Shown: positions 1-64,000 of the stretch, in pieces
Numbering within the stretch: position 1 is the stretch's first letter
How the letters are laid out: the number at the start of each line of letters is the position of its first letter
Origin: Candidatus Micrarchaeota archaeon
GTDB taxonomy: Archaea; Micrarchaeota; Micrarchaeia; Norongarragalinales; Norongarragalinaceae
Direction of reading: 5' to 3'
DNA: 64,000 nucleotides
Assembly: GCA_016207165.1 (NCBI GenBank)
Contig: JACQQD010000005.1
Span: 1-64,000 of the forward strand
The notes under the pieces: model-generated
Told to the model about the DNA's origin: nothing
Database searches by the model: none
The model's input: the letters and a program-made list of their open reading frames with translations, nothing else
Program-made: the position numbers and the translations under genes

Positions 1-1203
1 CTGGACTGCAATCCGAAAATCGCGTGGTCTTCGAAGCTGTACCGCGCCGGAAAAGTCAACGACTTGATTCGGGTGGCGCTGGAGAAAGCCGAAGTATTCA
101 ACGAAATCAACGAGCGCGTCTCTGGCGCGAAAAAACCGAGCGGGTGGTTGCCCATCAACGTCGTGTGCGAACGATGCGGCAAAATCGGCACCACTCCGGT
201 TTCGGATTTTGACGGCGAAACGGTGGCTTATGCCTGCAAGGACGTCAAGTACGCTAAAGGCTGTGGGCATTCTGGACGCGTTTCCCCGTTTGACGGAAAC
301 GCGAAGTTGACGTGGAAGGCGGATTGGGCCGCCGCATTCGTCTTGCACGGCGTCACGGTGGAAGGCGCGGGCAAAGACCACTACGCCGCCGGCGGTTCAA
401 GGGATGTAGCCAACGAAGTCGTGGAAAAAATTTTTTCCTATCCGCATCCCTACAATTTTCCGTATGAGTTCTTCATTTTTCGAGGCAAGAAAATGTCGAC
501 GTCCAAGGGGGTCGGCGTTTCCGCCAAAGAAATCGGCGACGCCCTGCCGCCGGAGTTGTTGCGGTTCCTCATGACGCGCTATAAACCCAACTCGGCCATT
601 GACTTTAACCCCGGTGGCGAGACGATTCCCCGGCTTTACTCGGATTGGGACCGCTTTTCGGATGTCTACTTCGGCCACCAGACCGCCCGCGACCCGGACG
701 TGCCCCGCATTTTCGCGTTGTCTCAAGTTTCCGGAAAAAAGCCCAAGGACCACTTCAACCCGCCTTTTTCCTTCGTTTCTTTCCTGGTCCAGGTGCCCGG
801 CGTGCACGAGCAATCCGCCATGGAGAAATACAAGGGTTCGCCGTTGACCGCCGAAGAAAAAGCCGAGTTGGACCGCCGCATCCAATACGCCAAGATCTGG
901 TTGGAAACGTTCGCGCCGGAGGACGCCAAGCTAGTTATCGTCGACAAACCCGATTACGCGTCGCTTTCGTTGGCGCAGAAAAAGGCGTTGGCGGAGTTTG
1001 CCGGCGCGTTCGAAAAGGAAAAAGACCTGCAACGACAGGCCGACGCCATCAAACAAATATGCGAAACGCATGGCTTGACGGCCAACGACTTTTTTGCCGC
1101 CGCGTACCGCGTTTTTCTCGGAAAAGACAAGGGGCCCAAGTTGTTGCCTTTTCTGGCGGCGTTGGACGAAAAACTGGTTTTATCCCGCTTGCGGGCAAAA
1201 TAG
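1..1203 (+). CDS. lysS: Lysyl-tRNA synthetase, class I (5' partial)
   Basis: Frame is open from base 1; CERCGK zinc motif, GKDH motif, KMSTSKG (KMSKS-like), C-terminal GKDKGPKL anticodon-binding motif. Confidence 0.95.
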   Translation: MDCNPKIAWSSKLYRAGKVNDLIRVALEKAEVFNEINERVSGAKKPSGWLPINVVCERCGKIGTTPVSDFDGETVAYACKDVKYAKGCGHSGRVSPFDGNAKLTWKADWAAAFVLHGVTVEGAGKDHYAAGGSRDVANEVVEKIFSYPHPYNFPYEFFIFRGKKMSTSKGVGVSAKEIGDALPPELLRFLMTRYKPNSAIDFNPGGETIPRLYSDWDRFSDVYFGHQTARDPDVPRIFALSQVSGKKPKDHFNPPFSFVSFLVQVPGVHEQSAMEKYKGSPLTAEEKAELDRRIQYAKIWLETFAPEDAKLVIVDKPDYASLSLAQKKALAEFAGAFEKEKDLQRQADAIKQICETHGLTANDFFAAAYRVFLGKDKGPKLLPFLAALDEKLVLSRLRAK

Positions 1204-1303
1204 GCAAAGCCTTTTTATTGCGCGCAAGCCACGTTTAGCTTTGGAAAGGCCCAAAAGTGCAGGGCCCCAATTCTTGATTTTTCAAGCTTAGGTTGGACTT
1301 TTC

Positions 1304-2491
1304 ATGCAAGCGGAAATCAACATCGGCACCGTCGGACACGTGGACCACGGCAAATCCACGCTGGTCCGCCAGTTGACGGGCTTTCATCCGGACACGCACA
1401 GCGAGGAAATCAAGCGCGGCATCACCATCAAGCTGGGGTACGCCGACGCCACCATCTACGACGAAAAAGGCGTGCTGACCACCGACCCCAAAGACAAGAA
1501 ATCCGCGAAAGCGTTGCGCCACATCTCGTTTGTCGACGCGCCGGGCCACGAGACGCTCATGGCCACCGTCATTGCGGCGTCCTCCGTCATGGACGGCGCT
1601 TTGTTTGTCATTGCCGCCAACGAAAAATGTCCTCAGCCGCAGACCGCCGAACACCTCATGATTCTGGAGGCCGCACAAATCCAGAACGTCATCGTCATCC
1701 AGAACAAAGTCGATTTGGTCACCAAGGAGCGCGCCAAGGCCCATTACAAGGAAATCAAGGAATTCCTGAAAGCAACGGCGTACGCGGACGCGCCCGTGAT
1801 TCCCACGGCCGCCAACGCCGGCTTGAATTTGGACGCGGTTTTGTCCGCCATCCAAGACCACATTCCGTCGCCCAAGCGCCAAGACAAGCAGGAATTCCGC
1901 ATGCACGTGGTCCGCAGTTTCGACGTCAACAAGCCCGGCGCCCCCATTTCCAAGTTGGTCGGCGGAGTGCTTGGCGGCGCCGTGGTCTCCGGCGTCCTGA
2001 AAAAAGGCGATGAACTGCAAATCCGTCCCGGCGTGCTCAAACAAAAAAAGAACAAGGAAGTCTATGAAGAATTGGAAACCGACGTGCTGGGCTTGTTTGC
2101 CGGAAAAGACGCCCTGGTTGAGGCGAGGCCCGGCGGATTGATCGCCGTGCAGACGCATTTGGATCCGTCGCTGACCAAAGCCGACGCGCTGGTCGGCTGC
2201 CTGGTAGGCAAAAAGGGGTCGCTTCCGGAAACCCGGTACGAACTGACGGTCCAAGTCACGCCCATGCCCCGGCTGGAAGGCCAATTCTCCGAAACCCTGG
2301 TGATCAACGAACCCCTGGTTTTGGGCGTCGGCACGTCCACCACCGTGGGTTTCGTTCAATCCGCGAACAAGAAAGCCGTTCAACTCAAGCTCAAAAAACC
2401 CGTGTGCCTGGAAAAAGACGAACTCATCGCCGTCATGCGGCGGTCCGACAACCGCTGGCGCGTGTTCGGCGTCGCCAAACTGGTGGACTAG
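1304..2491 (+). CDS. eif2g: Translation initiation factor aIF2 gamma
   Basis: NIGTVGHVDHGKST, HSEEIKRGITIKLGY, DAPGHE, QPQTAEH, QNKVD, RSFDVNKPG motifs. Confidence 0.97.
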   Translation: MQAEINIGTVGHVDHGKSTLVRQLTGFHPDTHSEEIKRGITIKLGYADATIYDEKGVLTTDPKDKKSAKALRHISFVDAPGHETLMATVIAASSVMDGALFVIAANEKCPQPQTAEHLMILEAAQIQNVIVIQNKVDLVTKERAKAHYKEIKEFLKATAYADAPVIPTAANAGLNLDAVLSAIQDHIPSPKRQDKQEFRMHVVRSFDVNKPGAPISKLVGGVLGGAVVSGVLKKGDELQIRPGVLKQKKNKEVYEELETDVLGLFAGKDALVEARPGGLIAVQTHLDPSLTKADALVGCLVGKKGSLPETRYELTVQVTPMPRLEGQFSETLVINEPLVLGVGTSTTVGFVQSANKKAVQLKLKKPVCLEKDELIAVMRRSDNRWRVFGVAKLVD

Positions 2492-2495
2492 TTTT

Positions 2496-3128
2496 ATGCG
2501 CATCGTTCTGCTGGGTCCGCCGGGTTCCGGCAAAGGCACGCAGGCCGTTCGCCTGTCCGAGCACTACCGCGTCCAGCACGTGTCCACCGGCGACATTTTG
2601 CGCGACGAAGTCGCCCGCCAAACCGAATTGGGCAAACAAGCCAAGTCCTTCATGGACCAAGGCGAACTGGTGCCCGACCAACTCGTCGTGGACATGGTCG
2701 CCGCCCGGCTGAAAGACTCTTTTGTACTGGATGGTTTTCCCCGTTCGCTGCCGCAAGCCGAGAGCCTGGACTTGCTGCTCAAGGAAAAAAACCTGCCACT
2801 CACTGCCGTGTTCAACTTGGACGTGCCGGAAGAAGAGATTGTTCGGCGCTTGACCAAACGCTTGGTGTGCCTGGCCTGCAAAGCCGTGTTTCCGTCCGGC
2901 ACGCAAGGCGCTTGTGCCAAGTGCGGCGGGAAACTGGGCAAACGCGGCGACGACAAGCCGGAGACCATCCGTGAGCGATTGCGCGTGTACCGCCAGAAAA
3001 CCAAGCCGTTGGAAGATTACTACCATCACCGCCAAGGCTTGTTGCGCCAAATCCCGGGAATGGGCGCGCCTGACGAGATTTTTAAACTCTTAACGCAACA
3101 ATTGGATTCCGCAAAATCCAAGAATTAG
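2496..3128 (+). CDS. adk: Adenylate kinase (bacterial-type, Zn-LID)
   Basis: GPPGSGKGTQA P-loop, STGDILR, LDGFPR, CxxC...CxxC lid, RGDD. Confidence 0.95.
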   Translation: MRIVLLGPPGSGKGTQAVRLSEHYRVQHVSTGDILRDEVARQTELGKQAKSFMDQGELVPDQLVVDMVAARLKDSFVLDGFPRSLPQAESLDLLLKEKNLPLTAVFNLDVPEEEIVRRLTKRLVCLACKAVFPSGTQGACAKCGGKLGKRGDDKPETIRERLRVYRQKTKPLEDYYHHRQGLLRQIPGMGAPDEIFKLLTQQLDSAKSKN

Positions 3129-3148
3129 TTCTCGCAACGCGTTTGCTT

Positions 3149-3222
3149 GGGCCCGTAGCTCAGCTTGGCAGAGCGTCTGGCTTTTAACCAGAATGCCGTG
3201 GGTTCGAATCCCACCGGGCCCG
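3149..3222 (+). tRNA. tRNA-Lys(UUU), no intron
   Basis: GGGCCCG/CGGGCCC acceptor stem, anticodon arm TCTGG-CTTTTAA-CCAGA, T arm GTGGG-TTCGAAT-CCCAC. Confidence 0.97.
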
Positions 3223-3251
3223 TACAACTACCTTGTTTGAGGTACGAGCCA

Positions 3252-3602
3252 ATGATCGTTTTGCTGGACACCAATTTTATGGCGGCGTGCATTGAACACC
3301 GCGTCGACGTCGTGAACCAGCTGGAGCACCATTTCGAGTCCGTGTCGTTCTTGGTTGTTCGGCGCGTGCTGGAGGAAACGGAATTCTTGCCCCTCCGGCA
3401 GCAAAAACGCATTGAAGCGTTTCTCAAGGGCGTTCCCCACGAAGTCATCGACGCCCAAGGGCATACCGACGACGTCTTGTTGAAAGAAGCGGAAAAACGC
3501 AAAGCGGCGGTGGCGACCCTTGATTCGGGCCTCAAAAAAAGGTTAAAAAGGCGTCGCATCCCCATTATTTCCCTGGCTCATTCTCGAGTCGTGATTTCGT
3601 AA
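3252..3602 (+). CDS. PIN-domain protein (Fcf1/Utp24-like)
   Basis: LLDTNF...TDDVLL...VATLD PIN motifs; usual position upstream of rpoE'. Confidence 0.88.
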   Translation: MIVLLDTNFMAACIEHRVDVVNQLEHHFESVSFLVVRRVLEETEFLPLRQQKRIEAFLKGVPHEVIDAQGHTDDVLLKEAEKRKAAVATLDSGLKKRLKRRRIPIISLAHSRVVIS

Positions 3603-3625
3603 TACGCTTATTGGGTGATTTGTTT

Positions 3626-4168
3626 TTGGCATACCAGTTGTTGACGTTCAAGGAAAGCGTCCGCATTCCCCCGAACTTGTTCGGCCAAAAGCTTGACCAT
3701 GCGGCCCTCCAGATTCTGCGGGACCGCTTCGAGCGGACGGTCAGCAAGGACTTCGGCATCATCGTGAGCCTGCACCACGCCAAAATCCAGTCGGAAGGCC
3801 GGGTTCTGCCGGGTGACGGCGCCGCGTATTTTGACGTGGAATTTGACGCGTTGTCCTACGTGCCGCAGGTCAACGAAGTCGTGGAAGGAGAAATCAGCGA
3901 AATCGTGGAATTCGGCGCGTTCGTGCGTCTGGGCCCCATTGACGGGTTGGTTCACGTCTCGCAGATTGCCAACGACTTTTTTTCGTACGACAAAAAGACG
4001 CAGAACCTCGTGGGCCGCGAGTCGCGGAAAACCATCAAGAAAGGCGACGTGGTGAAAGCCAAGATTGCCACGGTTTCTTTAAAGGACACGGTGCCCAACA
4101 GCAAGATTGCTTTGACCATGCGTCCGGACGGGGGCGGCGGACGCAAGAAGAGAGAGGGGAAAAAATAG
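3626..4168 (+). CDS. rpoE1: RNA polymerase subunit E' (Rpo7)
   Basis: VRIPP, GDGAAY, S1 domain FGAFVRLGPIDGLVHVSQI; TTG start chosen from GGTGA SD at 3614-3618. Confidence 0.95.
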   Translation: MAYQLLTFKESVRIPPNLFGQKLDHAALQILRDRFERTVSKDFGIIVSLHHAKIQSEGRVLPGDGAAYFDVEFDALSYVPQVNEVVEGEISEIVEFGAFVRLGPIDGLVHVSQIANDFFSYDKKTQNLVGRESRKTIKKGDVVKAKIATVSLKDTVPNSKIALTMRPDGGGGRKKREGKK

Positions 4169-4357
4169 GTGGCCGCTGACAAAGCCTGCACCCAGTGCCG
4201 CGCCATGGTGGACGGCAACACGTGCCTGTTGTGCGGGAACACGAATTTGACGAAGTCCTGGGAAGGCCAAATCTTCATTTTTCACCCGGATCCCTCGGAA
4301 GTCGCCAAGGCCATCGATGCCAAGGTCCCGGGCCGGTACGCGCTGAAAATCAAGTAA
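4169..4357 (+). CDS. spt4: Transcription elongation factor Spt4 (RpoE'')
   Basis: CxxC-x9-CxxC, W-x-G, SEVAK, PGRYALK; immediately after rpoE'. Confidence 0.95.
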   Translation: MAADKACTQCRAMVDGNTCLLCGNTNLTKSWEGQIFIFHPDPSEVAKAIDAKVPGRYALKIK

Positions 4358-4363
4358 AGGTGA

Positions 4364-4678
4364 ATGGGTGTGGCATTGGAAATTCTTTCAGAAACGCAGA
4401 ACAAGCTGTACGACCGAAGAGAGGTCAAGGCCAAGTTCACGCACATTTCGGCGACTCCTTCCCGCAAAGAGGTTGTCGACGCGTTGGCCGAGAAATTCGG
4501 CCACAAGGACAGCATCGTGATCGACAAAGTCACCCAGCACTTTGGGCGGAAAGAGGCGGAAGTGTCGGCGAAGATTTACGACCGGTTGGAAGACGCCCAG
4601 AAACTGGAGCCGGCCTACCGGTTTGACCGGACGTTGGGAAAGAAAGAGGAGAAGAAAGATGGCGGAGAAAAAAAGTAA
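4364..4678 (+). CDS. rps24e: 30S ribosomal protein S24e
   Basis: [18 protein letters not shown]...AKIY motifs; synteny. Confidence 0.93.
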
Positions 4679-4805
4679 GCCCAAAAAATACGAGTCCAAA
4701 AAGTTTTGCCCCAAGTGCGGTCCCGGGTTTCGGCTCGCCGAGCACAAGGACCGCCGCACCTGCGGCAAGTGCGCATTCACTGAAATGAAGAAGAATGCCG
4801 CTTAG
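4659..4805 (+). CDS. rps27ae: 30S ribosomal protein S27ae
   Basis: [22 protein letters not shown] zinc finger; follows rps24e. Confidence 0.95.
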
Positions 4806-5325
4806 CGTTTTCGCATTCTACGCCTTCTTGTTGTTGCTACCGTTGGCGTGGCTGCAATTCGAGAAGCGCCGGCCTTGGCCCATTCTTTTCAAGCGCTTGG
4901 GCCTGCAATCCAAACCAATTCCTCAGACCTTGGCCCTGGGTGCACTGATTTTTTTCGCGTTGATGGCCGGCGTACTTCTGCTTTCCTTGGCCCTGGGGGC
5001 GTGGGGGTGGCTGGATTTTTCGCCTGTTGAAAAACTCGTTGCCGCCCTGACTTTTTGGGACGTTTTGCTGGTTGTGACTTTGGCGCCCGTGGCTGAGGAA
5101 CTGTTTTTCCGGGGTTTTCTTCTGCCCCGATTTGGCCTGCCGCTTTCCAGCATCGCCTTTGCGTTGGGCCACGCCGGCTTTGCGTCGGTGGCCGTGGTGG
5201 CGTCCGCTTTTCTAGGCGCACTGGTCCTGGGTTATGCGTACCAGAAAACCGGCAACTTGTATGCCTGCATGCTGGGCCACGCCTTGTTTAACGTGGCCAA
5301 CGTGTATTTTGTGTCAAGCATTTGA
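4795..5325 (+). CDS. CPBP (CAAX/Abi) intramembrane metalloprotease
   Basis: [17 protein letters not shown] motifs; hydrophobic. Confidence 0.9.
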
Positions 5326-5452
5326 AGAAAAAATTGTCTTTGTTGTAAATTGAAAATACCTGCATCTATTTAAACGGAAAATGTCCAAGTTCAGCAAAGG
5401 CAAACCTGAGATTTGTTGCGGCTAGTGGTCCGTCCAGTAGGTGAAATAACTC

Positions 5453-6142
5453 ATGAAAAAGAGAGGCTACGGTAAAGTATTGGCCTTGACGCGGGAGGTG
5501 CTGCGCAACCGCACCATGGCGTCCAAGATCGTCAATGAAGCTGCCGACGTTTTAAGCGAAGGCGGCCTGGTCATTTTGCCGACGGAGACGGCGTACGGCA
5601 TTGCGGCGGATGCCACCAATGATGACGCCGTTCGAAAGGTCTTTGAAGCCAAGCAGCGCCCGCTTGAACGGTCGGTGCCCATCATGGTTTCGGACCGTTA
5701 CATGATCGAGGAGTACGCGGAACTCTCGCCGCTGGCCCGTCACTTGATGAACCAATTCATGCCTGGACCGCTCAGCCTGGTCGTGCCCAAGAAGGAACCC
5801 AACGGTTTGGCGCCTTCTTTAAGCGAGAAGGGCGTGTCGTTTCGCATTCCGGGCAATGATTTCGCTCGCGCCATCGTGGCGGAACTGGGCAAGCCGGTGA
5901 CCACGACGTCGGCGAACATTTCCGGCGAGGGACCTCTGTACTTGGTGGACCAAGTCAAGGCCACGTTTTCAAGCAAGGTGCACTTGATTTTGGATCAAGG
6001 CGACTTGCCGCCCCGCGAGCCCTCCACGGTGTTGGACTTGCAGGGCGCAACGCCGAGGGTCTTGCGCGTGGGACCGATTTCCGAAGAGGAAGTCCAGAGA
6101 GCCATTGCGGACTTTCAAGCGCGCGCCGTGGCCACGGCCTAA
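5453..6142 (+). CDS. sua5: Threonylcarbamoyl-AMP synthase Sua5/TsaC
   Basis: PTETAYG, KQRP, PGPLS, TSANISG, STVLDL. Confidence 0.95.
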   Translation: MKKRGYGKVLALTREVLRNRTMASKIVNEAADVLSEGGLVILPTETAYGIAADATNDDAVRKVFEAKQRPLERSVPIMVSDRYMIEEYAELSPLARHLMNQFMPGPLSLVVPKKEPNGLAPSLSEKGVSFRIPGNDFARAIVAELGKPVTTTSANISGEGPLYLVDQVKATFSSKVHLILDQGDLPPREPSTVLDLQGATPRVLRVGPISEEEVQRAIADFQARAVATA

Positions 6143-7098
6143 AACCAAGTTGCTTTAACGTCGTCTGGTCGCCAGTGCGGCAAGGGTTCTGCCGACGGAG
6201 AAAGTGGTTTCTGCCCGGAGTTGTAGGCCAAAAGCCCGTTCCACGCAATCATGGCGCCGTTGTCTACCAAGAACTCGTTTTCTGGCACCAACATCGTGGC
6301 GCCGCGTTCCTGGCACATGGTCCTGGTTTTTTCCTGGAGGATTTTCGAGCACGCCACCCCTCCGGCCAAGACCAGTTCGTCTTTTTCAAAGTGCGAAAGC
6401 GCGCGCTCGGCCACTTCGCACACCATGTCAAACGCGACTTCCTGTACGCTGAAGGCCATGTCTTGTGGTTTGTTTGATTCGGCTTTGCGTTTGAAGTCCG
6501 TGGCGAGGCCGGAAAAGCAGACGTCCATGCCCTTGACGTTGTACGGCAAGTCCACGAATTTTTTTCCTTTCAACGACAATTCGTACAAAAGCGGTCCGCC
6601 GGGAAAACCCAGTCCCAAGTGCCTTGCCGACTTGTCCAACAAGTTTCCGATTCCGATGTCCAGGGTTTCGCCCACGACGTCGTATCTTTTCTTTCCTTGA
6701 ATCAAGACCTGCGTGTTGCCCCCGGACACATACAGAAACACGGCATCCTTGGCGCGGCACTCTTTGACCCCGATTTCCAGGTGTGCCACGGCGTGGTTGA
6801 CTCCAACCAGCGGCACGTCCAGCTTCTTGGAGATACTTTTGGCGTACTGCATTCCTTCAAACAGCATGGTGCCGATGCCGGGGCCCTGGGACACGGCGAC
6901 GGTGTCCACGTCGCTGACCAACGCCTTTTCTACCACTTCGTCGCGGTGGGCTTTGTGGAATTCCAGGACTTCTCTGGGCACCATGCCTCTGGATGACGAG
7001 GTAAAACTGGCTTTTTCATTGGAAAGAAAGCGTCCGCTGGAGTCGACGATGGAGGCGCCAAACGTGTGCGCGGTGCATTCGATTCCAAGGCATTTCAC
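6139..7098 (-). CDS. kae1: t6A synthase Kae1
   Basis: GIECTAHT, GPG, NHAVAHLE, VSGGNT, GETLDIGIGN, DNGAMIA. Confidence 0.96.
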   Translation of the reverse strand: MKCLGIECTAHTFGASIVDSSGRFLSNEKASFTSSSRGMVPREVLEFHKAHRDEVVEKALVSDVDTVAVSQGPGIGTMLFEGMQYAKSISKKLDVPLVGVNHAVAHLEIGVKECRAKDAVFLYVSGGNTQVLIQGKKRYDVVGETLDIGIGNLLDKSARHLGLGFPGGPLLYELSLKGKKFVDLPYNVKGMDVCFSGLATDFKRKAESNKPQDMAFSVQEVAFDMVCEVAERALSHFEKDELVLAGGVACSKILQEKTRTMCQERGATMLVPENEFLVDNGAMIAWNGLLAYNSGQKPLSPSAEPLPHWRPDDVKATWF

Positions 7099-7172
7099 GA
7101 TTTCATCATCCTTTTATTTTGTGGCCCGCCTCTTTTTTACTGGCCGTCATTGGCGTGTGTGGGGGTGCTGCA

Positions 7173-7646
7173 ATGGTAACCTTTAATCGATTCGTCGTTA
7201 TGCCTCATCGATTTGAAAAGAAAATTGATTTTGTGGTTGTTGGCGCTGACATCGAGCGTTTCAAACCCGTGATCGCCAAATCCCTCGTCCATGCCGCAGT
7301 GCATTTGTTGCCTGATCGTTCGCCGGCTCGAGGCATACCCGCTGAACAACAGGCCGCGTTTCACGAAGCGCTTGAGCGTCATATCTTAAGCGAACTTGGG
7401 GACCACCAACCAGGTAGGCACATGGTTGATGCAGGCAGGCGGTTTACCTTTAACCTGAGCGGATTGCATTCATACGCTCTTGATTTACGGCCGTTTGGCA
7501 TCACCGATTCCCGAAATGTTTTCACGTGGGATCATAAGGCATTTGCGGAGGCCGTGATTGTTCATTTGTCGGATCTTCCACTTGATAAAAACCGGTTCGG
7601 GGCCAGAGACGGCGACCAGATTACCTTTATGACCCAGACTCTTTAA
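7173..7646 (+). CDS. Hypothetical protein
   Basis: ORF filling the gap between divergent kae1 and bud32; no recognisable motif; start uncertain. Confidence 0.55.
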   Translation: MVTFNRFVVMPHRFEKKIDFVVVGADIERFKPVIAKSLVHAAVHLLPDRSPARGIPAEQQAAFHEALERHILSELGDHQPGRHMVDAGRRFTFNLSGLHSYALDLRPFGITDSRNVFTWDHKAFAEAVIVHLSDLPLDKNRFGARDGDQITFMTQTL

Positions 7647-7670
7647 TTGTGTCAATGGGCAATTGAATCC

Positions 7671-8255
7671 ATGGATCAACTCTCCATCGGGGCCGAAGCC
7701 GTTGTCACGAAGAAAGGCGAGGTCATCGTCAAGCACCGCTTACCGAAAAAGTACCGGTTGCCGGAGTTGGACGAGAAAATCCGGAAATTCCGAACCAAGC
7801 GCGAAGCCCGAATCCTTCAAAGACTTTCTTCCGTCATCCGCGTGCCCAAGGTCCTGCATCAAGGCGCGGACGTGTTGGAGCTTGAGTTCATTCACGGAGA
7901 ACTCCTCAAGAAAGGCTTGAATTCGGTCAACTGCCGCTTGACGGGCCAATGCGTGGGCAAAATGCACGCCGCGCACGTTATCCACGGGGACTTGACGCCC
8001 TCCAACGTCTTGGTTGAACGCCACGGCGTGTGCTTGGTGGACTTCGGTTTGGCGTATTCTTCGCACAAACTGGAGGACTTTGCCACGGACGTGCACGTGT
8101 TCGAGGAACTTGTTTCACCGGAATGCTTTGACGCGTTTTGGCACGGCTACCAAACCGTGATGCCCCAAGCCAACGACGTCCAAAAACGCTTGGAAAAAAT
8201 CAAGGGCCGCGGACGCTACCGCAAGGCTTCCGCTAAACCCGAAAACAAGTATTAA
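7671..8255 (+). CDS. bud32: KEOPS kinase Bud32
   Basis: GAEA, KxRLPKKYR, HGDLTPSN, DFGL, C-terminal RGRY. Confidence 0.95.
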   Translation: MDQLSIGAEAVVTKKGEVIVKHRLPKKYRLPELDEKIRKFRTKREARILQRLSSVIRVPKVLHQGADVLELEFIHGELLKKGLNSVNCRLTGQCVGKMHAAHVIHGDLTPSNVLVERHGVCLVDFGLAYSSHKLEDFATDVHVFEELVSPECFDAFWHGYQTVMPQANDVQKRLEKIKGRGRYRKASAKPENKY

Positions 8256-8264
8256 CGCTTTCGC

Positions 8265-8413
8265 TTACAATTCGCCGACACGGCGTTTCTGCTTGCGCTT
8301 TAAGCGGCGTCGTCTTTTCTTGACCCACTTCCAGCGCATCCTCCCCGCCTTTTTGGAGCTCCTGCCCGCGCAAGCGGGAAGGTGCTTTTCCATTTTCGGG
8401 GACGAGCACCCAT
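8265..8413 (-). CDS. rpl41e: Ribosomal protein eL41 (L41e), split by a 35-nt intron: join(8413..8387,8351..8265), [37 protein letters not shown] (37 aa)
   Basis: Exon 2 encodes the L41e signature MRWKWxKKRxRRLKR; exon 1 encodes the RPRKWK N-terminus of long-form archaeal L41e; SD-like GAGGCG upstream of ATG 8413; below the ORF-track length cut-off. Confidence 0.88.
8352..8386 (-). other. Putative 35-nt bulge-helix-bulge/loop (tRNA-type) mRNA intron in rpl41e
   Basis: Central helix UGGA/UCCA, each strand followed by an AAA bulge; inner hairpin GCACC..CCCGC-UUGC-GCGGG..GGAGC; exon-exon helix UCCCCG/CGGGGA; cutting after the 2nd bulge nucleotide restores the frame. Confidence 0.82.
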
Positions 8414-9170
8414 GTGTTTCTCGCCTCTTTTAGTACGTGTTCAATTTCGTTGACTATTCTTTTTGAATCTCTTCGAATCTCTGTTTCCCAAAACCGCAGT
8501 ACCGTCCAGCCGTTTTCTTTGAGGATGCGGTTGACCCGTTGGTCCTTTTCATGTACGTCTGGACGCCGGTGCCAATAGTCGCCGTCGCAAAATATGGCCA
8601 ATTTGACATCTGGGAACGCCAAATCCGCTTAGCACGTTCTGAGTATGGGCATTTGTTTATAATACCCTATCTCTCTTCGGCTGAGTTCTTCACCGATCAT
8701 GCGTTCAATGCTGGTCTCTCGGGGCAAAATTTGCCCTAGCCGGTGGATGCGGATGTTCTCCACCAAGTCGGGCCTCCTTTTGAGCATTTCAATCCGTGCT
8801 TCTGACATTCGTCGCCGTTGCGCCGGCGTTCGCTTGATGCCTTTCATTGATTCGGAAAGGTTTCGAATGCGAAATCCTAGTTTTTTGGCCCACCGTCGAA
8901 CCGTGTGCCGACTGGTTTTGCTGTAGTTGGCAATTTTGCCAAGGGACCAGCCCAGTTCATAGTATTGTTGCTGAAACTTTTCTCCGTTGAAACTTCTTGT
9001 TTTTCGGTACTTCCAACTCTCTTTCACGGTTCTTGTCTGTACCCTGTTTCTTCGCATTTCCTTGATGATGGTCTTCGGGTCGTGTCCCGTTTCCCGTGCG
9101 ATTTCCCGCAATGATTTTCCTTGAAGGTACTGGCCTTCCAACCATTCTTTTGATAATTCGATTTTGCGCA

Positions 9171-11210
9171 TCAGTCCTGCTTCCAAAGCGTTTTCTTTTC
9201 CTCATCCGTCAAAGCTTCAGCGGCATCCGGGGACCGAATGCCTTTGTTCCAAAGCCTTCTCGCGCGTACGCGCCCGACGCCTTTAAGCGAAACCAATGGC
9301 AACAGTTCCGCTTTCACGCCGTGCTTGATCCGCCGGCGCATGGTTTTGCCTGTTCCCAGCGCCGTGGACTGGTTCAAGAGATACGCCAGTTCGCTGTACG
9401 CGTACGCCAGCCATTCCTGGATGCGGATGCGGGAGTGCAAGACTCCGGGCGGCACGTCAAAATCCCGCAAAATCGCGTCCTCGGTGTGTTCGTTGACCCA
9501 CGCGTTGACGAGTTTCGCGGATTTTAGGCGCGGCAAGGCTTCTTCATCTTGTTCGTCGTCCGCGTCCAAAGCAAACCAGTCGTCCCAAAGCTTGGTTTCC
9601 TCGTTGCGTTTGACTCGAATCAGGGGCCTGGATTCCGTGGCTTTTTGCAGCGTCAAAATGAATTGGAAGTCGTCCTGCTTTTTAGCCATGGACTTAAGAA
9701 ACGCGTGGGCCGTCAAGGGGTCGATGTAAAGTTCCGACACGCGTTTTCCAGCGGGCGTGGCCAACAGTTTGGATTTTTTCTCCCGCGCAAAATCCATGTC
9801 CTTGAGTTGGTTGACTACGCGCTCCACGCCCGACAACAGTTGTTGGGTGTCGCCGTACTGGTGGGCGTAAAACGTGGACGAGAAAAAGCCGAAGAGTTCC
9901 TCGTATGAACCCGCGTAGTTGGAGGCCAAAAGCCCCAACGCGTGCGCGCGAAGGCTCGGTTCGGCGGACAACTGGGAGTACACGTCCTCCAATTCCCCGA
10001 AAATGTATTTGTTGCGCACCGCGCGCAGTTCGTACGGTTGGCACATCATGACGCCTACGCCTCTGGAATCGTATTTGGGCCGACCTGATCTTCCAAGCAT
10101 TTGAGCTACCTCGATTTTCGGAATGAAATCCGAGAACTCCCCGTTGTACCGCTTCAAATCCCGCACGACCACCCAGGACGCCGGCAAATCCAGTCCAGCG
10201 GCAAGCGTCGTGGTAGCGGAAATGACTTTGATGCACCGGTGTTTTTTGAAGCCGTCCTCAATGAGCTCCCGTTCCCTGTGCCCCAGTCCGGCGTGATGGA
10301 AAGCGACTCCGTTTTGAAGGCATTCTGAAAGCAGTTTGCACTGGGATGTCGGAACGGAATACGTCTTGAGGGCTTTTCGGGCGAGTTCCCCGCACTGGGC
10401 TTTTTCCTCTTCCGAAAGAAATGGTTTGACGGTGGACAACAATTGCTTGGCCGCGGATTCGGCAAAACGCCTCGTGGAAACGAAGAACAATCCCTGGCCC
10501 TTGCCGTTCTTTTCGGACAACGCCTTTTGCGCCAAGTCTTTGATCGCCGGGCTCTCGACGGGCACCGTGGTTTCGTCCTCCATGTACAAGGCTTTTGAAT
10601 CGCAGACGCCCATGACCAAAGGCGTCGGCCGGTAATTACTCTGCACGAGCTTTGCGTCCAGCCATTGCGCAAACGCCTTGTCGTTGGGAATGGTTGCGCT
10701 TAATGCCAGCACTTTGACGCCCGCGTTCTTGGCTTTCGTCAACACCACTTCCAACGTAGCCCCCCGGTGGCCGTCCCCAAGCAGGTGCGCTTCGTCAAAA
10801 ACGATCAAACCCATTTTTTCAAGCCAGGACGCGTCGTGGCGCAAGAGCGAGTCGAGTTTCTCGGAAGTCACGATGACGACGTCGTACTGTTCTAGTTGAA
10901 GGGAGCTGGAGTCAAAGTCGCCTGTGGAAACTCCCACCGACAACTCAAAGGCGGCGAGTTGTTCCTTGAATTCGCGGTACTTTTCCGACGCCAACGCGCG
11001 AAGCGGCACCACGTAAAAGGCCGTTTTGTCCGAGGACTCAAAATGCCGGGTGATGGACAAAAGCGCCAACAAAGTCTTTCCGGAAGCCGTCGGCGCTGAA
11101 ACCAGCGTCCGCGGCGAATCCAAAAACCCTTCCTTTAAGGCCTTTTGTTGAAGCGGGTTCAAGTCCGAGTAGCCCAGTTTGGACAAGGTTTCGCTTTGAG
11201 TTAACGCCAT
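9171..11210 (-). CDS. hel308: Ski2-like DNA helicase Hel308/Hjm
   Basis: APTASGKT, PLRALASEK, DEAH, LSAT, FHHAGL, QMLGRSGRP, SELYIDP, GVGRVRARRL. Confidence 0.95.
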   Translation of the reverse strand: MALTQSETLSKLGYSDLNPLQQKALKEGFLDSPRTLVSAPTASGKTLLALLSITRHFESSDKTAFYVVPLRALASEKYREFKEQLAAFELSVGVSTGDFDSSSLQLEQYDVVIVTSEKLDSLLRHDASWLEKMGLIVFDEAHLLGDGHRGATLEVVLTKAKNAGVKVLALSATIPNDKAFAQWLDAKLVQSNYRPTPLVMGVCDSKALYMEDETTVPVESPAIKDLAQKALSEKNGKGQGLFFVSTRRFAESAAKQLLSTVKPFLSEEEKAQCGELARKALKTYSVPTSQCKLLSECLQNGVAFHHAGLGHRERELIEDGFKKHRCIKVISATTTLAAGLDLPASWVVVRDLKRYNGEFSDFIPKIEVAQMLGRSGRPKYDSRGVGVMMCQPYELRAVRNKYIFGELEDVYSQLSAEPSLRAHALGLLASNYAGSYEELFGFFSSTFYAHQYGDTQQLLSGVERVVNQLKDMDFAREKKSKLLATPAGKRVSELYIDPLTAHAFLKSMAKKQDDFQFILTLQKATESRPLIRVKRNEETKLWDDWFALDADDEQDEEALPRLKSAKLVNAWVNEHTEDAILRDFDVPPGVLHSRIRIQEWLAYAYSELAYLLNQSTALGTGKTMRRRIKHGVKAELLPLVSLKGVGRVRARRLWNKGIRSPDAAEALTDEEKKTLWKQD

Positions 11211-11308
11211 GGCAGAAGGCTTGTGGCGGGCCACGATTTAAAAACCGGTTTAGGCCTCCTGGCCGGTGAAACGCCTTTCTTTTAATTCCTGCCGACGTTC
11301 TTTGTGCC

Positions 11309-11818
11309 ATGAAGCGCATCACGCCGGCTCTTAAAATCAAGCTCCGGAAACCACTAGGCGCCCTATATTCTCCGCGCCAGTCCGCCGCGCTTTGCAAGGC
11401 CTTGGTGGACCAAACGGTGTACGCGGTGGGGGACGCGACCGTCCAAAAACTCGCCAAGCTTCGCATTCCGGTGCAAGTCGCCGTGTACGACCTCAAAACC
11501 CGGCGAAAACCCATCAACCGAAAAGAAGAGGCTTGGTTTGAAAAGTTGCCTGGCGTCAAGATCGTCTGCGTCAACCCAGCGGGTTACATCACGCCGTCGC
11601 TTCAGAACGCGGTTTCCCTGGCCTTAAAATCGGAAGTCCCCACCAAGGTCTTCGTTGTTGGCGAGGAGGACCTCGCCGTTTTGCCGTTTTTGCGTCAAGC
11701 CGGCCACGGCGTGATTTGTTACGGCCAACCAGGCAAGGGCATGGTCGTGGTGCCGGTCAACCGCGTCACGCGCCACTTGGCGGAAAAGTTGTACGCGGAA
11801 TTCCGGGATGTCAAATGA
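11309..11818 (+). CDS. GTP-dependent dephospho-CoA kinase (DUF359)
   Basis: VGD, YDLKTRR, NPAGYIT, GEEDL, YGQPGKG motifs. Confidence 0.88.
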   Translation: MKRITPALKIKLRKPLGALYSPRQSAALCKALVDQTVYAVGDATVQKLAKLRIPVQVAVYDLKTRRKPINRKEEAWFEKLPGVKIVCVNPAGYITPSLQNAVSLALKSEVPTKVFVVGEEDLAVLPFLRQAGHGVICYGQPGKGMVVVPVNRVTRHLAEKLYAEFRDVK

Positions 11819-12294
11819 CGACGGTCGTGTTCCCCGGACGTTTCCAGCCGTTCCACCACGCGCATTTCCGCATCCTCGAAAACTTGTTGAAGCGCTTCGA
11901 CCGAGTCATCGTGGTCATCGGCTCGTCGAACGTGAGGGATGACGACAATCCTTTCGGGCCGATCCAGCGAAAAAAAATGATTCGATCGTGTTTTCCAAGA
12001 ACCAAAAAAAAGAGGCTTTTGTTTGCGTTCGTGCCGTTTGCCTCCGACGAAACGTGGGTGCGAGAATTGCTTAAAAAAGTTCCAAGAAGCAACTTCAACG
12101 TCGTTTTTTCCAACAACCCGCGCGTGCAAAAACAATTGCGTTTGCACGCGATTGCCGTCATTTCTTCCCCCTTGTTTTCGCGCAACCGATTGGAGGGAAA
12201 ACGCATTCGGAACTGGCCGAGAAACTGGCAAAAAAACGTGCCCAAGCCTGTGGCCACTTATTTAAAGAACGTGTTGGAGAAAGAGAGCCTGTGA
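11815..12294 (+). CDS. nadM: Nicotinamide-nucleotide adenylyltransferase (NadM-like)
   Basis: FPGRFQPFHHAH (HxGH-like), IGSS, NPF...R, SNNP. Confidence 0.8.
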   Translation: MTTVVFPGRFQPFHHAHFRILENLLKRFDRVIVVIGSSNVRDDDNPFGPIQRKKMIRSCFPRTKKKRLLFAFVPFASDETWVRELLKKVPRSNFNVVFSNNPRVQKQLRLHAIAVISSPLFSRNRLEGKRIRNWPRNWQKNVPKPVATYLKNVLEKESL

Positions 12295-12773
12295 AAAAAG
12301 CGGCCAGCGTCATTCCCGTGTTCTTTCCGCATCCGGATGCCGAGCCGCATTTCGTGGTTTTCCGCCGGGGCTCCAAGCGCTCGGTGCAACCGGGAAAAGA
12401 CGTGATTTCTTTTGCTGGACACCAAGACGCTTCCGACCGGAACCTTCGGCACACGGCACGCCGGGAACTTAGAGAGGAATCCGGCATCCGGTTTGACCCC
12501 AAGCGCGTCATTGCGCAGGTGCACGTCTACTTCACTCGAGGCCGCCGGGGCAAGGCGTACGTGCATTTGGTGCAAGGCGCGCAATTGGACCAACTGCACC
12601 GAACCATTCAAGCCATCAACGAAGGCCGTCACAACGAATTTGAATCCGCCCGCGTGGTTTCATTGAGTGCGCTTCGGGAAGAATTGGGTGGCCCGCACTG
12701 CTTTGCCTTGCCGGAATTCGGGCGCGACGTGGTCGAACTGGTTTCCGCGTGGCACCTTGAACGAAGCCATTGA
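12291..12773 (+). CDS. NUDIX-family hydrolase
   Basis: FAGHQ...TARRELREESGI Nudix box. Confidence 0.75.
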   Translation: MKKAASVIPVFFPHPDAEPHFVVFRRGSKRSVQPGKDVISFAGHQDASDRNLRHTARRELREESGIRFDPKRVIAQVHVYFTRGRRGKAYVHLVQGAQLDQLHRTIQAINEGRHNEFESARVVSLSALREELGGPHCFALPEFGRDVVELVSAWHLERSH

Positions 12774-12821
12774 TTTTCCAATCCAAACCCTCTTATTCGT
12801 CATCGGCCACCCTTTGCTTTC

Positions 12822-12894
12822 ATGATGACTCTGAGGTATTGCGGAGGCGCCAAGCCATTGCTTGGCCGCCGGTGACGAGAAGAGAGTCAACTGA
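12822..12894 (+). ncRNA. C/D box guide sRNA (double guide; predicted 23S rRNA 2'-O-methylation)
   Basis: Box C ATGATGA 12822-28; D' CGGA 12842-45; hairpin 12846-70; C' GTGACGA 12872-78; box D CTGA 12891-94 followed by a T-run; 12-13-nt guides complementary to conserved LSU sequence. Confidence 0.8.
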
Positions 12895-13123
12895 TTTTTT
12901 GCTTGAATTCCAAGGCTTTTTCCACCAACGGCAAACCGGGTTCTTTCCGCATAATCGTGATCACGATGCCGGCGACCAACAGCGTGACCACCACCCCGGC
13001 GCCCACGCCCGTCCAGTTGTGATTCTCCACCAAGGGTTCAAAGACGACGAGCCAGGTAAAAGCCGTGACGGTGGACAACGCCAACGTCGCCACTAGCACT
13101 TCGCTTGCATCATCTTTTTTCAT
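12887..13123 (-). CDS. Small two-TM membrane protein
   Basis: 78-aa ORF with two hydrophobic segments and a GGAGG SD. Confidence 0.65.
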   Translation of the reverse strand: MKKDDASEVLVATLALSTVTAFTWLVVFEPLVENHNWTGVGAGVVVTLLVAGIVITIMRKEPGLPLVEKALEFKQKIS

Positions 13124-13170
13124 GGGCCTTTCCTCCCGTACACGGGGTCCGGCCCAGGTTTTAAAGGTGT

Positions 13171-13848
13171 TCAGGGGTGCTGGCCGGTGGACTTAATTTT
13201 TTCCAACACCGAGAAGAGGCCTTCCAATCCTTGGAGGGTGTCGGGGTGCGGCGTGGCGGTGAAGCGGTCGACGTGCACGGCGTGCCAGCCCGCGTCGCGG
13301 GCGGCTTGCACGTCGTTGTGCAGGTTGTCCCCGACCATGAGGATTTCCGAGGGCCGCACGTCAAAGCGCTTCTGGACCGCCAAAAACATGCGGGGATCCG
13401 GTTTGATGACGGATTCGTCGTACGACGTGATGATTTCGTCGACGGCGTCGTGCAGCGGAACTTTTTGGAGCGCGTACTCCAACCCCAAATACGTCGTGTT
13501 GGACAAAACGGCCAGCTTGTAGCCTTGCCGCCGGAGTTTCTCAAGCGTCGGCATCGTGTCCGCAAAAGCGTCCACGCAGTCCAACAACGCTTCCATGGCT
13601 TGCCGAAGTTTCGCGCGTTTTTCGGCGGCAAGCGGGACGTTGCAGCGGCGCGCCAACTCGCCCAAGGCCTCCTCGAATTCCGTTCCGGGGTGAAGGCAGA
13701 AGCTTTCGTCGTAGTGCCTGACGAACTCGCGGTGGCTCAACGCCGAAAGCCCAAGCTCCTGCTTGACCAACTGCGGCAACGTCGGCGTGCACGTGTTGTA
13801 GACCAGCGTGTTCCACAAGTCAAACACGATCACCGTAACTTTCGACAT
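13171..13848 (-). CDS. HAD-superfamily hydrolase
   Basis: FDLWNTL, LSNT, KPDP, VGDNLHNDV motifs. Confidence 0.92.
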   Translation of the reverse strand: MSKVTVIVFDLWNTLVYNTCTPTLPQLVKQELGLSALSHREFVRHYDESFCLHPGTEFEEALGELARRCNVPLAAEKRAKLRQAMEALLDCVDAFADTMPTLEKLRRQGYKLAVLSNTTYLGLEYALQKVPLHDAVDEIITSYDESVIKPDPRMFLAVQKRFDVRPSEILMVGDNLHNDVQAARDAGWHAVHVDRFTATPHPDTLQGLEGLFSVLEKIKSTGQHP

Positions 13849-13930
13849 GGGGCTTTCTACAAGGAAGGCCGGAAAATTAAAAGCCTCCGGACGGCGCCTC
13901 GACCCCCGGTTTCGTGCGCGAATCAGAAAG

Positions 13931-14003
13931 TAGCCCCGAGCGGATTCGAACCGCTGTCCACAGCTCCAAAGGCTGTTATCCTTGACCACTAGACGACGGG
14001 GCT
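13931..14003 (-). tRNA. tRNA-Gln(UUG), no intron
   Basis: AGCCCCG/CGGGGCT acceptor stem (archaeal A1-U72), anticodon loop CTTTGGA, T arm AGCGG-TTCGAAT-CCGCT. Confidence 0.96.
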
Positions 14004-14036
14004 AGAAAAACGAGAATCATGCTATGCGCATCCGAT

Positions 14037-14510
14037 TTAAAGGACTTTTTGAGGCCCATTTTTCGGCGACACGGAGAATGCCACGAACCAAAGCCACAAA
14101 ACTAGTGCCGCGTCGACGAACCAAAGCCCGGCGTGGACGGCGTTCATGGCCTCCAATCCGTACGTTCCTCCAACCGCCATGACGGAAAAGAGGCGCAGGA
14201 AGTTGAACGAAAACAAGGCGGGCGCGAACACGGCGAAAAACCGCATTGGTTTTTTTACGGGCGTGGCGTACAACAACGCAAAAAGCAGGATGACCATGAC
14301 CAACCCGGAACAGGAAGGCACGATTTGAAACCAGGCGGCGTTGGAGGAAACAAAGACTCCGTTTTGCAGTGAGGAAAACCCGGCGGCGTTTAGCGCAAAG
14401 GACTGGACGCGCGCAATGCCTTCCAAGAGCAACGAGAGGGGAAGCACGTGAAGCAAAAGGTAGGGCGCGCCGAAGAACGCGGCAAACCGGGGAAAAAACG
14501 GGTTTACCAT
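14037..14510 (-). CDS. Exosortase/archaeosortase-family protein
   Basis: IVPSCSG (catalytic Cys), FNFLR (Arg), VH (His) in a multi-TM protein. Confidence 0.8.
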   Translation of the reverse strand: MVNPFFPRFAAFFGAPYLLLHVLPLSLLLEGIARVQSFALNAAGFSSLQNGVFVSSNAAWFQIVPSCSGLVMVILLFALLYATPVKKPMRFFAVFAPALFSFNFLRLFSVMAVGGTYGLEAMNAVHAGLWFVDAALVLWLWFVAFSVSPKNGPQKVL

Positions 14511-15028
14511 GGCACTTTCTTGAGCCCCGCCGCGTGGGCGACCCAGTTGACGGTCCGGTGCAAAACGAGGGTCACCACCACTAAGAAGCCCAGGCCCGTC
14601 AAACCGATTTCCGTGGCCAATTCCGGAAACGCCAAAACAGAAAGCAAAAGCGCGACCAGCAAGAACGGCATTTGATCCAGGAAACGGATTTTGCCTCCGG
14701 AGGGCACGCGGAGGCGGCGCTTGACGAACGAGCCGGCCAAGTCGCCCAGCATGGCGCCCACTCCAAGCAGGAACGCCAACGCCGTTTTTTCCCAAAGGGA
14801 CAGCGCCGGCAGGAAACCGGGTTGCGCGTAGGCGATGGCCGCCCCGGATGCCGTGCCCGCCACCACGCCAGCCAAAAACCCGCGCACGGTTTTTCCTTTA
14901 CCGAAAAACCGGTGGCCGTCGTCCAAACTCTCGCCCAAGTCAATGGGCGTTTTGCCTGCAAACAAGACGGGTACGGCGTTGGCCACGTACGCCGGAAAAA
15001 TGAAGACCAAAAGCGCTAGGTAATCCAT
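14504..15028 (-). CDS. carS: CDP-archaeol synthase
   Basis: PAYVAN, PIDLG, FGKGKTVRG, GDLAGSFVKRR, LDQ, LKKVPW. Confidence 0.93.
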   Translation of the reverse strand: MDYLALLVFIFPAYVANAVPVLFAGKTPIDLGESLDDGHRFFGKGKTVRGFLAGVVAGTASGAAIAYAQPGFLPALSLWEKTALAFLLGVGAMLGDLAGSFVKRRLRVPSGGKIRFLDQMPFLLVALLLSVLAFPELATEIGLTGLGFLVVVTLVLHRTVNWVAHAAGLKKVPW

Positions 15029-15074
15029 CGGGAACCCAAAACCAATAAATGCCGTCTTGGACCAAATCATCGTG

Positions 15075-15956
15075 ATGGACCTACTTAAGCTTGTTCTTGT
15101 CTTCGTCGTGTTAGCGGTTTTCGCCGGCGTTCTGGCCGTGGGCGTGCAGTCCGCGGTCCAGTCCTCCTGCGTCAGCGTCCTGGACGTGCATGGCGTCATC
15201 ACGTTGGACGGCGAGGCATCTTTTTTTTCCGCGCAGCCCGGCAGCCGAGCCCTGGTTGAACAAATCAAAAACTGGCAGGAGAGTTCTTCGCCCGTTTTGT
15301 TTTTGGACATCAACAGTCCCGGCGGTTCGGCGGTGGCCTCCAAGGAAATTTATGACGCGCTGTCGGAATCCGAAAAACCCGTGGTCGCCTATCTTGGCGA
15401 AATCGCGGCTTCAGGCGGCTACTACGTCGCCGCTGGCTCCGATTTTGTCATAGCCAACCCCAACACCATTACGGGCAGCATCGGCGCCATTACCGACGTG
15501 GTCAACTACCAAGGGCTTTTGGACAAACTTGGCGTCACCCAGGAAGCCATCAAAAGCGGTCAACTCAAGGACATCGGCGCCGGGTACCGCAACCTGACCG
15601 CCCAGGAACGCCTGCTCTTGCAGGGTCTGATCGACGAGACGTTTCAGAACTTCAAGGCCGACGTGGAAAAAGGACGGCAAGCAAAACTCACCGCCTTTTA
15701 CCAGGAGACTCTTGACGCCCGCATTTTGAGTGCCTCACAAGCCCAGAAAGCCGGACTCGTCGACGCCATCGGTTCGCGCCAAAGCGCGCTTCAGAAAGCC
15801 GCGGAACTCGGCGGTTTGAACGCCGAATCCGTGACGGAGTGCCCCTTGCAGGCGGAGTCCGGCTTTGGCGACGTGTTTGCCTCCGCGGGCTCCTCGTTTG
15901 CCCAAGGCATGCTACGGGAATTGTCGGCCCCATCGGCGCTTCGGGCGACGACGTGA
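15075..15956 (+). CDS. sppA: Signal peptide peptidase SppA (S49)
   Basis: INSPGGS, AASGGYY, TGSIG, KD, GLVD motifs; N-terminal TM. Confidence 0.93.
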   Translation: MDLLKLVLVFVVLAVFAGVLAVGVQSAVQSSCVSVLDVHGVITLDGEASFFSAQPGSRALVEQIKNWQESSSPVLFLDINSPGGSAVASKEIYDALSESEKPVVAYLGEIAASGGYYVAAGSDFVIANPNTITGSIGAITDVVNYQGLLDKLGVTQEAIKSGQLKDIGAGYRNLTAQERLLLQGLIDETFQNFKADVEKGRQAKLTAFYQETLDARILSASQAQKAGLVDAIGSRQSALQKAAELGGLNAESVTECPLQAESGFGDVFASAGSSFAQGMLRELSAPSALRATT

Positions 15957-16240
15957 TGGAACGCCGGCAAATTTTCATCGTGCGCAACGAACACCCACGA
16001 AGCCTTGATGAACGTGGACACCGACGGGTTTTTTGTGAATCGTTTGAATGCTCAGCGCCAACGCGTCCGTCGCCTCACTTCCGCCGCATCCCTCATGCAA
16101 CGGCATTTGGACCGGCAGAAAAGCGATTGGCTGTGGCTGGGCCTGTGACTTTTGGCGGTTTTACGGAAAACAAATTTAAACCCCAGACTCGTTTTCCTTG
16201 CGACCAGTTGAGAATTCACAGAAATACGGGTGGTTGAAAA

Positions 16241-16411
16241 GTGACCGTGGAAGGAAATGACATCATTTGCAACTGCCGGGCGTGCTTTCAGGAAGGCTTC
16301 GGCATTGCGTTGGAAGAGCAAAACGGCGTGTACGTGTGCCCCCAGAACCCCGAGCACCGCTACGTCGTCAAGAACGGGTTCATGGCGACTAGCCACACGC
16401 GCACCTTTTAA
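16241..16411 (+). CDS. Small putative zinc-binding protein (56 aa)
   Basis: GTG start after GGGTGG; C-x-C-x2-C ... C-P-x4-H motif; below the ORF-track cut-off. Confidence 0.55.
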   Translation: MTVEGNDIICNCRACFQEGFGIALEEQNGVYVCPQNPEHRYVVKNGFMATSHTRTF

Positions 16412-16434
16412 ACCCGTTTTTTCACCTTTTTTCC

Positions 16435-16992
16435 ATGGCTTTCAATAAGGACCGCTATTTGGGGGACGTCTCCGAGGAACAGTTGGAGGAACTCTTCCAC
16501 GAGGCCTCCCAGCACGGCGCGATTCTTTCCGACTTGTTTTTTGACGCGCACGGCCCCTCCAAGGACGGCGTGCAGAATTCGTTGGTGGACTTCGTATCCA
16601 AACTCACCAAGGAACCCGGCATCCTGTACTGCAAAGGCGAAATCCAGGACGCCATCGAGTCCAACGACGAATCCGCGTTGAACCAGAACGTCAAGTACTC
16701 GTGCAGCACGCGCGTGCGCGTCTTGACGGAGAGCTTCAATACCTTGCTTGGATTGTGCCTTCGATACGGGCCACTGGCTGTGGAAATCCAGCGGCCGCAT
16801 GACATTCACTTGAACTTGGACGAAGCGCAAAACCTGTTGTTGGACGCGTCCAGCATGACTCAGGACTACGTGCAATACATCATGACGAAGACCATGTCCC
16901 AGGAAGAAAAAGACAAACTCCAGGAACACCTCAAAAAGCGCGCGGAAATCGCTGCCAAAATCCGCAAAAACTTGGAACACGCGTCGGAGTGA
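16435..16992 (+). CDS. Hypothetical protein
   Basis: 185-aa ORF with host-like codon usage; YGPLAVEI segment. Confidence 0.75.
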   Translation: MAFNKDRYLGDVSEEQLEELFHEASQHGAILSDLFFDAHGPSKDGVQNSLVDFVSKLTKEPGILYCKGEIQDAIESNDESALNQNVKYSCSTRVRVLTESFNTLLGLCLRYGPLAVEIQRPHDIHLNLDEAQNLLLDASSMTQDYVQYIMTKTMSQEEKDKLQEHLKKRAEIAAKIRKNLEHASE

Positions 16993-17411
16993 GGTTTTCC
17001 CCTTTGCCTTCGCGCATGCGGGAATTCGGCCGAAGCTTGGTTGAAGGCTTCAGGCGGGGTTGGACCAAATTCTGTGAAGACCCGTACGCGCAAGAACGCC
17101 AAGCGCGTTACGCCGAGTACCGCCGCTTCTTGGAAGAGCCCAAACTGGGTGCTTGGCGCCGAAAGTACGTGGCCTTCTTCCTGGAACATTCCCGACCCGG
17201 AACCGTCCGGGTGGACCCTCTCCGCGTGGACGCCTTTACAGACCAATTGCTGGAGAGACACCGCGGCGTTTCCAGGGAGACGCTGGAACAGGCTTTGAAC
17301 AGCCTTCACGGACGCTTCGTGCTACGCGATGCATTCACGTACACGCTGTACCACGACCACAAGGAAGCGCTTTGGGAAGCCGACCGACTCATGCGGAACA
17401 AGACGTCTTAA
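16989..17411 (+). CDS. Hypothetical protein
   Basis: Overlaps the previous stop (GTGA); no motif. Confidence 0.55.
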   Translation: MRFSPLPSRMREFGRSLVEGFRRGWTKFCEDPYAQERQARYAEYRRFLEEPKLGAWRRKYVAFFLEHSRPGTVRVDPLRVDAFTDQLLERHRGVSRETLEQALNSLHGRFVLRDAFTYTLYHDHKEALWEADRLMRNKTS

Positions 17412-17466
17412 CTCCAGTTGCCGATCCGAAATCTCTTTATTTTCTTTGCCTTCAAGTCAATGGTTG

Positions 17467-18072
17467 ATGCTGCAACCCGTATCGCGAGAGGAATTGTTCC
17501 GCCAAGCCCGCGTCCACGTCATGTCGCAGGTGATTCGCGCCCACGCGGATACTACCAATGCGCCGGGGTTTCGTGCCGTTGCTTCCTTGGTTCCAGTTCA
17601 AATTGCCGAGGACCGACTGGTGTACGGGTATTTCTCGAGTTTGACTCGGCCATCGGCATTTGACTTGTATGCGTTGACGTTGGAACCGGACCCCCGGCTG
17701 GGTCCCCGTGCCGGACTCATCCGTTCTTCTCCAGAATACGACGGGCACCGCGTGTTTGATGGGTTGCGAAAAATCCGTGACGTGGGTCCGTTGGTCCCGT
17801 CTGCCCGGAATTTGGCCAAGCATCTGGCCGGGCTTTCCGACGTGGATTTGGCGTTTCGAGTGGCCTCGTGGATGGAAGCCAAAGACCGCATTTTGTCGGA
17901 TTTTCGTCAACGCGGTCTTTGCCGCAGAACCCAGGGGCCGCTGTTGACGGTGGAAGGCCTTCGACGCGACGTGCAAGTGCCGTGGCTTTACGTGGGTCCA
18001 CCGCACCTGTGGAGACTCAAGACCGAGCTGAACAAAGCGCAATTGGAAGGCCTACGCTTTGATTCGACGTAA
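17467..18072 (+). CDS. Hypothetical protein
   Basis: ORF filling the gap before secD; no motif. Confidence 0.55.
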   Translation: MLQPVSREELFRQARVHVMSQVIRAHADTTNAPGFRAVASLVPVQIAEDRLVYGYFSSLTRPSAFDLYALTLEPDPRLGPRAGLIRSSPEYDGHRVFDGLRKIRDVGPLVPSARNLAKHLAGLSDVDLAFRVASWMEAKDRILSDFRQRGLCRRTQGPLLTVEGLRRDVQVPWLYVGPPHLWRLKTELNKAQLEGLRFDST

Positions 18073-18086
18073 ACCTGATCTTTTTT

Positions 18087-19667
18087 TTACTCGTTCTTGA
18101 AAATGGTTTCTTCCACGATGGCGCCGTAGGCCGGCCGCGTCACCGCAATGCCGACCATGACGCTCAAGAGGGCGGCGACGGCAAAACCCATGATTTCCAC
18201 GATGCCGGAGCCCAAAAGCGGGAGCATGGAGGCCGCCGCCAGGCCTGCGGTGGTAAACACGATGTAGAACGCGTCCTTGAGCTTGCGTTTGGCCGTCACG
18301 TCGTCCCCGCGTTTCTTGAGCAGTTCGTCGGTGATTACGATTTGGTTGTCGACGCTGGAGCCAATCAAGGCAATCACGCCGGCCATGGCCGCCAAATCCA
18401 GCGTCCCCAACGCCCCCAACAGCGTGATGATGACGAACAGTTCGACCATGAGCGTCAGCATGATGGGGATTACGAGTTTGATGCGGCGGTAGTACAGCGT
18501 GACGACGATGGCCACCAAGAAAAGCGCGGCGCCCATGCCGTAAAAACTGTACGCCAAAAACTGGTTTCCGAGGCTGGGGGCCACGTTGTAGTAGCTGCCC
18601 ACGGACGCGGCCACAGGCAGTCGTCCGCCGGAAAGCACGCTTTTGAGTTGCCGGATTTCCAGGCCGGCGTTGTCCTTGAGTTCTTTGGCCGTCAGCCCCT
18701 CGGCTTGCCCCGTAATCTGGTATTGCTCGATTTTGGCGCGCACGATGGGGTCAAACTGGAGCGTGGGCGCGGATTGAAGGCCGATGGCCTTCCATTCCGA
18801 CAGTCCTGCGAGGAGCCCGGACCCAATTAGGGCAGGCCGCAGTTCTTCGTCGGAAACCATTTTGATGTGTTTTTCGGCGGACGCGTTCTCTTGGAAACCC
18901 GCTTTCACCAACGCGTTGAACACGTCGGGCCGCGCGGCGGAGAGGTTTTTGGACAACCTGATTTGCTGGTAGCCTCCGGCCAGCAATTCGTTCTGCGTGC
19001 GGTTGAATTCTTCCACGTAAAAAAGACCGATGTCGTCGTCTTGCTTGGCCAAGGCTTCGCGCACGATGGGAGACTCGGGAACTTGGTTTTGGAAAACCAG
19101 GAGCGCGGTTTTTTGCGGCCGGTCCAAGAACATGTACACGCTTTCGCCGCGGTGGCCGGAGGCCGCGGTGGCAAACTTGAGGTTGCCCTCGGCGGTGACG
19201 GAAAACGTCAGTTGCCATTGGCCGTTGTCTTGGATGAGTTCGCCGTTGGCGCCGCCGATGCCCGTGGGAATGATGTCGGACCCGTTGAGAGCCTGTCGTC
19301 CTCCGATGATGGCTTCAAATTGGCCTTGTTCGCGCAGGATGCCTTCCACGCTTTTGATGACTTCGGCTTGGGCTTGCGGCAGTTCGACGAGGATTTCCTT
19401 GTTTCCAAGGGGACGCACCACGGCTTGAGTCAAACCGAATTTGTTGATGCGGGCCTTGATCGTGTCAATCATGACCGTCATTTGCCCGGCGTCCAAGGGT
19501 TTTTCCAGGGAAATGGGGATTCGGGTTCCGCCGGCAAACTCGATGCCCAAGTTCAAGTCCACGGTGGCCGGGTTGCCGTCCCGCAAGAACATCAGTCCCG
19601 CGCACACCAATACCAAAAGCACCAGGACTTGGATTTTGCGGTTGCCAAGCAGGTAAGGAAGATTCAT
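18087..19667 (-). CDS. secD: Protein-export membrane protein SecD
   Basis: NLGIEFAGGT, RINKFGL, LSGGRLP, APSLG, LDLAAMAG, VDNQIVITDE. Confidence 0.92.
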   Translation of the reverse strand: MNLPYLLGNRKIQVLVLLVLVCAGLMFLRDGNPATVDLNLGIEFAGGTRIPISLEKPLDAGQMTVMIDTIKARINKFGLTQAVVRPLGNKEILVELPQAQAEVIKSVEGILREQGQFEAIIGGRQALNGSDIIPTGIGGANGELIQDNGQWQLTFSVTAEGNLKFATAASGHRGESVYMFLDRPQKTALLVFQNQVPESPIVREALAKQDDDIGLFYVEEFNRTQNELLAGGYQQIRLSKNLSAARPDVFNALVKAGFQENASAEKHIKMVSDEELRPALIGSGLLAGLSEWKAIGLQSAPTLQFDPIVRAKIEQYQITGQAEGLTAKELKDNAGLEIRQLKSVLSGGRLPVAASVGSYYNVAPSLGNQFLAYSFYGMGAALFLVAIVVTLYYRRIKLVIPIMLTLMVELFVIITLLGALGTLDLAAMAGVIALIGSSVDNQIVITDELLKKRGDDVTAKRKLKDAFYIVFTTAGLAAASMLPLLGSGIVEIMGFAVAALLSVMVGIAVTRPAYGAIVEETIFKNE

Positions 19668-20776
19668 TTTTGTTTACCCTCCTGGCGCTGGCTCATCCAC
19701 AACAAAAGCGGGCCGTTGCCGAACCACGTCGTGAAAAAGTCGGCCATGCCTCCCAGCGTGGCCACGAACCCGATTTGGAAGTAGATGGGCAATTGGAGGA
19801 CCAACGCCAACGCCGTCAGGACGCCGAAGCCCGTGACTTGCGCGGCGTTCATCAAGAACGCGGTTTTCGTGGCGTCCAGCGTTCTGGCGGGCCCATCCAT
19901 TTCCTTTCGCTTGAGGATGCGGACCGTCAACATGACGTACGAGTCCAGGGAAAAACCGATGAGCATGAGCATGGCGGCCACGGAACCCAGGTTCCATGGA
20001 ATCTGGAGGAAGCTCATGGCTCCGGCTGTCAGAACGATGTCGGTAAGCGGCCCGATCATGACGGCCAGGCTTGGGCCAATAGAGCGGAACAACAAGAACA
20101 CGATGACGCCCAACAACAGCAAGGAAACCAGGACGACTTCCCGGAGTTTGGAAAAGAAGAAAACGCTCAAGGAGGATCCCACTTCCCGGACCGACACGGA
20201 CGCGGCGTTCACCACGGATTGCACCGCGTCCAAAAGTGATTGGCGGTACTCGGAGCGGGCGTCCGCCACCGCTTTTTCGCTTTCCGCAACGGCTTCCGTC
20301 GCATCCGTGGCCTTCAGCGTAGCCCCGTTGGCGGCCGCGGCCACGGTTTGACGGGCTTCCAGAAGCAGTTGCCTTTGAATCGACTCCAAGGCTTCCGGAG
20401 TCTGGGTTCCCTGGGAGACGGCGATGCGCGCCAAATCGTATTCTTCCTGCAATGCGTGCACGCGCGCCAAGTGGCCGTCCGCTTCATCCAATGACTCCTT
20501 GAGAGGCAACTCGATTTCGACGCCTTGGCCCGCCGGCCCCTGGAAATGCCGAATGGTTGGAGCCTGGCCAGCCACGCGCTCTATGGCGCGGCCCAGCGCG
20601 GACACGTCCACGTCCTGCGTGTACTGGACGGTGATCAGCATGCCGCCCTTGAAGTCAATGCCCGGCTTGATGCCTGGCCCGAAGAAAATCAGGCCCACGG
20701 ACAAGGCAATCAAGGCCACCGGCACCAGCAACAGCAACCGGTAGTGTTTGCTTCGGTAAGGATTCGGAATATTCAT
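19664..20776 (-). CDS. secF: Protein-export membrane protein SecF
   Basis: GIDFKGG, AAMLMLIGFSLD, TWFGN; adjacent to secD. Confidence 0.9.
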   Translation of the reverse strand: MNIPNPYRSKHYRLLLLVPVALIALSVGLIFFGPGIKPGIDFKGGMLITVQYTQDVDVSALGRAIERVAGQAPTIRHFQGPAGQGVEIELPLKESLDEADGHLARVHALQEEYDLARIAVSQGTQTPEALESIQRQLLLEARQTVAAAANGATLKATDATEAVAESEKAVADARSEYRQSLLDAVQSVVNAASVSVREVGSSLSVFFFSKLREVVLVSLLLLGVIVFLLFRSIGPSLAVMIGPLTDIVLTAGAMSFLQIPWNLGSVAAMLMLIGFSLDSYVMLTVRILKRKEMDGPARTLDATKTAFLMNAAQVTGFGVLTALALVLQLPIYFQIGFVATLGGMADFFTTWFGNGPLLLWMSQRQEGKQK

Positions 20777-20896
20777 TGACAGTATGCCCTTGAAACGGAT
20801 CGAAAATCCGGGAAAGACGGATTGCTTTTGGGCCAAGAGCCTTAAAAACCCTTTTTCACACTCTAAACCACGCCAGGCCCGCCCATTTTTCAATTT

Positions 20897-20982
20897 GGAG
20901 GGGTAGCAAAGCTTGGCCAAATGTGCTGCGTTCAGGGCGCAGTCCCTTTGTGGGTTCGAGGGTTCAAATCCCTCCCCCTCCA
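20897..20982 (+). tRNA. tRNA-Leu(CAG), long variable arm
   Basis: GGAGGGG/CCCCTCC acceptor stem, anticodon arm CTGCG-TTCAGGG-CGCAG, T arm GAGGG-TTCAAAT-CCCTC. Confidence 0.95.
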
Positions 20983-20994
20983 CTTGGTCGCCCC

Positions 20995-21145
20995 GGGGGA
21001 AACCAATGGTTTCCCCCTGGAGCACCCTCCGCCTCGCCCCCTTCCTTTTTTTTTGGTTCGCAGAACAAGTCGGGGGTTCGGGGTTACCAAGGACTATAGG
21101 GGACGAAGCCCCCTGTGGTCCGGGTTCTTAAATCCTTCCCCCCCA
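20995..21145 (+). repeat. Two GC-rich hairpins followed by a degenerate copy of the tRNA-Leu 3' end
   Basis: GGGGGAAACC-AAT-GGTTTCCCCC (20995-21017); GGACTATAGGGG/CCCCTGTGGTCC (21091-21121); GGGTTCTTAAATCCTTCCCCCCCA (21122-45) versus tRNA GGGTTCAAATCCCTCCCCCTCCA. Confidence 0.55.
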
Positions 21146-21244
21146 TTTTGAAGGTTGACACGCAGGGCAAAAAGGCGGGTTTAGAATTATTCTACCGCAT
21201 GTTTTTATCTCCGAAAATACAGTACCGTCATTGACGTGAACGGA

Positions 21245-21400
21245 ATGAAAGTATTCAAGACCGTGTTTGAGCCGACGCCAATCCTTCGGGGAGCGGATGC
21301 CACCCGCTTACTGGATTCAGTATACTGTTTCAAGCCGGATCCCAAAAAAGCTGAATTCCTCAAGGAATGCGTGGAACTTTACGAAAAGTTCCGTTTCTAA
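21245..21400 (+). CDS. Small protein, probable antitoxin of the downstream GNAT toxin (51 aa)
   Basis: MKVFKTVFEPTPILRGADATRLL...; directly upstream of the GNAT gene; below the ORF-track cut-off. Confidence 0.6.
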   Translation: MKVFKTVFEPTPILRGADATRLLDSVYCFKPDPKKAEFLKECVELYEKFRF

Positions 21401-21418
21401 GCAGGTGAATGGTTTGCC

Positions 21419-21940
21419 GTGATTGACTTCAACCAGCTACGCATCGGTCCACTGCGTGACGAGAGGACCGTAAACGGTTTTCATTGCGGAAACGAGGATT
21501 TGGACGGTTTTTTGGTTCAGGACGCCTGGCCCTTTCAGCAAACCAAGTTGGCTGCCACCTATCTTTGTTTCCACCAACACGAAGTCGTTGGATACGTGGC
21601 GCTGACGGCGGATTCCGTCCGACTGGCGGAAGAAGAAAAAAGGCATTTTTTGGAAAACAAAGCTCGTCTTCATGAATTTCCGGCGGTCAAAATCGCGCGG
21701 CTGGCCGTTAAAGCGTCTTGGCAGCGTCAAGGCATTGGCTCGTTTTTGGTGAGGGTCTCACTGGGAAAACTCTGGACGCTGAGCGAATCCATCGGATGCC
21801 GTTTTGCAACAGTGGACGCCAAGCCCGGAGCACAACCGTTTTACGAAGCGCACGGCTTTGTACGAAACCTGCACAAACAGGAAAAAAGCCGGCAAACCGT
21901 CAGCATGCGCTGCGACTTGTTGTACTACAAACCGGCATGA
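21419..21940 (+). CDS. GNAT acetyltransferase, TacT/AtaT-like toxin
   Basis: FHCGNEDLDGFL, PAVKIARLAV, QRQGIG, TVDAK, FYEAHGF. Confidence 0.85.
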   Translation: MIDFNQLRIGPLRDERTVNGFHCGNEDLDGFLVQDAWPFQQTKLAATYLCFHQHEVVGYVALTADSVRLAEEEKRHFLENKARLHEFPAVKIARLAVKASWQRQGIGSFLVRVSLGKLWTLSESIGCRFATVDAKPGAQPFYEAHGFVRNLHKQEKSRQTVSMRCDLLYYKPA

Positions 21941-21943
21941 AAA

Positions 21944-22357
21944 CTAATGCGAGTGGCCGCCGGAGATCTCATCCGCCCAGGATTTGTCCACCACGTACAC
22001 GTGCTCGTCGATGACGTGCAACTGCCGGAGCTTGGCGATTTCTTCTTGCTTGGCGGCGTTGGACGCAAACTTTTCCGTGACGGAGAACAGGTACGCCCCG
22101 CCCTTGAATTGTTGCACGTCGGGGTGCAGCTTGACTTGGACGACGAAGTGTTTGGGAAGAATTTCTTCAAGCGCGGACTTGATCTGCCGGCTTTCGCCAC
22201 CTTCAAAGCGCTCGCTTTCGTCCTGGATGGACGCGTAGTGGCGGAGGCGAATGAATCCTCCCAAGGCCAACGTCTGGTACTTGGGCAAAACCCGGATCTG
22301 GAGTTGCGTGACTTGGAAGCGTTGGGCGTGTTTCAGGGCGTCCAAAACGTCGTGCAT
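21944..22357 (-). CDS. Hypothetical protein
   Basis: 137-aa ORF following the large surface-protein gene; no motif. Confidence 0.6.
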   Translation of the reverse strand: MHDVLDALKHAQRFQVTQLQIRVLPKYQTLALGGFIRLRHYASIQDESERFEGGESRQIKSALEEILPKHFVVQVKLHPDVQQFKGGAYLFSVTEKFASNAAKQEEIAKLRQLHVIDEHVYVVDKSWADEISGGHSH

Positions 22358-22360
22358 GGA

Positions 22361-25300
22361 TTAATCTCCGCGGAAGCGAACGAAGGCCACGCCCACCAAA
22401 ATCGCCAATAGAAGCACGGCGAAAAGCAGGCCTTCTTGCGGCCAGGATGGAAGCGCCAAGGCGGAGGAACGCGAAGAGGCGGACTCCGTGGTTTTACGCG
22501 GGTCCAAAAACGGGTTGTCCGCCACGGTGCCTTGCGATGAGCCGTCGCCAGCCCCTGTAAACCCGATGCCTTGGTCGGCGAAAGCCGGGTTGAGCGGCAC
22601 GTCTTGTCCGTTGTAGACGTTAATCGCGCCGGTGGAGGGGTTGAACGTCAACACGCCGTTTTGTCCGCGGGCGGCCAACAAGGCAAGCACTTCCTGCAAT
22701 CCGTCGGGGCCTTGCGCGTTGAGGGTGGGCTGGCCGTTCTGGTTGTCAATGGAGAAACGGAAATCGCCTTTGTCCGTGGGAATCACGAATTCGTTGCCGT
22801 CGACTTTCACGGGGTTGGATGGGTCTTTGAGTTTGTAGTCCTTGGCGGTACCGGTTTTCTTGTCGATGACGCGCAAGTTTCCGTCGGGCGTGATGTAGAA
22901 TATTTTGTCCGCGGTTTCAAACGACGTGAAGCCTTCTTTGCCGGCCACGCTCTCCAGCGCCTTGTTGAGTTTGTCGGCGGATTCCTCCAAACCGGCTTTG
23001 GCCACGGTTTGAACCCCCACGCCGCCGTCTTTTTGCTGGACTTTGTAGGCGTTGAGGTTTTGCGCCGACGTCTCAAACAAGGAATAGATGATGACCAAAA
23101 GCCTTCCAGTTCCGGGCTCGTGTTCGATCAAACCGAATTCGCCGACCACGCTTTCGAGAGTCCCAATCGGTTTCTTGTCAAACGAGCCGCCCGGCGCGCC
23201 ATGCAGCATGACTTGGCCGTTGTTGTGGATGGTGATGCGTCCGCCGGAGGTAATGGACTTGCGGAGGTCTTCGGGGGACGGAACCGATGAAGAAAAGCCG
23301 TCGCGGTCGACGAACGTGATCTGGTTGTCCAAGATGCCGGCTTCCCCGTCGGTGGTGATCACGGACTTGACTTTGCCGATGGCTTGCGTGAAGTCCGAGC
23401 CGATGTTGCGGCCGGACAACTCGAAATACGCCCGCGCCAAATCGCAGGAAGGCGAAACCAAGGTGGATTGGCCGGTGGATGAAACGTCCAAGAACACGGA
23501 GTCGGATCCGCTGAGGGTTTGTTGAATGATCTTGTTGGGAATGATGACGCGCGCCAACGCCTGGTTTCGGTTGCGGGCCATGGCGCGAAGCTTCCACATC
23601 TCGCTTTGAAAGCTGAACGCCGTGGAGCCGTCGGCGTTAAACGCCTGCAACCCGTTGCTAAACGTGATTGAGCGGCCGTCTTTGGATTGCACGCGGTCCG
23701 GCAAGCTGCACGCGTCCTGGATGAGGTTGAACAAGCCGTGCTTGGTGGAGAACGTGGACTGCGTGACGTGCACGTACAAGAGTTCGGGAGTCAATACCTG
23801 GCCCTGCTGGTTGGCCAACTGCGTGCGCAAGTTCAAGACTTCCCGGGTGTTTTTCAGTTGGGCCGCGATTTTGCGGTCCTCTTCGTCGGCTTGCAGGGCT
23901 TTTCCAAGTGGCAGCTTGTCGATTTGTTCGTAAAGCGCCGGCACTTTTTCCTGGAGGATGTTGCCGGCCTTGGCCGCGCGCTCGGGGATGGGCTGGAACG
24001 TCAAGATGTTGTGCATGGGATCCCGGCAGTTGGACGTGTACGTGATGGCGTTGTTGCCGACGACGAACCGGTATTGCTCCGCGGGATTGGTCCAATCCAG
24101 AATTTCCAGAAAACCGGAGGCGTAGTTGTTCAAGATCGACGTCTGGTGCAAGAATTCGTTCATTCGGGAAATGGCGACGCGGCCGACGTTAAGCGCCGTG
24201 ATGGCCACGCTGCCGGCGGTGGCCGCGCGGAACTTGTTCTTGAACAAATCCATTTCCTCTTGGCCGCATGTGGCGTCCTTGCCGTAGTTCTCGTTGATGT
24301 CCAGATACTCCAGGGTGGTCAAGAATACGCCGATGCCCAGCGCTCCTTCCTGGAGGTCGAAAATGCGTTTGCTGACCCAAAACGGAACGGCCAGCGAAGC
24401 AAAAGCCGTCAGGGACTTGAGGTTTTGGTCTTCCAGCACCGGCTCCAGCATGATGTTGTTGGAGACGAACGCCAGGCTCGTGAACGTCTCCTTGCCGCCA
24501 AAGCCGCGGAGGTCCTCGAAGTTCAACGTGTACGAGTCGCCTTTCCACACCGAGTTGATGCCGAATGACCCGATTTCCTCGTCCGTGGTTCTAAACGACG
24601 TCTGGGATTCTTCGTTGTCCGCCTTGCCGCCTTCCGGGTAATTGATCAGCAAAACGTCCTTGGAGTAAAACGCCTTTTCCGGCACCAAGCCCAAGCCAGC
24701 ATATTTGGCGACGAATTCCTGGATTTTTCCCAACGCCAAAAACCCGGAGGCCTTCTTGAAGTCCTCCAAAACCTGTTTGTTGGCCAAAACCCGCAAGAAC
24801 TTGTCATCGTCTTGGTGGCGGGCCTGAAACAGGATGCCGGAATTGCTCATGAACGCCATGCGGGCCGGGCCCAGCCAACCGCCGGCCAGCATGTAGCTGG
24901 CCGTCACGCGGCGCGTCAAGGATTCCTGGAGTTGGCGGAGGCTGCGGAGGTTGTGGTCGGCATCGCGAATCTGTTCGTCCAAGCCGCCTTGGCGTTCGAA
25001 TCGAAGCCGTCGGTCCACGGTAATGGCTTCATCCAGCGTGTTTACGCCCGGCACGTCGGCGTGCAGAATGGGGGTGCCGGTGTCGTCAAAATACCGAAGG
25101 ACTCGGCCGCCAGCCGCCGGGTCATGCACCACGTTGACGCTGGTGGCTCGCAGGACGCCGGGTGCGGCACCCGCCGGATTGGGGATGTTGATGCCTTCCC
25201 GCAGGATGAGGTTGCCTTGGGTCGTGCGTTGAATGTCGCCGAGGATTTGGGAGCCGACGTCGGACATGGTAAACTCGCCGGCTTCACGGATCTTCACGCG

Positions 25301-26488
25301 GTCCACGGATTTCTCTAGGTCTTCCTTGACGGAACGCAGGTTCCGCGCCGCGCCCAGGGTACCCAAGGCGGCGACGGCGGAAATGTAAAAGTCGGTGCGG
25401 GTGTAGGCGTGGGCAAACGTGATCCAGTCGCGGTAAAACTCGGGCACCACCAAGTTGCCGCCGCCGTTGAGGTTCAAGTACCCGATGACTTTCGAGCCGA
25501 CGAAGTACTGGTTGACGGGCCGTCCGCCGCGCTCGGATTGCAGTTCCTTGGTGGGCTTGCCCGTCGCCGGCGAGACGTACTGTCCGGAGAGCACTTGCTC
25601 GTTGCGCGTGCCGTACGTCAAGTCGGCGTCCAGCATGGCGACGTAGCCCACCCGGCCCTGGATGATTTCGTTGCGAAGCAGGCAACTGGTGGGGTCGATT
25701 TCGTTGAGGGTGAAGTACTCCGACAAACTGAACTCCTTGCCGGAGGAGGGCTGGATGATCTTGAAGCGTGCGTAGGGCTCCACGTCGGAGGCGGCCTTCT
25801 TCTCTTTTTCTTCTTGTTTCTCCTTGTCGAGAACGCCTTCCGTCGCCTCCTGGATTTGGCGGATGATTTCCTGGTAGCTGGTTGCCTCAAACGACTTGGG
25901 GTTTCGGCTTAACGCATCCAAGGCCGCCTTGCCAGAAATCATGGCGCCGTTTTTGAACCATTTCTTGTCCGCGTCCCAAATCTTGAGGTCGCGGCCGAAT
26001 TCCTCTTCCTTGATGCCGTAGAGTTTGGCGACTTCGCTGGCGTTGATCGAGTTTTTGAGTTCCTCGTCGCGGCGCTTCTTGCCTTCTTCACTGAAGGGGT
26101 CCACGGGGTCCTCCGTGCGCGTGAGGGACTCCAACAAAGGCAAGTCATTGAGAAAGTCGCCTTGGAATCGGCCTTTCGAGGAAAACAAGAATTGCTGGAG
26201 TTGCTGGCGTTCCGCATCGGAAATGGAGTCAATGGCACAAGCGCCACCCGCAGATGGGGGTGGAGAAGTTGAGGCGCGCGTTGGAGAAGCCGCCGTCGTT
26301 GTTCCCGCAGGCGAGGAACCGGAAGGCGGGGACGCCCCCGTCGACGCCGGAGAAGAAGTCGATGGACCGGAACTGGAAGCGGTAGAACCGGATCCCGTGG
26401 TTCCAGGCGGATCCGCGGCAAACGCCAAGGGGGAAAGCAGTTCAACGAATAGAAGCATAATGACGATGGCGGAGAAGCCCTGGCGCAT
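22361..26488 (-). CDS. Large secreted, membrane-anchored protein (~1375 aa)
   Basis: Signal peptide (..PLAFA|AD), Ser/Thr/Pro-rich N-terminal linker, internal hydrophobic segments, C-terminal TM plus RFR. Confidence 0.85.
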   Translation of the reverse strand: MRQGFSAIVIMLLFVELLSPLAFAADPPGTTGSGSTASSSGPSTSSPASTGASPPSGSSPAGTTTAASPTRASTSPPPSAGGACAIDSISDAERQQLQQFLFSSKGRFQGDFLNDLPLLESLTRTEDPVDPFSEEGKKRRDEELKNSINASEVAKLYGIKEEEFGRDLKIWDADKKWFKNGAMISGKAALDALSRNPKSFEATSYQEIIRQIQEATEGVLDKEKQEEKEKKAASDVEPYARFKIIQPSSGKEFSLSEYFTLNEIDPTSCLLRNEIIQGRVGYVAMLDADLTYGTRNEQVLSGQYVSPATGKPTKELQSERGGRPVNQYFVGSKVIGYLNLNGGGNLVVPEFYRDWITFAHAYTRTDFYISAVAALGTLGAARNLRSVKEDLEKSVDRVKIREAGEFTMSDVGSQILGDIQRTTQGNLILREGINIPNPAGAAPGVLRATSVNVVHDPAAGGRVLRYFDDTGTPILHADVPGVNTLDEAITVDRRLRFERQGGLDEQIRDADHNLRSLRQLQESLTRRVTASYMLAGGWLGPARMAFMSNSGILFQARHQDDDKFLRVLANKQVLEDFKKASGFLALGKIQEFVAKYAGLGLVPEKAFYSKDVLLINYPEGGKADNEESQTSFRTTDEEIGSFGINSVWKGDSYTLNFEDLRGFGGKETFTSLAFVSNNIMLEPVLEDQNLKSLTAFASLAVPFWVSKRIFDLQEGALGIGVFLTTLEYLDINENYGKDATCGQEEMDLFKNKFRAATAGSVAITALNVGRVAISRMNEFLHQTSILNNYASGFLEILDWTNPAEQYRFVVGNNAITYTSNCRDPMHNILTFQPIPERAAKAGNILQEKVPALYEQIDKLPLGKALQADEEDRKIAAQLKNTREVLNLRTQLANQQGQVLTPELLYVHVTQSTFSTKHGLFNLIQDACSLPDRVQSKDGRSITFSNGLQAFNADGSTAFSFQSEMWKLRAMARNRNQALARVIIPNKIIQQTLSGSDSVFLDVSSTGQSTLVSPSCDLARAYFELSGRNIGSDFTQAIGKVKSVITTDGEAGILDNQITFVDRDGFSSSVPSPEDLRKSITSGGRITIHNNGQVMLHGAPGGSFDKKPIGTLESVVGEFGLIEHEPGTGRLLVIIYSLFETSAQNLNAYKVQQKDGGVGVQTVAKAGLEESADKLNKALESVAGKEGFTSFETADKIFYITPDGNLRVIDKKTGTAKDYKLKDPSNPVKVDGNEFVIPTDKGDFRFSIDNQNGQPTLNAQGPDGLQEVLALLAARGQNGVLTFNPSTGAINVYNGQDVPLNPAFADQGIGFTGAGDGSSQGTVADNPFLDPRKTTESASSRSSALALPSWPQEGLLFAVLLLAILVGVAFVRFRGD

Positions 26489-26534
26489 AACCAAGAAATG
26501 ACGGAAAACAAGTTTAAATGGCTTGGGCAGGTCC

Positions 26535-26789
26535 TCACGGCGCCACGGAGTCTAAAAACTGGCCCAAGGTCACGTCCAAGTAGACGTACAACAAGACCAA
26601 GGCGACAAACGTTCCCAACACCGTGCAGAAAAGCATCCAGAAAATCTTGGGCACGCCCTCAAAACGCTTGACGAGATAAGCATACACGAAAGAGAAGGCA
26701 AAAACCAGGACGAAGGCCGGCACGCCGACCATGACGGAAATTAAAAACAGGGGCCACAGTGCAGAAACCAGGGCGTCCAAAGAAGCCAT
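26535..26789 (-). CDS. Small membrane protein
   Basis: 84 aa with two TM segments; ATG at 26789. Confidence 0.65.
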   Translation of the reverse strand: MASLDALVSALWPLFLISVMVGVPAFVLVFAFSFVYAYLVKRFEGVPKIFWMLFCTVLGTFVALVLLYVYLDVTLGQFLDSVAP

Positions 26790-26843
26790 GGAACATTGGA
26801 GGCAACCCGCTTTTTTAAAAGCGCCGGATGCGTTAACGCCTTG

Positions 26844-27986
26844 ATGGCGGAATTGGACGTGTTGGCGGCGGTAGCCTACTACATATTCATCATCATCGGT
26901 TCCATCTCCTCGGGCTACCTGGTAGTGCGTTTTTCCTATCCGGACGTGCGCACGTTCTCCAACGAAGAAAAACTGGGCGCCTCCGCGCTTTTGGGCGCGT
27001 TCATCGGCGTTTTGTCGGTGTTGGCCGACGTGTTTCTCAGCGGCCTGGAAGCGGTTCTTTCCGCCAAAGGCCACTGGCCAATATACTGGCTGTCCGCCAG
27101 CGTCATGGGTTTCGGCATCATGTACGTCGGGCTTCGAAAGCCCAAGGAACACGAAATCGCGGTGCCCACCACCAAGCGGTTGCAGTTGCTGCAAACGGAA
27201 CTGGAGTCCATTGAAGTCCGGCCCCCCGACCACCCCACGCAAATCCAGAAAAAACTCGAGGACCTCCGCAAGAAAGGCGTGATCGCCGAACCGCACATTC
27301 AACCCCTTCAAACACAGCCGCCGCAAGCCGGTGAAAAGCCGCCGGTCAAAACCGTGGAGCAAAACGTGCGGGAAGCCAAGCGCGTCCTTGAAAAGGCGCG
27401 GGAAGTGGAAGTGGAAACCATCCTCAAGGACTTGCAATTGGAGCCGCCGGAACAGCAGGTCACCGATGAAGGCCACCGCCACCGCATGTATTTGATGAAA
27501 AAAAACCCGCCCAAGAAAGACGACGAGAAACAAATCGTGGAAGACGTGTACACGTTCGAAGAGGCGGCGGAAAAAGCCAAAAAGAAGGATCAATCCAAGG
27601 ACGCCATCACGGACTTGGGAAAAACCGCGCCGCAAAAAGAATTACCGAAAACCGAGGGCAAAACGCCCACTAAATCCGCCGCGGCCCAAAAAGCGGCCGG
27701 TGCCGTGACCATGGCGGACTTGTTCGGCGAAGCGCCCGCACCGGAAAAAAAGGAGCAAAGCGTTTTCGCTCAAATGGAAAGCCAAGTCTCCGTGGTGCCC
27801 ACGCAAAAAGACACGCATTGCCCCACCTGCAAACAGAAGAATTCGCGCATCGTCTTTTGCCCGTACTGCGGCACGGGCTTGTGCGCCAACTGCTCGCCGT
27901 CCATCGTTCCAGGCCCGGAAGGGTTCACGTACACGTGCCCCAAGTGCCAGGAAGACATCCTCGTCAAGAAAAAACCTATGGGCTAG
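26844..27986 (+). CDS. Membrane protein with charged linker and C-terminal zinc ribbons
   Basis: Three N-terminal TMs; CPTC..CPYC..CANC..CPKC. Confidence 0.8.
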   Translation: MAELDVLAAVAYYIFIIIGSISSGYLVVRFSYPDVRTFSNEEKLGASALLGAFIGVLSVLADVFLSGLEAVLSAKGHWPIYWLSASVMGFGIMYVGLRKPKEHEIAVPTTKRLQLLQTELESIEVRPPDHPTQIQKKLEDLRKKGVIAEPHIQPLQTQPPQAGEKPPVKTVEQNVREAKRVLEKAREVEVETILKDLQLEPPEQQVTDEGHRHRMYLMKKNPPKKDDEKQIVEDVYTFEEAAEKAKKKDQSKDAITDLGKTAPQKELPKTEGKTPTKSAAAQKAAGAVTMADLFGEAPAPEKKEQSVFAQMESQVSVVPTQKDTHCPTCKQKNSRIVFCPYCGTGLCANCSPSIVPGPEGFTYTCPKCQEDILVKKKPMG

Positions 27987-28719
27987 CCGCCGTTTGCGGC
28001 GTCCAGATGCACAGCGCCAACTCGTATTCCCGAAGCTCGCGCGCCGGCGGCTCTTGGCTTCCGTCCACGTAGACGACTTTGAAGGGAACCCGCACCGCCA
28101 AGACGTCGGAACTAATTTGCGGGTTTTGCGCCGACAGGCACACGCCGGTTTGTCCCACGCCCGAATTCAAAAACGCGGGCTCGTTGGTCACCAGCCGCCG
28201 AAACGGCCTGGAACCCGGCTTGGCCTCGGTCTGGACCGCCAAGCCGGAACGCAACACGTCAAAGCCGTAGGAAAAGCCGGAAAAAGCAAACGGTTTCATG
28301 AGTTCCTTCAAAGCACAATGCATGGCCGTGACCCCCATGACCGGCGTGCCGTCAAACGCGTCATCCAGCTTCTCCGGCGTCTTTTCCGACAAGTCGCGCT
28401 TCAACAAATCCGACACCGTGAAACTCCCCTTGTAGTCCGACAACGCCCGACAGCCTTCCGTGGGGGAGCGCAAGTCCCCGTACACCGGATTGCCGGAGTT
28501 CACATCCTCAGCCACCCGCGTGAGCGTCGAGGCATCCACGTAATACGAGGCCTTGACCACGCTCTGCATGTAATTCAAGACGTACGCCGACCGCATGACG
28601 CGGTCCTGCTGGACGCCAAACGTTCCCACAAACCCGAAAATCATGGCCGCCGACAGCGAAGCCAAAAGAAGAAACGTGATGCCGTCAAACAACGCCGCCT
28701 GCCCCCTGCGTTTTTTCAT
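27976..28719 (-). CDS. Pilin-like protein, class III signal peptide
   Basis: MKKRRG|QAALFDGITFLLL followed by a hydrophobic stretch. Confidence 0.8.
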   Translation of the reverse strand: MKKRRGQAALFDGITFLLLASLSAAMIFGFVGTFGVQQDRVMRSAYVLNYMQSVVKASYYVDASTLTRVAEDVNSGNPVYGDLRSPTEGCRALSDYKGSFTVSDLLKRDLSEKTPEKLDDAFDGTPVMGVTAMHCALKELMKPFAFSGFSYGFDVLRSGLAVQTEAKPGSRPFRRLVTNEPAFLNSGVGQTGVCLSAQNPQISSDVLAVRVPFKVVYVDGSQEPPARELREYELALCIWTPQTAASP

Positions 28720-29270
28720 GCGGTTTTCCCCTTCCATGCCGCCACCGTGATCATTCCCAAACCCCGCAGCGGCAAGTCGCCTTCCGGACACGTGACCGCC
28801 ACCGGGTACGAAAGCGCGACGGCGTGCGCGGGCACGTCCATGATTTGACCCCGCGGCACGCCTTCCACGTTCGTGCAATACATCCAGGTTCGCGCCTGCA
28901 AGTCCCTGGATTCATCCAAGAAGTAGGGGCTTTCCTGAGGCGGCGAGCCCTGTTGATAAATTCGTATGCCTTGGCAGAACCGCTTGACCGTAACCAAGAA
29001 ATTCACGCGGGTGCTGGCCGCAAATTTTTGGAGTTGGTCCTCGCACTTGACGCTCTTGAAGTCCGCCGCGTCGTCAATCAACCCCTTTTCCGTCACGATG
29101 TAGGACAAACCCAAAGCGGCTTTGCGCGTGTCGAGCTGCTGGTTTTTTTCGTCCACCAAATTGTTGGCATACAAGAGGCTGGCGACAAACAACAAAACGC
29201 CGGCGACGATGGGAAAAATGCTGGGCAAATCGTCGCCCAACGGCCCCACGAAGCCCTTCAATTTGGACAT
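28716..29270 (-). CDS. Pilin-like protein, class III-like signal peptide
   Basis: MSKLKG|FVGPLGDDLPSIFPIVAGVLLF; in the pilin operon. Confidence 0.7.
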   Translation of the reverse strand: MSKLKGFVGPLGDDLPSIFPIVAGVLLFVASLLYANNLVDEKNQQLDTRKAALGLSYIVTEKGLIDDAADFKSVKCEDQLQKFAASTRVNFLVTVKRFCQGIRIYQQGSPPQESPYFLDESRDLQARTWMYCTNVEGVPRGQIMDVPAHAVALSYPVAVTCPEGDLPLRGLGMITVAAWKGKTA

Positions 29271-29956
29271 TGCGGCCGGTTCACCCCCTCCACAGCCTCC
29301 CACCCGCAGCACGACGCCACGGGGTTCGTGCTGAGCGCGGCGCCAGAGGCCAGCTCCAAATACGGCGGACAATCCACGTCGGGGTCCACGGTTTGCCCCA
29401 GCGGCGCCGAACACTTGCGCAAAAACAAGTAACTGGGCAACGCCTTCTCCTTGGGGCGGCACTTGGCCAACACCAAGTAATAGTCGCGCACGTAAATGTC
29501 GGAGGGCTTCAACTCAATGATGGTCTGGCCGCCTTGACGCGAGTCCTGCCACAACCGAACCAACGTGTCGGGATCCGCCAGCTTCAGCGACCGGTCATAC
29601 GACGCCGACGCGCCCGCGCTACAGCCTCCGACAGTCAACACGTTGACGACCAGCGAGCCCGTGTCCGGATTGGATTGGGAAACGATGTTGGAAATGTTGA
29701 TGGTGTACCGCTCCAACTGCTTCTGGCCTACGGAAAGGGAAGGCTCCAACGAGAACACTTTGCGTTCGTCCTCCACCGGCGAATTGATGACGTTGATGAT
29801 GGTGGACGCCACGCTTTGCGCGATGGCGTTGGCCTGCGTCCGGCAAATCGCCTGCTTTTCCGTGTCCGTGAAGCTCACCATGATGACAGCCAACAAAATG
29901 ATGAAAAACACCATGGCAAACTTGGTGAGCATCCATAAAGCGATTTGCGCCCGCAT
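29258..29956 (-). CDS. Pilin-like protein, class III signal peptide
   Basis: MRA|QIALWMLTKFAMVFFIILL; Cys-rich C-terminus. Confidence 0.75.
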   Translation of the reverse strand: MRAQIALWMLTKFAMVFFIILLAVIMVSFTDTEKQAICRTQANAIAQSVASTIINVINSPVEDERKVFSLEPSLSVGQKQLERYTINISNIVSQSNPDTGSLVVNVLTVGGCSAGASASYDRSLKLADPDTLVRLWQDSRQGGQTIIELKPSDIYVRDYYLVLAKCRPKEKALPSYLFLRKCSAPLGQTVDPDVDCPPYLELASGAALSTNPVASCCGWEAVEGVNRPQCPN

Positions 29957-30033
29957 GAAAGAAGCCAAGGAAAACGCGTATTAAATGCATCCGCTTGGTG
30001 CGTGAACGCCTCTCCTTTTTTTCGAGGGGGTCG

Positions 30034-30684
30034 TCAGGCCACGGGTTCGGCGCACACCTTGATTTCCGCGTTCTCAAAGCCCAAACCCGAACTGGACACG
30101 TCTTTCCGCAACGTGATGAGGTAATGGCGGGCCCCGTCGTCGCCGCGCCCCAACGTCTGCCACACGGAATTCTGCAAGGCGCCCGACGACAAGCCCAACT
30201 GTCGGTCCGAGCAACCCGACAAGCCCTGGGGGCACGCGTGGTTGGTCAACGCCGCACAGTTTTGTCCCGCGTCCGGATTGATGGACACGCGTTGCGCCGG
30301 CAAGTCCACGCACACCACGGCGTCATTTAACTGCACCAGCCCGTCGGCGGTGCGCGCCAAGGGAATGATCTGCCAGCAACCGTTGTACGCCCCAGGACAC
30401 CGCTTGCAAAACTGGGGGGAGGTGAACTTGACGAACTGGACGGCTTCCACGGTCTTGTCCCCGCAACGCGGCATGTAAAACCGCACCGTCTTCTGGGTGC
30501 CCGTGGAACCCAGTCCCACATCCAAAATGGCTTGCTGGAGTTGCTGGGTCTGGGACTTGAGTTCGTTGATGCATTTTCCTTCATTCGTCGAATTGATGAC
30601 GAAAAACGCCAAACCCATGCTCATCACCAAAATAATGATGGCAATCACCAACTCGATGGGCGCGTCAACCTGGCCTCGGGCCAT
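30034..30684 (-). CDS. Pilin-like protein, class III signal peptide
   Basis: MARG|QVDAPIELVIAIIILV; Cys-rich. Confidence 0.8.
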   Translation of the reverse strand: MARGQVDAPIELVIAIIILVMSMGLAFFVINSTNEGKCINELKSQTQQLQQAILDVGLGSTGTQKTVRFYMPRCGDKTVEAVQFVKFTSPQFCKRCPGAYNGCWQIIPLARTADGLVQLNDAVVCVDLPAQRVSINPDAGQNCAALTNHACPQGLSGCSDRQLGLSSGALQNSVWQTLGRGDDGARHYLITLRKDVSSSGLGFENAEIKVCAEPVA

Positions 30685-30688
30685 AAAC

Positions 30689-30928
30689 CTAACCGTCCCT
30701 CCACGCGGAAGGCAAAACCAAAAAGCGAGCCAGCAAGCGCCGAAACAGCGGCGCCGGGAAGAACAGCAAGAACACGAGGGAACGGGACGCCGTTTTGGCC
30801 TCCTGTTCGGCCAGTTCAGCCGTGGTGGCCGCCTGCTTGAACAAGGGCTTGACGAACGTGACCAACAAGACGGCGGCAATGGCTAGAACCACCAAAAGAT
30901 ACATGGGGGCCCACTCGCTTCCACGCAT
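30689..30928 (-). CDS. Short pilin-like protein
   Basis: MRG|SEWAPMYLLVVLAIAAVLLV. Confidence 0.65.
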   Translation of the reverse strand: MRGSEWAPMYLLVVLAIAAVLLVTFVKPLFKQAATTAELAEQEAKTASRSLVFLLFFPAPLFRRLLARFLVLPSAWRDG

Positions 30929-30986
30929 AAGGGAAGGAAAGAAAAAGGAATAGAAAAGGGTTGCGGCCCACTTGGGCCACAACGCA

Positions 30987-31466
30987 TTACTGGATGTTGC
31001 AGGCGTCGCGGCACGCGTCGCGCGAGTCGGACGGCTGGCGCCCAACGCCGACGCAGTAGTTCGGCGTGTCCTTGGATTCGTCGCCGCACACCACGATGAA
31101 CGCTTTGGTGTTCTTGTTGACGGTAATGTCCTTGTCGGTGACTTCAATGGCGGCATCCTTGCCGGAACCACACACCGTGTTGCCGGACTCGCAGCCGAAC
31201 GCCAGCTGGTTGGCCAAAATCGGGGCGTCCCCAATCACGGAGCGCTGGTCAATGTAGGACCCGGTTTTAAACTCCGCTTCCTTGGGCTGGGAAAAGCCGT
31301 ACCCCGCGGAATTGATGCTTTTCAGCTCGGTTTTCATGATTTCCTTGGGGTCGCCCACGCCAAAGGACACGCCGCCCAAGATGTTCAAGAGCACGCCCAA
31401 AATGGCGATGGCGACAATAACTGAAATGACCAGCATCATGGTTTCGAATGCTTGACCGCGTTTCAT
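30987..31466 (-). CDS. Probable major type IV pilin
   Basis: MKRG|QAFETMMLVISVIVAIAILGVLL; strong GAGGTG SD; first pilin of the cluster. Confidence 0.82.
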   Translation of the reverse strand: MKRGQAFETMMLVISVIVAIAILGVLLNILGGVSFGVGDPKEIMKTELKSINSAGYGFSQPKEAEFKTGSYIDQRSVIGDAPILANQLAFGCESGNTVCGSGKDAAIEVTDKDITVNKNTKAFIVVCGDESKDTPNYCVGVGRQPSDSRDACRDACNIQ

Positions 31467-31522
31467 GAACACAACACCTCAAATGGGGACGTGCAGGCAT
31501 TACAGTCCGGGTTTTTTTAAAC

Positions 31523-33823
31523 CTATCCGCCCGTGAAAAAGCCGCCCGTGAAGTAGACCGTCAGGCAATACAGGCCTACCGCCAAGGGCAGCGTCTTGGC
31601 AATGGACGTGTACGTGTGCAGTTCGTTGCCCGTGTCCTCGATTTGCGAGTTGAAGTACGTGAGAAGGAAAACGATTTGCATGACGTAAACCCCCAAAATC
31701 AAGATGAAGGCCCCCGGCTCCGCCGCCGACGCCAACGCCTTGGCGGAAAACAATTGGTTCAACCCGCCGCCGCCACCCAATCCGCCCAATCCTCCGACGT
31801 CCGCCGCCGCGCCCGCCTCCACGCCGGAACTGGCCTGGGACGCGATAGAAGAAATGATGAGGCGCTGCATGGCCGACACGACGCCCAAGACGATGGGGGC
31901 GACAAACGCGGACATGGTCGACAGCATGACGGTCACGTCCTGCAACAACTTCCGCAGCGACTCGTTGATTTTTTCCGCGTTTCGAAGCTGCAGGGACAGC
32001 GAAATGAGGGATTTGGAGGCCACGTTCACGCCCAAGTCCACGGAGTCCACCAAGAAACGCATGCCGCTGCGGATGATTTGCGAGGGGATGTAACGCAACG
32101 CTCCAAACGTTCGGTCAAAAATCGCGGTTTCAAGGGTCATGCCCAAATTCGAAATGTTCTCCACCACGCGGCGGAACACTTGCCGTCCAATTTGGCTTTT
32201 GGGCATGAAAGAGACGGAGGCGCGCATGGCCTCCTCGATGGGCTTGTTCTCGCCCATGCGGCTGGCCAGGACGTACATGGCGTCTTTGAACTCGGATTCC
32301 ATGGCGCGGACGTCGTCTTGGACCTTTTTTCGCGCGGCGTACTTGCCCAAGAAAAAGACGGAGATGGCCACCGAGACGCCCATGAGGAATCCAAACAACG
32401 TGAATTGGCCGATGAAGAGCCCGAATTGAAGCGCCGCAAAGCGGAGGTGGGGAATGGATTGCACTTCCGTGGCCAACGCCTCGTTTCTTCGGACTCGCTC
32501 GTTTTGAGGCGCCGCCAGCACGGCGAGGTTGTCCAGCAATTCCGACTGCCGCTCGGCGGGAGTGACTAAGTACGTGGGAATGGCGCCCAGGGTGCCGGTG
32601 ATCTGGAACGGATCCGGTTGCGCACCGCCGGAAGGCGGGTTGACCAAACGCATGGCCGGCAAGTACAACGCGGAATTGAACGCGTCCTGGGTGGCGCCGA
32701 TGTCCGTATAGTAACCCAGGCCGACGCCGCCGACAATCAGAAGCAAGGCGAAGAAACGGAACGGCAGAGTCATGCCCATCACCCGCACGGACCCCTTGGG
32801 CGGCAGGCCGGGAAAGTTTTCCGGAATCTTGGGCGGCGTGCTGGTGGGCGGCTTGTTGGAAATGATGCTTTTTCCGAACACGAAGACCATGAGCGGAATG
32901 AGCAGGTTGTACATGACGAACAAAAATTCGGCTTTGGCGATGTCCGCGTTGTTGGCCAGGCTGGAACCAATGGGCAACAGAATCGCCATCAACAAGGGCA
33001 GCAGAATGCCGAAGTAGTACAGGTAGACGGTGGGTTGCTGGAGTTTGCGGGCGTACAAATCCATTTTTTCCTTGCTTCCCTCCAAAACGTCTTGGCCGGC
33101 CTTGTCAAGCAACGCGAGCCGGCGCTCGGCGTTGGCTTCCAGGACCGAGGCGCGGATCATCATCAACGCGTGCTTGAAGTCCTCGTTGTAGGAACCCCAC
33201 CGGTACGCCAACTCGTCGAGGCCCTCTTCCACGGATTCGTAGCGGCCCAACTGGACGTCCCACACGATTTTCTTGAGGTCTTCCGCGATCTTGCCGCGTC
33301 CGTGGGAGGCCGCGAACTCCACGGCTTTTTCCAGGTTGGGCGTCAACCGCATGCTCATGGTCAAATAGTTGACGATTTCCGGCACGTACGCCAGCGCCAG
33401 AATTTTTTCCCGCTCAACCAGGGAAAGGGGTTGCTTCTTGTAGACGTACGACGCCAGGATGGGCAACAGCAAGAACACGCCGGAAATACCGGCCTGGAAC
33501 ATGAATGGCAGCGAGGAAAAAACGAAGATGACCGCCGCCAGCGCCAAGCCGACCAGCATGCCGGTGCTTTGGATGCCGCGCGCCACGGCGTAGTACTCTT
33601 CCGCGGACACGTCGTAGCCCAGAAACGCAAATGCCTCCGCCTCGTCGTCGGTGAACTTGGCTCCCCGCCCCGAAGACCTGAAGAGTTTGGCGAACCGCTT
33701 CGTGAACGTGACAAAGCCGGGGATTGGCGGCGGCTTGTAGGCGTCCTCTTGTATGTCGACGTACGGTTGGGAGTACAAGGACTCGGGCTTGGAGTCTTTC
33801 TTTTTGTTGGGCCGGGCCGCCAT
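31523..33823 (-). CDS. Type IV pilus membrane platform protein (TadC/ArlJ/GspF-like, two domains)
   Basis: Multiple TMs; two TadC-like segments (NLEKAVEFAA; PIEEAMR); downstream of the secretion ATPase. Confidence 0.85.
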   Translation of the reverse strand: MAARPNKKKDSKPESLYSQPYVDIQEDAYKPPPIPGFVTFTKRFAKLFRSSGRGAKFTDDEAEAFAFLGYDVSAEEYYAVARGIQSTGMLVGLALAAVIFVFSSLPFMFQAGISGVFLLLPILASYVYKKQPLSLVEREKILALAYVPEIVNYLTMSMRLTPNLEKAVEFAASHGRGKIAEDLKKIVWDVQLGRYESVEEGLDELAYRWGSYNEDFKHALMMIRASVLEANAERRLALLDKAGQDVLEGSKEKMDLYARKLQQPTVYLYYFGILLPLLMAILLPIGSSLANNADIAKAEFLFVMYNLLIPLMVFVFGKSIISNKPPTSTPPKIPENFPGLPPKGSVRVMGMTLPFRFFALLLIVGGVGLGYYTDIGATQDAFNSALYLPAMRLVNPPSGGAQPDPFQITGTLGAIPTYLVTPAERQSELLDNLAVLAAPQNERVRRNEALATEVQSIPHLRFAALQFGLFIGQFTLFGFLMGVSVAISVFFLGKYAARKKVQDDVRAMESEFKDAMYVLASRMGENKPIEEAMRASVSFMPKSQIGRQVFRRVVENISNLGMTLETAIFDRTFGALRYIPSQIIRSGMRFLVDSVDLGVNVASKSLISLSLQLRNAEKINESLRKLLQDVTVMLSTMSAFVAPIVLGVVSAMQRLIISSIASQASSGVEAGAAADVGGLGGLGGGGGLNQLFSAKALASAAEPGAFILILGVYVMQIVFLLTYFNSQIEDTGNELHTYTSIAKTLPLAVGLYCLTVYFTGGFFTGG

Positions 33824-33851
33824 AACCACCCAAAGCACGGATTGCCGCGAT

Positions 33852-34634
33852 TTAAGCACTTCGATTTTTGGTTCGCGGCAAGCGGATGCGTTCGATGACT
33901 TGATGGCTCCAGCCGGGGCGCGCGTAATTGGCCATGGCCAAAAGCAAGCGGACACCCAAGCCGGGCAGGTTGTTCCACACAGGGTTCATGCCGCCACCTC
34001 CCGGCGCCAGGTTCTTGGCGACATCAATGCCTGCCGAAATCACGGTCCAGCGCTTGGCGGCTTTTTTATCGCCTAACACCGCGGCCACCGGCACGGCGAC
34101 TTGAGGGGACGCCGGCGCGACGCCCTGGTCCAGCTGGCGGGCAGCGGCCTTGTACTCCGCCAAAAAGACGGCCGCCGTCAATCCCATGTGAGCCAAGGTG
34201 GCGTTAAACGGCGTAAGTTCCATGAACTTGGGATCCATGCCGTGTTTTTGCGCCAGCGCGGCAAGTCCCAATACTAAGGCATAGTTCACGCCAGCCTGAA
34301 ACGCGCTGGCGCCCAACGTCTTTTTCAGTTCCGGCCAGCGTGTTGGAAACTCGTTTTGAATGGCTCGGATTTCAGCGGCCAAACGGGTTTTGGCGAAACG
34401 ACTCTTGTCGGAATACAGCAGGCCGTGAAAATAGGCTTGCATGCCACGGCGTTGCTTGGAAGACAGCTTGGCTCCAGTTTTCTCTTCAAACGCCTGGACG
34501 AGTTCCTCGTGCAATACGGGCTTGGCAGACGCGGCGTGTGCGGAAGCCAAGCCAACGGGGCCTCCGACTCCCGCAAACGCGGCATGTCCCAACACGTGCA
34601 AATGTGTTTCCGCAATCCTTCGTTCCAACGCCAC
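33852..34634 (-). CDS. Hypothetical membrane protein between the pilus ATPase and platform genes
   Basis: GTG start immediately after the ATPase stop; hydrophobic segments; no motif. Confidence 0.55.
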   Translation of the reverse strand: MALERRIAETHLHVLGHAAFAGVGGPVGLASAHAASAKPVLHEELVQAFEEKTGAKLSSKQRRGMQAYFHGLLYSDKSRFAKTRLAAEIRAIQNEFPTRWPELKKTLGASAFQAGVNYALVLGLAALAQKHGMDPKFMELTPFNATLAHMGLTAAVFLAEYKAAARQLDQGVAPASPQVAVPVAAVLGDKKAAKRWTVISAGIDVAKNLAPGGGGMNPVWNNLPGLGVRLLLAMANYARPGWSHQVIERIRLPRTKNRSA

Positions 34635-34635
34635 G

Positions 34636-36897
34636 TCATTGCACCGGTTGGTTTTGTTGGACGAGGTCTTTGACCAGGTTGTCGTCCACCCATTTCTTCC
34701 ATTGCGGAACCAGGGTCTTGTAGTCCACGGCCCCGATTTCCTGGCGTTGGGCCTCCGACAACAACAGATACTTGTTGTGGGCGCGCACCGCGTAGTCCGC
34801 CTCCAAAAGCCGGGGCACGTTGAACTTGTTTTTCTGGTCCACGAGGTATTGTTTGGTGGCTCCCCGGGCGGACATTTCGCTCCAAACGGCATCAAAATCC
34901 AGGCCACGCATGCGTTTGACTTTGTTCAGCCACGCGGATTTTTCGCGGATGGCGTCCTGGAACACGTCCAACTTGTCTTTGTTGGCGTCGAAATTCAGCC
35001 AGTTCAAAAAACCGTCTTCTTTTCCGGGGTCACTAGTCCAGTCCTTCATGACTTCCGTGACCTCGATTAACCGGCGGTGGCGCTTAATGGAGCCCTTGAA
35101 GCGAATCGGCGCGGACACCAAGCAAAAGTCCGTGGCTTTAAACGACGTGGTGGGCACCCCCAAGTCGTTGACCACGCGGTCCCAGATACTGTAGGCTGAC
35201 TCTCCATGGATGGTGCCCATGACGACGTTGCCAACAGCCCCAACCCGCATGGCCTCATAAAGTGCCGACGCCTCTTTACTGCGAACTTCCCCCACGATCA
35301 GCACCGAGTCACCCAACCGAAGCGCGGTGCGAAGCGCGTCTTCGGCGGAAACCTCGCTTTCCGTTCCACCCCCAAGCGGCGGGCGCGTCTTCATGCGCTG
35401 GATGTTCAACCCCAAAGACTTCATTTGCGGCACAGGCAATTCCTGGGTGTCTTCCTGCACGAGGATTCTGAGGTTCTGGGGGATTTCCAGCATCAAACTT
35501 TGCAATTGGGACGTTTTTCCAGAACCCCTTGAACCCACGATGAGCATGGAGGCCTGCGCGTCCACGAAAAACGACATCATTCCCGCGGTAAGGGGGTCGT
35601 ACATTTTCGCGTCCACGAACTGCGCCAGCGTCCACGGCGTCTCTTTGTGCAACCGGAGCGCGAACGCGATGCCGTCAAGGGCCAAGGGTTTCCCGATGAC
35701 GGCCACGCGCGTCTGGAGGTCCTCCAAGTCGAAGTCCAAAATGGGGTGCGCCTCGTCAAAAGGCCGTCCCGAAAGCGCCCGGAAGCGCGAGACGATGGAG
35801 CGCGCCTCTTCATGGCTGAAAATGATGTTGGTCTGGCATTGGCCGTACTTGGAGTGCACCAGGTACACGGGTTTGACGCCCAACGGAGAGTCGATGTAGA
35901 CGTCGGTGAGCCGCCGGTCGGACAACAAGATTTCCAGGATGCCGTAGCCGATGGTGTAGCGCGCGACGATTCCGGCAAGCTCCTCTTTTTCCTCGACGCT
36001 CAAGTCGATATTGTTTTTCATGGCCAAATCCGCGATGGTCGCCACATAGACTTTCCGGAAGTACTTGCGGGCTTGGGTGATGTCCATGAATTGCACGGAG
36101 TCAGGCCGGTGCTGGGCCACGACTTCCTTGGTTTTTTCCAGCAAGAAGTATTTCTCTGGCGGCAGGCTGTATTCGGGCGGGTTGATGAAGTACAAGTACT
36201 CGACTTTGTCGGGATGCTTGTAGAGGTAGATGTTCGTTCCAGCGACGTCGTACTGGTCGACCAACTCCAAATCCTCGGTGGACGTAAAGAAAATGCGGGA
36301 ACCGATGAAGGAGGGCTTGATGGCCGACTCGAAAAACGCGTGGTACGCCGCCCGGCCTTCCGGAATCGAGCCTAACTGCGCCAAATAGCCTTTCATTTGC
36401 TGGATCAAATCAAGACCCTCCATTTTCTGGCGCATGAAATTCAACGTGCCCATGTATACGTTGAGGTCGTCAGGGCTGGAAGCGGAGGCGACTTTGCCGG
36501 AGGTGTCCTTGATTTCCTGGATCAGCGTCATGTACGACTTGAATGGGTCGGCTCGAAGCAGGTTCATTACGCGCAAGACGGCGTCGTGGCGTGGCCCCAA
36601 CGTCTTGGACTCCGTGGTTTTCCCCAAGTGCGACGGACTCCAGACGGCGTCGGCTTCCAAGGCGTTGACCAAGTCGGCGACTTGCCGCAACCAATTGGTT
36701 TGCTTTTCGTCGTAGATGCGTTCGTAGTATTCGCTCAGGACGACTTCGTCGGCGTCCAGTTCCCGGAGTTTCTCGATGACGTCGCTCATGGCTTCCGGAT
36801 ACTGCGCCAAGTCAGGCCCCCAAGCGAGCCCCCGGTAGTCGATGACCAGCCTCTTGCGCCCGCCCTCGCTTTTGACCACAGCCTGGCCCGGTGCCAT
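34636..36897 (-). CDS. Type II/IV secretion ATPase (TadA/VirB11/ArlI family)
   Basis: GSRGSGKT Walker A, EDTQEL Asp box, ALRLGDSVLIVGEVR Walker B, GTIHG His box. Confidence 0.93.
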   Translation of the reverse strand: MAPGQAVVKSEGGRKRLVIDYRGLAWGPDLAQYPEAMSDVIEKLRELDADEVVLSEYYERIYDEKQTNWLRQVADLVNALEADAVWSPSHLGKTTESKTLGPRHDAVLRVMNLLRADPFKSYMTLIQEIKDTSGKVASASSPDDLNVYMGTLNFMRQKMEGLDLIQQMKGYLAQLGSIPEGRAAYHAFFESAIKPSFIGSRIFFTSTEDLELVDQYDVAGTNIYLYKHPDKVEYLYFINPPEYSLPPEKYFLLEKTKEVVAQHRPDSVQFMDITQARKYFRKVYVATIADLAMKNNIDLSVEEKEELAGIVARYTIGYGILEILLSDRRLTDVYIDSPLGVKPVYLVHSKYGQCQTNIIFSHEEARSIVSRFRALSGRPFDEAHPILDFDLEDLQTRVAVIGKPLALDGIAFALRLHKETPWTLAQFVDAKMYDPLTAGMMSFFVDAQASMLIVGSRGSGKTSQLQSLMLEIPQNLRILVQEDTQELPVPQMKSLGLNIQRMKTRPPLGGGTESEVSAEDALRTALRLGDSVLIVGEVRSKEASALYEAMRVGAVGNVVMGTIHGESAYSIWDRVVNDLGVPTTSFKATDFCLVSAPIRFKGSIKRHRRLIEVTEVMKDWTSDPGKEDGFLNWLNFDANKDKLDVFQDAIREKSAWLNKVKRMRGLDFDAVWSEMSARGATKQYLVDQKNKFNVPRLLEADYAVRAHNKYLLLSEAQRQEIGAVDYKTLVPQWKKWVDDNLVKDLVQQNQPVQ

Positions 36898-36943
36898 GAC
36901 AGGGACAACGCCGTCAAACTATATAAGAATCAAGGCTTTTTGC

Positions 36944-39706
36944 TCACTCGACGAAAATCGCGGGTTTTCCAGGCAACGCTTTTTCTTTTCGGGGATTTTG
37001 GGACTTGGACTCCTCTTCAAAAACCAGAGCCGCACCGAACTGGGATTCCAAAAAGGATTGGGCGGCACCAAGGACGCGGGCTTCGTCCACGCGCTTGAAG
37101 CGTTGGAGTTCGTAGAAGCGCTTCTTGACGTAGGATTCCATGACGCCTTCGCCGATTTTCTCCGGTGACGGAAACCCAATCAAGTCCATGAAGCGCTTTT
37201 CCTTGGATTTGGACGCGAAAATCACGGTGATTTTCTCGGGCTTCTTCTTGACAAGCTTCAACACGGTTCGGACGTCCGACACGGTGTTCAAGAGAAAATC
37301 CTCCTCGGCTTCCGCGGACAAGTCGCTCCAGGCCTCCGGTGGTTTGGGCCAGGCCGCGTGGCTCACGAAGCCTTTTCCGCCGGACTTCTGCCAATATTCT
37401 TCGGCGGCATGCGGGATCACCGGCGCCAAAAGCGAAATCCAGGGGCGAACGACTTGGGAGGCGACGTACGCTTTTTCCGCTTCGTTGGCCCGGCTCAAAA
37501 AGTGCTCCATGGCGTTGAGTAATTCAAAAAAAGCGGTTTGCGCGTAGTCGCGAAGCGCCATGGCCTCCAAATGCTGCGTGGATTGCTGGGTCAAGCGGTA
37601 AAACTTGGAGCGCGCCCAGCGGACAATGGGCGAGTCCACGGGTTTTCCCTTCAAAACCGAGAACTCGTCCCACACCGCATACAGCTTGCTGAGTCGGCGG
37701 CCGAGGGTTTCCACGTCGTTGCGTCGGAAGTCCAACGTCGCGCCCAAGTCGGCCGTGGAAATGGCGTACAACCGGAACAAGTCGGCGCCCGTCTTTTCGG
37801 CGATGTCGTTCAAAGAAACGACGTTGCCCTTGGACTTGGACATCTTGGTGCCTTCGGCGACGACCAACTCGTTCAGCGTAATGGCGTTGGGCCAGTGTTC
37901 CTCTTGAAAGCACGCCGTGTGCGCGAAGACGAAGAAACTGAGGTGGTTGGCGATGTGCGCGATGGCGGTGTGGCGTTGGTCGTTGGGATACCAGTACAAA
38001 AATTCCTGGCGCACTTTTTCCGCGGCCTCCGTCTTTTTGCCTTTACCCAAAAACACGTAGTCGAAGAATTCCTTGGACAAGTCCTGGGGCTTGAAGCCCA
38101 ATTCGCGGATTTTCTTAATCACGGTGTAAAACGCCATGTAAATCGTGGAATCGGAAAGCGATTCGATGATCCACTCGTTGTTGAACGGCAACTGCGTACC
38201 CAGGCCGCGACGTCGGGCGCAGGGGCGTTTGTCCAGCCAGTCAAACACGTCCTGGAACTGTTTCTTGTAGTTTTCCGGGTGCACGCGCAGGCGTTCCAAA
38301 GCCGCCCTGGATTTTTCCTTCCAGCCAGGCGCGTTGTAATCCAAAAACCACTGGTCCGACAAAACGGCGGCCACGACTTGCCCGCCGCACCGGCACTCCG
38401 CCGGACGCGAGGCCTCAAACACGTCCAACGCCTTTCCCTCTTTTTTCAACCAATCGGCGATTTGGTCTTTGGCTTCCGACGCCTTCACGCCGGCAAAACG
38501 CCCCGTGTTTTGAGCCATCCGGCCTTCGTAGAATTCCTTCTTGTAGAGTTCCGCCGTGGCCTTGTCCAGCTTCCCCTTTTCCTTGAGGTTGGCAATCTTC
38601 ATTTTCTCCACCAAGTCCTTCGCCGGAAACGAGGAGAAGCCATCCACGTCAATGACGGAAACGGGCCGGATTTTTTCGACGGTTTTCTTCCACGCGTCGT
38701 CTTTCTTGAGGACCTCCAACGCCACCCAGTCAAACGGCGCGTGCGCGGGCACGGAGTGAACCAAACCCGTCGCATGGTCCGCGTCGACAAACGCGCCCGG
38801 AAGAATGGGCACGGTTTGACCCAACGGCGTGATGCACGTTTTTCCCAACAAGTCCTTCCCGGAAAAAGATTGCATGACGTTCACGGCGTGGTTCTGCAAG
38901 GCGAGTTTCTTGGAGAAGGATTCCGAGACGATGAACGTCTCGCCGTCGACTTCCGCGCGCACGTAGGTCGCGTCGGGGCGGACGAACATGTTCGTGATGC
39001 CGTACACGGTGTCCGGCCGGAGCGTCGAAGAAACCAAAAACGCGTCGCCGAAGGCAAACTTGAATCCCGTGAAGCGCTGGACGTCCACGGGATTGGAGTC
39101 CCCGTCCTTGATGTCGTCCTCGCCCACGGCGTTACGGTCTTTGACGCAGTACAGAAGCGGGTAGGCCGCTTGTTTGAGGTAGCCTTTTTCCTTGAACGTG
39201 TAAAACTGCCATTCAACGAATTTGTTGTATTCCTTGTCGCCGGTGGTAAACTGGCGAGACAAGTCCAAGGAGAACCCCATCCGCCAAAAGTCGTGCACCA
39301 GTTTCTTGGAATAATAGTTGACGATGTTCCACGGATCCTTTCCAAAAGAAGCCACAATGGATTCGGCTTTCTTTCGGTCGGACTCGTACACGGACACGTA
39401 GTCGGTGTGCAACTGGATGGTGGCCGCATCGCCTTCCGCAATCTTGGAACTCACCGCCAGCACCGGCGTGCCGGTGATGTGAAACGCCATGGGCCAAAGC
39501 ACGTTGAAGCCCTGCATGCGTTTAAAGCGCGCCACCACGTCGCCCACCGCATACGTTCTACCGTGACCCACGTGAAGGGAACCCGAAACATACGGGTAAG
39601 GCACGGTGAAAAAGAATTTTTCCTTGGACGCATCCGTCTTCGGCTCAAACGCTTTCTGCTTGGCCCAGGCGTCCTGCCACTTTTTTTCCACCGACTTGAA
39701 ATCCAC
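36944..39706 (-). CDS. leuS: Leucyl-tRNA synthetase (archaeal type)
   Basis: PYPYVSGSLHVGH, TLRPDT, SVPAHAPFD, IESLSDSTIY, KMSKSKGN, KALPGKPAI. Confidence 0.97.
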   Translation of the reverse strand: MDFKSVEKKWQDAWAKQKAFEPKTDASKEKFFFTVPYPYVSGSLHVGHGRTYAVGDVVARFKRMQGFNVLWPMAFHITGTPVLAVSSKIAEGDAATIQLHTDYVSVYESDRKKAESIVASFGKDPWNIVNYYSKKLVHDFWRMGFSLDLSRQFTTGDKEYNKFVEWQFYTFKEKGYLKQAAYPLLYCVKDRNAVGEDDIKDGDSNPVDVQRFTGFKFAFGDAFLVSSTLRPDTVYGITNMFVRPDATYVRAEVDGETFIVSESFSKKLALQNHAVNVMQSFSGKDLLGKTCITPLGQTVPILPGAFVDADHATGLVHSVPAHAPFDWVALEVLKKDDAWKKTVEKIRPVSVIDVDGFSSFPAKDLVEKMKIANLKEKGKLDKATAELYKKEFYEGRMAQNTGRFAGVKASEAKDQIADWLKKEGKALDVFEASRPAECRCGGQVVAAVLSDQWFLDYNAPGWKEKSRAALERLRVHPENYKKQFQDVFDWLDKRPCARRRGLGTQLPFNNEWIIESLSDSTIYMAFYTVIKKIRELGFKPQDLSKEFFDYVFLGKGKKTEAAEKVRQEFLYWYPNDQRHTAIAHIANHLSFFVFAHTACFQEEHWPNAITLNELVVAEGTKMSKSKGNVVSLNDIAEKTGADLFRLYAISTADLGATLDFRRNDVETLGRRLSKLYAVWDEFSVLKGKPVDSPIVRWARSKFYRLTQQSTQHLEAMALRDYAQTAFFELLNAMEHFLSRANEAEKAYVASQVVRPWISLLAPVIPHAAEEYWQKSGGKGFVSHAAWPKPPEAWSDLSAEAEEDFLLNTVSDVRTVLKLVKKKPEKITVIFASKSKEKRFMDLIGFPSPEKIGEGVMESYVKKRFYELQRFKRVDEARVLGAAQSFLESQFGAALVFEEESKSQNPRKEKALPGKPAIFVE

Positions 39707-39759
39707 GATAAAACCCCTTCAACCCAAACCCTGAAAACACGCGACAGCGTAACCTGCGT

Positions 39760-40281
39760 ATGCCGAAGAAAAAGCGTATGGCCACGGACGCTTTAAAGTT
39801 TTTGGGGACGATCCTCGTTTTAAGCGGCTTCAGTTACGGCGCCCTGATTTTCACGCCCTTGGAATCGGCACTGGGCGGCTACACGGCGTACGCCACGCAA
39901 GCCGTCCTTGCATCGCTGGGCGAGAAAACCGTGCTGGTCCTGGACGCGTTCCCGCACCTGGTAGGCCCGCGCTTTGACGCGGAACTCATACCGCTTTGCT
40001 TTGGCACCCTGGAAATCGCGTTGTGGACCGGAATCGTTTTTGCGACGGAAAACCGTTCACTCAAAAGACGCTTCCAGGGATTCCTGGCGGGCCTCGCCAC
40101 GTTTTTGGCTTTCAATCCCGTCCGCATCGCTTTGACGCTATACGTGTTTGACGCGTCGGAACCCTTTGCCTCGTTTGCCGCCCATGACGTGCTGTTCCGG
40201 TTGACCCTCGTCGCCTTGTTCGTGGTGGCGTACGCCGTCTGGTACGCGTGGCCGGAACAAAGAAAAACGCCGCGAAAGTAA
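39760..40281 (+). CDS. Exosortase/archaeosortase-family protein
   Basis: LIPLCFG (Cys), FNPVRI (Arg), HDVLFR (His/Arg); multi-TM. Confidence 0.8.
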   Translation: MPKKKRMATDALKFLGTILVLSGFSYGALIFTPLESALGGYTAYATQAVLASLGEKTVLVLDAFPHLVGPRFDAELIPLCFGTLEIALWTGIVFATENRSLKRRFQGFLAGLATFLAFNPVRIALTLYVFDASEPFASFAAHDVLFRLTLVALFVVAYAVWYAWPEQRKTPRK

Positions 40282-40288
40282 CGGTTTC

Positions 40289-41701
40289 ATGCGTCCCCCC
40301 AAACGCACTCCACCGCTTAAACGGGCGTTTGTCGCCGCACCCCTGATCGGCACCATCCTTTTTTTGGCCGCCGTCCTGTTCACCGTCAACCTCTCCAAAG
40401 TCGAAGCCGCGCAAAGCGCCCGCGTCGTCAACGACGCCTACCACAACCGAATCGTTTCCTTAATCGAAATCTACCGAACGGACCTCAACTCGGTGTTCCG
40501 GGAAAGCCTGCGCCGCAACATCGAGACGTTCATCCTGCGTCCCGCGTGGCTGAACTTCGGCATCACCAACGTGCGCAACGCACGGCTTTTGTCCTACGAG
40601 GAAGTCCGCAAGACCCGCTGCGACCAAATCAACCAAGTGGCCCGCGAACTGGTCTGCTCCGTAGGCGGAAACGCACCCCAAAACTTTCAAACCGCCGATT
40701 CACTCAAGGCCTTCGGGTACGGCATTCCGGGTTGGGTGGACGTGGCCAACCGTCCGTTCTCGTTTGAAGGCGTGACATTCAAGCCAGCCAACCCCCAACA
40801 AATGAAGTTGCTCAACCCGGACACCAACGACTTGACGCAACTGCTCAACTACCAGCGCGCCTGCCAAGAGTTCGTTCAAGGAAGCCTGTTTGACTGCGAC
40901 AACTTCGCCCGAAAGTCGGGCCCCCAGGCCCTTCAATGCAAGGACCCCGACACCGGACAAGTCATTGCCGGCTGCGAAGAAGGAACGTTCTACTTGAAAA
41001 TCACTCCGGCGCCGTCCACCCCCGAAGGCGCGAAACTCTACGCCGCACTGCCCCGCATCGTGGGCGACGACGATTTCGGCAACCAAGTGCGTTCGGGCGC
41101 CATCGGCGACGAAAACTTTTTGCTGCCCATCAACATCCGCGTCTTCCGCTACGATGACGAAGCCCTGGAGTTCTACAAGCACATGGCCTTCGGCCAGAAC
41201 GGCATTGCCTACGACCGCGAACAATCAAAAGGCGGATTGTCCGACGGATTGTGCGTCGGCGGCCGCACGCCCGAGGAATGCCTGTCGGAAGGAATCCAAA
41301 ACGCGTACGGGACCGCCATGTCGCCGGGCCGACAAGACCAAGCCAAACAACGCGTGTTCAACGACTTGTACACCGGCGCGTTTACCGCCGCCAAAACCAC
41401 GCTGCCCAGACCGGGAGTGTCCGACGGCATGACGTTTTACATCCTATCGCCGGGCACCACGGCGCCGGAGGAATGCGACGACCGCTGCAAAGAAGTGTAC
41501 GGCGAAGCCACACAGGACGCCATCAAGGCGGTGCTGGAGCCGCAGACCGGACAGAACCCCACCAACCACAACGTCTACGCGTACTTTGACGACGAGAGCC
41601 TGAATTTTTACGTCATCGACGAAAAGGCGGCGTACCGCGTGCGCGGCACCAAACCCAACCAAGTCGCGTACCCCATGACGTTCAACCACATCAAGACGTG
41701 A
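40289..41701 (+). CDS. Secreted or membrane-anchored protein, possible class III signal (minor pilin/adhesin)
   Basis: LKRA|FVAAPLIGTILFLAAVLF N-terminus; paired Cys. Confidence 0.75.
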   Translation: MRPPKRTPPLKRAFVAAPLIGTILFLAAVLFTVNLSKVEAAQSARVVNDAYHNRIVSLIEIYRTDLNSVFRESLRRNIETFILRPAWLNFGITNVRNARLLSYEEVRKTRCDQINQVARELVCSVGGNAPQNFQTADSLKAFGYGIPGWVDVANRPFSFEGVTFKPANPQQMKLLNPDTNDLTQLLNYQRACQEFVQGSLFDCDNFARKSGPQALQCKDPDTGQVIAGCEEGTFYLKITPAPSTPEGAKLYAALPRIVGDDDFGNQVRSGAIGDENFLLPINIRVFRYDDEALEFYKHMAFGQNGIAYDREQSKGGLSDGLCVGGRTPEECLSEGIQNAYGTAMSPGRQDQAKQRVFNDLYTGAFTAAKTTLPRPGVSDGMTFYILSPGTTAPEECDDRCKEVYGEATQDAIKAVLEPQTGQNPTNHNVYAYFDDESLNFYVIDEKAAYRVRGTKPNQVAYPMTFNHIKT

Positions 41702-41775
41702 CGACGCGCGGCGACGGCGGTGGCCCCCTTTATATAATCCAATAAGGAAACTACAACTGGGAGAGGACAAAGACC

Positions 41776-44700
41776 GTGGCGGACCTAAAAGAACAATACG
41801 AGGCGTGGATGACGTCGCTGGAAGAAAAAGGCATCCCCCAACCCCGTCTCCTCGTCCCGCTGCTGGTCGTCGTCATCGCCGCCGGCTTGCTGTTTTACGC
41901 CGTCCCCAACCTCTTCACGCCCCAGTCCACCGTCACATTCACCGTGCAAAATGAAGAAGGCCAAGCCGTGCCCAACGCCGCCGTCGAACTCACGGCCAAC
42001 ACCGAAACAAAAACCAGCCAGACGGACGCCTTGGGCAAGGTGTCATTTACCGTGCCAGCCGACCAACGCCTCCGCGTGAAAGTCACGCACTCGAAATACG
42101 AGGAGTACATCAACAACCAATTCAGTTACACGCAAAGCCAAGTCCGGCTCCAAGCCAAGTTCGCCGCCGCCGAACAATCCTACACCGTGCAAGTCGTCTC
42201 CGACCAAGGAAGCCCGCTTCAGGACGCGTTGGTCGTGTTCAGCCTCGATGACGGAACCAGCCGCATCCAGACCACCGACGCGTTGGGCCAAGCCCAAATC
42301 AACGTGAATCTGCCCAACCACATCAGCATCAAAGTCACCAAAGAAGGCTACAAAACCGAACAGGAAAGCGTGGCCGCGTCCGACCAGTCCCCGCGCCGGG
42401 AAGTCACGCTACGGAAAATCCAGGACGAAAAACCACAGACCCGCACCGTCACGCAACTCGTGCGCGTCGAAGACCAAAACGGCAACGCCGTCGACGACGT
42501 GAGAGTCACCCTGCTTGACGAAACCACGCAAATCGCCTTTGACACGGCGTACACCGACGCCTTCGGACAAAGCCGGTTTGACGACGTGGACGCGTCCAAG
42601 CGGTTCACCGTCTCCGTGGTGGACGACCGCGAACGCTTCTCCGCGTATGCAACGCCGTTTGCCTACACGGCCAGCAACTCCGAAGCCATCACCGTCCGCT
42701 TGACGGCCGTCCAACGAGAAAAGCAACTGCAAATCACAGTCAAGGATGACAAAGCCAACAGCGTGGCGGACGCCACGGTGCGCGTATACGACCGCGCCAA
42801 GAAGCACTTCATTTCTTCCAAGGCCACCGACTCCGCCGGAAAAGCGGTGTTCCAACTGGAAGCCGAAAGCGCGTACGTGACCGTCTACAGCGAAGGCTTC
42901 CTGCCGGAAGTCTTCTTCGCCAAGAACACCGACGAAAAAACAGTGACCCTCAAATCCGCTGAAGGCGCGACTGTGCAAGTTGAAGTCACGGTTCAAAAGC
43001 AATTGGATCCCCAACCCAACGCCGACGTGCAACTGTTTAGCTCGGATGGCTTCCCGTTGGGCGTGCCGGAACAAGCCACGGGAACCGACGGCATCGCCAC
43101 CTTTCAAATCCCCCGCAAAAACCAGGGATTTTACGCCGAAGCCGCGCTGGGACTGGATTTGGGCCGAAGCGACATTGCGGTGGCATCCAACGATGCGGAA
43201 CTCTTCATCCACTTGGAATCACCCAAAGCCACCCTGAAAGTCAACGTGCGCGATGCCGGCACCAAGCAGAAAACAAGTCAAGCCGTCGTCCGGTTGGTGG
43301 ACTCTACGACGAAAGCCGAATGCACGACCACCAACGGCTCCTGCACCCTGAACGTGCCCACGGACGTTGAATTCCGCGTCCTCGTCGAGCACCCCCAGTA
43401 TTTACCATACCAGTCCGCCCTCCAATTCATTCCCGCCGGCACCCCAAACCAGGACCACGACGTGGCATTGTACCCCAAAGCGCTCACCGACGGCGCCGCG
43501 GTTTCCTTCCAGGGCTTCTTTACTTCCGAGGGACAGCGCGTGCATGAAACCGGCAACGCCCAACGCCTCGAAGCCCGCTTTGCCGTGACGCTGCCAGTAG
43601 CCAAACCCGAGGACGCCGCGCGCTTTACCGTATGGGTGGGTCAGAACGACGTGGACCAAAACAACGCCGGCATTTTGTCCGTGGACGGGCCCGACTCGTT
43701 TTACACCGGCACGACGCCGCTTCAAGCCTGCAACCCCTCGGAGAACCTCGCCGAAGACCTGGGTTTGGCGCAGTGGGCGGTTTTTGATTTCCCGAACGGC
43801 TTTTCCGGCACGCAACAAGTCATCCTGGACGTCTTCGTCAAGCCCGACGCCAAAGCGTCCGACGACGTGGTCTTGGAATACCGCTTGCACGGCATCCGCA
43901 ACAACCTGCCCGTCACGGTGCCACTGGACGCCGAAAAACTCCAAAGCCTCTTGGGCGGAACGGTGACGGACGCCGACTTCTGCGGCGCCAAAACCCAAAC
44001 GCAAAAATTGCCTATAGCCAAAGACGTGCTGACGTGCGACGAGAACCTCTGCCAGAAAGCCGTGTTTGAAACCGCCGACGGCACGCGCCTGACCAACGCC
44101 CCCGAAATCACGTTGGGGCAAACATTCACCTTGGACTTGGCCTTCGTCGGCCTTCAAAGCGGCGTGGCGCAAGTCACCGTGGACGCGCCGGAATCCGTGG
44201 ACTTGCTCTCGTTACAACCCCTAACCCCCTCTACCAACGCGAACAACTCGGAACTGGCCACCAACCGCCTGACGCTTCCCCTGGATGCCGCCGCCGGCGA
44301 AAAAGCCGAACTGCAACTGAAGGCCAAAGCCGTGCGGGCCACCCCGTTTGCCGAACTGCTGGTAACGGTACAGGACGTCGACGGATTCGAAACGGAAATC
44401 CGGAAAAACGTCCTGGTTTCCGGCACCAACCGCTTCTCCGTACAAACCAACCCCGAGGAACTGGAAGCCGGACTCCAACAACTCTTGCGCGTCACGGTCA
44501 AAGACCAACTCCAACGCCCCATCGAGGACGCCGTGGTGACGTTGTACGAATGCGACGGCGTACCTTTAAACGGCCAGGAACTGGAAATCACGGAAAACCA
44601 GAACGGCGTGTACACGCAACGCATGGAGCCTTCCTCCCTGGGAATCATCGGCGTGCGCGTGCAACACATTGAATTCAAAACATTCGACGAATGCATTCTC

Positions 44701-47700
44701 CCCGTAACCGCCACGGACTTTTTGGAAGCCGAACCCGAATCCCTGACTCTCACCGGCGACACCAAAACGGAGTCCGTCACCGAAAAAATAACGGTTTCCA
44801 GTTTAATTGACGTCAAAAGCAAGCTCTCCTCCACCATTTCTTGTAGCGACGAAAACGACGAGAAAGCATCAGCTCCCTTCACCGTCTCTCCCAAAGCGCT
44901 GACTCTTAAAGACACGGCCACCGTGGACTTGACGGCCAAGAAGACCACGTTCAAAGGCCGATGCGACGTCGTGTTCACCGCCAAAGCCAACAACGACAAC
45001 ATCGCCGCCGCCATTGTGGCGGTTCAAGTCGACTTGAAGGGCCCGCCCAAACCCGAAGAACTCTGTCCCCAAACCGCCCGCTGCCTGCCGCCATCCGACG
45101 GAAGAGAACTGCGTTGCACGGCGTCACGCCTTTTGTGCGACGATGAAACGCTGTCTTGCTTCCAATGCAACCTGGGTCCCCAAACCATTCCCTCCCAAAT
45201 CAGTTTGAGCGTGTCGAACTTCCAAAGCGACGACGTGAAAACCTTTGCCGTCGCGCTGGAAGACCAACCCGAGGAATGCCGAGTGGAAGGCTTCAAAAAC
45301 AATCCCGCCCTCTCGCCCTACGGCCCAAGCAACCCCTACAGTCAAAACCCGTTCCAGCAATACCAAAACCCGTACTACTCACCCTACCAATCCACCAACT
45401 TCAACTACTGGAATTACCAACCCAACGGCTACCAACACTACCCAACGAATCCGTTTGACGTGGCCACCCCCGAAGAGCGCCAAGGCGACTTCCAATCCCT
45501 CCTCTCCCAACTCTCGCCCTATTGCCAACGCTTTTTGCACCAATACACGCCCTACAACGCGTACCAGAACTACTACGGCACCAACTACCAAGACCCCTGG
45601 AACACGCAAGGCTCACCCTACCAATCCCAGTACCAGTATCCCCAAACCTCACAATACCAGTACTCGCAAAACCGGCCCACCGTCTCGGTGACGGCCACCT
45701 GCACGCGCACCGAAATCGTGGTATCCGCCCAGTACACCGGCGGCGACCAACAATTTGGCGCCGGCCTTGGCGGCCAACAACGCGGCATCTTGCTGGTGCG
45801 CGCCGGCGGACAAACCAAGCAAGTTCCCGTCACCGTCCAAGTCCAAACCCCCTCCCAACCCGGATTCTTCCCGCAAGGCTATCCCACCAGCCAAATCCCA
45901 CCCCAATGCCTGTACGAACTCCAGCAACTCCAACAAAAACAGCAAACCCAGGAAGAGGGTCTTGACGCCTCCGGATTGCCGGACGCCATCGACGTCTACT
46001 ACAACAAGTACACCGGAAAAGGCGGGTGGGAGCGCGAACTCAAGCCACCCCAGAACGCGCAAGACCTCCAACGCACCCAGCCGACGGGTTCCAAAGCCCG
46101 CGTGACAGTAGGGTATACCGGCAACAAGCTACGCGTGGACGTGCAATGCCCAGTTGACAAGGAAGGAGCCGTGGATTGCGGCGGAACCGCGGAATTCCAA
46201 GCCACCTGGCGCATCGGCCAAGTGCAGCAAACCCAGAAGAAACGCACCATCCGCTTCCTGGAAGACCCCTTCAGCCCGGCTGTCCTCCAACTCGTGGTGG
46301 GCCAAACCGGAAAAGACGCCGCGCAATACAGCGTGCAAGCCAACACCGACTTCAGCAAAGCCAAATGCCAAGGCGTTTCCGGCGTGACGTGCTCCGGCGA
46401 CTCCATCACCGCTACAACTTCAACCGCAATCAACAAAGACCTGGAAATCTCGGGCACCGACGACTTCGCCATCCGCTTCATCCCCGTCCGCGCCTCCACC
46501 ATCCAGAACCGCGTCGACATCAATTTGGAAGACAAACAAAGTGACGCCGTCACCATCGCTTTTCAACCCAAACTCTTAGTCGAACCCACGTGCGAACCCG
46601 ACGAAAAACTCAAAACCGTTCTGACCATCGAGAAATGCACGAAAGACGGCGTGGTTTTGAAAGCCGCGCGCCCCCCAAGCACTGAACCCGTCAGCGGCAC
46701 CATCAAATTCAGTTTCGCCGACAGCGTTCGGGCGACCACCGACAACCCGCCCTCCATTACGGTTGTTGTGACGCGGACGGAACCCAAGCGTCCAACCATT
46801 AACAGCGTGGAACCCCGCATCGCCGGCCAGGAAAGCACCATCGTCTACACGTTCCCCGACGGCTCGGACGCCGAAAAAAGCAAGATCACCGTCACCCTGA
46901 AAAAAACCGATGGAACCGACGCCGGCACCAAGGAATTCAAGAAAGCCGACGGATTGGCGCAAAGCGGGTCCATCAAGTACACGCCGCAAGTCGTGGGCAC
47001 CTTGAACGTGCAGGCCGTCACGGAAATCAACGGAAAAGAAGTCAAATCCGACGTTTTCCCCGCCGAAATCACCGTCAAAGAACAAGCGCAAACCACGGAC
47101 ACGACGACGCCCGGCAAGTCCACGGACTCCGGAATTTTGTCCAACTTGCAAGTCAGCAAGCCCAGCGGGCCAGTCCCAATGACGATCACCGCCACGTTTG
47201 CCGGCGAGAAAACGACCTGGAAGAAATACGTGTTAAGCGTGCAAGCCGATGCGTCCAACAAAATCACGCCGTTTGAAAGCCAAACCAAGGACGTCGACTT
47301 TAGTGGTACCACGTTCACGCTGAAGCTTTACCCCAACACGCCGGCGATAACTTCTGGCGCCTACGACGAAATCAAGACGCTACTTGAAAAACACGGCAAG
47401 GCCACCTTCACGCTGGAGGCGTTGGACGCCAGCAATAAGGTAATCGGGAAAAGTTCCATCGAGAAGACGGCAGCAGACCTCGGCTTTACAGCCAGCACGG
47501 CCCCGACAAGCCCCAGCGCGCCGGGAACGACGACCGGAGCGTACTTCGTCGCCGCGAGCCTGGACGCGTCCCAGCATGCAGTGGTGAGCGGCTCCGAATC
47601 GGTGGAACAAAGAATCACGATGCGATTTAACAAGGAGGCGCTGGACAAGCTCAACAGCCCGGGGTTGAAGTTTTCCATTCACTATTCGGAAGACCTCGAA

Positions 47701-48630
47701 GCCACAGACGACGTCATCGGATCCAAGGCATTGGCATTTGAAACCAGCGTCCTGCCGTTGACGAAAGCCAAGGGCACGGGCGCCACGCGAATCATATCGT
47801 ATGCGTTTCAGTTTAACGGCTTTAGGTGGCCGAACGGTAAACCTGCGATGGGCAAAACAGGTTCAGGCAAATACTACGTAAAAATTACCCTCGTTTCAGA
47901 AGGAAAAACCGTAGAAGAATTCGAAGGCGTCGACAAAACGAGCTTGCAGTTCACTATTGCCAAGCAATTGGCTCTGGATGCGACCTCGCAAATCCTTGAG
48001 AAAAACCCAGTCGGATACCCGCCGGGATCCTACATCGTATTGTTGACAAAGAAAGAATTGTCCAGTGGCTTGGGTCCACCCGTAACACTTGAATTTGGTG
48101 ATGGAGCGACCAAAAAAACGCTGGCTTTGCATTACCTATACTACCGGCAAGCACACGTCTCAATTTTCAGCGGTGAAGGAACAGATTCGCAAATTGCATG
48201 CGGGTATTACTGGCTTGGGCGGGGCAGTGACATGCGGTTGGAAACGAACTGGGGCAGTTCAATACCCGCAACAACGGCCGCGACGCTAACAGGAATCGGT
48301 GTGACCGGAGCCGGTGTTCTGCACGTAACAGGAATTGCAGGCGCCGCGACGGCCGGGACTGGATTCGCATTGGGAAGCATCCCGACCATTGCAGCACTGA
48401 TTCCAGGTCCAGGATGGGCCGCAATTGCAATAGGAGGCGTAGTTGCCGGCGGAGTGGTAGCCTATAATTACTTCAAGTCGGATACGGTCACCTGTGGCAA
48501 CGCGGGACTCAAAGTGACACTCAAGCTGGCGACGTTCCCACCCGGAGCTACATACGAAACGGGCTGGAAATGGGGCCGAGGATACGAAAATGCGCGAGTG
48601 GTCCTAATCGTGTCTCCAGTCACCTCGTAA
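41776..48630 (+). CDS. Giant surface protein (2284 aa) with carboxypeptidase-regulatory/CnaB-like beta-sandwich repeats
   Basis: N-terminal TM; repeated V-x-D-x2-G-x-(P/A)-V..A-x-V...TD-x2-G motifs; Q/N/Y/P-rich insert; Gly/Ala-rich hydrophobic C-terminal segment. Confidence 0.88.
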   Translation: MADLKEQYEAWMTSLEEKGIPQPRLLVPLLVVVIAAGLLFYAVPNLFTPQSTVTFTVQNEEGQAVPNAAVELTANTETKTSQTDALGKVSFTVPADQRLRVKVTHSKYEEYINNQFSYTQSQVRLQAKFAAAEQSYTVQVVSDQGSPLQDALVVFSLDDGTSRIQTTDALGQAQINVNLPNHISIKVTKEGYKTEQESVAASDQSPRREVTLRKIQDEKPQTRTVTQLVRVEDQNGNAVDDVRVTLLDETTQIAFDTAYTDAFGQSRFDDVDASKRFTVSVVDDRERFSAYATPFAYTASNSEAITVRLTAVQREKQLQITVKDDKANSVADATVRVYDRAKKHFISSKATDSAGKAVFQLEAESAYVTVYSEGFLPEVFFAKNTDEKTVTLKSAEGATVQVEVTVQKQLDPQPNADVQLFSSDGFPLGVPEQATGTDGIATFQIPRKNQGFYAEAALGLDLGRSDIAVASNDAELFIHLESPKATLKVNVRDAGTKQKTSQAVVRLVDSTTKAECTTTNGSCTLNVPTDVEFRVLVEHPQYLPYQSALQFIPAGTPNQDHDVALYPKALTDGAAVSFQGFFTSEGQRVHETGNAQRLEARFAVTLPVAKPEDAARFTVWVGQNDVDQNNAGILSVDGPDSFYTGTTPLQACNPSENLAEDLGLAQWAVFDFPNGFSGTQQVILDVFVKPDAKASDDVVLEYRLHGIRNNLPVTVPLDAEKLQSLLGGTVTDADFCGAKTQTQKLPIAKDVLTCDENLCQKAVFETADGTRLTNAPEITLGQTFTLDLAFVGLQSGVAQVTVDAPESVDLLSLQPLTPSTNANNSELATNRLTLPLDAAAGEKAELQLKAKAVRATPFAELLVTVQDVDGFETEIRKNVLVSGTNRFSVQTNPEELEAGLQQLLRVTVKDQLQRPIEDAVVTLYECDGVPLNGQELEITENQNGVYTQRMEPSSLGIIGVRVQHIEFKTFDECILPVTATDFLEAEPESLTLTGDTKTESVTEKITVSSLIDVKSKLSSTISCSDENDEKASAPFTVSPKALTLKDTATVDLTAKKTTFKGRCDVVFTAKANNDNIAAAIVAVQVDLKGPPKPEELCPQTARCLPPSDGRELRCTASRLLCDDETLSCFQCNLGPQTIPSQISLSVSNFQSDDVKTFAVALEDQPEECRVEGFKNNPALSPYGPSNPYSQNPFQQYQNPYYSPYQSTNFNYWNYQPNGYQHYPTNPFDVATPEERQGDFQSLLSQLSPYCQRFLHQYTPYNAYQNYYGTNYQDPWNTQGSPYQSQYQYPQTSQYQYSQNRPTVSVTATCTRTEIVVSAQYTGGDQQFGAGLGGQQRGILLVRAGGQTKQVPVTVQVQTPSQPGFFPQGYPTSQIPPQCLYELQQLQQKQQTQEEGLDASGLPDAIDVYYNKYTGKGGWERELKPPQNAQDLQRTQPTGSKARVTVGYTGNKLRVDVQCPVDKEGAVDCGGTAEFQATWRIGQVQQTQKKRTIRFLEDPFSPAVLQLVVGQTGKDAAQYSVQANTDFSKAKCQGVSGVTCSGDSITATTSTAINKDLEISGTDDFAIRFIPVRASTIQNRVDINLEDKQSDAVTIAFQPKLLVEPTCEPDEKLKTVLTIEKCTKDGVVLKAARPPSTEPVSGTIKFSFADSVRATTDNPPSITVVVTRTEPKRPTINSVEPRIAGQESTIVYTFPDGSDAEKSKITVTLKKTDGTDAGTKEFKKADGLAQSGSIKYTPQVVGTLNVQAVTEINGKEVKSDVFPAEITVKEQAQTTDTTTPGKSTDSGILSNLQVSKPSGPVPMTITATFAGEKTTWKKYVLSVQADASNKITPFESQTKDVDFSGTTFTLKLYPNTPAITSGAYDEIKTLLEKHGKATFTLEALDASNKVIGKSSIEKTAADLGFTASTAPTSPSAPGTTTGAYFVAASLDASQHAVVSGSESVEQRITMRFNKEALDKLNSPGLKFSIHYSEDLEATDDVIGSKALAFETSVLPLTKAKGTGATRIISYAFQFNGFRWPNGKPAMGKTGSGKYYVKITLVSEGKTVEEFEGVDKTSLQFTIAKQLALDATSQILEKNPVGYPPGSYIVLLTKKELSSGLGPPVTLEFGDGATKKTLALHYLYYRQAHVSIFSGEGTDSQIACGYYWLGRGSDMRLETNWGSSIPATTAATLTGIGVTGAGVLHVTGIAGAATAGTGFALGSIPTIAALIPGPGWAAIAIGGVVAGGVVAYNYFKSDTVTCGNAGLKVTLKLATFPPGATYETGWKWGRGYENARVVLIVSPVTS

Positions 48631-48665
48631 ACATTTAATGAATGCAGTGAGTGCCGGGAAGCCTG

Positions 48666-48705
48666 AGCCCGACGCAATCCAGCGCGGGCTGTCGGGGAAA
48701 ATCAC
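48666..48705 (+). repeat. Degenerate 40-bp copy of the ndk 5' coding region (49078-49117)
   Basis: agcccgacgcaatccagcgcgggctgtcggggaaaatcac versus agcccgacgcggtccagcgcgggctcttgggaaaaatcac: 35/40 identical by manual alignment. Confidence 0.8.
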
Positions 48706-48770
48706 GTTGCATTCGAAAAAGCCATCGGGATTAAAAACGTTCAAGCAAACAAGTAAATGAAGGGATTTGA

Positions 48771-48971
48771 ATGACGGCGACCATTACGCTTCCCGTGCCG
48801 GTGGTTCGGGACTTGAACCGCAAACTGTCGGAGTTGGAGGAAATCCTGGAAACCATTGAAATTCTTTCCGACGAGCAGCTTGTGGCGGGCATTGAAAAAG
48901 GCCAGAAAGACATCAAAGAAGGCCGATACAAGAAAATCAATTCCTTAAAAGAATTGGATTTTTTGGGCTGA
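48771..48971 (+). CDS. Antitoxin-like protein (RelB/Phd C-terminal type)
   Basis: ETIEILSDEQLVAGIEKGQKDIKEGR pattern typical of type II antitoxins. Confidence 0.7.
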   Translation: MTATITLPVPVVRDLNRKLSELEEILETIEILSDEQLVAGIEKGQKDIKEGRYKKINSLKELDFLG

Positions 48972-48980
48972 ACGGACAAC

Positions 48981-49019
48981 ATGCCGCTGATCTTGTCCGA
49001 CGAATTCCAGAAAGACTAA
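48981..49019 (+). pseudogene. Possible truncated RelE-like toxin remnant (MPLILSDEFQKD*)
   Basis: Directly after the antitoxin; resembles a RelE N-terminus; only 12 codons. Confidence 0.35.
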
Positions 49020-49052
49020 GACGTGTACAAGTAAAAAAAACGGAAAAGGCCA

Positions 49053-49517
49053 ATGGAACAAACATTCGTCTTGTTAAAGCCCGACGCGGTCCAGCGCGGG
49101 CTCTTGGGAAAAATCACTTCCCGTCTCGAGGAGAAAGGCCTGCAATTGGTGGGGTTGAAGATGATCGTCTTGGGGGATGCGGTCTTGGACGAGCACTACG
49201 CGCACCTGAAAGACAAGCCGTTCTTTGCTGGAACCAAGAAGTTCATGAAGTCCGCTCCCGTCGTGGCGTCAGTTTGGCAAGGCAAAAACGCCGTTGCGGT
49301 GGTCAGAAAGCTTTGCGGCGTGACGAATTCGCGGGACGCCGAACCGGGAACCATTCGCGGCGACTTGGGCATGAGCATCCAATGCAACTTGGTGCACGCG
49401 TCGGATTCCGTGGAAACCGCCAAGGCGGAAGTCAAGCGCTTTTTCAAACCCAATGAGCTCCACGCGTACAAGAAGACGTTGGACGCGCTCTCGTATTCAG
49501 AGGACGAACGACAATAA
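49053..49517 (+). CDS. ndk: Nucleoside diphosphate kinase
   Basis: KPDAVQRGL, HYAHL, PGTIRGD, NLVHASDS. Confidence 0.97.
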   Translation: MEQTFVLLKPDAVQRGLLGKITSRLEEKGLQLVGLKMIVLGDAVLDEHYAHLKDKPFFAGTKKFMKSAPVVASVWQGKNAVAVVRKLCGVTNSRDAEPGTIRGDLGMSIQCNLVHASDSVETAKAEVKRFFKPNELHAYKKTLDALSYSEDERQ

Positions 49518-49523
49518 GCCAAC

Positions 49524-49582
49524 TACCCACGAATTTGACTTACCCACAAATCTTATTAACCCACGAAATCATTGAGTGGGTT
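49524..49582 (+). promoter_or_regulatory. Probable autoregulatory operator of the AbrB/VapC module
   Basis: (T/A)ACCCAC at 49524, 49541 and 49558 (17-bp period) plus inverted GTGGGTT at 49576, directly upstream of the AbrB-type gene. Confidence 0.6.
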
Positions 49583-49595
49583 GGAGGAGGGCTAA

Positions 49596-49829
49596 ATGGG
49601 TGAGTTTGTGAGGATGGATGACAGGCGGCGGGTGACGTTGCCTCTGGAGATGGCGGAACTGTTTTCGGAGGGCATCATTCGCGTCAAAAAACAGAAAGAC
49701 AAAGTGGTGTTGGAGCCGGTGCATGACCCGTTCGGGAAATTCAAGGGGCTCTTGAAGGCCAAAAAACCCATTCGGGAACTCCGGGACGAGTTGGATGGGG
49801 AGCTGTCCGCCGGAGAGATTGGATTGTGA
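49596..49829 (+). CDS. AbrB/MazE/SpoVT-family antitoxin
   Basis: VRMDDRRRVTLP...VVLEPV; overlaps the PIN toxin start. Confidence 0.85.
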   Translation: MGEFVRMDDRRRVTLPLEMAELFSEGIIRVKKQKDKVVLEPVHDPFGKFKGLLKAKKPIRELRDELDGELSAGEIGL

Positions 49830-50284
49830 GCAGCATGCACTTGGTTGAATGCGACTTGATTACCTCGTTGGCCGGTCACGGGAGCCATCAGGAAACGGCG
49901 CGCCGGCTTTTCAACGCCTGTGCCGCCGGAAAAATCCAGTTGACAGCCAGCGTCCAGGCGTTCCAAGAAATGGATTTGCTGATCAAGCAAGGCAAAATAA
50001 AGATTGAAGTGCCGGCGGAAACGTTTTTTAGCGAGTTATTGGACTCGTTTGCGCAATTTGGAGTGCACGAATTGCCGTTGGCGGGGGCGGACACTTCCAA
50101 CAGCATTCGGTTTCGGAAAAAGTATAGGTTAACGTTCAATGACTCCTATTACGTGGCGCAAGCCTATCGGACAGGGTACACGTTGCTGTCCCACGATCAA
50201 CGGTACTCTTCCATCAAGGAAATCAAGACCGAGCACCCCCGTGACGCGTTGAAACGCCTTGAAGAGGGAAAGACGGCGTGGTGA
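49826..50284 (+). CDS. PIN-domain (VapC-like) toxin
   Basis: [23 protein letters not shown]. Confidence 0.8.
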
Positions 50285-50715
50285 CCGTCATCAAAGTCCG
50301 CCTCGAAAAAGGCCAACTGCCGAAATACATGTCCAGCCACGCCTCCGGCGCCGACGTGTTTGCGGCCAACGCCGAACCCATCGTGTTGAAACCCGGGGAT
50401 TTCGCGCGCGTGCCGACGGGACTGCACGTCGAGATTCCGGAAGGATTTGAAATCCAGGTGCGGCCAAGAAGTGGATTGGCTTTCAAACACGGAGTCACCA
50501 TCCTGAACGCGCCGGGCACCATTGACGCGGATTACCGGGGCGAAGTGCAAATCCTCTTGGTGAACCTGGGGAAAGATGCATTTACAATCCAAAAAGGCGA
50601 GCGCATCGCGCAACTGGTCGTCGCCAAAGTCGATCAAGCGCATTTCGAGGAAAGCCAAGCGTTGTCTGACACCAAACGCGGGCACGGCGGATTCGGCTCC
50701 ACCGGAAAACACTAA
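50278..50715 (+). CDS. dut: dUTPase (trimeric, bacterial-type)
   Basis: [37 protein letters not shown]. Confidence 0.96.
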
Positions 50716-50791
50716 CCCCCCCGTGAATTCTGCCAAAACGATTCGAAACCGCGTCCAAGCGCAAAGACAGGGGGCTCTAACCCAAAAAAAG

Positions 50792-51331
50792 TTAACGGCG
50801 CACTACCGCGTCAAAAAGCGCGACGGGGTCCGAAGAATAGTGGGCCTTGGCTTTTCTTCGGCGCGCCAGCGTTTGTTCCAATGTTTTGACGAACGACGCG
50901 GCACCCGGAGAATTCAAAACGCCCAACGGCTTTTCCGTTTCAAAGACCAAAGCCAATTCGCTCAGCGTCCCCCAACTGCCTTCCACGCAGAACACCCCGT
51001 CCGCGTCGTCAATCAAATGTGCGGAACGCCACGTAAAGTTTTTCACGTTGGACCAGTTTTTGTCCCCAAAGTACCGGATTTCCGTGAAAGCATCCAATGG
51101 CGAGGAAAACGAATGCACGTGGTGCTTTTCGTCTTGGGCCGGCGAGTAGCCAACCGTTTTTTCGCCGGAAAGGTGCGCGGCTTGGACCGCCGCATGCGGA
51201 TACCCCGGACACGCACCGGACAAAAGCGTTAAGCCCTTCCCGGCGATGCGTTTTCCAAGCACTCGGCATTGTTCCAACAGTTTTTCGTCAAACGGCGGCG
51301 TAGAGCGGCCGATGACGGCAACGGTTTTCAT
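50792..51331 (-). CDS. SLOG/LOG-family nucleotide-binding protein
   Basis: VAVIG, SGACPGYP, GYSP, R...GSWGTLSE motifs. Confidence 0.8.
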   Translation of the reverse strand: MKTVAVIGRSTPPFDEKLLEQCRVLGKRIAGKGLTLLSGACPGYPHAAVQAAHLSGEKTVGYSPAQDEKHHVHSFSSPLDAFTEIRYFGDKNWSNVKNFTWRSAHLIDDADGVFCVEGSWGTLSELALVFETEKPLGVLNSPGAASFVKTLEQTLARRRKAKAHYSSDPVALFDAVVRR

Positions 51332-51400
51332 GGGAAACACGGTTTTATAGGACGGAAAAGAAAAGGGTAATGGTCAAAGGCTTTTTTTCGGTGAAACGAC

Positions 51401-53179
51401 ATGTTGCGTCAACCCATCGTGTGCATTTTAGGACATGTGGACCACGGTAAAACTTCACTCCTTGACTCCATCCGCCAGACGCGGGTGGCCGCCAGGGAAG
51501 TCGGCCACATCACCCAGCACATCGGCGCATCGGAGATCCCGTTGGATGCCATCCAGTCCTTCTGCAAGGCGGTCCTGGAGAAAATGCCGTTGAAGTTCAC
51601 CATTCCGGGCTTGCTGTTCATCGACACGCCGGGCCACGACGCGTTAGCGAAATAGCGTCGACGCGGCGGCAGCATCGCCGACATCGCCGTTCTGGTCGTG
51701 GACGCGACCAAGGGCGTTGAGCCGCAGACCGTGGAGGCCATCGAAATCCTCAAAGAGTACAAGACGCCGTTTTTGGTGGCGTTCAACAAACTGGACGCCT
51801 TGTCAGGCTGGAAAATGGGGGGCGCGTCGTTTAGCGAGTCTTTTTCCCGGCAGGCCCCGCACGTCCAAGAGGACTTGGACGCCCGCATCTACCGATTGAT
51901 CGGGAAACTCTACGAATACGGCTTCAACGCCGACCGCTTCGACCGCGTCGAGGACTTCACCAAACAGATCCTCATCGTGCCCGTCTCGGCCAAAACCAAG
52001 GAAGGGCTCAGCGAGCTGTTGTTGTACGTGGCCGGATTGGCGCAACGCTTCCTGGAAAAACGGTTGGAACTGCATTCCGACGAGAAAGCCAAAGGCAGCA
52101 TCCTGGAAGTCAAGGAAGAGCAAGGACTGGGAACGACGTTGGACGTCATTTTGTACGACGGAATCCTGCACGCCCACGACTCCATCGCCTTTTCTTCAGT
52201 GGATGGGCCAGTCACCGCGTCCGTCAAGGCCCTGCTTAAACCCCAAGCCATGGACGAAATGCGTGACCCCCGGCACAAATTCGCCTCGGTCAAAAGCGTT
52301 TCCGCGGCCGCTGGCGTGAAAATCGCGTGCGAGCACGCGGATTCCGCGGTCGCCGGGTCAAGCCTGTTTGGCGTAGATGAAACAACCAAAAAACAGGCGC
52401 TGGCACATCTTTCCGAAGAACTTTCGGGGCTGGTGTTTGAAAGCGACACGCAAGGCGTGGTTCTGAAAGCCGATTCCCTGGGGAGTCTGGAAGCCATCAT
52501 CAAATTGTTCCGAAGCCACGGCATACCCGTCAAGAAAGCCGGCATCGGCAAAGTGACTAAAAACGACGTGGCGCTCGCCTCCGCCATCAAACAAACCAAA
52601 CCATTCTTGGGCGTGGTCTTCTCGTTCCACCAAAAAACCGACGAGGATCTCCTGAAGCTCGCCGAACGCGACGGCGTGGCCGTGTTCCAAGAAAGCATCA
52701 TCTACAACCTCTTGGAGGGCTACACGCAGTGGAAGGACGCCGAAGAAGCCAAGACGCGACGCGAGGCGTTCTCATCATTGTCCCTTCCAGCCAAAATCAA
52801 GGTGCTTTCCGGCCACTGCTTCCGCGCCTCCAGCCCCTGCATCACCGGCGTTGAAGTCTTGGGCGGACGCATTCGAAAAGGCGTGGCCTTGATCAACGAA
52901 AACGGTGAGGTGGTGGGCACCATCCGCGCCATCCAGGACAACAAGAAGCCCGTGGACGAAGCCAAAACCGGAAAGCAGTTGGCCGTCAGCATCGACGGAC
53001 CCGTCTTCGGCCGCCAAATCCAGGAAAAACAGGAGCTTTACGTCGACATCGACAAAGAGTCCGCCAAGATTTTGGAATCCAAGTACGCCGACGCGCTTTC
53101 CGCGGAAGAACACGAACTATTAAAAGAAATCAAGAAAATCAAGGGATTCCTCTTCACGCCAAGCGAGCCGAAGCGTTAA
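51401..53179 (+). CDS. infB: Translation initiation factor aIF5B/IF2, with in-frame TAG at 51653-51655
   Basis: [20 protein letters not shown], then [18 protein letters not shown]; both fragments in the same frame. Confidence 0.93.
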
Positions 53180-53242
53180 AAACCCGCTTCCGCCAACAAA
53201 AATACCGCTTTACGGCTTTCAACGCTTAATCGACAGGTGAGA

Positions 53243-53728
53243 ATGATGAAATTGGTGTTCAACGACCCCAACACGGGCCACTCGTTCCAGAAGGAAATCG
53301 AAAAAGACAAGACGGGCCAGCTCTTGGGCAAGAAAATCGGAGAAGAATTTTCCGGCTCCGTCGCGGGATTGGACGGCTATACCCTCAAGATCACCGGCGG
53401 ATCGCTTTCCGACGGCACGCCCATGCGGTTTGACATTCCCGGTTCCAACGCCACCAACGCCTTATTACCCAGTGGACCCGGAATCAACGAGAAAAAGTAT
53501 TTGGAAAAAGGCATGCGCGTCAAGAAGCGCGTGGCGGGCAGCACGGTTTCCCAAAACACGGCGCAAGTCAACGCCGTGATTTCCGCGCCCGGAGCCAAGC
53601 CCTTGACGGACTTCGGGTTTCTTTCCAAGAAGCAAGCCGAAACCAAAACAAAGGAAGAAAAGCCAGCGGACGCGTCCAAACCTGCCCCGGAAAAAAAATC
53701 AAGTAAATCCGCCGAACCCAACGCCTAA
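53243..53728 (+). CDS. rps6e: 30S ribosomal protein S6e
   Basis: KLVFNDP, GKKIGE, GYTLKITGGS..DGTPMR, QVN. Confidence 0.93.
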   Translation: MMKLVFNDPNTGHSFQKEIEKDKTGQLLGKKIGEEFSGSVAGLDGYTLKITGGSLSDGTPMRFDIPGSNATNALLPSGPGINEKKYLEKGMRVKKRVAGSTVSQNTAQVNAVISAPGAKPLTDFGFLSKKQAETKTKEEKPADASKPAPEKKSSKSAEPNA

Positions 53729-53813
53729 TTTTGTTACTACCAGTTAGAAACAACATGATGGAAAGGTTTTTATAGGGTTACCGCCAGGTTTCAATCCAAG
53801 GTGGATTGATTTT

Positions 53814-55214
53814 ATGGTGGGAGTCATTGAAGGAGTTTTGATCGTTGGAGCCCTGGGCTTGGACGTGTACGCGTACACGAAAATGAAGGAAGCGGAAAAC
53901 GCCGCCGATTCCGCGACCCGGGACCGCGAACGCGCTCGATTCAAGACCCACGTCACCGAAACCACCACCATCACCACGGCGACGCCCGCCGCGGCCGGCG
54001 CGACGGCTTCAGAGACCCGCGAAGAACAGCCCAGCCACCCCGCCGACTGGAAGCCAGTCACGTATGAAGGCTACGCGGAACCCGTCGCCCACGGCGAGGA
54101 CGTCAAGGACGAACTGCGTTTTATGCGGGACGAAATGAAGACGGAGTACAAGAAGATTCACGACCGCCTCGACGTCATCGACGAACGCCTCCACGAAGAG
54201 GATTCCAAGATTTCCGTCATGGAAACCAAGTTTACGCATTTGGACTCGGAAGTCGAGAAAGTCCGCCACGGCTCCGAGAACATGGAAATCGAACTGCCGG
54301 AAGAACAAATCGACGCCATCGTGGAAAAGAAATTGTCGACGAAGAACGAGCGGCTCAACAAGAAAGTCAAGGACCAGGAAAAACAACTCACACAACTGCA
54401 GACGAAATTGGACAACGCCTTGATTGCCGCCCCCGACGCCGTATCGATCAAAAAGGACTTGCGCTCGGAATTCGTGCCGCTGTTGTCAGAACCCAAGAAA
54501 CTCGTTGAAGACTACCGGACGAAAAGCGACAAGAAAATCAAGGAACTGGACGAGAAAATCGCTTCCCAGAAAGACGCGACCCTCCAGGAAGTCAGCGTGC
54601 ACGTCAAGAAGCTGGGTTCCTCGGCGCGCGACGCCAAGCGCATCAAAGACCAAGGCAAGAAGCTGGCCGAAGTGGAAGCCAAACTGGACTCGCACCTCAT
54701 CGCCGCCCCGGACGCCGTATTGATCAAGAAAGACTTGCGCGAGGAATTCTACCCGGTCCTAAAAGAACCCAAGGCGGCGCTGGAAGAACACCAGAAAGAA
54801 ACCGCGCAACGCCTCAAGGACGTCAACAAGCGCATCACCGAAGCCAAGGAAACCGCCTTGGAGGAAACCAAGACGCGCGTGAGCAAAGGCGAGTTTGAAC
54901 GCTCGATTTCCGCGCTGCGCCCCGGCCTCAAGAGGAAAGCCACCATCAAGGCCAAAACGGCTTCAAAGCCCAAGAAAGCCGCCAAGGCGAAAACCGTCAA
55001 GAAAGTTAAGCCCGCGAAAACAGTGGCCTCCAAAACCAGGAAGGCATCCAAGCCCTCCAAGAAAGCCGCCGCGAAAAAGCCGGCAAAAAGCGTGAAGAAA
55101 ACGCCTTCCAAGCGCACGGCCAAGTCGGCCAAAGGCGAAGTCACCGTGACGACCACGGTGCCGCGCGGCGTGGACGTCAGCACGGAAGTCGTGTCCGCCA
55201 AGAGCAAGAGTTAG
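53814..55214 (+). CDS. Membrane-anchored coiled-coil protein with 92-aa tandem repeat and Lys/Ala-rich tail
   Basis: N-terminal TM; LIAAPDAVxIKKDLR occurs twice, 276 nt apart; histone-H1-like KKAAAKKPAK tail. Confidence 0.8.
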   Translation: MVGVIEGVLIVGALGLDVYAYTKMKEAENAADSATRDRERARFKTHVTETTTITTATPAAAGATASETREEQPSHPADWKPVTYEGYAEPVAHGEDVKDELRFMRDEMKTEYKKIHDRLDVIDERLHEEDSKISVMETKFTHLDSEVEKVRHGSENMEIELPEEQIDAIVEKKLSTKNERLNKKVKDQEKQLTQLQTKLDNALIAAPDAVSIKKDLRSEFVPLLSEPKKLVEDYRTKSDKKIKELDEKIASQKDATLQEVSVHVKKLGSSARDAKRIKDQGKKLAEVEAKLDSHLIAAPDAVLIKKDLREEFYPVLKEPKAALEEHQKETAQRLKDVNKRITEAKETALEETKTRVSKGEFERSISALRPGLKRKATIKAKTASKPKKAAKAKTVKKVKPAKTVASKTRKASKPSKKAAAKKPAKSVKKTPSKRTAKSAKGEVTVTTTVPRGVDVSTEVVSAKSKS

Positions 55215-55215
55215 C

Positions 55216-55359
55216 ATGAGCATCTGGTCCATCGTCATCCTCCTGGCCTTGTTGGTCGAGGAATTCCGCAACATGCTGTTCTATTGGCTCGGCGGATTGG
55301 ATGCGACGGCCCTCATCGTCCTGTTTGTCCTCGTCTTCAACTGGTACTACCGCTGGTGA
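55216..55359 (+). CDS. Small membrane protein (47 aa)
   Basis: ATG immediately after the previous stop; two hydrophobic segments; below the ORF-track cut-off. Confidence 0.55.
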   Translation: MSIWSIVILLALLVEEFRNMLFYWLGGLDATALIVLFVLVFNWYYRW

Positions 55360-55408
55360 ACTTTTTTTAAAATCGCTTTTTCGCCAGCCGCCAAATCGTA
55401 TGCCAAGT

Positions 55409-56239
55409 TCATGCGCTTCGGAGATCCCGCAACGCGTCCCGGGGTTTCTTGAAGTTCACGATGACTCCGGCACCCAATTCAACTCCGCCCCACACCGCTT
55501 TGCGCGGAAGCACTTCCACGTGGAACCAGAGCTTCTTGTTTTTCGGCGCGACATGAAAGGCCACCGTATAGTCCCACGACAGCGTCTTGATTTTCCGAAT
55601 GATTTCCCGTAGAACCAGCATGAATTCCAAACCCTGCTTCTCGTTCATGTCTTCAAAGCGAAGGTTTTCGTCATTGGAAAGAATCCAAGTCTCCCACGGA
55701 AACCGCGAGACAGGCGGGCACACGGCCTTGAAGTGTTCCGACTCTAAAACCGCGGGTTGCTTCAGCATTTTCTTGAAGGTGGACGGACCGGCATGCAATT
55801 CGGATTGGACGAGTTTTGGAATGAAGGGGAAGGACAGGATTTGCGCGTGTTCGTGGTCGATGGAGGCCCCCGACTTGTCGCCGAAGTTCTTGAACAGCAA
55901 CACGTACTTCGCGTTCTTGTTTTCCAAGAGGGCGCGGAAGCGGTTTTGGTATGCTTGGAACACCAACGCCAACTGGCTTTCCGGAAAGTCTTCCCACGCG
56001 TCGTGCCCTGCGGTCTCTACAATGACTTCGTGAAAGCCATTGGGTGATTCCACCACGGGAAACTTGTTGGGAAAGCACCGGACCCTCCAATTCTTGGCAC
56101 CCGGCAACACCAAAGTCGCGGGAGGCGTGAGGTGTTCGGCTCCAGGACAAAAAAGGCAATTTTTGGGTTTGTGGGGACGCTTGCTTCGGGACTGGGAATA
56201 CGCCACGCGGGTGCCGTGGATGGCGTCCAAAGCGAACAT
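55409..56239 (-). CDS. galT: Galactose-1-phosphate uridylyltransferase (GalT-like)
   Basis: RSKRP, CLFCPG, NKFP, HEVIVE, GASIDHEHAQ (HxHxQ). Confidence 0.88.
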   Translation of the reverse strand: MFALDAIHGTRVAYSQSRSKRPHKPKNCLFCPGAEHLTPPATLVLPGAKNWRVRCFPNKFPVVESPNGFHEVIVETAGHDAWEDFPESQLALVFQAYQNRFRALLENKNAKYVLLFKNFGDKSGASIDHEHAQILSFPFIPKLVQSELHAGPSTFKKMLKQPAVLESEHFKAVCPPVSRFPWETWILSNDENLRFEDMNEKQGLEFMLVLREIIRKIKTLSWDYTVAFHVAPKNKKLWFHVEVLPRKAVWGGVELGAGVIVNFKKPRDALRDLRSA

Positions 56240-56246
56240 GAAAGGC

Positions 56247-56468
56247 TTAGACGGTTTCGACCTTGAAATATGCTTTGCTGCCTTCCAACGTCTTCTGGAT
56301 TTGGTCGATGAAGGAGAACAATTGCTCCATGGACGGTTTTTTCCGCCACGTGTACTCAAAATCGTAGTTGCCCGTCATTGGGCTAAACCCCAAGGAGGTC
56401 AACCTCGAAATGACTTCGCTGGGCAAGTCGCCTTCCGAGGAAAACCAGACCACCAAATACGTCTTCAT
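56247..56468 (-). CDS. Small hypothetical protein
   Basis: 73 aa; FSSEG..PSE..GF..GNYDF pattern; upstream of galT. Confidence 0.7.
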   Translation of the reverse strand: MKTYLVVWFSSEGDLPSEVISRLTSLGFSPMTGNYDFEYTWRKKPSMEQLFSFIDQIQKTLEGSKAYFKVETV

Positions 56469-56601
56469 GAAAACCCACCTTCGTCAAGCAAGGTTGGCCT
56501 GCGAGGCTTTAAAGGGTTTCTCCCAAATCGATGCAAATCCATCAAAAAGTGTTGTGCCTTCCAAGGGATGTTTTTAAGAAAGCCAAGCAAACACGTAACG
56601 C

Positions 56602-56943
56602 ATGGAAAAAGAGCTCCACGAATTATTTGCCGAACGGGGTTGGACCCGCTTCAATCCCGTGAAAAAAGGGCCCCTAGACACACCGGCCCACGAAACAGCC
56701 AAAGCCCTCATGCAATCGGCGATGGATGCGGGCCAAGAGTTGCCAAACCCAAGATACTACTACTTTCACAAAGAAGCCCCACCTGCGCATGAACCCCTCC
56801 ATCAACCCTCCGTTGAATTTGCCGACTTAGTCAACCAAGTGCAACAAACCCATCCAAGCGCCGGAATACATTTTGAGAGTCGGTTAGTGGGCAGCCTTCG
56901 GATTCTGGCCGTCGTGCTCCACCAAAAGCCTTCAAGGAAATGA
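56602..56943 (+). CDS. Hypothetical protein
   Basis: 113-aa ORF; no motif. Confidence 0.5.
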   Translation: MEKELHELFAERGWTRFNPVKKGPLDTPAHETAKALMQSAMDAGQELPNPRYYYFHKEAPPAHEPLHQPSVEFADLVNQVQQTHPSAGIHFESRLVGSLRILAVVLHQKPSRK

Positions 56944-56997
56944 CGCCTGATTCAACCCAGTTCATTTTAATCCCCCAAAACAATGCATTGAAGTCAC

Positions 56998-57519
56998 ATG
57001 CCACTCCACGCGGTTCCCGACGCACTGAACATCGTCTACGACGAAAAAAAGTATTTGGCGTTAAGCCTGGCCACGGCTCCGCTTTTGGCTTACCTCCTCG
57101 TCCTGGCCACCTCCATTCCCGGCCAGACCCTGGAGAGCTGGTGGTTTTCCGCGCCGGCGTACACCAAATTCCTCGTTTTTTTCGCGGCCTCCGTTCTCTC
57201 CGTCATCCTGACCATGCAAGTCTACACCTGGAAAAACTACAAGAAAGTCAAGAAACGCCACACCACCGGAGGCCTGGCAGGCGTGGCCGCCACCCTGGCC
57301 GCCACGGCGTGCTGTTCTCCGTTGTTGCTGCCGTTGGCGGGCGTCGCGGGCTTTGGCGGGTTTTTGTTCTTCGTGCAAACCCACCAACTGGCCGTCGTGA
57401 TACTCAGTTCCCTAGCGTTGTTGGCATCCCTTTACTTTACAAGCAAAGCCGTCTCGTGCGAGGACTGCCGCGTCAAAGCCGGCCTGGAAAAAAACGTCAA
57501 AAACCCAAAAGGCGCTTGA
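56998..57519 (+). CDS. Membrane protein with CC and CxxC motifs (MerT/MerC-like metal binding)
   Basis: Four TMs; ACCSPLL within a TM; C-terminal CEDC. Confidence 0.7.
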   Translation: MPLHAVPDALNIVYDEKKYLALSLATAPLLAYLLVLATSIPGQTLESWWFSAPAYTKFLVFFAASVLSVILTMQVYTWKNYKKVKKRHTTGGLAGVAATLAATACCSPLLLPLAGVAGFGGFLFFVQTHQLAVVILSSLALLASLYFTSKAVSCEDCRVKAGLEKNVKNPKGA

Positions 57520-57928
57520 AACGCTCCCAAAACGACGGCTTGACGGCGGGCGCACCCCACTGGGCAAACAAGGCGGCGTGTTCGGCACGACGTTCCACGG
57601 GACTGAGGATTTCAAAACGCACGCGACGCGTACCCGCGTCATGAAACAAGGCCACGTAGTGGCCTCCGTTAGCCAAAACAGCTCGGTGCTTTTCCAACAG
57701 GCCAACGACGACGCGGATGCGCCTGCCTTTGCGGAGAAGGCCCAGCAAGTGAGTCTCTTGATGCCGAAGGCCTGGAACATCCAACTCCCCCTCCAAGTGC
57801 GGGTTGCACACATGGACCTTCGAGTCCTCGCCGGCCACGGAGTGGATGAATGGATCGGACGGGTCAGGCTCCGGCGCGACGTGCCGGCGCATTTCACGCA
57901 AGAACACGCGGTGCAAGGTGGAACTCAT
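57497..57928 (-). CDS. Hypothetical protein
   Basis: 143-aa ORF after gap; no motif. Confidence 0.5.
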   Translation of the reverse strand: MSSTLHRVFLREMRRHVAPEPDPSDPFIHSVAGEDSKVHVCNPHLEGELDVPGLRHQETHLLGLLRKGRRIRVVVGLLEKHRAVLANGGHYVALFHDAGTRRVRFEILSPVERRAEHAALFAQWGAPAVKPSFWERFKRLLGF

Positions 57929-57946
57929 GAAAACAAGGAAAAAAGT

Positions 57947-58936
57947 TCATCGGCGTCCGCCGATTTTCTCCGCCAATTCGACGAGCCGGCACGAGTAACC
58001 CCACTCGTTGTCGTACCAGGACACGACTTTGACCAAGTCGCCGTCAATGACGTTGGTCAAACCCAAGTCCACGATGGAGGAATACGGGTTTTTCTTGAAG
58101 TCCGAAGACACCAATGGTTCGTCGGTCCACGTCAGAATGCCTTTGAAGCGCGGGGACGCCGCGGCTTTCTTGATGGCGGCGTTGACTTGCTCTTTGGTGG
58201 TTTTCTTTTTGACCAACACCGTGAAATCGGAAAGCGAGACCACGGGCACCGGCACGCGGAACGCCAAGCCGTCAAACCGGCCTTTCAAGGAAGGCAGCAC
58301 TTCCCCGGTGGCCGACGCCGCGCCGGTGGACGTTGGAATGATGTTTTCGGCGGCCGCCCGCGCGCGCCGCAGATCCGTGTGCGGCGCGTCGTGCAGGTGC
58401 TGGTCCTGCGTGTAGGCGTGGATGGTGGACATGGCCGCCTTCTGGATTCCGAAAGCCTCGTCCAAGACGTCCATGACGGGAATGATGCAGTTGGAAGTGC
58501 AAGACGCGTTGGACACCAGCGCCGCACCGGTTTTGTCCTTGACGCCCAACACCAGGGTATCCACGCCTCCTTTGGCGGGAGCCGAAATGATGACGTGTTT
58601 GGCGCCCGCGTCAAGATGCTTTTGCGCGTCCTCTTTCTTCGTAAACCGGCCGGTACACTCCAAGACGACGTCCACGTTGAATTTCTTCCACGGCAGTTGT
58701 TCTGGGTCGCGCTCGGAAATGCCGTGGATTTTCTTTCCGTCCACGACCAAGTCGTTTCCCTCCACCCGGACGTCGCGCTCGTACGTGCCGTAGTTGGAGT
58801 CGTGCTTCAAAAGGAAAGCCAATTCCTTGGCCTGAGTCAAGTCATTGACGGCCACAACGTCCAAGCCCTTCTCAAAAGCGATCTTGAACGCCGTCCGGCC
58901 AATCCGGCCAAAACCGTTGATTGCAATGCGAACCAT
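57947..58936 (-). CDS. gap: Glyceraldehyde-3-phosphate dehydrogenase, class I (bacterial-type)
   Basis: INGFGRIGR, ECTG, NASCTSNC, TGAA, RVP, WYDNEWGYS. Confidence 0.97.
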   Translation of the reverse strand: MVRIAINGFGRIGRTAFKIAFEKGLDVVAVNDLTQAKELAFLLKHDSNYGTYERDVRVEGNDLVVDGKKIHGISERDPEQLPWKKFNVDVVLECTGRFTKKEDAQKHLDAGAKHVIISAPAKGGVDTLVLGVKDKTGAALVSNASCTSNCIIPVMDVLDEAFGIQKAAMSTIHAYTQDQHLHDAPHTDLRRARAAAENIIPTSTGAASATGEVLPSLKGRFDGLAFRVPVPVVSLSDFTVLVKKKTTKEQVNAAIKKAAASPRFKGILTWTDEPLVSSDFKKNPYSSIVDLGLTNVIDGDLVKVVSWYDNEWGYSCRLVELAEKIGGRR

Positions 58937-58950
58937 TTGACCCAACCCAC

Positions 58951-59199
58951 CTAATTGGGCAAGCCCAAGAGCTTCTGGATTCTAGGCTTGTCAAATCCTA
59001 CTACAATCTGTCCGTCGATTTCAATCACGGGAACGCCGAGTTGACCGCTTTTCTCCACCATTTCCTCGGCTTTCTGTTGGTCCGCGGCCACGTCAATTTC
59101 CTGGTATTGGACCTTGTTTTCCTTGAAGTATTCCTTGGCCAACCGACAGTACACGCAGGACGGCGTCGAATAGATGATGACCTCGTGTTTTTGAGCCAT
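58951..59199 (-). CDS. Glutaredoxin-like (NrdH/YruB) redoxin
   Basis: YSTPSCVYC, GQLGVPVI, VGFD. Confidence 0.92.
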   Translation of the reverse strand: MAQKHEVIIYSTPSCVYCRLAKEYFKENKVQYQEIDVAADQQKAEEMVEKSGQLGVPVIEIDGQIVVGFDKPRIQKLLGLPN

Positions 59200-59292
59200 A
59201 AATAAAACCCTCCCGGATGCGACGTGGAACAATAAGCACGTAAAACCAATTAAAGCTTGAGGTTGAATCCGCGCGCCCTTGGAAGCACGAAT

Positions 59293-61962
59293 TCAGTCAA
59301 CCGGGATAATTATCTGGGTTTCGCTGGACGGATCCCCTTGGCAGGCCATCTGGCCGTCTGGGCGCACGGTACAAACTTGCTGATCCGTTGATTCAAAAAG
59401 AAGGGGTCGTGAGACCTCTTGAATGACCTGGGTTTTCACTTCATCCAAGAGCAGATCGGCCAAAGGTACGGACCAACTGAACGTGGCAAGACCGGAGAGC
59501 AGGAAAGCGGCGTCATACAGTTGTTCTGCGGAATTTTGCAAGATTTCAGTTCCATTCGCACTTATCCAAGCCCGGTGGGTTCCCAAGCCGAACACGCCGA
59601 AAATTTCAGAGCTGACTTTGGCATCGGTGCCCGCCTCGTTGATCGTGCAGTGCGGAAAAACCGTCTGACCGGTAGTGTACGTCTCTTCCCGACAGTGCCA
59701 GATTCCTTCCGGCGACTTCCAGCATGCCTGCGGATAGTACACCTCATAACTTGTCGGGTACGGACAGAACCGCCACACGTAGGATTGTTCCTGCTTGTTT
59801 CCATCGGAATACTCAACATAGCGATAAGCCAAAATCGGCGTCACCGGACGCAGTAAATGGGTTACGGGTTCACCGTACTTGAAACGCCAGGCCGTGGTTC
59901 TGATGACATCCAAAGATTCTGGCAACGGGATGCCGGACGCACACGTCGTTCCCAAATCGGCCTGGCAACTCGTTGGAATGTCCGGAATCACGGACACGGG
60001 TTGAAACGTCATCCCGATTCTCGGCGTTTCCAGCTTCGCCAAAAAGTCGGCGGTTTGAGAAACCGGCATGAGTTCGCTGCAATTCTGGCCCATGCATATT
60101 TGGCAGACTTCATGCACGCACAGGAAATTGAAACGGTCGCTGGAAGTTTCTACGGGCAAAAACAACTTCGAGTCAACAGGAACCGGAGTCGGAGACGCCG
60201 TCGGCGTGGGTGAAGGGGAGGAAGAGGCGGTAGAGGCTCCGACAAAAAGGCCGCTTGCGTAATGGCTGACCAGTTGCGAGTTGGTCAAGCTGGAAAGGCC
60301 AAGGCCCTCCGGCGGCACGACGGCAAGCGGGACTCCGAAGTTGTTTCCAAGTTCGGCCAGAGGAAAGCTTCCATCTGCCACCAAATTGTATTCAAACGCG
60401 AGCGAGTCCGGAAAGTCATACAGGTAAAACGCGGTGTTGGACGCGCCGCCCAAGGATTCAAGCCCAAACGAAGCGGGTTTTCCGGGTTCCAGCCACGACG
60501 CAGGCACCGTCACCCACACTACGCCCTCGCTGTAAACGTTTGAATCCCACCACTTGTTTTGGAGGTACACGCGGCTTTCGTCGCCTTGAACCAAATTGGA
60601 GGAAATGGCGGGAAAACCTTCCAGAAGCGTGTGGCCGTTGAGCGTCAACCGGAACGGCGCGGAGTAGCCCGCCGGAACGCCCACGCCGGCGTAAAAGGCG
60701 AACGTCACGGTCCCGTTCGTGAAGTCTGTTGGAACGGCCTGCGTTTCCCAGAAAAACTTTTGTTGCGCGGCCAGCGGGTAAAACCAGTACGCGTGGCTCT
60801 CGCCTTGTGGGCCAGTCCGGTATCCTGAACCCCGGTTCACGTACCCCACGTTGGGCGTGTAGGTGGCGCGGGTGTATCCTTCCAATGCCTGAACCCGAAG
60901 GGGCACCGGTTCAAGAAAAACGGGGTCAGCCGGAGCGTTTTCAACAGCGGGCGCATACTTCAAGCGTACGGAGTAGGTCCTTCCAAGCCGGGTCAGGGCG
61001 GATCCGTCAAAGAAGAAATCGGTACTCAAGTCGGCCTGGTCAAAGGAAAGGAATCCGACGGATTGGCGCATTTTTAGTCCTACCCACGCCGTGCCGGAAA
61101 CGGAAACATTCGGTAGTGCGGCGTACTCCGTGTGCGGGACGCCGTTCACGGCGGCCGTTGAAGTGGCGTGCGCAAGCAAGGCGCCTGGTTTTCCGTCCTG
61201 GTCGGCCCAAACCGACACGTCCAGCACGTCCCCGTCCACGCCGCGGTCAAAGCCAACCAGCTCGACTTCCAGAAGTTGGACGGATGCGCCCAAATCCATT
61301 TTCTTGGCCAGCCAATAACCCGTTGGAATGATGTTGTCGGTGTAGATGTAAGAAGCGTTTTCGTTCTGCCAGGTTTCAGTAGCCATGACCGGCTTTGGCT
61401 TGGGCGTCGGGCTGAGCGTGGGCGACTCCCTGGGCAACGGCGTAGCCGTCGGAGACGGCTCCGGAGGCGGCAACAAAAATGCGAATTCGTCGTACTGCAC
61501 GCGCACGCTGTACGTTCGGCCCAAGCGCGTCAAGGCATTGTTGCCTTCCCAGAAGAAATCGGTTCCAGAATCGATGGCATCAAACCAAAGAAAGCCGACG
61601 GACTGCTGCATGCGAACGCCGACCCACACCGGGCCGTTGGCCGGAGCTGAAACCGGAACGGATTCCCAGTGGGCCTGGCCAGTCACGGAAACGGCTTTCG
61701 AAGCAGAAGCCAGAAGCGTCCCGGGTTTTCCTTGATCGTCTGCCCATACAAAAACGGAAACGACGTCCCCATTCACGCCCCGGTCAAACCCGTAAAGCGA
61801 AATCTCGTTGAGCACCGCGGCCGAAGGAAAATCCACGTGTTTGACGAGCCAGTAACCCGTCGGGATGATGTTATCCGTGTAGGGACCCGACCCGTACTCG
61901 TTTTGCCATGTAGCGGCTCCCACAAAAACGAGCAGCACCAAGAAAAGAAAAAGCCACCGCAT
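59293..61962 (-). CDS. Secreted modular protein with duplicated N-terminal domain and Pro/Thr linkers
   Basis: Signal peptide; TWQNE..YTDNIIPTGYWL....LTRLGRTYSVR occurs twice; PSPTATP linkers; Cys-rich C-terminal part. Confidence 0.82.
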   Translation of the reverse strand: MRWLFLFLVLLVFVGAATWQNEYGSGPYTDNIIPTGYWLVKHVDFPSAAVLNEISLYGFDRGVNGDVVSVFVWADDQGKPGTLLASASKAVSVTGQAHWESVPVSAPANGPVWVGVRMQQSVGFLWFDAIDSGTDFFWEGNNALTRLGRTYSVRVQYDEFAFLLPPPEPSPTATPLPRESPTLSPTPKPKPVMATETWQNENASYIYTDNIIPTGYWLAKKMDLGASVQLLEVELVGFDRGVDGDVLDVSVWADQDGKPGALLAHATSTAAVNGVPHTEYAALPNVSVSGTAWVGLKMRQSVGFLSFDQADLSTDFFFDGSALTRLGRTYSVRLKYAPAVENAPADPVFLEPVPLRVQALEGYTRATYTPNVGYVNRGSGYRTGPQGESHAYWFYPLAAQQKFFWETQAVPTDFTNGTVTFAFYAGVGVPAGYSAPFRLTLNGHTLLEGFPAISSNLVQGDESRVYLQNKWWDSNVYSEGVVWVTVPASWLEPGKPASFGLESLGGASNTAFYLYDFPDSLAFEYNLVADGSFPLAELGNNFGVPLAVVPPEGLGLSSLTNSQLVSHYASGLFVGASTASSSPSPTPTASPTPVPVDSKLFLPVETSSDRFNFLCVHEVCQICMGQNCSELMPVSQTADFLAKLETPRIGMTFQPVSVIPDIPTSCQADLGTTCASGIPLPESLDVIRTTAWRFKYGEPVTHLLRPVTPILAYRYVEYSDGNKQEQSYVWRFCPYPTSYEVYYPQACWKSPEGIWHCREETYTTGQTVFPHCTINEAGTDAKVSSEIFGVFGLGTHRAWISANGTEILQNSAEQLYDAAFLLSGLATFSWSVPLADLLLDEVKTQVIQEVSRPLLFESTDQQVCTVRPDGQMACQGDPSSETQIIIPVD

Positions 61963-62057
61963 ACACGCTCTCCCACCAATAGCCGGCGGAAAAACGCATT
62001 TATATTTTGTGACATAAAAGAAATAAATTATTAAGAAAAGACGTATTTGAGTACATT

Positions 62058-62699
62058 ATGACCAATATACGCAACGAGGTTTGGAAGCGCATTGACGCCG
62101 ACCCCTCCATTCAATTGGACTTGGAACGCGGCATCGTCAACGTGCGGGCCTTGGCTCGGCACTTCCAGGACACGGGCGTTCCGGGAAGCAAGGAGGCCGT
62201 CATCTCCGCCATCCGAAGATACCCCCGCACGTCCGCCAAGTCGTGGTATGAAACGGCTCGAAGCATCGTCGCCCAGTCCCACGTCTCCACGAAAAGCCAC
62301 ATCGTCCTCATCGAATTAAGCAAAGGCGGGGAAGTGCAAGACATCCTGGCGGAGCTGTTTGACCTCGTGCGCTACGAAAAGGGGGAGACGCTGCGCATCG
62401 TCCAAGGCGAGGAATCCATTCGGTTGCTGGTGGATGAAAAGAACCGCGAAAAGATGCTGGAAAAAATACCGGAAAAAAGCGTGCTGAACGTCTACAGGGA
62501 CTTAGCGGAAATCAACGTGCATTTGCATCCCCAAGGGGCCAAAACCCCGGGCATCGTGTACGTGATCAGCGGCGAGTTGGCGCGCCACCACATCAACATG
62601 TATGAAATGCTGGGCGGGGCACCGGAAATCCTGATTTTCGTCGAGGAAAAAAAGTTGATGGCGGCGTACAACGCCTTGTTCGAGTTGTGCCACCAATAA
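62058..62699 (+). CDS. HTH + ACT-domain regulator-like protein
   Basis: GIVNVRALAR..AVISAIRRY N-terminus; TPGIVY...LA..INM ACT-like C-terminus. Confidence 0.8.
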   Translation: MTNIRNEVWKRIDADPSIQLDLERGIVNVRALARHFQDTGVPGSKEAVISAIRRYPRTSAKSWYETARSIVAQSHVSTKSHIVLIELSKGGEVQDILAELFDLVRYEKGETLRIVQGEESIRLLVDEKNREKMLEKIPEKSVLNVYRDLAEINVHLHPQGAKTPGIVYVISGELARHHINMYEMLGGAPEILIFVEEKKLMAAYNALFELCHQ

Positions 62700-62701
62700 A
62701 T

Positions 62702-64000
62702 CTAAATGATTTTTTCGCCGGAGTCCTTCTTGACCAAATGAATGACGTTCACGGGGCAGGACTGGGCGGCTTCCATGTTCGTGTCGAAATCTTGGTCCTG
62801 GATGTCCAACTCTTCCGTTTCGTCATCCATCTTCTTTCCGCCGACGACATCGCTTTTCCCGTCGTCATTCATCGTCCAGAAATCCGGGGAAACGCCCGCG
62901 CATGCCGCGCAGTTGTGCACGATGCCGGCCGAGGTGCAGTAATCCTCGATTCCAGCGACTTCCAGGTTGTAGACGACTCCGGAATAGGGCGTTTCAATGA
63001 CGTCCATTATAGGAAGCAAAAGCCGCGATTCGGTTTGAATCGAGTTAATTTTTAGTGCGGAAGCGGTTTTAGCGGTTTGGCCGTTGACCAACGCCTCCAG
63101 GTGGGCTACGTACGGATTGCATACTTTTGGTTTGAACGAAGGCCTGTGGCCCGGGCGCGGTTTGGATTGCTCCATGGAGCTGACGATGTCCTGACGGAGC
63201 AAAAGCAATTTCATTTGTTCGGCAAGCCGGCGGGAAATGGTGCTGTATTGCGCACGGTTAGAACCAATCCAGCCGTCCCCACGCCAAAGACCCTTAATCA
63301 AGTCCCTTTGAACCCATGGCTCCGCCAACATCATTTCAGCAGGAACGTGCTTGTTTTGCGCTCCATGACCAAACCATTCAACAAAGGCTTTGGCAATCAA
63401 CGAAGAGTTTGCCAAGACAGTAATGGTGTTCTTTCGGGGTATTCGCCGAATCGTTGCCTTCAATCCAAACACGTGGTCCAAGAGTTGCGCCGTATCCTGG
63501 GCCAATTCCATTTCCTTGCTCCCAAAAGTGAAAAGAATCTGCCGACAATACACGGTTTCCGGTTTTCCAATGGTATTTCCTTCCGACACGTAGTAACCCG
63601 CCAACCGGAAGAATTCAGGCGTAAACGCTACCGTTTTCTGTTTCAACCCGTTTCTGGAGGCGGTTGAAAACGTCAAGAAGTTCACGGACGCCGACCTAAC
63701 GGGCTTGGGATAAGTCACGTAATCGAGTTTCTTGAGGTTGCCTGCCTCCGTCCACTCAAATTCAAACGGCGCCCGGTTATGCTCGTATTTGGACTTCCGG
63801 CGGACAACGAGCACTTTGTGTTCTTCGGTGATGTGAATGGAACCCATGGAACGGATTTTCAGTTCAAAAATGCGGCCCACGTGTTTGTGGGCCATGACGC
63901 CGGTGACAGCTTGATACGATCCGTTCGAGGTAAGCACCAAATCTCCTACCTTGATTTCCGAAATGGGTTTGGCGCCATATGGACCAACGATTAGCGTATC
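62702..64000 (-). CDS. Ferredoxin (single-cluster, Fer4_13/15-like) precursor containing an intein; 5' end outside the window
   Basis: Frame is open to base 64000; C-extein CAACAGVSPDFWTMNDDGKS...AAQSCPVNVIH (62911-62702). Confidence 0.85.
   Translation of the reverse strand, partial: DTLIVGPYGAKPISEIKVGDLVLTSNGSYQAVTGVMAHKHVGRIFELKIRSMGSIHITEEHKVLVVRRKSKYEHNRAPFEFEWTEAGNLKKLDYVTYPKPVRSASVNFLTFSTASRNGLKQKTVAFTPEFFRLAGYYVSEGNTIGKPETVYCRQILFTFGSKEMELAQDTAQLLDHVFGLKATIRRIPRKNTITVLANSSLIAKAFVEWFGHGAQNKHVPAEMMLAEPWVQRDLIKGLWRGDGWIGSNRAQYSTISRRLAEQMKLLLLRQDIVSSMEQSKPRPGHRPSFKPKVCNPYVAHLEALVNGQTAKTASALKINSIQTESRLLLPIMDVIETPYSGVVYNLEVAGIEDYCTSAGIVHNCAACAGVSPDFWTMNDDGKSDVVGGKKMDDETEELDIQDQDFDTNMEAAQSCPVNVIHLVKKDSGEKII
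62912..64000 (-). mobile_element. Intein with LAGLIDADG homing endonuclease (N-terminal residues just outside the window)
   Basis: Block A tail DTLIV...KPISEIKVGDLVLT; block B ITEEHKVL; LAGYYVSEG and IKGLWRGDG; blocks F/G VYNLEV...IVHN|C. Confidence 0.93.

Follow-up and report, generated by a model that had tools for sequence, protein, structure and literature searches.

Organization of the rpl41e locus

On the minus strand of the window (the whole stretch of archaeal DNA analyzed here, 64,000 nt), positions 8413-8265 comprise a 27-nt exon 1, a 35-nt insert and an 87-nt exon 2, and the two exons together encode a 37-aa archaeal eL41/eS32 (Table 1). If the insert is left in place, the frame that starts at ATG 8413-8411 becomes a frameshifted ORF of 37 aa (8413-8300), and a second unspliced ORF of 42 aa starts from an ATG at 8393, which is the out-of-frame 'AAA TGG' of codons 7-8. 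Scripted excision of 8386-8352 gives the 37-aa product, which shares all of its 37 residues but one, at position 30, with the protein of an intronless relative (genome G009, locus L005). In alignments with this gene and with the intronless gene of a genome from the same genus (G002), the 35-nt insert appears as a gap. An earlier note on this DNA, made from the sequence alone, had stated that the unspliced frame is shifted and that removing these 35 nt repairs it, and both statements are borne out by the ORF listing and the script.

Exon 1 is preceded by an SD-like sequence. All 16 listed intron-bearing loci have GAGG no more than 25 nt upstream of the start of exon 1, as do many intronless loci.

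Table 1. Features of the rpl41e locus in the window; structural elements, cut sites and the intron are predicted
Feature	Position	Strand	Description
SD-like AGAGG	8424..8428	-	10 nt 5' of the exon 1 start codon
rpl41e (eL41/eS32) exon 1	8387..8413	-	27 nt, codons 1-9, M G A R P R K W K; start ATG 8413-8411
Exon-exon outer helix, 5' strand UCCCCG	8397..8402	-	pairs with 8342-8347; MFE fold
Central 4-bp helix, 5' strand UGGA (exon 1)	8389..8392	-	pairs with 8354-8357; MFE fold and BHB parse
5' splice-site bulge AAA, clean 3 nt	8386..8388	-	predicted cut 8387/8386
35-nt BHB/BHL-type intron	8352..8386	-	phase 0, between codons 9 and 10; fold and frame repair
Inner intron hairpin (h')	8358..8385	-	MFE fold
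Central 4-bp helix, 3' strand UCCA (intron)	8354..8357	-	MFE fold and BHB parse
3' splice-site strand, 6 nt of a 4x6 internal loop	8348..8353	-	opposite 8393-8396; predicted cut 8352/8351
rpl41e exon 2	8265..8351	-	codons 10-37 and stop (8267-8265); MRWKW core starting at ATG 8339
Exon-exon outer helix, 3' strand CGGGGA (exon 2)	8342..8347	-	MFE fold and genus comparison

In three DNA runs, all groundwater metagenomes from one study, contigs read through the insert with identical sequence and no joint: X1 record 7 (5035 nt), X2 record 10 (2216 nt) and X3 record 11 (560 nt). The assembly artefact for which the earlier note had allowed is contradicted by these three assemblies of a single study, of which X1 may be the source of the window.

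The predicted spliced product is the long archaeal form of eL41/eS32

A profile of 22 intronless 37-aa orthologues matches the solved archaeal ribosome chains 9fny_A2, 6sw9_0 and 6skf_Bk over residues 1-33, with E-values of 8e-10 to 2e-9 for the orthologue profile as the query rather than the spliced product itself. The matched chains belong to Pyrococcus and Thermococcus ribosomes, are named L41e, aL41, eL41 or eS32, and carry RPRKWKK followed by MRWKW. These chains align from residue 1 with RPRKWKK leading into MRWKW, and the solved ribosome models include the N-terminus; archaea thus normally have the long form. The long-form pattern given in the earlier note is the one present in these chains. 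The window's product shares the properties of the long form (about 36-37 aa, very basic, RPRKWKK..MRWKW, homology to the ribosome chains) by way of the orthologue profile and its identity to the intronless protein.

Generic family models contribute little here. Neither exon 2 nor the 42-aa ORF has a match in Pfam or NCBIfam. The Pfam model Ribosomal_L41 (PF05162), searched over the genome, gives only a chance match elsewhere; it stays below its own cut-off in archaeal controls including M. jannaschii and H. volcanii, so the model is uninformative for archaeal forms. An Rfam search of 8100-8700 returned nothing close to any gathering score. With the 28 aa of exon 2 as the query and a limit of E <= 10, 60 of the 61 related genomes gave a match; 58 scored 7e-5 or better, and two were weak (G005 and G021, 0.11-0.15). 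In the window's own genome, this locus is the sole rpl41e match.

The insert is present in some relatives and absent from others

The exon 1 pattern occurs in 63 of the 68 genomes of the window's order, once in each except for two occurrences in G032, and the reversed-pattern control gave none. The five genomes without it are 69-88% complete, and the exon 2 match stops at a contig end in G005 and G024. The pattern demanded conserved residues, so that the invariance among its matches is partly by construction; starting from exon 2 matches alone, the same exon 1 was found in 56 of 57 loci with the core, and the remaining one is off by a single residue. Among the 63 classifiable genomes of the order, all compared as metagenome bins, 45 have an intronless 37-aa gene and 18 bear an insert of 31-42 nt (17 by pattern, and G036). 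The insert-bearing genomes are spread over 7 of 11 families and 12 of 35 genera. An uninterrupted 37-aa gene was confirmed in 40 fetched relative loci by a script test and in L042 by eye. Three loci flagged as 'longer' (L070, L089 and L117) merely have longer C-termini and were left out of the intron counts. The earlier note had held that its reading would fall if relatives lacked the upstream exon, and had looked to intronless orthologues for support; the order clearly provides both the exon and the orthologues, in the numbers given above.

Within the window's genus, G002 is intronless, and G001 is interrupted at the same site by an insert of 41 nt, the interior of which folds similarly but has an unrelated sequence. 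Loose ends in the X1 assembly show two co-occurring relatives, one insert-free and one with a 41-nt insert as in G001. In the bin G032, one copy has the intron and another lacks it. The two encode identical proteins save for the start codon, and the gap in their alignment coincides exactly with the predicted intron of 37 nt. A different clade has a fossil-like leader, consisting of exon 1 plus intron, upstream of an intact gene copy; this leader may be a fossil intron or a regulatory element.

A search of ~185,000 species genomes for a gap of insert size separating exon 1 from the core gave 18 stretches, of which 15 are titled Micrarchaeota, two Norongarragalinales and one 'archaeon'. A looser pattern, allowing the insert anywhere from Trp8 to Arg32, returned the same 18 stretches. 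Matches in Hadarchaeota and Thermococci to residues 1-19 only had been suspected of introns, and all are intact intronless genes. The inserts measure 30-42 nt, with every residue modulo 3 represented. Among those in the fetched loci, five have lengths divisible by 3 (33, 33, 36, 36 and 39 nt), and each of these, read by eye, contains an in-frame stop.

Predicted fold of the pre-mRNA

The MFE fold of 8415-8330 has an energy of -42.1 kcal/mol (z = -3.58), and 0 of 200 shuffles are as stable. Compared with a strict BHB, the motif of this locus has 4/4 central pairs and a clean 3-nt 5' bulge, while its 3' site lies in a 4x6 internal loop. Because of this loop, the motif is relaxed (BHL / HBh'-like) and not strict. 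The fold drawn in the earlier note holds for the UGGA/UCCA helix, the 5' AAA bulge, the inner hairpin and the exon-exon helix. Its 3' AAA, however, is no isolated 3-nt bulge but part of the 6-nt strand of the internal loop, a relaxed geometry for which the note's own heading 'bulge-helix-bulge/loop' had already left room. Cutting after the second nucleotide of each bulge, as the note had proposed, yields the exact in-frame junction by script at this locus and in all 21 introns of 20 genes.

In the predicted fold, codons 2-6 are paired with exon 2. We speculate that this pairing might delay initiation. The intron-bearing G001 and the window's genome have the codon choices needed for the exon-exon helix, and the intronless G002 and G009 lack them, a comparison of four sequences that is descriptive only.

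One structural rule across homologues

We examined 19 distinct intron-bearing homologues, in which the cut positions compatible with the orthologous protein average 3.5 per gene. At a compatible position, the central helix has 4/4 pairs in 16 of 19 genes, 3/4 in two and 2/4 in one. At other registers, 4/4 pairs occur in 33 of 1795 cases (1.8%). Including G036, 17 of 21 introns have 4/4 central pairs at the homology-defined sites, three have 3/4 and one has 2/4. Five genes have a single compatible cut position, and all five show 4/4 pairs there. All 19 distinct intron-bearing genes have either AA|A or AA|U as their 5' bulge. Excision by the rule restores the exact 37-aa frame in 20 genes and 21 introns and coincides with the gaps against intronless genes, a computed rather than biochemical agreement.

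The introns occupy six splice positions in the 111-nt CDS, after nt 26, 27, 28, 29, 32 and 44. The cut after nt 26 is found in five genomes of family f10 and in two named genomes outside the 68, and that after nt 27 in the window and G001. Positions 28 and 29 are used in one genome each, position 32 in nine genomes of four families, and position 44, inside codon 15, by the second intron of G036. The EndA proteins of the two outside genomes with the nt-26 intron are 54-55% identical to the window's, compared with 69-73% inside the order.

These data bear on whether the insert could be crossed by the ribosome instead of being removed from the RNA. Phage T4 gene 60 is a case of translational bypass. 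A programmed frameshift or a bypass of this type would find AAA at both junctions of the locus, so that hopping between the two would leave the protein unchanged. We regard such recoding as exceedingly unlikely. Inserts of 30-42 nt fall in all three frames, and no single frameshift fits them. In the five genes with a single compatible cut, the flanking codons mismatch as take-off and landing sites, and at the window locus no stop follows the putative take-off codon. In addition, the conserved feature is the BHB geometry, which bypass does not need.

Covariation of exon and intron bases

RNAalifold on a mixed-register set of 10 introns predicted no intron structure, because MAFFT cannot align different cut registers. 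We therefore analyzed two register-consistent groups separately. In the position-32 group (8 genes), RNAalifold predicts the exon-exon helix as well as the hairpin of the intron, and both partners have changed in 12 of the 24 pairs. RNAalifold alone does not predict the central helix in this A/U-rich group, and the helix was imposed in the analysis of both groups. With it added, 90.1% of cells are paired in the position-32 group, compared with 39-50% in slid controls, and 14 pairs are changed on both sides; 0 of 500 shuffles reach the observed values. One central pair of this group is GC in 5 sequences and AU in 3. Its 5' base is the third position of an exon 1 Lys codon, so that a synonymous exon site tracks an intron base. 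In the position-26 group (7 genes), 94.6% of cells are paired compared with 31-60% in slid controls, 6 pairs are changed on both sides (a count reached by 11 of 500 shuffles), and the covariation score is reached by 0 of 500. Covariation had been named in the earlier note as a way to check the helix, and compensatory changes are present in both groups, in the position-32 group also within the central helix.

A defective gene, into which a small hairpin element has inserted and whose likeness to a BHB is incidental, is a highly improbable account of this pattern. An in-frame TAA in the gene immediately upstream speaks for decay nearby, and defective alleles are possible in metagenome bins. At this locus, by contrast, the only rpl41e match of the genome has both exons intact, with the near-complete identity to the intronless orthologue noted above. 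Moreover, the 21 inserts in 20 genes restore the frame by one structural rule, and the exon part of the central helix covaries with the insert.

A relative with two introns

The gene of G036 contains two introns. The first is 37 nt long, lies at position 32 and has a 3/4 central helix. The second, of 42 nt, lies inside codon 15 of the MRWKW core and has a canonical motif that combines 3-nt bulges with a palindromic 4/4 central helix and a stacked outer helix of 3 bp. When both introns are excised by the rule, and only then, the product matches the protein of an intronless relative from the same family at every residue. Unspliced, the frame from the internal ATG runs into a stop after 11 codons. 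As the second insert lies inside the core, neither a long nor a short protein is possible in G036 without RNA removal.

This arrangement is the strongest argument against a short form only, that is, against the view that no splicing occurs, that a eukaryote-like eL41 of 24 aa is made from the internal ATG 8339 and that exon 1 is a relic. The internal ATG does exist in the window. Older ribosome models contain L41e chains of 22-24 aa (4v4n_Ah, 5jb3_0), and eL41 is not universal in archaea, one paper reporting it absent from a genome (PMC3082918). We still consider the short form quite improbable. Each of the 18 intron-bearing genomes of the order retains exon 1, with 2-6 synonymous codons in use at each of its positions, and this exon has its own SD-like GAGG in every one of the 16 listed loci, whereas no SD stands at a working distance upstream of the internal ATG. 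The helices of the insert covary with exon bases, which would be needless for an unspliced spacer. In G036, the internal ATG is followed by the second insert, which leaves only the 11 codons before the stop.

Splicing enzymes encoded in the genome

The window's genome encodes, at L063:1198-2484 on the minus strand, an EndA of 428 aa with two catalytic-domain matches and an N-terminal domain match. Its residues 52-428 align with the ARMAN-2 EndA (4fz2/9w2k) at E = 1.9e-120, and 4FZ2 is described as an epsilon2-type enzyme (PMC3488258). Counted on the alignment, the ASL-loop residues Y160/K161, the catalytic residues Y236/H251/K282 and the pair R275/W384 are conserved. The roles of these residues, including bulge stacking by R275/W384, are given in PMC12397907. 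ARMAN-2 EndA is described as cutting both strict BHB and relaxed substrates in vitro (PMC12397907, PMC3488258). The 3' site of this locus lies in a loop and not in a clean 3-nt bulge, and cleavage would thus depend on relaxed specificity, which was shown for the ARMAN-2 enzyme rather than for that of the window's organism.

RtcB is also encoded, with a score of 479 bits in a 963-aa open frame. The family match is split in two, which suggests a putative intein. All five related genomes that were checked encode a full-length or nearly full-length EndA homologue, which in one case is divided between two contigs. ARAGORN with intron search places introns in 22 of 35 predicted tRNAs, some of these calls (introns of 235-2014 nt) being doubtful. 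The ARMAN-type endonuclease host supposed in the earlier note is thus represented by an epsilon2 EndA, together with RtcB in the same genome.

Discussion

Our data suggest that the locus very probably holds a real mRNA intron, probably unreported until now, in which the single rpl41e gene is split by a 35-nt archaeal endonuclease-type intron. The central proposal of the earlier note, that the eL41 mRNA of a DPANN archaeon contains a tRNA-type BHB/BHL intron, is supported by the intronless orthologues, the covariation, the 21 frame-exact introns, the two-intron relative and the presence of EndA and RtcB. From the sequence, the fold, the cut sites, the orthologues, the covariation and the enzymes, we infer cleavage, ligation and translation of the spliced form. 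The three other explanations discussed above are unlikely even when taken jointly, and each is contradicted by several independent results.

In the proposed mechanism, the pre-mRNA would fold so that UGGA of exon 1 pairs with UCCA, the last paired bases of the intron. This central helix would be flanked on one side by the 3-nt bulge and the intron hairpin, and on the other by an internal loop closed by the exon-exon helix. An epsilon2-type EndA would then cut after the second unpaired base on each side (8387/8386 and 8352/8351). The exons would be joined by RtcB, and the 35-nt intron would probably be released as a circle. The mature mRNA would direct synthesis of the full 37-aa protein. As the earlier note proposed, splicing might couple ribosome biogenesis to EndA/RtcB activity.

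A further, tentative idea is that the first 45 nt of the 111-nt gene form a hotspot of recurrent gain and loss of endonuclease-type introns in Micrarchaeota, which we consider possible but doubtful. It is based on the six splice positions, on introns unrelated within one genus, on the presence of both forms in G032, on the two introns of G036 and on the fossil-like leader of the other clade. If true, it would point to an active insertion route or to a selected function, for instance a control of eL41/eS32 supply that depends on splicing. An insertion route could consist, for example, of reverse splicing into an abundant, Lys-codon-rich mRNA followed by DNA copy-back, with loss occurring via copies of spliced RNA.

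Scanning the window's genome for BHB motifs that join open frames gave 75,502 candidates, which is too unspecific to bear on further mRNA introns. If the helices must be strict and both flanking frames must reach 60 codons, 54 candidates are left, and this length filter would miss rpl41e itself. In the top 10 of these strict candidates, the flanking translations look off-frame and are rich in R, G, W and C.

With this locus, the endonuclease introns of coding regions extend to a second gene family, to a new phylum (DPANN/Micrarchaeota) and to the epsilon2 enzyme type. The 45 intronless and 18 intron-bearing genomes, with six positions and one double case, form a natural series for studying intron origin, sliding and loss. 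Gene callers would report the wrong 42-aa ORF or miss the gene, and small genes that seem 'missing' from reduced archaeal genomes may sometimes be split genes. In addition, the 86-nt transcript provides a compact substrate for studying how a broad-specificity endonuclease recognizes its target outside a tRNA body.

Searches of open-access papers and preprints found no report of an intron in archaeal L41e/eL41/eS32 or in any archaeal ribosomal protein mRNA, and crenarchaeal cbf5 was the sole coding-region precedent that they yielded. L41e and BHB are mentioned together in two papers, in passages unrelated to each other.

Coding-region introns of the BHB type are familiar from cbf5, reportedly through the papers Watanabe 2002 and Yoshinari 2006. 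A BHB intron in the crenarchaeal cbf5 pre-mRNA is described by Yokobori 2009 (PMC2738675). Like cbf5, rpl41e has an endonuclease-type intron in its coding sequence, points to the tRNA splicing machinery, belongs to a lineage with a broad-specificity EndA and shows gain or loss among relatives. Unlike cbf5, which encodes a pseudouridine synthase and is associated with a hetero-oligomeric EndA, rpl41e encodes a 37-aa ribosomal protein in Micrarchaeota/DPANN with an epsilon2 EndA, and its 111-nt CDS is split at six different positions among the homologues, with as many as two introns in one gene. The cbf5 gene of the window's genome is uninterrupted.

The Haloferax volcanii HVO_1309 mRNA is described as carrying a BHB intron in its 5' UTR, verified by circular intron reads and in vitro cleavage, in a paper that names cbf5 as the only other archaeal mRNA BHB intron as of 2020 (PMC7714728). 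The same paper notes that short circles are recovered poorly. There too, an mRNA is the substrate of the archaeal splicing endonuclease, a role that in rpl41e is deduced from sequence and fold. Unlike in rpl41e, the HVO_1309 intron lies in a UTR and interrupts no reading frame, and the host enzyme is a strict-BHB enzyme.

Closer in enzyme and motif are the relaxed (HBh'/BHL) tRNA introns of ARMAN-2 and Micrarchaeota, which are described as cut by epsilon2 EndA (PMC3488258, PMC12397907). The enzyme family is the same, and so is the motif class, with a central helix, one clean bulge and one open side. The rpl41e mRNA differs in that it has no tRNA body, and Lys and Trp codons form part of its central helix.

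In eukaryotes, HAC1/XBP1 undergo unconventional, stress-regulated mRNA splicing by Ire1 together with RtcB or a tRNA ligase. The link between XBP-1 and RtcB is mentioned in PMC8718801. As in HAC1/XBP1, a short intron would be excised without a spliceosome by an endonuclease, the exons would be joined by a tRNA ligase, and the reading frame would be altered. In contrast, the endonuclease (Ire1) and the site structure differ, and stress regulation belongs to the eukaryotic side. The mechanism proposed for rpl41e is thus of a known kind, and its substrate, lineage, enzyme type and multiplicity of positions are new.

Genes around rpl41e and for its proposed processing

In the window, the rpl41e locus is flanked by Kae1-like and Bud32-like kinase ORFs, which together span 6139-8255. 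On its other side lies a gene combining an HTH domain with a Vsr/DUF559-like endonuclease domain. An in-frame TAA (8631-8629) interrupts the endonuclease domain, and therefore this gene is probably a pseudogene. Beyond the stop, its frame stays open across the entire rpl41e locus, to 8233. Translating the DNA upstream of rpl41e in several relatives, both intron-bearing and intronless, gave a similar C-terminal motif by eye, which suggests that these relatives have the same upstream neighbor.

RtcB and EndA are the ligase and the splicing endonuclease proposed to process the rpl41e intron. The RtcB family match in the window genome falls into two pieces (profile positions 1-50 and 48-426) located ~1.35 kb apart. 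Both pieces belong to a single open frame, and this arrangement suggests an intein in the RtcB gene. In G009, a relative with an intronless rpl41e, the EndA homologue contains one in-frame TGA inside the match.

Locations of the features discussed
Feature	Location	Strand	Remark
Kae1-like ORF	window 6139-7098	minus	name from reading of translation
Bud32-like kinase ORF	window 7647-8255	plus	name from reading of translation
HTH + Vsr/DUF559-like endonuclease gene	window 8414-9186	minus	upstream of rpl41e
Ski2/Hel308-like helicase	window 9171-11234		name from reading of translation
RtcB, 963-aa open frame	G000:C9:93630-96344 (L065, L066)		RtcB family match; G000, window genome
EndA homologue	G009:C11:2815-3993		
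Two-insert rpl41e	L035 = G036:C2:14850-15521		gene starts near position 183 of the locus
Leader-bearing rpl41e loci	L161-L165, L167, L168; e.g. L161:1777-1976		Micrarchaeota / Bilamarchaeaceae records

Other forms of rpl41e in relatives

The rpl41e of G036 has a 111-nt coding sequence with two BHB-type inserts of 37 nt and 42 nt, the second of which is inside the MRWKW core. In the metagenome bin G032, intron-bearing and intronless forms of the gene are both present (L030 on contig C44 and L036 on contig C3). The 3' halves of the two loci and the DNA downstream are near-identical, and the upstream regions are unlike. This pair may reflect a strain mixture, recombination or duplication.

In another Micrarchaeota lineage, seven genomes have a leader upstream of an intact, intronless rpl41e. 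This leader repeats the opening 26-27 nt of the gene, continues with a short hairpin and a segment complementary to codons 6-9, and ends with the SD. When the sequences were compared by eye, the two 26-27 nt copies matched within the genome in five of the seven, and the duplicated stretch varied from genome to genome. The leader could be a fossil exon 1 and intron, the remnant of a retro-copied gene; alternatively, it could be a regulatory leader. The fold of L161 is not compelling (z = -1.78). The upstream part of the leader is laid out like the position-26 introns, the inserts in relatives' rpl41e with a predicted cut after coding nucleotide 26, with AUGG, an AAA bulge, a hairpin and CCAU.

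Follow-up and report, generated by a model that had tools for sequence, protein, structure and literature searches.

We identified an intein inserted into a ferredoxin gene at the end of the window, i.e. the whole stretch of 64,000 nucleotides analysed here (contig JACQQD010000005.1, positions 1 to 64,000), which belongs to a Micrarchaeota (DPANN) genome recovered from groundwater (G000; ~1.27 Mb, 90% complete). The reading that we prefer, with a probability of roughly 85%, is that the element is a canonical and mainly selfish LAGLIDADG class-1 intein that interrupts the only stand-alone ferredoxin gene found in this genome and is kin to the inteins of the 2-oxoacid:ferredoxin oxidoreductase beta subunit (hereafter oxidoreductase-beta inteins). 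The precursor gene was the only Fer4_15 match in the genome and the sole other Fer4 match fell in a 562-aa frame, a count that a second stand-alone ferredoxin might escape at 90% completeness.

The precursor open reading frame lies on the minus strand and runs from window position 62702 to contig position 64060 (452 aa), as the contig continues beyond the window. The part inside the window (62702..64000, open at the window end) encodes 432 aa, and we recovered here the same frame that the first-pass annotation had described as at least 363 aa of a LAGLIDADG intein ending in IVHN, followed by a C-extein of 69 aa; this tail begins CAACAGVSPDFW and contains SCPVNVI. The adjacent contig sequence agreed with what had been forecast for it, namely a short N-extein ending in CxG and a Cys1 about 4 codons past position 64000: the N-extein (MPMGYKIQHDRPNCIG in the full translation) comprises 14–16 aa (14 aa when counted from the second ATG, at which the homologues start, and 16 aa when counted from the first) and ends in N-C-I-G, while the intein extends to Cys1 at contig position 64012, the fourth codon beyond base 64000. 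The complete intein of 367 aa is ~4.4 times as long as the spliced host (83–85 aa), which bears out the earlier statement that it is several times larger than its host. The start codon is in frame, 14 bases past the stop codon that closes the aminopeptidase gene upstream, and the whole frame is open under table 11, so no other genetic code is needed.

Features of the intein-bearing ferredoxin gene (window positions unless indicated otherwise)
Feature	Position	Strand	Evidence
Stop codon of the precursor ORF	62702..62704	-	
C-extein, 69 aa	62705..62911	-	Translation; Fer4_15 and Fer4_13; alignments to intein-free ferredoxins and P. furiosus ferredoxin
Cys+1 codon, splicing nucleophile and second cluster-ligand position (predicted)	62909..62911	-	Alignments
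Intein, 363 of its 367 aa lying inside the window	62912..64000	-	Translation; AlphaFold2 model; Foldseek
Intein blocks F and G, VYNLEVAGIEDYCTSAGIVHN, with terminal His-Asn	62912..62974	-	Allele alignments
LAGLIDADG homing-endonuclease domain (approximate limits)	63119..63700	-	Pfam; Foldseek; missing in mini-intein allele P0006
LAGLIDADG motif 2, LIKGLWRGDG, acidic residue Asp	63272..63301	-	Allele alignments
LAGLIDADG motif 1, LAGYYVSEG, acidic residue Glu	63578..63604	-	Allele alignments
Intein block B, ITEEH, TxxH motif (T62, H65)	63818..63832	-	Allele alignments
N-extein	Contig positions 64013-64060 (outside the window)	-	

By its residues, its junction and its modelled fold, the element is a canonical class-1 intein and is predicted to splice. 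[quoted passage not shown] Block F contains Asn and Asp residues at positions where many class-1 inteins carry Asp and His, and unusual splicing kinetics are possible given these residues. Pfam search of the ORF detected LAGLIDADG_3 (5.9e-17), Fer4_15 (1.5e-7, above the cut-off) and Fer4_13 (above the cut-off), together with Intein_splicing at 5.5e-7, under its gathering score (29.9 vs 35.8 bits). The AlphaFold2 model of the intein (pLDDT 89.1, pTM 0.81) has a predicted HINT fold, and its best Foldseek match was the TliVMA intein (7qsu, E 1.3e-21), followed by PI-SceI, PI-PkoII and PI-PfuI. The endonuclease part was matched by chains of I-DmoI (E about 4e-7, target-normalised TM 0.7–0.77). The solved inteins TliVMA (7qsu/7qss), PI-SceI, PI-PkoII (2cw7) and PI-PfuI (1dq3) share the two-domain layout of HINT fold plus LAGLIDADG endonuclease, but their identity to the ferredoxin intein is only 13–17%, PI-PkoII being the only PDB intein matched by sequence (4.9e-6), and their hosts are a V-ATPase subunit, a DNA polymerase and a ribonucleotide reductase.

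The insertion point lies between the Gly and the second Cys of C-I-G↓C-A-A-C ... C-P. Ligand cysteine 1 of the predicted [4Fe-4S] site is on the N-extein, at position Cys-3 relative to the intein, and the C-extein contributes the remaining three, with C+1 as ligand 2, C+4 as ligand 3 and the CP cysteine as ligand 4. The CxxCxxC...CP motif spans the splice junction, and it is contiguous in the intein-free alleles. The first-pass annotation had proposed a CxxCxxC...CP monocluster ferredoxin as host, with Cys+1 as a predicted cluster ligand and with a Cys-3/Cys1 geometry if the N-extein ended in C-x-x. All three proposals held: intein-free homologues, Pfam domains and the P. furiosus alignment agree on the host, Cys+1 aligns with the second ligand position of P. 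furiosus ferredoxin (C in chain 2z8q, D in 1siz), with the cluster-ligand numbering that we take to apply to that protein, and the junction reads N-C-I-G↓C. The intein-free allele P0059, in which Fer4_15 and Fer4_13 are both above their cut-offs, matched 2z8q (2.5e-8), 1rof (1.2e-5) and 1iqz (3.1e-5). It matched P. furiosus ferredoxin 2z8q over the full length, with C-I-G-(C/D)-A-I-C and C-P aligned; the single-cluster ferredoxins of Thermotoga maritima and Bacillus thermoproteolyticus were also among the closest known ferredoxins. The Micrarchaeota protein exceeds that of P. furiosus by ~17 aa, has an acidic insertion located between the motifs and carries Cys where wild-type P. furiosus ferredoxin has Asp. 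The host is, on these alignments, a single-cluster [4Fe-4S] ferredoxin of the P. furiosus type and a predicted cluster carrier.

The residues present are those expected for the standard reaction, in which Cys1 would form a thioester, Cys+1 would then accept the N-extein and the terminal Asn would cyclise. Before splicing, ligand 1 would be separated from ligands 2–4 on the two exteins; the ligated product of 83–85 aa would have the CxxCxxC...CP motif intact and should be able to take a [4Fe-4S] cluster. The element would be primarily selfish, sitting in the part of the gene that is conserved best, a part that would also provide the Cys nucleophile it requires. Its endonuclease would drive its spread or persistence. 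The element would have been reduced to a mini-intein in one lineage, and near-identical alleles in other lineages lack it.

Alleles and empty sites, for which a search had been suggested in the first-pass annotation, were both found. We recovered seven distinct ferredoxin-intein alleles (six full-length and one mini-intein), with the same insertion place in all seven. The mini-intein allele (P0006; 256 aa with a 173-aa intein, on 6 contigs) keeps Cys1, TxxH, HN and Cys+1, and the endonuclease stretch is missing. The intein-free alleles are 83 aa long, and 58 out of the 58 near-length proteins returned were ferredoxins without an intein domain. When 11 of these 58 were aligned with 3 intein-bearing alleles the gap closed exactly. 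Over the C-extein, intein-bearing and intein-free alleles share up to 96% (P0001 vs P0059) and 97% (P0004 vs P0120) identity. The DNA flanks of empty and occupied alleles also match codon for codon. With seven alleles sharing one insertion place and with exact empty sites, the insertion is not a matter of chance. An intein-free allele of a relative was found in the same groundwater runs: contigs of runs X1 and X4 join both exteins, with the 1101 intein bases absent, though their sides are short (44 bases with 4 mismatches and 25 bases with 1) and belong to a related organism of another strain. The intein is rare, as the ferredoxin was present in 73 out of 401 genomes of the phylum and only that of G000 (1 out of 73) lies in a long open frame; by clusters, 5 were intein-bearing vs 58 intein-free. 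An M17 aminopeptidase gene is located directly upstream in G000, L018, L023, L025 and L026. Of these five loci, two hold a full intein, one holds the mini-intein and two are empty, so that full, mini and empty alleles occupy the same locus.

The splicing and endonuclease parts of the intein both appear to be under strong purifying selection: in the comparison of L022 with L023, the exteins gave a dN/dS of 0.024, the splicing domain one of 0.049 and the endonuclease domain one of 0.054, values that rest on this one pair, as the window allele is saturated at synonymous sites against L022 and L023. The central domain is a predicted homing endonuclease of the two-motif, intein-borne LAGLIDADG type that may cleave the empty allele. 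Indirect support for such cleavage comes from its dN/dS of 0.054 in the one pair and from the presence/absence polymorphism of the intein.

The nearest relatives of the ferredoxin inteins, both by sequence (32–40% identity) and by tree, were the oxidoreductase-beta inteins, many of which come from Nitrososphaeria/Thaumarchaeota metagenomes. The ferredoxin inteins formed one clade (support 100), and a clade of 39 rows joined them to 33 oxidoreductase-beta inteins (FastTree 100, IQ-TREE SH-aLRT 99); within it they grouped with 4 of those 33, with a support of 88–89 that is under the 95 mark. Both groups share the C-x-G↓C junction, the use of the second Cys of CxxC as the +1 residue, the domain layout and the size; the CxxC pair at the intein site of the oxidoreductase beta subunit presumably binds the [4Fe-4S] cluster of that enzyme. 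The oxidoreductase-beta inteins differ in their host and in their downstream extein, which is CGD instead of the CAAC of ferredoxin, and the ferredoxin inteins are set off by a long stem branch of 1.34 changes per column and have a block-F Cys of their own, Cys359, at a position where the oxidoreductase-beta relatives have Val. The ferredoxin intein probably descends from the oxidoreductase-beta inteins, which occupy the analogous Fe-S ligand site W-C-P-G↓C-G-D, or has a recent ancestor in common with them. Such kinship would mean that an intein moved from one C-x-G↓C site to another, and the tree suggests that this switch took place between two short and similar target sites, with the qualification that the rows of the tree were picked by similarity to the query and that the rooting on the SufB inteins determines in which direction the switch is read. 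The wider clade also occupies ligand cysteines of IscU and IspG; since close relatives occupy Fe-S ligand cysteines in several further proteins, the ferredoxin gene is not the only example of the principle.

The SufB inteins of Mycobacterium tuberculosis and of archaea are likewise endonuclease-bearing class-1 inteins in the Fe-S machinery, but they form a separate clade (the outgroup) and reside in an assembly scaffold instead of a ferredoxin. Micrarchaeota relatives of G000 carry SufB inteins at E-G↓C-[ST]-[AS]-P. A title cited in the survey PMC4760082 describes the mycobacterial SufB intein as sensitive to oxidative and nitrosative stress, and the splicing chemistry of the SufB intein is treated in PMC8891592.

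As the gene is cut by the end of the window and the genome is assembled from a metagenome, an artefact might be considered, either an assembly chimera or part of a larger fusion protein reaching further upstream. We give this almost no weight. The contig runs on, and the complete ORF, its N-extein of 14–16 aa and the stop of the upstream gene just before the start codon rule out a larger fusion host; a chimera is ruled out by the same architecture on independent contigs from several sources and by a contig of 2837 bases from run X1 that spans the whole stretch with zero differences, although X1 may be the source of the assembly. Nor is it at all probable that the insertion is dead, i.e. that splicing was lost, the ferredoxin is a pseudogene and the cell manages without it. 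Some genomes do seem to lack this ferredoxin, since 14 of the 20 same-family genomes in the phylum sample had no match to it at E <= 1e-5 (6 out of 20 matched), and POR_N and PFO_beta_C, the domains searched for 2-oxoacid:ferredoxin oxidoreductase, were not found in the 90%-complete G000. Against a dead insertion stand the open frame of 452 codons, the catalytic residues intact in the seven alleles (even in the mini-intein) and the selection that strongly purifies exteins and intein in the pair L022 and L023.

Conditional splicing is a more serious alternative, though still an unlikely one. The junction would then act as a redox or metal switch, and the ferredoxin would be matured only under reducing or iron-replete conditions; the candidate blocks on the first or second splicing step would be a Cys-3/Cys1, Cys1/Cys+1 or Cys+1/Cys+4 disulfide or a bound metal. 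[quoted passage not shown] Five cysteines, Cys-3, Cys1, Cys359, Cys+1 and Cys+4, are all invariant in the 7 alleles and would meet at the splice site, and one of them (Cys359) is absent from the oxidoreductase-beta relatives. According to PMC10663303 and PMC3922620, the P. abyssi MoaA intein has a native Cys-3/Cys1 disulfide that acts as a redox trap, and the Cys-3/Cys1 spacing found here (C-I-G before Cys1) equals that of the engineered and native traps in these sources. The MoaA intein likewise combines a Cys-3 with a class-1 Cys1/Cys+1 pair and an oxygen-sensitive Fe-S host, and the spliced ferredoxin is also of an oxygen-sensitive protein type, the same rationale that PMC10663303 offers for MoaA; the ferredoxin host is, however, a predicted electron carrier of 83–85 aa and not an enzyme. 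On the other hand, Cys-3, Cys+1 and Cys+4 are predicted ferredoxin ligands that are kept in the intein-free alleles too, so no regulatory explanation is required for them, and the presence of Cys-3 in itself does not indicate that a redox trap was selected for. As most relatives have no intein, any regulation would be dispensable. A broader form of this proposal, in which a gated switch frees the only stand-alone ferredoxin and the intein belongs to a clade specialised on Fe-S ligand cysteines, seems equally doubtful to us. If true, ferredoxin would be freed only with a reducing cytoplasm or when the Fe-S supply permits, and the clade would hop between C-x-G↓C sites of oxidoreductase beta subunits, IscU, IspG and ferredoxins, in this case passing from an enzyme into the type of protein which that enzyme reduces.

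The canonical, mainly selfish intein that we favour sits outside the usual pattern of hosts, which according to the survey PMC4760082 concentrate in replication, repair and ATPase proteins: its host is a predicted minimal electron carrier, and its relatives are in other Fe-S proteins. The first-pass annotation knew of no ferredoxin described as an intein host, and our literature search, which covered the text of papers (the host lists in survey supplements may include ferredoxin or oxidoreductase-beta), also found no paper naming one, nor any on oxidoreductase-beta inteins. The switch of site bears on how inteins gain new hosts. Splicing, disulfide trapping and cofactor insertion would all involve the same cysteines, and the gene offers a compact test system, as maturation of the tiny host would show in its own colour and EPR signal after cluster insertion; the natural mini-intein and the empty alleles could serve to probe a possible coupling of splicing to redox state or to cluster assembly.

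No clear redox partner was detected among the neighbouring genes of the examined loci; downstream, G000 has an ACT-domain gene on the opposite strand, and other loci have a glutaredoxin or GAPDH gene. Finally, the deposited gene model of the precursor has 411 aa, with its start placed inside the intein, so automated annotation conceals this ferredoxin intein and probably others like it.

The minus-strand frame that reaches the window's end was open at its boundary, with 363 residues up to IVHN followed by a 69-residue tail that starts CAACAGVSPDFW and includes SCPVNVI. Pfam assigned LAGLIDADG_3 (5.9e-17) and Fer4_15 (1.5e-7) to this frame, both above their cut-offs, while Fer4_13 was short by 0.1 bit (24.4 vs 24.5) and the Intein_splicing match scored under the gathering threshold. 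The window covers bases 1–64,000 of contig C6 in the genome (G000; 1.27 Mb, 12 contigs, 90% complete), and since the contig extends further, the missing gene end could be read. An M17 aminopeptidase gene ends just upstream, and the complete ORF starts 14 bases past its stop codon; the N-extein was counted as 14–16 aa because homologues begin at the second Met. The first-pass annotation had predicted a short N-extein ending CxG and Cys1 about 4 codons past base 64000, exactly as the contig reads, and had noted an intein several times bigger than the visible host; the intein is about 4.4 times the length of the spliced ferredoxin.

The start of the deposited gene model appears to be an internal codon of the intein, near the 412-aa TTG frame 62702-63940. 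On that reading neither the N-extein nor block A of the intein is part of the model, and the automated annotation conceals both the host and the splice junction. At the place of the convergent neighbour, related loci had glutaredoxin or GAPDH genes. The 889-aa ORF had no Pfam family at E <= 0.001; its product is probably secreted or located at the cell surface.

Features of the ferredoxin gene, its surroundings and other loci (window positions unless a contig or locus is named)
Feature	Position	Strand	Length	Remarks
Intein-bearing ferredoxin ORF	62702-64000, continuing past the window	-	452 codons	full ORF translation
N-extein			14-16 aa	MPMGYKIQHDRPNCIG
Intein			367 aa	CLTPD to IVHN
C-extein			69 aa	
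Deposited gene model P0002	62702-63940	-	411 aa	91% of query covered
Convergent neighbour	62058-62699	+	213 aa	ACT_7 (7.8e-6), DUF7523 (1.4e-4), both slightly under cut-offs
ORF	59293-61962	-	889 aa	hydrophobic N-terminus, ~200-aa internal duplication, Pro/Thr/Ser-rich linkers
Intein in SMC-type ATPase (L002)	G000:C9:2997-4592		1723-aa open frame	endonuclease-bearing; directly past P-loop (GPNGSGK/C)
Intein in aRF1 release factor (L003)	G000:C12:5219-6742		930-aa frame	endonuclease-bearing; directly past GGQ motif
Weak intein C-terminal match	G000:C9:95094-95198		963-aa frame	fourth in the genome
Empty ferredoxin in one Micrarchaeota MAG	L019:3832-4695	-		two genes from an intein-free oxidoreductase beta, NrdR-like gene between

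Using the C-extein as query, all 58 near-length candidates were returned (74–105 aa); all were Fer4_15 proteins, none contained an intein domain, and the named members were Micrarchaeota ferredoxins. The search for longer proteins returned 6 of 12 candidates: five intein-bearing clusters and one intein-free 122-aa protein. Alignment of empty and intein-bearing proteins placed the insertion at the Gly/Cys boundary of N-C-I-G/C-A-A-C (a slash marks the insertion point throughout). Of the empty alleles the closest is P0059 (83 aa), which aligned end to end with P. furiosus ferredoxin (chain 2z8q, 2.5e-8), its C-I-G-C-A-A-C matching C-I-G-C-A-I-C of 2z8q and C-I-G-D-A-I-C of 1siz. Taking the P. 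furiosus ligands to be Cys11, Asp14, Cys17 and Cys56, Cys-3 is presumably ligand 1, Cys+1 ligand 2, Cys+4 ligand 3 and the Cys of the CP motif ligand 4. The proposal that the +1 nucleophile is itself a predicted cluster ligand thus held, given that Cys+1 aligns with the second ligand position (C in 2z8q, D in 1siz).

This ferredoxin is the only Fer4_15 match in G000, the sole other Fer4 match lying inside a 562-aa frame; thus the cell probably needs splicing to have free ferredoxin, as judged from an assembly of 90% completeness. A search of the same assembly for an oxidoreductase partner found none. The proximity of the two genes at L019 hints that ferredoxin and oxidoreductase beta cooperate in some members of the phylum. 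We also found a metagenome protein (P0054, 327 aa) in which a formyltransferase (PF00551) is fused to a C-terminal, intein-free ferredoxin of this type.

Cys1, the block B TxxH (ITEEH), the terminal His-Asn and Cys+1 were present and invariant in every allele found, and both LAGLIDADG motifs, including their Glu and Asp, were kept in all six full-length alleles. The AlphaFold2 model (43 alignment rows; mean pLDDT 89.1, pTM 0.81) had endonuclease-bearing inteins as its top Foldseek matches (TliVMA 7qsu, 1.3e-21, then PI-SceI, PI-PkoII and PI-PfuI), and its endonuclease part was matched by I-DmoI. The only solved relatives by sequence were PI-PkoII (4.9e-6) and P. furiosus ferredoxin. The intein is mechanistically ordinary. 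Following the established class-1 mechanism, Cys1 would make a thioester, Cys+1 would attack it and Asn367 would cyclise, giving a ligated product of 83–85 aa able to bind a [4Fe-4S] cluster via four cysteines that, before splicing, are divided one to three over 367 residues.

The suggested search for further alleles and empty sites showed the intein at full length in six distinct alleles (that of the window, P0003, P0004, P0005, P0117 and P0119; 72–88% pairwise intein identity), and also yielded intein-free alleles and one mini-intein allele (P0006; 256 aa, with a 173-aa intein) from which precisely the endonuclease domain is gone. The exteins formed two groups, each with intein-bearing and empty alleles (C-extein identity 96–97%), and intein identities tracked the same groups. 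In G000 and at L018, L023, L025 and L026 the immediate upstream neighbour is the M17 aminopeptidase gene, and the flanking DNA aligns codon for codon around the insertion: all allele states occupy one and the same locus. Synonymous sites were unsaturated only between L022 and L023, which gave dN/dS values of 0.024 (exteins), 0.049 (splicing domain) and 0.054 (endonuclease domain). They were saturated between these loci and the window allele, where amino-acid identity was similar in the exteins (0.74–0.77) and the intein (0.73–0.75).

Among 60 relatives, all C-extein matches fell inside open frames of 83–166 aa. The ferredoxin was present in 73 of 401 phylum genomes (76 places), and G000 alone had a 452-aa frame; the other frames were 71–166 aa, except one of 276 aa with an internal TAG. 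The stretch was also present in four groundwater runs of a single study, one of them possibly the source of the assembly. In runs X1 and X4 a contig connects the C-extein and N-extein sides; 10 bases are replaced by 10 unlike letters and a net 1101 bases, the intein size, are skipped. This contig and the intein-bearing one had comparable depths (25.8 and 22.3, respectively, in X1). Since its matching sides span only 44 and 25 bases (4 and 1 mismatches) and the remainder is unlike, the joining contig belongs to a related organism from the same water and represents its empty allele. Taken together, these results give the usual picture of an intein persisting, decaying and being lost or regained between closely related lineages.

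In the first search, 37 of 57 matches were intein-bearing 2-oxoacid:ferredoxin oxidoreductase beta subunits (~33–38% identity) and three were NifU/IscU-like proteins. Junctions read from these matches and from the relatives' genomes were W-C-P-G/C-G-D (oxidoreductase beta), G-N-P-x/C-G-D (IscU), V-M-G/C-x-V-N-G (IspG), C-x-x/C-D-G (thioredoxin-reductase-like), E-G/C-[ST]-[AS]-P (SufB) and C-x-x-x-C-x-G/C (radical SAM). An intein-only HMMER search of 1.84 billion representatives gave 6369 matches at E <= 1e-3 (72 at <= 1e-30), and 49 of the 150 matches listed aligned in one stretch across the full 367 residues. Pfam assigned their hosts to NifU_N (7), methyltransferases (6), UDP-glucose dehydrogenases (5), glycosyltransferases (4), oxidoreductase beta (3), GcpE (IspG; 2) and, with one each, two-cluster Fer4 ferredoxin, Pyr_redox_2, HGD-D, ribonucleotide reductase, phage portal and MptE-like; 16 were unrecognised. 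Iron-sulfur or redox-cysteine hosts made up 15 of the 33 recognised and were the best-scoring among the matches listed. Two of the 49, both metagenome proteins, are further ferredoxin-type hosts with other sites: P0185, a two-cluster ferredoxin extended at its N-terminus by a His-rich stretch, has its intein ahead of the first ligand Cys (VDFDE/C...HN/CIADGIC), and P0149, for which Pfam named no family at the threshold used, has two CxxCxxCxxxCP motifs and an intein ahead of the second motif's third Cys (C-x-x-C-x-x/C-x-x-x-C-P).

We built trees with FastTree (180 inteins, after removing 3 of 183 for bad boundaries) and IQ-TREE (70 rows, LG+C20+F+G4 by PMSF, SH-aLRT, SufB-intein root), with rows picked by similarity to the query. 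The six ferredoxin inteins formed one clade in both (support 100). A 39-row clade (100 and 99) united them with 33 oxidoreductase-beta inteins; here they grouped with 4 of the 33 (88 and 89), and the remaining 29 formed a clade by themselves (96). A 60-row clade (96 and 100) additionally took in IscU, IspG and four other inteins. We read this as a switch from oxidoreductase C-P-G/C to ferredoxin C-I-G/C followed by long separate evolution (stem branch 1.34), a direction that we infer and that depends on the SufB root and on support below 95.

The arrangement of cysteines raises the question of redox control. In the P. abyssi MoaA and engineered Ssp DnaE inteins, a Cys-3/Cys1 disulfide is described as stopping the first step until reduced (PMC3922620, PMC10663303); Cys1/Cys+1 (Pab PolII) and intein-internal (Mma PolII) disulfides are reported too (PMC3922620). 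The MoaA-like geometry, anticipated in case the N-extein ended C-x-x, is indeed present (Cys-3, two residues, Cys1). The opposite junction has a further CxxC pair, made up of Cys+1 and Cys+4, and all the ferredoxin inteins share a Cys in block F (intein residue 359) that is missing in their oxidoreductase relatives. These features make redox or metal sensitivity of splicing in vitro plausible. A physiological switch at the splice site would draw on the same spacing and on Cys359, but three of the five junction cysteines are ferredoxin ligands and conserved simply for that reason, and most relatives lack the intein; we consider such a switch unlikely.

The literature search turned up no publication on an intein in ferredoxin, IscU, IspG or oxidoreductase beta, in line with the earlier remark that ferredoxin is not known as a described host; supplementary tables or intein registries possibly list one, and the main text of two large intein surveys does not mention ferredoxin. 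New here are ferredoxin as a host, an intein so extreme in size relative to its host, insertion within the ligand motif and a connection to an intein clade on iron-sulfur ligand cysteines.

Related inteins were also found in relatives of the same order, at L007 (G025), L009 (G053), L008 and L010–L013 (G051, G057, G039, G005, G001), L016 (G045) and L014 (G050), with IscU (ahead of the CGD Cys), SufB (E-G/C), a radical-SAM enzyme (within CxxxCxG/C) and the DNA polymerase D small subunit as hosts; L008 is a single SufB with two inteins. In G000 itself, the aRF1 intein includes a helix-turn-helix domain.
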